Positions 1 through 1,228 of a stretch of DNA of 1,228 bases are shown in pieces. Position numbers and translations under genes: made by a program. The stretch lies in the NCBI GenBank assembly GCA_000004985.1, contig GG739492.1; one strand, 5' to 3'. The notes beneath the pieces were generated by a model. That model saw only the letters and a program-made list of their open reading frames with translations, had not been told where the DNA came from and searched no databases. Origin of the DNA: Naegleria gruberi. Lineage: Eukaryota. The number at the start of each line of letters is the position of its first letter. Within the stretch, counting starts at the first letter, position 1.

Positions 1-181
1 CGGTTGTAATTGTTTAAAATTACACTAACACATAGTATCATCCTTAATGAACTTCAACTCCTAGTCGTCTCATCCCACCTGTTATCACACCTTAAACAAA
101 TGTTTAATTAAAAGAGCTCCATTTGGAAGAGTGGGATTTCGTTGGTTGAGGAATTTCGTTATGGCAGTTTTCCAGCCCCAG

Positions 182-343
182 AAAAAAAAAGAACATTTTT
201 CTCTCTAATAAAGAGATAGCAGTTACCATTTTTTCCCGCGTCGTAAAAATTACAAGTTCAAAAAAAAATTCATCAAGGCTTGTATATTGTTCGCTTCCTC
301 TAAGGAGAGATAACCACCCACCACCATCATTATTTATTTTTTT
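182..343 (+). promoter_or_regulatory. Putative yeast-type promoter region. It contains two poly(dA) tracts (182-190 and 260-268), TATA-like TATATT (283-288), a CA-rich block CACCCACCACCATCAT (314-330) and a T-tract (337-343).
   Basis: It lies upstream of ATG 381. Stops are dense in all frames of 1-150. Homopolymeric dA:dT tracts are classic nucleosome-excluding elements of yeast promoters. The TATA-like element sits ~95 nt upstream of the ATG. No transcription start data are available, so this is positional inference only. Confidence 0.3.
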
Positions 344-380
344 GGATGATTTTATTGTTCTTGTTGGGAATATTTAAAGA

Positions 381-873
381 ATGATGAATGATAATGCTCC
401 ATTTAAGATTCAGCCCATGCTGGATAAAGTAACAACACTCATCATGATGCAATCTATTTTAACGCCTTCAATATCAGACTTGGAAAGTGATCCCTATCTA
501 CGAAAAGCACTTGTTCAATTACCTCAAGACAAGTGGTCCTTATCTAAACAAGATATTAATACTAGTAAATTAGCCTTGGAAAGTGTTGGAATTGTAGATT
601 GTTTTGAGGGTGTTATAAGATATAACAAGATGAGTAATAATGTAGTAATATCTCCAAAGAAATTTATGGATATTTTGAAGGTTACTGGAGAAGCTCTTCC
701 TTATAAAGTGTTATTAATTGATAATGATGTTAATAACATTAAAAGTGCTAAGGAAGTTGGCATTTTAACTTGCCATGTTGTTCAAGGCTCTAGTGGAGTC
801 CCTATTCAGAACACGGTAGATTTTCAAATAGACACCATATATCATGTACAGACCGAGCTTAGAGATTTAAAGA
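381..873 (+). CDS. Exon 1 of a HAD-superfamily hydrolase-like protein (SDT1 / pyrimidine 5'-nucleotidase-like fold). Motif I (DxDxT) is not recognisable, so it may be a pseudo-enzyme. The unspliced ORF as given in the track runs 381..920.
   Basis: This is the only long ORF in six frames. ATG 381 is the first ATG after an in-frame TAA at 375-377. The C-terminal segment YKVLLIDNDVNNIKSAKEVGILTCHVV (nt ~705-785) matches the general HAD motif IV pattern: a hydrophobic strand, D-x-D, then N-I-x-x-A-x-x-x-G-h-x-T. ISPKK (651-662) is a plausible motif III lysine, and W-S-L-S (~531-545) a plausible motif II Ser/Thr. From memory, DCFEGVIRY...ISPKK...LLIDND...GILTCHVV resembles the yeast SDT1/PHM8 C-terminal half, though I cannot verify residue-level identity here. 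Codon usage is yeast-like (AGA for Arg, CCA for Pro, TTA/TTG for Leu). After 873 the reading frame gives KFLLFIIILTISFE*, which looks like AT-rich non-coding read-through. Confidence 0.6.
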
Positions 874-949
874 GTAAGTTTTTATTATTTATAATTATAT
901 TAACAATATCATTTGAATAACCATCAATCATTTAACCATCAATAATTAG
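874..949 (+). other. Probable spliceosomal intron, phase 1, 76 nt with the first in-phase acceptor. Alternative acceptors would give 874..964 or 874..970.
   Basis: GTAAGT at 874-879 is a perfect 5' splice-site consensus. TATTAAC at 898-904 is one mismatch from the yeast TACTAAC branch consensus, and a second TTAAC lies at 932-936. The first YAG downstream is TAG at 947-949. AG dinucleotides ending at 949, 964 (CAG) and 970 (TAG) all restore the phase into the long open frame downstream. AGs ending at 951 and 959 do not. The interval is very AT-rich and contains the in-frame TAA (918-920) that ends the unspliced ORF. Confidence 0.45.
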
Positions 950-1228
950 AGTATAAAAGACCAGGTGTAGTGGAAGAAGAAGTAGCATCACCACTTGCAG
1001 TTAAGAATGATATTGTTAACACAAAATCAAAGTTAGCACCCAATAGTACAAACTTGGATAAAAGACCAACTATTGCACCTTCTATACTTCAAGAACCTAA
1101 AAAACAAACCCTTAAACCATCTCCAATCAATAGCAGGGCATCTCCAAAACCTGATAATGATCAAAATATGCCAATATCCCCTCAACCAAAAAAACCAGTA
1201 GAAAATATCAAATTGAATTCTATTGATG
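950..1228 (+). CDS. Probable exon 2 of the same gene, 3'-partial. It encodes a Pro/Ser/Lys-rich low-complexity C-terminal region that continues past the window end.
   Basis: The frame with codon starts 946, 949, ... is open from 946 to 1228 (93 codons, no stop). It has no in-frame ATG until 1168-1170. In roughly one-third-GC DNA, a stop-free run this long is unlikely by chance (order 1e-3 or less). Joining 873|950 gives ...TELRDLK-K-YKRPGVVEEEVASPLAVKNDIVNTKSKLAPNSTNLDKRPTIAPSILQEPKKQTLKPSPINSRASPKPDNDQNMPISPQPKKPVENIKLNSID... Pro codons are overwhelmingly CCA/CCT, consistent with exon 1 usage. Confidence 0.4.

What the first reader, a model, noticed from the sequence alone, without database searches (positions are those of the whole stretch)
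381..873. HAD-like (SDT1/5'-nucleotidase-type) protein that appears to lack catalytic motif I
The C-terminal two-thirds of the exon-1 protein has recognisable HAD motifs II, III and IV. Motif IV is LLIDNDVNNIKSAKEVGILTCHV, motif III is the ISPKK lysine, and motif II is WSLS. The N-terminus, MMNDNAPFKIQPMLDKVTTLIMMQSIL, has no hydrophobic-strand + DxDx(T/V) nucleophile motif. The sequence just upstream of the ATG is non-coding in this frame, with TAA at 375-377. By my recollection of SDT1-family proteins, the segment that normally reads FFFDIDNxLY would align to ...APFKIQPMLDK.... That would mean both catalytic aspartates are replaced. The cap-domain insert between motif I and the LRxxL...W-h-h-T/S region also seems drastically shortened (~12 aa, TPSISDLESDPY). 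This pattern fits one of three things: a non-catalytic HAD-fold pseudo-enzyme, a 5'-truncated gene relic, or a gene whose true first exon lies outside or is unrecognised in this window.
Basis: partly seen in the sequence, partly recalled or inferred. Interest (0 to 1): 0.5.

Follow-up and report, generated by a model that had tools for sequence, protein, structure and literature searches.

The report
Capless, aspartate-less HAD pseudo-phosphatase of Naegleria
The window holds a real, conserved Naegleria gene whose first 164 residues are a stripped-down relative of pyrimidine 5'-nucleotidases that keeps the fold but has lost the catalytic aspartates and the whole cap domain, so it is most likely a non-catalytic "pseudo-enzyme" joined to a long disordered tail.

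Summary
The window is a whole 1228-bp Naegleria gruberi scaffold. ORF 381-873 is exon 1, followed by a conserved phase-1 intron (874-949) and exon 2 (950-1228, open-ended).

Four orthologous loci were examined (N. lovaniensis, Willaertia magna, two metagenome contigs). All start at the same conserved ATG. Sequence similarity begins at that Met. Neighbouring genes end 131-360 nt upstream, so a missing upstream exon is very unlikely.

Synonymous sites are saturated while pN is 0.12-0.24, so this is not a decaying relic.

A confident AlphaFold model (pLDDT 88.5) puts TLIMM (19-23) as the central β1 strand, with M23/Q24 where the nucleophile Asp should be. A 10-residue loop replaces the ~75-aa cap. 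Motif II Ser is kept. The invariant second Asp of motif IV is Asn. The motif III Lys is displaced.

Best reading: a heterolobosean-specific HAD-fold pseudo-phosphatase with a conserved, motif-rich, lysine-rich tail. This is a new variant of a known kind, of modest interest.

The parts
381..873 (+). Exon 1. It encodes residues 1-164 plus the first base of codon 165, i.e. the complete capless HAD-like core domain.
375..377 (+). In-frame TAA one codon upstream of the start ATG.
   Evidence: Read directly. In-frame stops also lie just upstream of the ATG in Willaertia and L004.
435..461 (+). Residues 19-27, TLIMM-QSIL. This is the predicted central strand (β1 equivalent) plus a one-turn helix. M23/Q24 occupy the place of the nucleophile Asp, and no acidic residue is present.
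   Evidence: Model secondary structure E19-23, H24-27, pLDDT about 88. Hydrophobic in all six members, with T19 invariant. The sequence-only placement is not significant (E 0.23), so the register is inferred from the model, ±1 residue.
462..491 (+). Residues 28-37, TPSISDLESD. This short loop sits where canonical relatives carry the ~75-residue C1 cap domain.
   Evidence: Model has no helices between 27 and 38. Profile positions 1-80 of TIGR01993 are unmatched. Canonical template columns about 20-93 are unmatched. The loop length varies, with a 14-aa insertion in P0033.
528..545 (+). Residues 50-55, DKWSLS. This is strand 2, with S55 at the motif II Thr/Ser position.
   Evidence: hhalign aligns KWSLS with KWIFT. 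S/T is kept in 5 of 6 members and is Pro in P0007.
642..662 (+). Residues 88-94, VVISPKK, the motif III region. The canonical Lys column is V89 or S91. K93/K94 lie at the N-terminus of helix 92-102.
   Evidence: phmmer alignments to 7ef6/3onn. hhalign. Model helix 92-102. The segment is deleted in P0007.
708..728 (+). Residues 110-116, VLLIDND, strand 4 and a degenerate motif IV. D114 is invariant. N115 replaces the Asp that is invariant in canonical relatives.
874..949 (+). Phase-1 spliceosomal intron, GTAAGT...TAG, 76 nt, 17% G+C.
   Evidence: Same position and phase in N. lovaniensis and Willaertia magna. Absent in metagenome orthologue L003. Holds a 15-nt tandem repeat at 918-947.
950..1228 (+). 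Exon 2. This is the start of the long low-complexity tail and runs off the end of the scaffold. It carries conserved motifs (LAVKNDIVNTKSKL, STNLDKR, VENIKLNSID).
   Evidence: Open frame to the window end. Aligned to orthologues of 344-427 aa.
112..380 (+). Upstream non-coding region (probable promoter/5' UTR). Stops occur in all frames and there is no HAD N-terminal coding potential.
   Evidence: Short conserved blocks are shared with orthologous upstream regions.
232..239 (+). TTTCCCGC, a match to the E2F-type consensus TTTSSCGC, 149 nt before the ATG. A possible conserved promoter element.
   Evidence: Only match in the window, 0.01 expected. The only match in 21 kb of the N. lovaniensis locus lies at -173 of the orthologous ATG. 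A one-base variant occurs in L003.

Best explanation
The window is a small Naegleria gruberi scaffold carrying the 5' two-thirds of a conserved heterolobosean gene. Its product has two parts.

The first is a 164-residue N-terminal domain descended from the SDT1/XMPP-type pyrimidine 5'-nucleotidase branch of the HAD superfamily. This domain keeps the Rossmann-like core, including a central hydrophobic strand (TLIMM, residues 19-23). The whole ~75-residue cap has been deleted to a 10-residue loop. Both motif I aspartates are replaced (M23/Q24 and about I26). The invariant second Asp of motif IV is now Asn. The motif III Lys is displaced.

The second part is a ~250-residue low-complexity tail. 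It carries several conserved short motifs and a KKKKKRKKK run that looks like a nuclear localisation signal.

HAD phosphatases work through an aspartyl-phosphate intermediate on the first motif I Asp. Without that residue the domain cannot act as a HAD phosphatase.

What is shown: the homology, the fold, the absence of the motif, the true N-terminus, and purifying selection.

What is inferred:
- The domain now serves as a folded, non-catalytic binding or scaffold module. It may still bind a phosphate-bearing ligand or a protein through the remnants S55, K93/K94 and D114.
- This module presents or regulates the motif-rich, probably nuclear, tail.
For: Identity and organism:
- 100% match to 'predicted protein, partial [Naegleria gruberi]', on a 1228-bp contig.

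Homology restricted to the C-terminal core:
- TIGR01993 E 2.5e-13, profile positions 80-182 of 183, 50 bits against a cut-off of 142.9.
- The same pattern holds for all family members.
- hhalign 99.8%, query 31-160 against template 94-225.

Fold:
- AlphaFold pLDDT 88.5, pTM 0.85.
- Foldseek top hits are XMPP and SDT1.

No DxDx(T/V):
- The motif is absent from all six members.
- No acidic residue lies in or just after the strand in any of them.

True N-terminus:
- The same ATG is followed by conserved P(V/F)K(I/V)Q...KVTT(L/I)I in four loci.
- Upstream in-frame stops are present.
- The syntenic same-strand neighbour ends 131 nt (L003) and 229 nt (L002) upstream.
- tblastn with 36 canonical motif I + cap segments finds nothing upstream.

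Selection:
- pN 0.12-0.24 against pS 0.71-0.96 over the domain.
- pN 0.15-0.32 against pS 0.52-1.09 in the first 30 alignment columns.

Tail:
- Tail motifs are conserved out to distant members P0007 and P0033.
Against: - No expression, 5'-end or biochemical data were available.
- The placement of TLIMM as β1 rests on one AlphaFold model. Its alignment included canonical HADs, and MAFFT had aligned the N-terminus to the cap there.
- Sequence-only placements of residues 1-30 are all insignificant and mutually inconsistent.
- The model's coordinates could not be inspected, so the geometry of the former active site is unknown.
- D114, S55 and K93/K94 are conserved in the Naegleria/Willaertia group, so some ligand binding or residual chemistry cannot be excluded.
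- For the window alone, sequence 5' of the scaffold is unknown. Its first 111 nt could not be shown to be the syntenic neighbour.
- The proposed scaffold or binding role, and the nuclear targeting, are inference only.
Confidence: 0.78

Rival explanations
1. Gene-model artefact. The real gene has an upstream exon, beyond the 5' end of the scaffold or unrecognised, that supplies motif I and the cap. On this reading the protein is an ordinary pyrimidine 5'-nucleotidase.
For: - The scaffold has only 380 nt upstream of the ATG.
- An AG at 378-379, preceded by a T-rich tract, could in principle be a splice acceptor.
- The annotated models of the orthologues disagree about the start.
Against: - Four orthologous loci on longer contigs start at the same ATG, and similarity begins at the Met.
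- In-frame stops lie 1-3 codons upstream in N. gruberi, Willaertia and L004.
- In L003 the upstream same-strand gene, an orthologue of the N. lovaniensis neighbour at 54% identity over 521 aa, ends 131 nt before the ATG.
- No motif I or cap similarity is found within ±10 kb.
- The model already has a central strand from residues 19-23, so there is no structural vacancy for another β1.
Confidence: 0.04
2. 5'-truncated relic. The ORF is a decaying pseudogene fragment of a former nucleotidase, with no function.
For: - The catalytic motifs are lost.
- The gene sits on a tiny orphan scaffold.
- The protein is annotated only as 'predicted protein, partial'.
Against: - The intact ORF is conserved across Naegleria species, Willaertia and more distant metagenome members, at 29-79% identity.
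- Synonymous sites are saturated while non-synonymous differences stay at 12-24%.
- The intron position is conserved.
- The tail motifs are conserved.
Confidence: 0.02
3. Still an enzyme. The capless core retains hydrolytic or transferase activity using a non-canonical set of residues, for example D114, D116, K93/K94 and S55, or D15 in Naegleria. Alternatively it acts on a macromolecular substrate, as capless (C0) HADs do.
For: - D114 is invariant in all six members.
- S55, K93/K94 and D116 are conserved in the Naegleria/Willaertia group.
Against: - All known HAD phosphotransferases need the motif I nucleophile Asp.
- The candidate substitutes are not conserved family-wide. D15 is S or K in Willaertia, P0007 and P0033. 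S55 is P in P0007. The motif III segment is deleted in P0007. N115 is F or Q elsewhere.
Confidence: 0.08

Closest known systems
SDT1/SSM1 (yeast) and XMPP (Arabidopsis At2g32150) pyrimidine/xanthosine 5'-nucleotidases; NCBIfam TIGR01993, HAD subfamily IA
   Same: - Clear common ancestry over the core: LxPDPxLRxxL, KW-h-h-(T/S), LGIxDCFEG-h-I, hhhhD..N-h..A...G, then the T-strand.
- hhalign 99.8%.
   Different: - No motif I DxDxT.
- No C1 cap. About 75 residues, including the conserved YGTTLRGL element, are replaced by a 10-residue loop.
- The invariant second Asp of motif IV is Asn, and the motif III Lys column is not Lys.
- Scores 50 bits against the family cut-off of 142.9.
- Carries a ~250-aa disordered tail that canonical members lack.
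Tim50 (fungal/animal), the FCP1/NIF-type HAD-fold pseudophosphatase
   Same: - A HAD-fold domain without a cap.
[quoted passage not shown]
- Fungal Tim50 shows no phosphatase activity (PMC13216928).
   Different: - A different HAD branch (FCP1/NIF rather than subfamily IA), with no detectable specific sequence relationship.
- Tim50 is a mitochondrial inner-membrane import receptor with a transmembrane anchor.
- The Naegleria protein has no such anchor and has a lysine-rich tail instead.
Capless (C0) HAD phosphatases, e.g. KDO-8-P phosphatase YrbI (1j8d/1k1e) and Listeria 3ib6
   Same: - Size and architecture of the domain: a core only, with no cap.
   Different: - Those are active enzymes with all four motifs.
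- The Naegleria domain reached the capless state secondarily from a capped subfamily IA ancestor and lacks the nucleophile.

Membership tests
HAD superfamily (fold level) | Rossmann-like alpha/beta core with a central parallel sheet, and a squiggle-like turn after strand 1 | tested here: met
   - AlphaFold pLDDT 88.5 with alternating strands and helices, and a one-turn helix (24-27) after strand 19-23.
- Foldseek E 7e-9.
HAD superfamily (catalytic phosphotransferases) | Motif I: hhhhDxDx(T/V), with a nucleophile Asp and an Asp+2 general acid/base | tested here: not met
   No such pattern exists in the N-terminal region of any of six members. No acidic residue lies in or next to the strand. Canonical relatives all have D-x-D-x-T.
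HAD superfamily (catalytic phosphotransferases) | Motif II: Ser/Thr at the end of strand 2 | tested here: met
   S55 aligns with the canonical Thr. S/T is present in 5 of 6 members and is Pro in P0007.
HAD superfamily (catalytic phosphotransferases) | Motif III: Lys (or Arg) near the N-terminus of the helix before strand 4 | tested here: inconclusive
   The canonical K-P column aligns with S91 (phmmer) or V89 (hhalign). K93/K94 lie at the start of helix 92-102 and are conserved in 4 of 6 members. The segment is deleted in P0007.
HAD superfamily (catalytic phosphotransferases) | Motif IV: DD (or GDxxxD) at the end of strand 4 | tested here: not met
   The first Asp (D114) is invariant. The Asp that is invariant in 21 canonical relatives (D190 of P0006) aligns with N115, which is N, N, N, N, F, Q in the six members.
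TIGR01993 pyrimidine 5'-nucleotidase (SDT1/XMPP type) as a functional equivalog | Full-length match above the curated cut-off (142.9 bits) | tested here: not met
   Scores are 50.2 bits for the window protein and 27.6-57.1 bits for the relatives. Only profile positions about 73-182 of 183 are matched. The control P0006 scores 372 bits.
TIGR01993 pyrimidine 5'-nucleotidase (SDT1/XMPP type) as a functional equivalog | C1 cap domain inserted after motif I (substrate-specificity module with the conserved YGTT-LRGL element) | tested here: not met
   Only residues 28-37 lie between the strand/turn and the helix leading to strand 2. Canonical columns about 20-93 have no counterpart.
HAD-fold pseudophosphatases (functional class, e.g. 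Tim50) | HAD fold + loss of the catalytic Asp residues + evolutionary retention under purifying selection | tested here: met
   Fold. Motif loss. pN well below pS across four lineages. Class definition and the Tim50 example from PMC13216928.
HAD-fold pseudophosphatases (functional class, e.g. Tim50) | Demonstrated absence of phosphatase activity | not testable with these tools
   Requires an enzymatic assay of recombinant protein.

The most novel reading that the evidence does not exclude
The domain is a new type of HAD-derived 'reader' module. It is a secondarily capless subfamily IA core whose open former active site (S55, K93/K94, D114) binds a phosphorylated ligand or phosphoprotein without turning it over. 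This binding would couple to a nuclear, possibly cell-cycle-regulated tail, as suggested by the conserved E2F-like promoter site. The tail's conserved short motifs would recruit partners. This would be a heterolobosean-specific regulatory protein with no counterpart elsewhere.
Probability: 0.15. Interest if true: 0.5.

Novelty: new variant of a known kind. Interest (0 to 1): 0.3.

Why it matters
Pseudo-enzymes of the HAD fold are known, but few have been studied; Tim50 is the usual example. This family shows a capped small-molecule nucleotidase turned into a capless, aspartate-less domain that has been kept under selection across Naegleria, Willaertia and related uncultured amoebae.

Three practical consequences follow:
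- It corrects gene models. The annotated N. lovaniensis, N. fowleri and W. magna proteins start 23-95 codons too late, and the N. gruberi model starts 12 codons too late.
- It warns against annotating these proteins as 5'-nucleotidases.
- It offers a lineage-specific protein in a genus that includes the pathogen N. fowleri.

It does not bear on any long-standing open question.

Tried and rejected
- Pfam scan of the window protein gave no hit even at E ≤ 10. Orthologues gave only sub-threshold PF00702 hits.
- The first AlphaFold run, with a 5-sequence alignment, gave pLDDT 40 and was discarded.
- Three attempts to place residues 1-30 on the canonical family by sequence all failed. Local hhalign gave E 0.23 to the strand before DLDDT. 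MAFFT placed them on the cap YGTTLRGL element. Global hhalign placed them on the last cap helix. The placements are mutually inconsistent and none is significant.
- My early idea that MLDKVTT is a degenerate DxDxT was dropped. The model makes residues 11-16 helical, and D15 is not conserved (S, K, S in other members).
- A second word-indexed protein search, with the family profile, returned only 2 proteins.
- The afdb50 fold library was unavailable.
- Exact look-ups of the N. fowleri and N. gruberi models found no contig.
- I tested whether window 1-111 is the 3' end of the syntenic neighbour gene. The peptide similarity is no better than shuffles.
- The frame-3 peptide SLFIFLDDFIV at 318-350 resembles motif I only at chance level (E 1.8). 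It lies in T-rich non-coding DNA.
- Rfam, tRNA and repeat scans of the window found nothing relevant.
- A ciliate genetic code was considered and rejected. The coding frame has no in-frame TAA or TAG over 164 codons.

Full report
**What the window is.** The 1228 bases are AT-rich (32-35% G+C). They match 100% a 152-aa 'predicted protein, partial [Naegleria gruberi]' whose only contig is 1228 bp long. The window is therefore a whole small scaffold of the N. gruberi assembly.

**Gene structure.**
An in-frame TAA lies at 375-377.
- GTAAGT begins at 874 and an AG ends at 949.
- Joining 381-873 to 950-1228 gives an open 257-aa product that runs off the scaffold end.
- The 76-nt intron has 17% G+C.
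- It sits at the same codon and phase in N. lovaniensis and Willaertia magna.
- It is absent from a metagenome orthologue, L003, whose 408-aa ORF is continuous.
- The exon 2 translation aligns with the orthologues across the junction.

**Is it HAD-like?** Yes, but only over its C-terminal four-fifths.
- Pfam gives nothing.
- NCBIfam TIGR01993 (pyrimidine 5'-nucleotidase) matches residues 31-132 to profile positions 80-182 of 183. E is 2.5e-13, at 50 bits, far below the 142.9-bit family cut-off.
- PDB sequence search finds Arabidopsis XMP phosphatase 7ef6 (E 1.9e-5) and yeast SDT1/SSM1 (E 0.03) over the same part.
- An exhaustive profile search gave 74 hits at E ≤ 1e-3. Most are canonical 210-240-aa enzymes with D-x-D-x-T near their N-terminus, matched from about residue 80-100 onward.
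- Named hits are pyrimidine 5'-nucleotidases of plants, fungi, microsporidia and amoebozoa, plus a tandem enzyme from Cyanophora.
- A profile-profile comparison of six family members with 21 canonical relatives gives 99.8% probability, E 1.5e-28. Query 31-160 aligns with template 94-225.

**The family.**
- Orthologues occur in N. fowleri, N. lovaniensis, Willaertia magna and a metagenome contig, at 55-67% identity over the spliced protein.
- Two more distant metagenome proteins, P0007 and P0033, have the same short N-terminus and the same tail motifs.
- All score only 28-57 bits on TIGR01993, and only over the last ~100 profile positions.

**Is the N-terminus real?**
- Genomic loci were fetched for W. 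magna (L001), N. lovaniensis (L002) and two metagenome contigs (L003, L004).
- In the three closest loci and the window, an ATG is followed within 3-9 codons by the conserved P(V/F)K(I/V)Q.(M/I)L(D/S)K(V/I)(T/S)T(L/I)I. The more distant L004 orthologue (P0007) starts at the equivalent ATG and keeps only the VTT-plus-hydrophobic stretch (GIREQLKRVTTVLF).
- Upstream of the Met the in-frame translations are unrelated.
- Stops lie 1-3 codons upstream in N. gruberi, Willaertia and L004.
- In L003 the upstream same-strand gene is the orthologue of the N. lovaniensis neighbour (54% identity over 521 aa). It ends 131 nt before the ATG.
- The corresponding distances are 229 nt in N. lovaniensis, 360 nt in Willaertia (divergent neighbour) and 343 nt in L004.
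- tblastn with 36 canonical motif I + cap segments found nothing upstream of the gene in any locus.
- The annotated models of N. lovaniensis, N. fowleri and W. magna start 23-95 codons downstream of this conserved ATG and appear too short.

**Is it decaying?** No.
- Among the four lineages with DNA, synonymous differences are saturated (pS 0.71-0.96). Non-synonymous differences are 0.12-0.24.
- The first 30 alignment columns show the same pattern: pN 0.15-0.32 against pS 0.52-1.09.

**Structure.**
- With five sequences AlphaFold failed (pLDDT 40).
- With a 37-sequence alignment that included canonical relatives, it gave pLDDT 88.5 and pTM 0.85.
- The order of elements is: helix 11-16, strand 19-23 (TLIMM), one-turn helix 24-27 (QSIL), loop 28-37, helix 38-45, strand 50-55 (DKWSLS), helix 59-69, strand 77-80, helix 92-102, strand 110-114 (VLLID), helix 117-125, strand 129-133, strand 148-150, helix 153-159.
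- Foldseek ranks XMPP first and SDT1 among its top hits, at TM 0.64-0.68 normalised to the query.
- In HAD enzymes β1 is the central strand of the sheet and ends in the nucleophile Asp (established knowledge of the fold).
- I therefore infer that TLIMM is the β1 equivalent and that M23/Q24 sit where the nucleophile should be.
- This is an inference from one model. Sequence-only placements of residues 1-30 are insignificant and mutually inconsistent.
- The conclusion does not depend on the register. No member has DxDx(T/V), or any acidic residue in or right after the strand.

**State of the four motifs.**

| Motif | State in this family |
|---|---|
| I | Absent |
| II | S55 aligns with the canonical Thr. 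S/T in 5 of 6 members |
| III | The canonical Lys column is V89 or S91. K93/K94 lie at the start of helix 92-102, which could still count as 'near the helix N-terminus'. The segment is deleted in P0007 |
| IV | D114 is invariant. The Asp invariant in canonical enzymes is N115 (N, N, N, N, F, Q across the six) |
| Cap | The ~75-residue cap, with its YGTTLRGL element, is replaced by a 10-residue loop of variable length |

Its claim that motifs III and IV are intact is only partly right.

**Mechanism.**
- HAD phosphatases need the motif I Asp to form the aspartyl-phosphate intermediate.
- Without it, without the Asp+2, and with half of the Mg2+-binding motif IV gone, phosphatase activity is very unlikely.
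- The domain is nevertheless strongly conserved.
- It is always joined to a ~250-residue low-complexity tail with conserved short motifs: NDIVNTKSKL, STNLDKR, ENIKLNSID, KKKKKRKKK, KKRVKQLPPL, LLKDLNLDE, KKKLxP.
- I therefore read it as a HAD-fold pseudo-phosphatase, a folded binding or scaffold module attached to a probably nuclear tail.
- The non-catalytic status is well supported. The actual role is inference.

**Comparison with known systems.**
- By descent it belongs with the SDT1/XMPP pyrimidine 5'-nucleotidases. It fails that family's defining tests: score cut-off, motif I, cap.
- By architecture it resembles capless C0 HADs.
- By logic it resembles Tim50, a HAD-fold protein whose fungal form lacks DXDX(T/V) and has no phosphatase activity (PMC13216928). 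Tim50 belongs to a different HAD branch.
- Literature searches found no description of this Naegleria family. The database names are 'hypothetical' or 'predicted protein'.

**Side observation.**
- The upstream region carries TTTCCCGC at 232-239, a match to the E2F-type consensus TTTSSCGC (0.01 expected).
- The single match in 21 kb of the N. lovaniensis locus lies at -173 of the orthologous ATG.
- L003 has a one-base variant inside a 53-nt block alignable to window 228-280. The alignment score is 21, against 9.1 ± 1.3 for shuffles.
- E2F/DP/pRb proteins were reported across eukaryotes, including Excavata, in a survey that cites the N. gruberi genome (PMC4862756).
- This supports 112-380 being a promoter and hints at cell-cycle regulation. 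It was not tested further.

**Verdict.** The finding is a lineage-specific new variant of a known kind, of modest interest.

Noticed in passing
window 228-280 (core 232-239): TTTCCCGC matches the E2F-type consensus TTTSSCGC, 149 nt before the ATG. It is followed by a TTACAAGTTCAAAAAAAAA block. The only consensus match in the 21-kb N. lovaniensis locus lies at -173 of the orthologous ATG. L003 has a one-base variant in an alignable block, and Willaertia shares the A-run block. This is a possible conserved cell-cycle promoter element.
   Followed up: partly
window 1-111: ACTAAC at 24-29 and TAG at 33-35 look like a branch point and 3' splice site. An open frame follows, ending at TAA 109-111. 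This may be the last exon of an upstream same-strand gene, as in L002 and L003. However, the 24-aa peptide is no more similar to those neighbours' C-termini than shuffled controls.
   Followed up: partly
window 318-350: In the ORF's frame but upstream of the TAA stop, the translation SLFIFLDDFIV resembles canonical motif I LFFDLDDTLY. N. lovaniensis has TLFFYLSST about 30 codons upstream of its ATG. The tblastn E is 1.8 in T-rich non-coding DNA, so this is judged to be chance.
   Followed up: partly
window 918-947 (inside the intron): Tandem 15-nt repeat, TAACCATCAATCATT / TAACCATCAATAATT, directly before the 3' splice site. Each copy begins with a TAAC that could act as a branch point.
   Followed up: no
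L002 9710-10000; L001 9929-10000; proteins P0003, P0005, P0004, P0001: The public gene models start downstream of the conserved ATG: N. lovaniensis by 97 codons, N. fowleri by about 57, W. magna by 24 and N. gruberi by 12. The conserved, selected coding sequence extends to the upstream ATG.
   Followed up: yes
L003 1748-2974: The metagenome orthologue has no intron at the position where N. gruberi, N. lovaniensis and W. magna share a phase-1 intron. This is intron loss or gain within the group.
   Followed up: partly
proteins P0009, P0043 (canonical relatives): These are full-length pyrimidine 5'-nucleotidase domains fused to a C-terminal nucleoside-monophosphate-kinase-like domain (P-loop GPPGCGKGTQ / GGPGSGKGTQ). 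The pairing joins a nucleotidase and a kinase with opposing activities.
   Followed up: no
protein P0006 (Cyanophora paradoxa): A tandem duplication of two complete canonical HAD nucleotidase domains, followed by a Dpy-30 dimerisation motif.
   Followed up: no
tails of P0002-P0005, P0007, P0033 (window 950-1228 is the start): The disordered tail carries short motifs conserved even in the most distant members: IxNTxKL...NL(D/E)K, (I/V)KL(N/D)S(I/L), a poly-Lys run, KxLPPL and KLxP(I/L). A C-terminal DDPF is present in three Naegleria/Willaertia proteins. No Pfam family matches.
   Followed up: partly

What the first reader, a model, noticed from the sequence alone, without database searches (positions are those of the whole stretch)
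874..970. Unannotated small intron with canonical GTAAGT donor and three in-phase AG acceptors; the ORF track truncates the gene
The six-frame ORF ends at 920, inside what looks like an intron. GTAAGT sits at 874-879, exactly where the HAD-domain homology is running out. TACTAAC-like TATTAAC (898-904) and TTTAACC (931-937) provide branch candidates. AGs ending at 949, 964 and 970 all place exon 1 (phase 1) in frame with a 93-codon stop-free frame that has no ATG of its own. AGs ending at 951 and 959 would hit stops immediately. The three usable acceptors are spaced 15 and 6 nt apart. Their use would add 0, 5 or 7 residues (K-YKRPG-VV... / S-VV... / M-EEE...), so alternative 3' splice-site use without frame disruption is conceivable.
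Basis: seen in the sequence. Interest (0 to 1): 0.55.

Follow-up and report, generated by a model that had tools for sequence, protein, structure and literature searches.

The report
Ordinary conserved intron in Naegleria gene
The stretch 874-949 is a normal 76-base spliceosomal intron in a Naegleria gruberi gene, found at the same codon in three related amoebae, so the 179-residue ORF is an artefact of reading through the intron; this is an annotation fix, not a new kind of biology.

Summary
The window is a whole 1228-bp Naegleria gruberi scaffold. The deposited protein, XP_002667996.1, is 152 aa, is marked 'partial', and ends at the last full codon before GTAAGT at 874.

On their own the motifs are chance-level. 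GTAAGT occurs once against 0.65 expected. Two or more extra in-phase AGs within 21 nt are expected 12-17% of the time.

Comparison with relatives is decisive:
- N. fowleri, N. lovaniensis and Willaertia magna have annotated phase-1 GT-AG introns (63, 45 and 38 nt) at the identical codon.
- A syntenic metagenome relative has no intron and reads straight through.
- Only acceptor 949 gives a gapless alignment (K-YKRPG against N-FKRQG; 15 residues to LAVKND in four sequences).
- Similarity to the orthologous loci stops at 866 and resumes at 949 in another frame.
- The intron holds the lowest G+C of the scaffold (17% against 33%).

Conclusion: exon 1 is 381-873, the intron is 874-949, and exon 2 runs from 950 off the scaffold end.

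Use of the acceptors at 964 or 970 has no support and could not be tested without RNA data. The HAD homology is real but weak (profile against PDB, E=8e-7), and catalytic motif I is missing. The intron is ordinary.

The parts
381..873 (+). Exon 1 (164 codons plus 1 base; phase 1 at its 3' end). The start codon is probably 381-383.
   Evidence: ORF. The N-terminus MMNDNAPFKIQPMLDK matches N. lovaniensis MMNDIGPVKVQPMLDK and N. fowleri MTDIGPVKVQPMLDK. tblastx similarity to four orthologous loci covers 381-866. The deposited protein XP_002667996.1 covers 417-872.
483..779 (+). Degenerate HAD-like region within exon 1 (the motif II-IV half; no motif I).
   Evidence: Orthologue profile against PDB: XMP phosphatase 7ef6 E=8.2e-7; yeast SSM1 (3onn, 3opx) and the putative nucleotide phosphatase 3nuq E about 8e-3. 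Pfam PF00702 matches weakly in 4 of 5 orthologues. No DxDx[TV] in any orthologue.
874..949 (+). Spliceosomal GT-AG intron, 76 nt, phase 1.
   Evidence: Same codon and phase as the annotated introns of N. fowleri (63 nt), N. lovaniensis (45 nt) and W. magna (38 nt). Absent from the syntenic contig L003. G+C is 17% against 33% in the flanks. Protein-level similarity is interrupted at 867-948, with a frame change.
874..879 (+). 5' splice site GTAAGT.
   Evidence: The orthologous donors are GTAAGT (N. lovaniensis, W. magna) and GTATGT (N. fowleri).
918..920 (+). In-frame TAA inside the intron. It ends the read-through ORF 381-920.
918..947 (+). Two tandem 15-nt copies (TAACCATCAATCATT / TAACCATCAATAATT) in the 3' part of the intron.
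   Evidence: (93% identity).
932..936 (+). Most likely branch site TTAAC (branch A at 935, 14 nt before the acceptor G). This is inferred.
   Evidence: yUnAy scan. Orthologous introns have yUnAy matches 16 nt (N. fowleri CTGAC), 14 nt (N. lovaniensis TTGAT) and 9 nt (W. magna TTAAT) from the 3' end. A second candidate, TTAAC at 900-904, lies 46 nt upstream.
947..949 (+). 3' splice site TAG. It is the first AG after the inferred branch site and the acceptor supported by the orthologues.
   Evidence: The alignment is gapless only with this acceptor. There are 15 residues between DLK/R and LAVKND in N. gruberi, N. fowleri, N. lovaniensis and P0002. The exon 2 start 'ag tat aaa aga cca ggt' matches 'at ttt aaa cga caa gga'.
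950..1228 (+). Exon 2, incomplete. The frame stays open to the scaffold end; the orthologues continue for about 145-195 more residues.
   Evidence: tblastx similarity resumes at 949-1050 in a different frame.
962..970 (+). There is no evidence that they are used.
   Evidence: Using them would delete the residues YKRPG(VV) that align with FKRQG in N. fowleri and N. lovaniensis.

Best explanation
Positions 874-949 are an ordinary U2-type (GT-AG) spliceosomal intron of 76 nt, in phase 1. It lies in a Naegleria gruberi gene for a heterolobosean-specific protein. That protein has a degenerate HAD-like N-terminal domain and a long, low-complexity, lysine-rich tail.

The proposed mechanism is as follows. 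U1 pairs with GTAAGT at 874. The branch adenosine is most likely A935, in TTTAAC. The first AG downstream (TAG, 947-949) is the acceptor. Splicing joins 873 to 950 and makes the codon A|AG (Lys). The reading frame then continues into exon 2, which runs off the end of this 1228-bp scaffold.

The 179-aa ORF 381-920 is exon 1 plus 15 codons of intron read-through to an in-frame TAA. The deposited model XP_002667996.1 stops at the exon 1 boundary and starts 12 codons too late.

Shown here: the organism, the intron position and phase conserved in three relatives, an intronless relative that reads through, the conserved exon 2, and the acceptor choice by homology. Inferred: the branch site and actual excision in RNA.
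For: The window is a 1228-bp N. gruberi contig. Its annotated protein is 152 aa, 'partial', and ends ...TELRDLK at nt 872.

Annotated orthologous introns sit at the same codon and phase. N. lovaniensis L001 3209-3253 is GTAAGT...AAG (45 nt). W. magna L002 3425-3462 is GTAAGT...TAG (38 nt). N. fowleri L004 2497-2559 is GTATGT...CAG (63 nt).

Metagenome contig L003 is syntenic: a Rad4/PUL-like gene lies upstream and a trypsin-like gene lies downstream on the opposite strand. Its ORF across the junction is uninterrupted.

The spliced product aligns without gaps across the junction and over all of exon 2, with 59-71% identity to four orthologues.

Similarity to the orthologous loci ends at 866 and resumes at 949 in another frame. 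Intron G+C is 17% against 33%, the minimum for the scaffold. The exon 2 frame is open for 93 codons, P about 1e-3.

N. gruberi genes average 1.7 exons, and the genome is 33% G+C, which matches the window (PMC8296547).

ORF callers produce the same read-through artefact in N. fowleri (P0008...LKELKSMSLNLCLLVLLTIF*).
Against: I could obtain no transcript evidence for N. gruberi itself. No spliced protein or cDNA-derived sequence is in the protein collection. No spliced junction was found in metagenome contigs.

Taken alone, the donor hexamer and the AGs are no more than chance gives.

The orthologous introns are gene-model annotations, and I could not check their RNA support. The N. lovaniensis intron is a multiple of 3 with no in-frame stop, so there an ORF argument alone would not prove it.
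Confidence: 0.93

Rival explanations
1. The intron is real, but the 3' splice site is used alternatively. Acceptors at 964 and/or 970 (or 976-985) would be used at appreciable levels alongside 949, giving in-frame isoforms that lack 5, 7 or more residues.
For: CAG (962-964) and TAG (968-970) have good acceptor context and keep the frame. They lie 29 and 35 nt from the inferred branch A, which is within reach. An in-phase AG at +15 is also present in N. fowleri and N. lovaniensis (caa|gga).
Against: In-phase AGs are expected at this density: 0.109 per codon, P(two or more in 21 nt) = 0.12-0.17. Four more follow, at 976-985, simply because of a Glu run. The conserved +15 AG follows from the conserved [P/Q]-Gly codons. 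Only acceptor 949 reproduces the orthologue spacing and the K/N-[YF]KR-x-G residues. By established knowledge of U2-type splicing, the first AG downstream of the branch site is normally chosen. There are no isoform data.
Confidence: 0.1
2. There is no splicing. The 179-aa ORF 381-920 is the true product, and the open frame after 946 is a separate gene or an accident.
For: The ORF has a start and a stop. The Pfam and structure searches gave nothing that requires the extension.
Against: Four orthologues continue through the junction into sequence homologous to 950-1228. One of them has no intron at all. The 15 read-through residues SKFLLFIIILTISFE have no counterpart in the orthologous proteins. 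The deposited model itself stops at the donor. The downstream frame has no start codon until 1168.
Confidence: 0.02
3. Intron retention is a regulated second output. The unspliced mRNA would yield a 179-aa HAD-like protein with a short hydrophobic C-terminal tail.
For: Retention gives a hydrophobic tail followed by a stop in N. gruberi (SKFLLFIIILTISFE*), N. fowleri (SMSLNLCLLVLLTIF*) and W. magna (SKYLLFVYA*). Intron retention was detected in the N. gruberi transcriptome and exceeded exon skipping in all but one species surveyed (PMC6142364).
Against: Hydrophobic read-through is what T-rich intron sequence gives in such a frame. The LTI(S)F resemblance sits on the TTAAC branch-like motif. The N. 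lovaniensis intron has no stop, so the outcome is not conserved. A premature stop would more likely mark the transcript for nonsense-mediated decay (inference).
Confidence: 0.05

Closest known systems
Annotated orthologous introns: N. fowleri FDP41_004171 (XP_044561589.1), N. lovaniensis C9374_000524, Willaertia magna ABK040_015490
   Same: Same gene, same codon (after ...DLK/R), same phase 1, and GTAAGT or GTATGT donors with AG acceptors. All are short and AT-rich, with a yUnAy motif 9-16 nt before the acceptor.
   Different: The N. gruberi intron is the longest (76 nt against 63, 45 and 38) because of a 15-nt tandem duplication at 918-947. Apart from the splice signals and the ACCATCA stretch near the 3' end, the intron sequences are not alignable. 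In N. gruberi the intron and exon 2 are missing from the deposited protein.
Tandem or alternative 3' splice sites (NAGNAG-type and nearby in-frame acceptors) of animals and plants
   Same: Several in-frame AGs lie shortly after the acceptor.
   Different: The spacing is 15 and 21 nt, not 3. The density is no higher than the coding sequence gives by chance. There is no transcript evidence, and the orthologues fit only the proximal site.
SDT1/SSM1-type HAD nucleotidases and Arabidopsis XMP phosphatase (PDB 3onn, 3opx, 3nuq, 7ef6)
   Same: There is profile-level similarity over about 100 residues. It covers motif II (Ser), the region of motif III, and motif IV (hhhDnD..N).
   Different: There is no motif I nucleophile (DxDx[T/V]) and no cap region. 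Motif IV is D-N-D rather than D-D. No orthologue is listed with a Pfam domain, and the Pfam matches found here are weak. A roughly 240-residue low-complexity tail is attached.

Membership tests
U2-type GT-AG spliceosomal intron | The host is a eukaryote with spliceosomal introns. | tested here: met
   The window is a Naegleria gruberi scaffold. N. gruberi has 1.7 exons per gene and a mean intron length of 203 bp (PMC8296547).
U2-type GT-AG spliceosomal intron | A 5' GT within a GTRAGT-like donor, and a 3' AG. | tested here: met
   GTAAGT at 874-879 and TAG at 947-949.
U2-type GT-AG spliceosomal intron | A branch-site motif (yUnAy) a short distance upstream of the acceptor. | tested here: met
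   TTAAC at 932-936, 14 nt from the acceptor. Comparable motifs lie 9-16 nt upstream in the three orthologous introns. This is sequence-level evidence only; the branch point was not mapped.
U2-type GT-AG spliceosomal intron | Removal restores one reading frame that encodes a conserved protein. | tested here: met
   The spliced product aligns without gaps across the junction with four orthologues. The frame changes between the similarity blocks 381-866 and 949-1050.
U2-type GT-AG spliceosomal intron | The position is shared with orthologous genes, and an intron-less homologue reads through. | tested here: met
   Same codon and phase in N. fowleri, N. lovaniensis and W. magna. The syntenic contig L003 has no intron.
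U2-type GT-AG spliceosomal intron | Excision is observed in RNA (junction reads or cDNA). | not testable with these tools
   There is no read-mapping tool. The protein collection holds no spliced N. gruberi product, and metagenome contigs hold no spliced junction.
Alternative in-frame 3' splice sites | Two or more acceptors used in vivo, giving in-frame isoforms. | not testable with these tools
   This needs RNA-seq junction counts.
Alternative in-frame 3' splice sites | In-frame AGs enriched beyond the coding background, or isoform lengths supported by orthologues. | tested here: not met
   P = 0.12-0.17 for two or more in-phase AGs in 21 nt. The orthologues support only acceptor 949.
HAD (haloacid dehalogenase-like) phosphatase superfamily | Significant sequence similarity to HAD members. 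| tested here: met
   Profile against PDB: 7ef6 E=8.2e-7; 3onn, 3opx and 3nuq about 8e-3. The Pfam evidence is weak: PF00702 best E=0.012 in 4 of 5 orthologues, and no hit for the window protein.
HAD (haloacid dehalogenase-like) phosphatase superfamily | Motif I, DxDx[T/V], with the nucleophilic Asp. | tested here: not met
   No orthologue has DxDx[TV] in the domain. The PDB alignment begins at chain residue 91. The intergenic spacers of 130-230 nt leave no room for an upstream exon.
HAD (haloacid dehalogenase-like) phosphatase superfamily | Motif II (S/T), motif III (K) and motif IV (DD or DxxxD). | tested here: inconclusive
   In the alignment, Ser aligns with the motif II Thr. In motif IV the first Asp is kept and the second is Asn (IDNDxNN). 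The motif III Lys is displaced (TPKK against KPS).
HAD (haloacid dehalogenase-like) phosphatase superfamily | A Rossmannoid HAD fold. | tested here: inconclusive
   The AlphaFold2 model built from a 5-sequence alignment has mean pLDDT 32, so it is unusable. No fold search was run.

The most novel reading that the evidence does not exclude
The 3' end of the intron may be used flexibly. The 15-nt tandem duplication supplies two branch-like sites, and in-frame acceptors lie at 949, 964 and 970. N. gruberi could therefore make several in-frame isoforms, or a retained-intron 179-aa form with a hydrophobic tail, of a catalytically dead HAD-like protein. That would be regulated alternative splicing in a heterolobosean. 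My evidence does not exclude this, and it does not favour it either.
Probability: 0.07. Interest if true: 0.3.

Novelty: new member of a known kind. Interest (0 to 1): 0.1.

Why it matters
The practical value is annotation. The N. gruberi entry XP_002667996.1 should start at nt 381, carry an intron at 874-949, and continue into exon 2, with the rest of the gene lying off this small scaffold. The case also shows that six-frame ORF tracks mislead on eukaryotic sequence: the same read-through ORF appears in N. fowleri assemblies. The intron has a small use as a marker, since it is conserved from Willaertia to Naegleria but lost in one uncultured relative. No open question is affected.

Tried and rejected
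- Pfam on the 179-aa ORF gave no hit up to E=1. HAD similarity appeared only with an orthologue profile and weakly in the orthologues.
- AlphaFold2 on exon 1 with the 5-sequence alignment gave pLDDT 32, which is unusable, so I ran no fold search.
- The look-up of encoding contigs found nothing on record for P0001 (the window's own protein) or P0003. I reached the N. fowleri locus through cluster member P0006 instead.
- A metagenome scan for more relatives found none confirmed.
- A metagenome scan for the spliced junctions 873|950, 873|965 and 873|971, using one gapped pattern, gave 0 hits. This is an uninformative negative.
- Rfam on the window returned only chance-level matches.
- MAFFT alignment of the four introns was not meaningful outside the exon flanks.
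- The Cell 2010 N. gruberi genome paper is not held, and I found no paper giving Naegleria splice-site consensus.
- I considered a ciliate-type genetic code (TAA/TAG read as Gln) and dropped it once the organism was identified and the orthologues showed an intron.
- I considered an upstream exon carrying HAD motif I and rejected it. The start MMND/MTD is conserved, and the intergenic spacers in the relatives are only 130-230 nt.

Full report
**What is in the sequence.** The window is 1228 nt with 32.7% G+C. Every coordinate in the finding is right.
- GTAAGT is at 874-879, TATTAAC at 898-904 and TTTAACC at 931-937.
- AG dinucleotides end at 949, 951, 959, 964 and 970.
- The ORF 381-920 ends at a TAA at 918-920.
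- Exon 1 (381-873) is 493 nt, so the intron is phase 1.
- Acceptors 949, 964 and 970 keep the frame open to the end of the window, with junctions K-YKRPG-VV, S-VV and M-EEE. Acceptors 951 and 959 run into stops.

There are two small corrections. In-phase AGs also end at 976, 979, 982 and 985. The downstream frame does contain an ATG, at 1168-1170.

**Is it more than chance?** The motifs alone are not.
- GTAAGT occurs once on both strands against 0.65 expected, and 95 of 200 shuffles have at least one.
- An in-phase AG for a phase-1 intron is a codon junction NNA|GNN. This occurs at 0.109 per codon in this gene. Two or more extra in-phase AGs within 21 nt are therefore expected in 12-17% of places.

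Two other features are not random.
- The frame after 949 is open for 93 codons. The analytic P is 7e-4, and 27 of 20000 shuffles reach it.
- Positions 874-949 have 17% G+C against 33-34% on either side. The lowest-G+C 76-nt windows of the whole scaffold fall on this stretch.

**Where it comes from.** I searched with the spliced product. It found a 100% match to a 152-aa 'predicted protein, partial [Naegleria gruberi]' on a contig of exactly 1228 bp. The accessions are XP_002667996.1 and EFC35252.1. That protein runs from MLDKV (nt 417) to ...TELRDLK (nt 872). It therefore stops at the last complete codon before GTAAGT.

The source is a eukaryote with spliceosomal introns. N. gruberi has 1.7 exons per gene, a mean intron length of 203 bp and 33% G+C (PMC8296547).

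**Comparative evidence.** Four relatives continue past ...DLK into sequence homologous to 950-1228: N. fowleri, N. lovaniensis, Willaertia magna and a protein from a JGI metagenome. I fetched their genomic loci and located each intron by requiring that its removal reproduces the deposited protein.

| Species | Locus and coordinates | Length | Ends |
|---|---|---|---|
| N. gruberi (window) | 874-949 | 76 nt | GTAAGT...TAG |
| N. fowleri | L004 2497-2559 | 63 nt | GTATGT...CAG |
| N. lovaniensis | L001 3209-3253 | 45 nt | GTAAGT...AAG |
| W. magna | L002 3425-3462 | 38 nt | GTAAGT...TAG |

The three orthologous introns are all in phase 1 and all sit after the same K/R codon.

The metagenome contig L003 has the same gene order as N. 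lovaniensis. A Rad4/PUL-like gene lies upstream and a trypsin-like gene lies downstream on the opposite strand. It is therefore genomic DNA, not cDNA. There the gene is one uninterrupted ORF that reads ...MKDLRGHKKTSS... across the junction. This serves as a natural spliced reference.

Similarity of the window to all four loci (tblastx) covers 381-866 in one frame. It resumes at 949 or shortly after in a different frame, and nothing matches in between.

**Which acceptor.** With acceptor 949 the junction reads DLK-K-YKRPGVVEEEVASP-LAVKND. N. fowleri reads ELK-N-FKRQGESDEERGSP-LAVRND. N. lovaniensis and P0002 have the same 15-residue spacing, and the alignment has no gap there.

At the nucleotide level, exon 2 starts 'ag tat aaa aga cca ggt'. 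N. fowleri has 'at ttt aaa cga caa gga'.

Acceptors 964 and 970 would delete 5 or 7 of these aligned residues. TAG at 947-949 is also the first AG after the best-placed branch-like motif, TTAAC at 932-936, 14 nt upstream. The three orthologous introns have yUnAy motifs 9-16 nt from their acceptors. First-AG choice downstream of the branch is established knowledge for U2-type introns.

I therefore place the intron at 874-949. Alternative use of 964 or 970 remains possible but has no positive support. It could not be tested, because there is no read-mapping tool. The protein collection holds no N. gruberi spliced product. A gapped pattern covering all three spliced junctions found nothing in metagenome contigs.

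**What the ORF track shows.** The 179-aa ORF is exon 1 plus 15 codons of intron (SKFLLFIIILTISFE) up to an in-frame TAA. ORF callers produce the same artefact on N. fowleri assemblies. P0008 ends ...LKELKSMSLNLCLLVLLTIF*, and P0007 is the exon 2 piece. The hydrophobic tails are what T-rich intron sequence translates to.

**The gene.** The conserved N-terminus is MMNDNAPFKIQPMLDK, matching MMNDIGPVKVQPMLDK in N. lovaniensis and MTDIGPVKVQPMLDK in N. fowleri. This puts the start at 381, not at 417 as deposited.

- Pfam finds nothing in the window protein.
- Pfam gives only sub-threshold PF00702 matches in four of five orthologues.
- A profile of the orthologues hits Arabidopsis XMP phosphatase (7ef6, E=8.2e-7). 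It also hits yeast SSM1 (3onn, 3opx) and the putative nucleotide phosphatase 3nuq (E about 8e-3). The match covers window residues about 35-133 (nt 483-779), which is the motif II-IV half of the fold.
- No orthologue has the DxDx[T/V] nucleophile motif. The short intergenic spacers in the relatives leave no room for an upstream exon.

The domain is therefore probably non-catalytic. This is an inference. The AlphaFold model was unusable at pLDDT 32.

Exon 2 encodes a low-complexity tail. In the relatives this tail continues for about 145-195 more residues and includes a KKKKKRKKK run. In N. gruberi that part lies beyond the scaffold end.

**Verdict.** This is an ordinary, evolutionarily conserved GT-AG intron, and the six-frame ORF truncates the gene. 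It is a new instance only in the sense that the deposited N. gruberi model lacks the intron and exon 2. The orthologous introns are already annotated in three species. The three alternative acceptors are a chance-level feature with no support. Interest is low.

Noticed in passing
window 381-419: The conserved start is ATG 381 (MMNDNAPFKIQPMLDK), matching N. lovaniensis and N. fowleri. The deposited N. gruberi protein starts 12 codons later, at 417. The N. lovaniensis model C9374_000524 starts about 97 codons too late; its in-frame MMND is at L001 2710.
   Followed up: yes
window 483-779 (exon 1): The N-terminal domain is a degenerate half of a HAD phosphatase fold. It is similar to SDT1/SSM1-type nucleotidases and XMP phosphatase, but no orthologue has the motif I nucleophile, and there is no room for an upstream exon. 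It is probably a pseudo-enzyme fused to a long Lys-rich, low-complexity tail. It was found only in Naegleria, Willaertia and one metagenome relative.
   Followed up: partly
window 918-947: A 15-nt tandem duplication (TAACCATCAATCATT / TAACCATCAATAATT, 14 of 15 identical) lies in the 3' part of the intron. It duplicates a branch-like TAAC motif and partly accounts for the N. gruberi intron being longer (76 nt) than its orthologues (63, 45, 38 nt). The distal copy resembles the N. fowleri intron end (GACCATCATATTATGCAG).
   Followed up: partly
L003 1748-2974 (JGI metagenome 3300002220 contig): An uncultured relative (41% G+C, 61% protein identity) keeps the three-gene synteny but lacks the intron entirely. 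Willaertia has the intron, so this is most simply an intron loss.
   Followed up: partly
L001 3209-3253 (N. lovaniensis): The orthologous intron is 45 nt, a multiple of 3, with no in-frame stop. Retention there would insert 15 residues in frame rather than truncate. The N. fowleri intron (63 nt) is also a multiple of 3 but contains a stop.
   Followed up: partly
window 962-964; L004 and L001 at +15 from their acceptors: An in-phase AG 15 nt into exon 2 is present in all three Naegleria species (cca|ggt or caa|gga). It coincides with the conserved [P/Q]-Gly codons, so it is most simply explained by coding constraint.
   Followed up: partly
window 1-380: The upstream region has A runs (181-189, 262-269), a T run (334-341) and a CCACCCACCACCA stretch (314-326). 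It shows no similarity to the orthologous loci and no RNA family match. It is presumably promoter and 5' UTR. The Rad4/PUL-like neighbour seen in the relatives is not on this scaffold.
   Followed up: no
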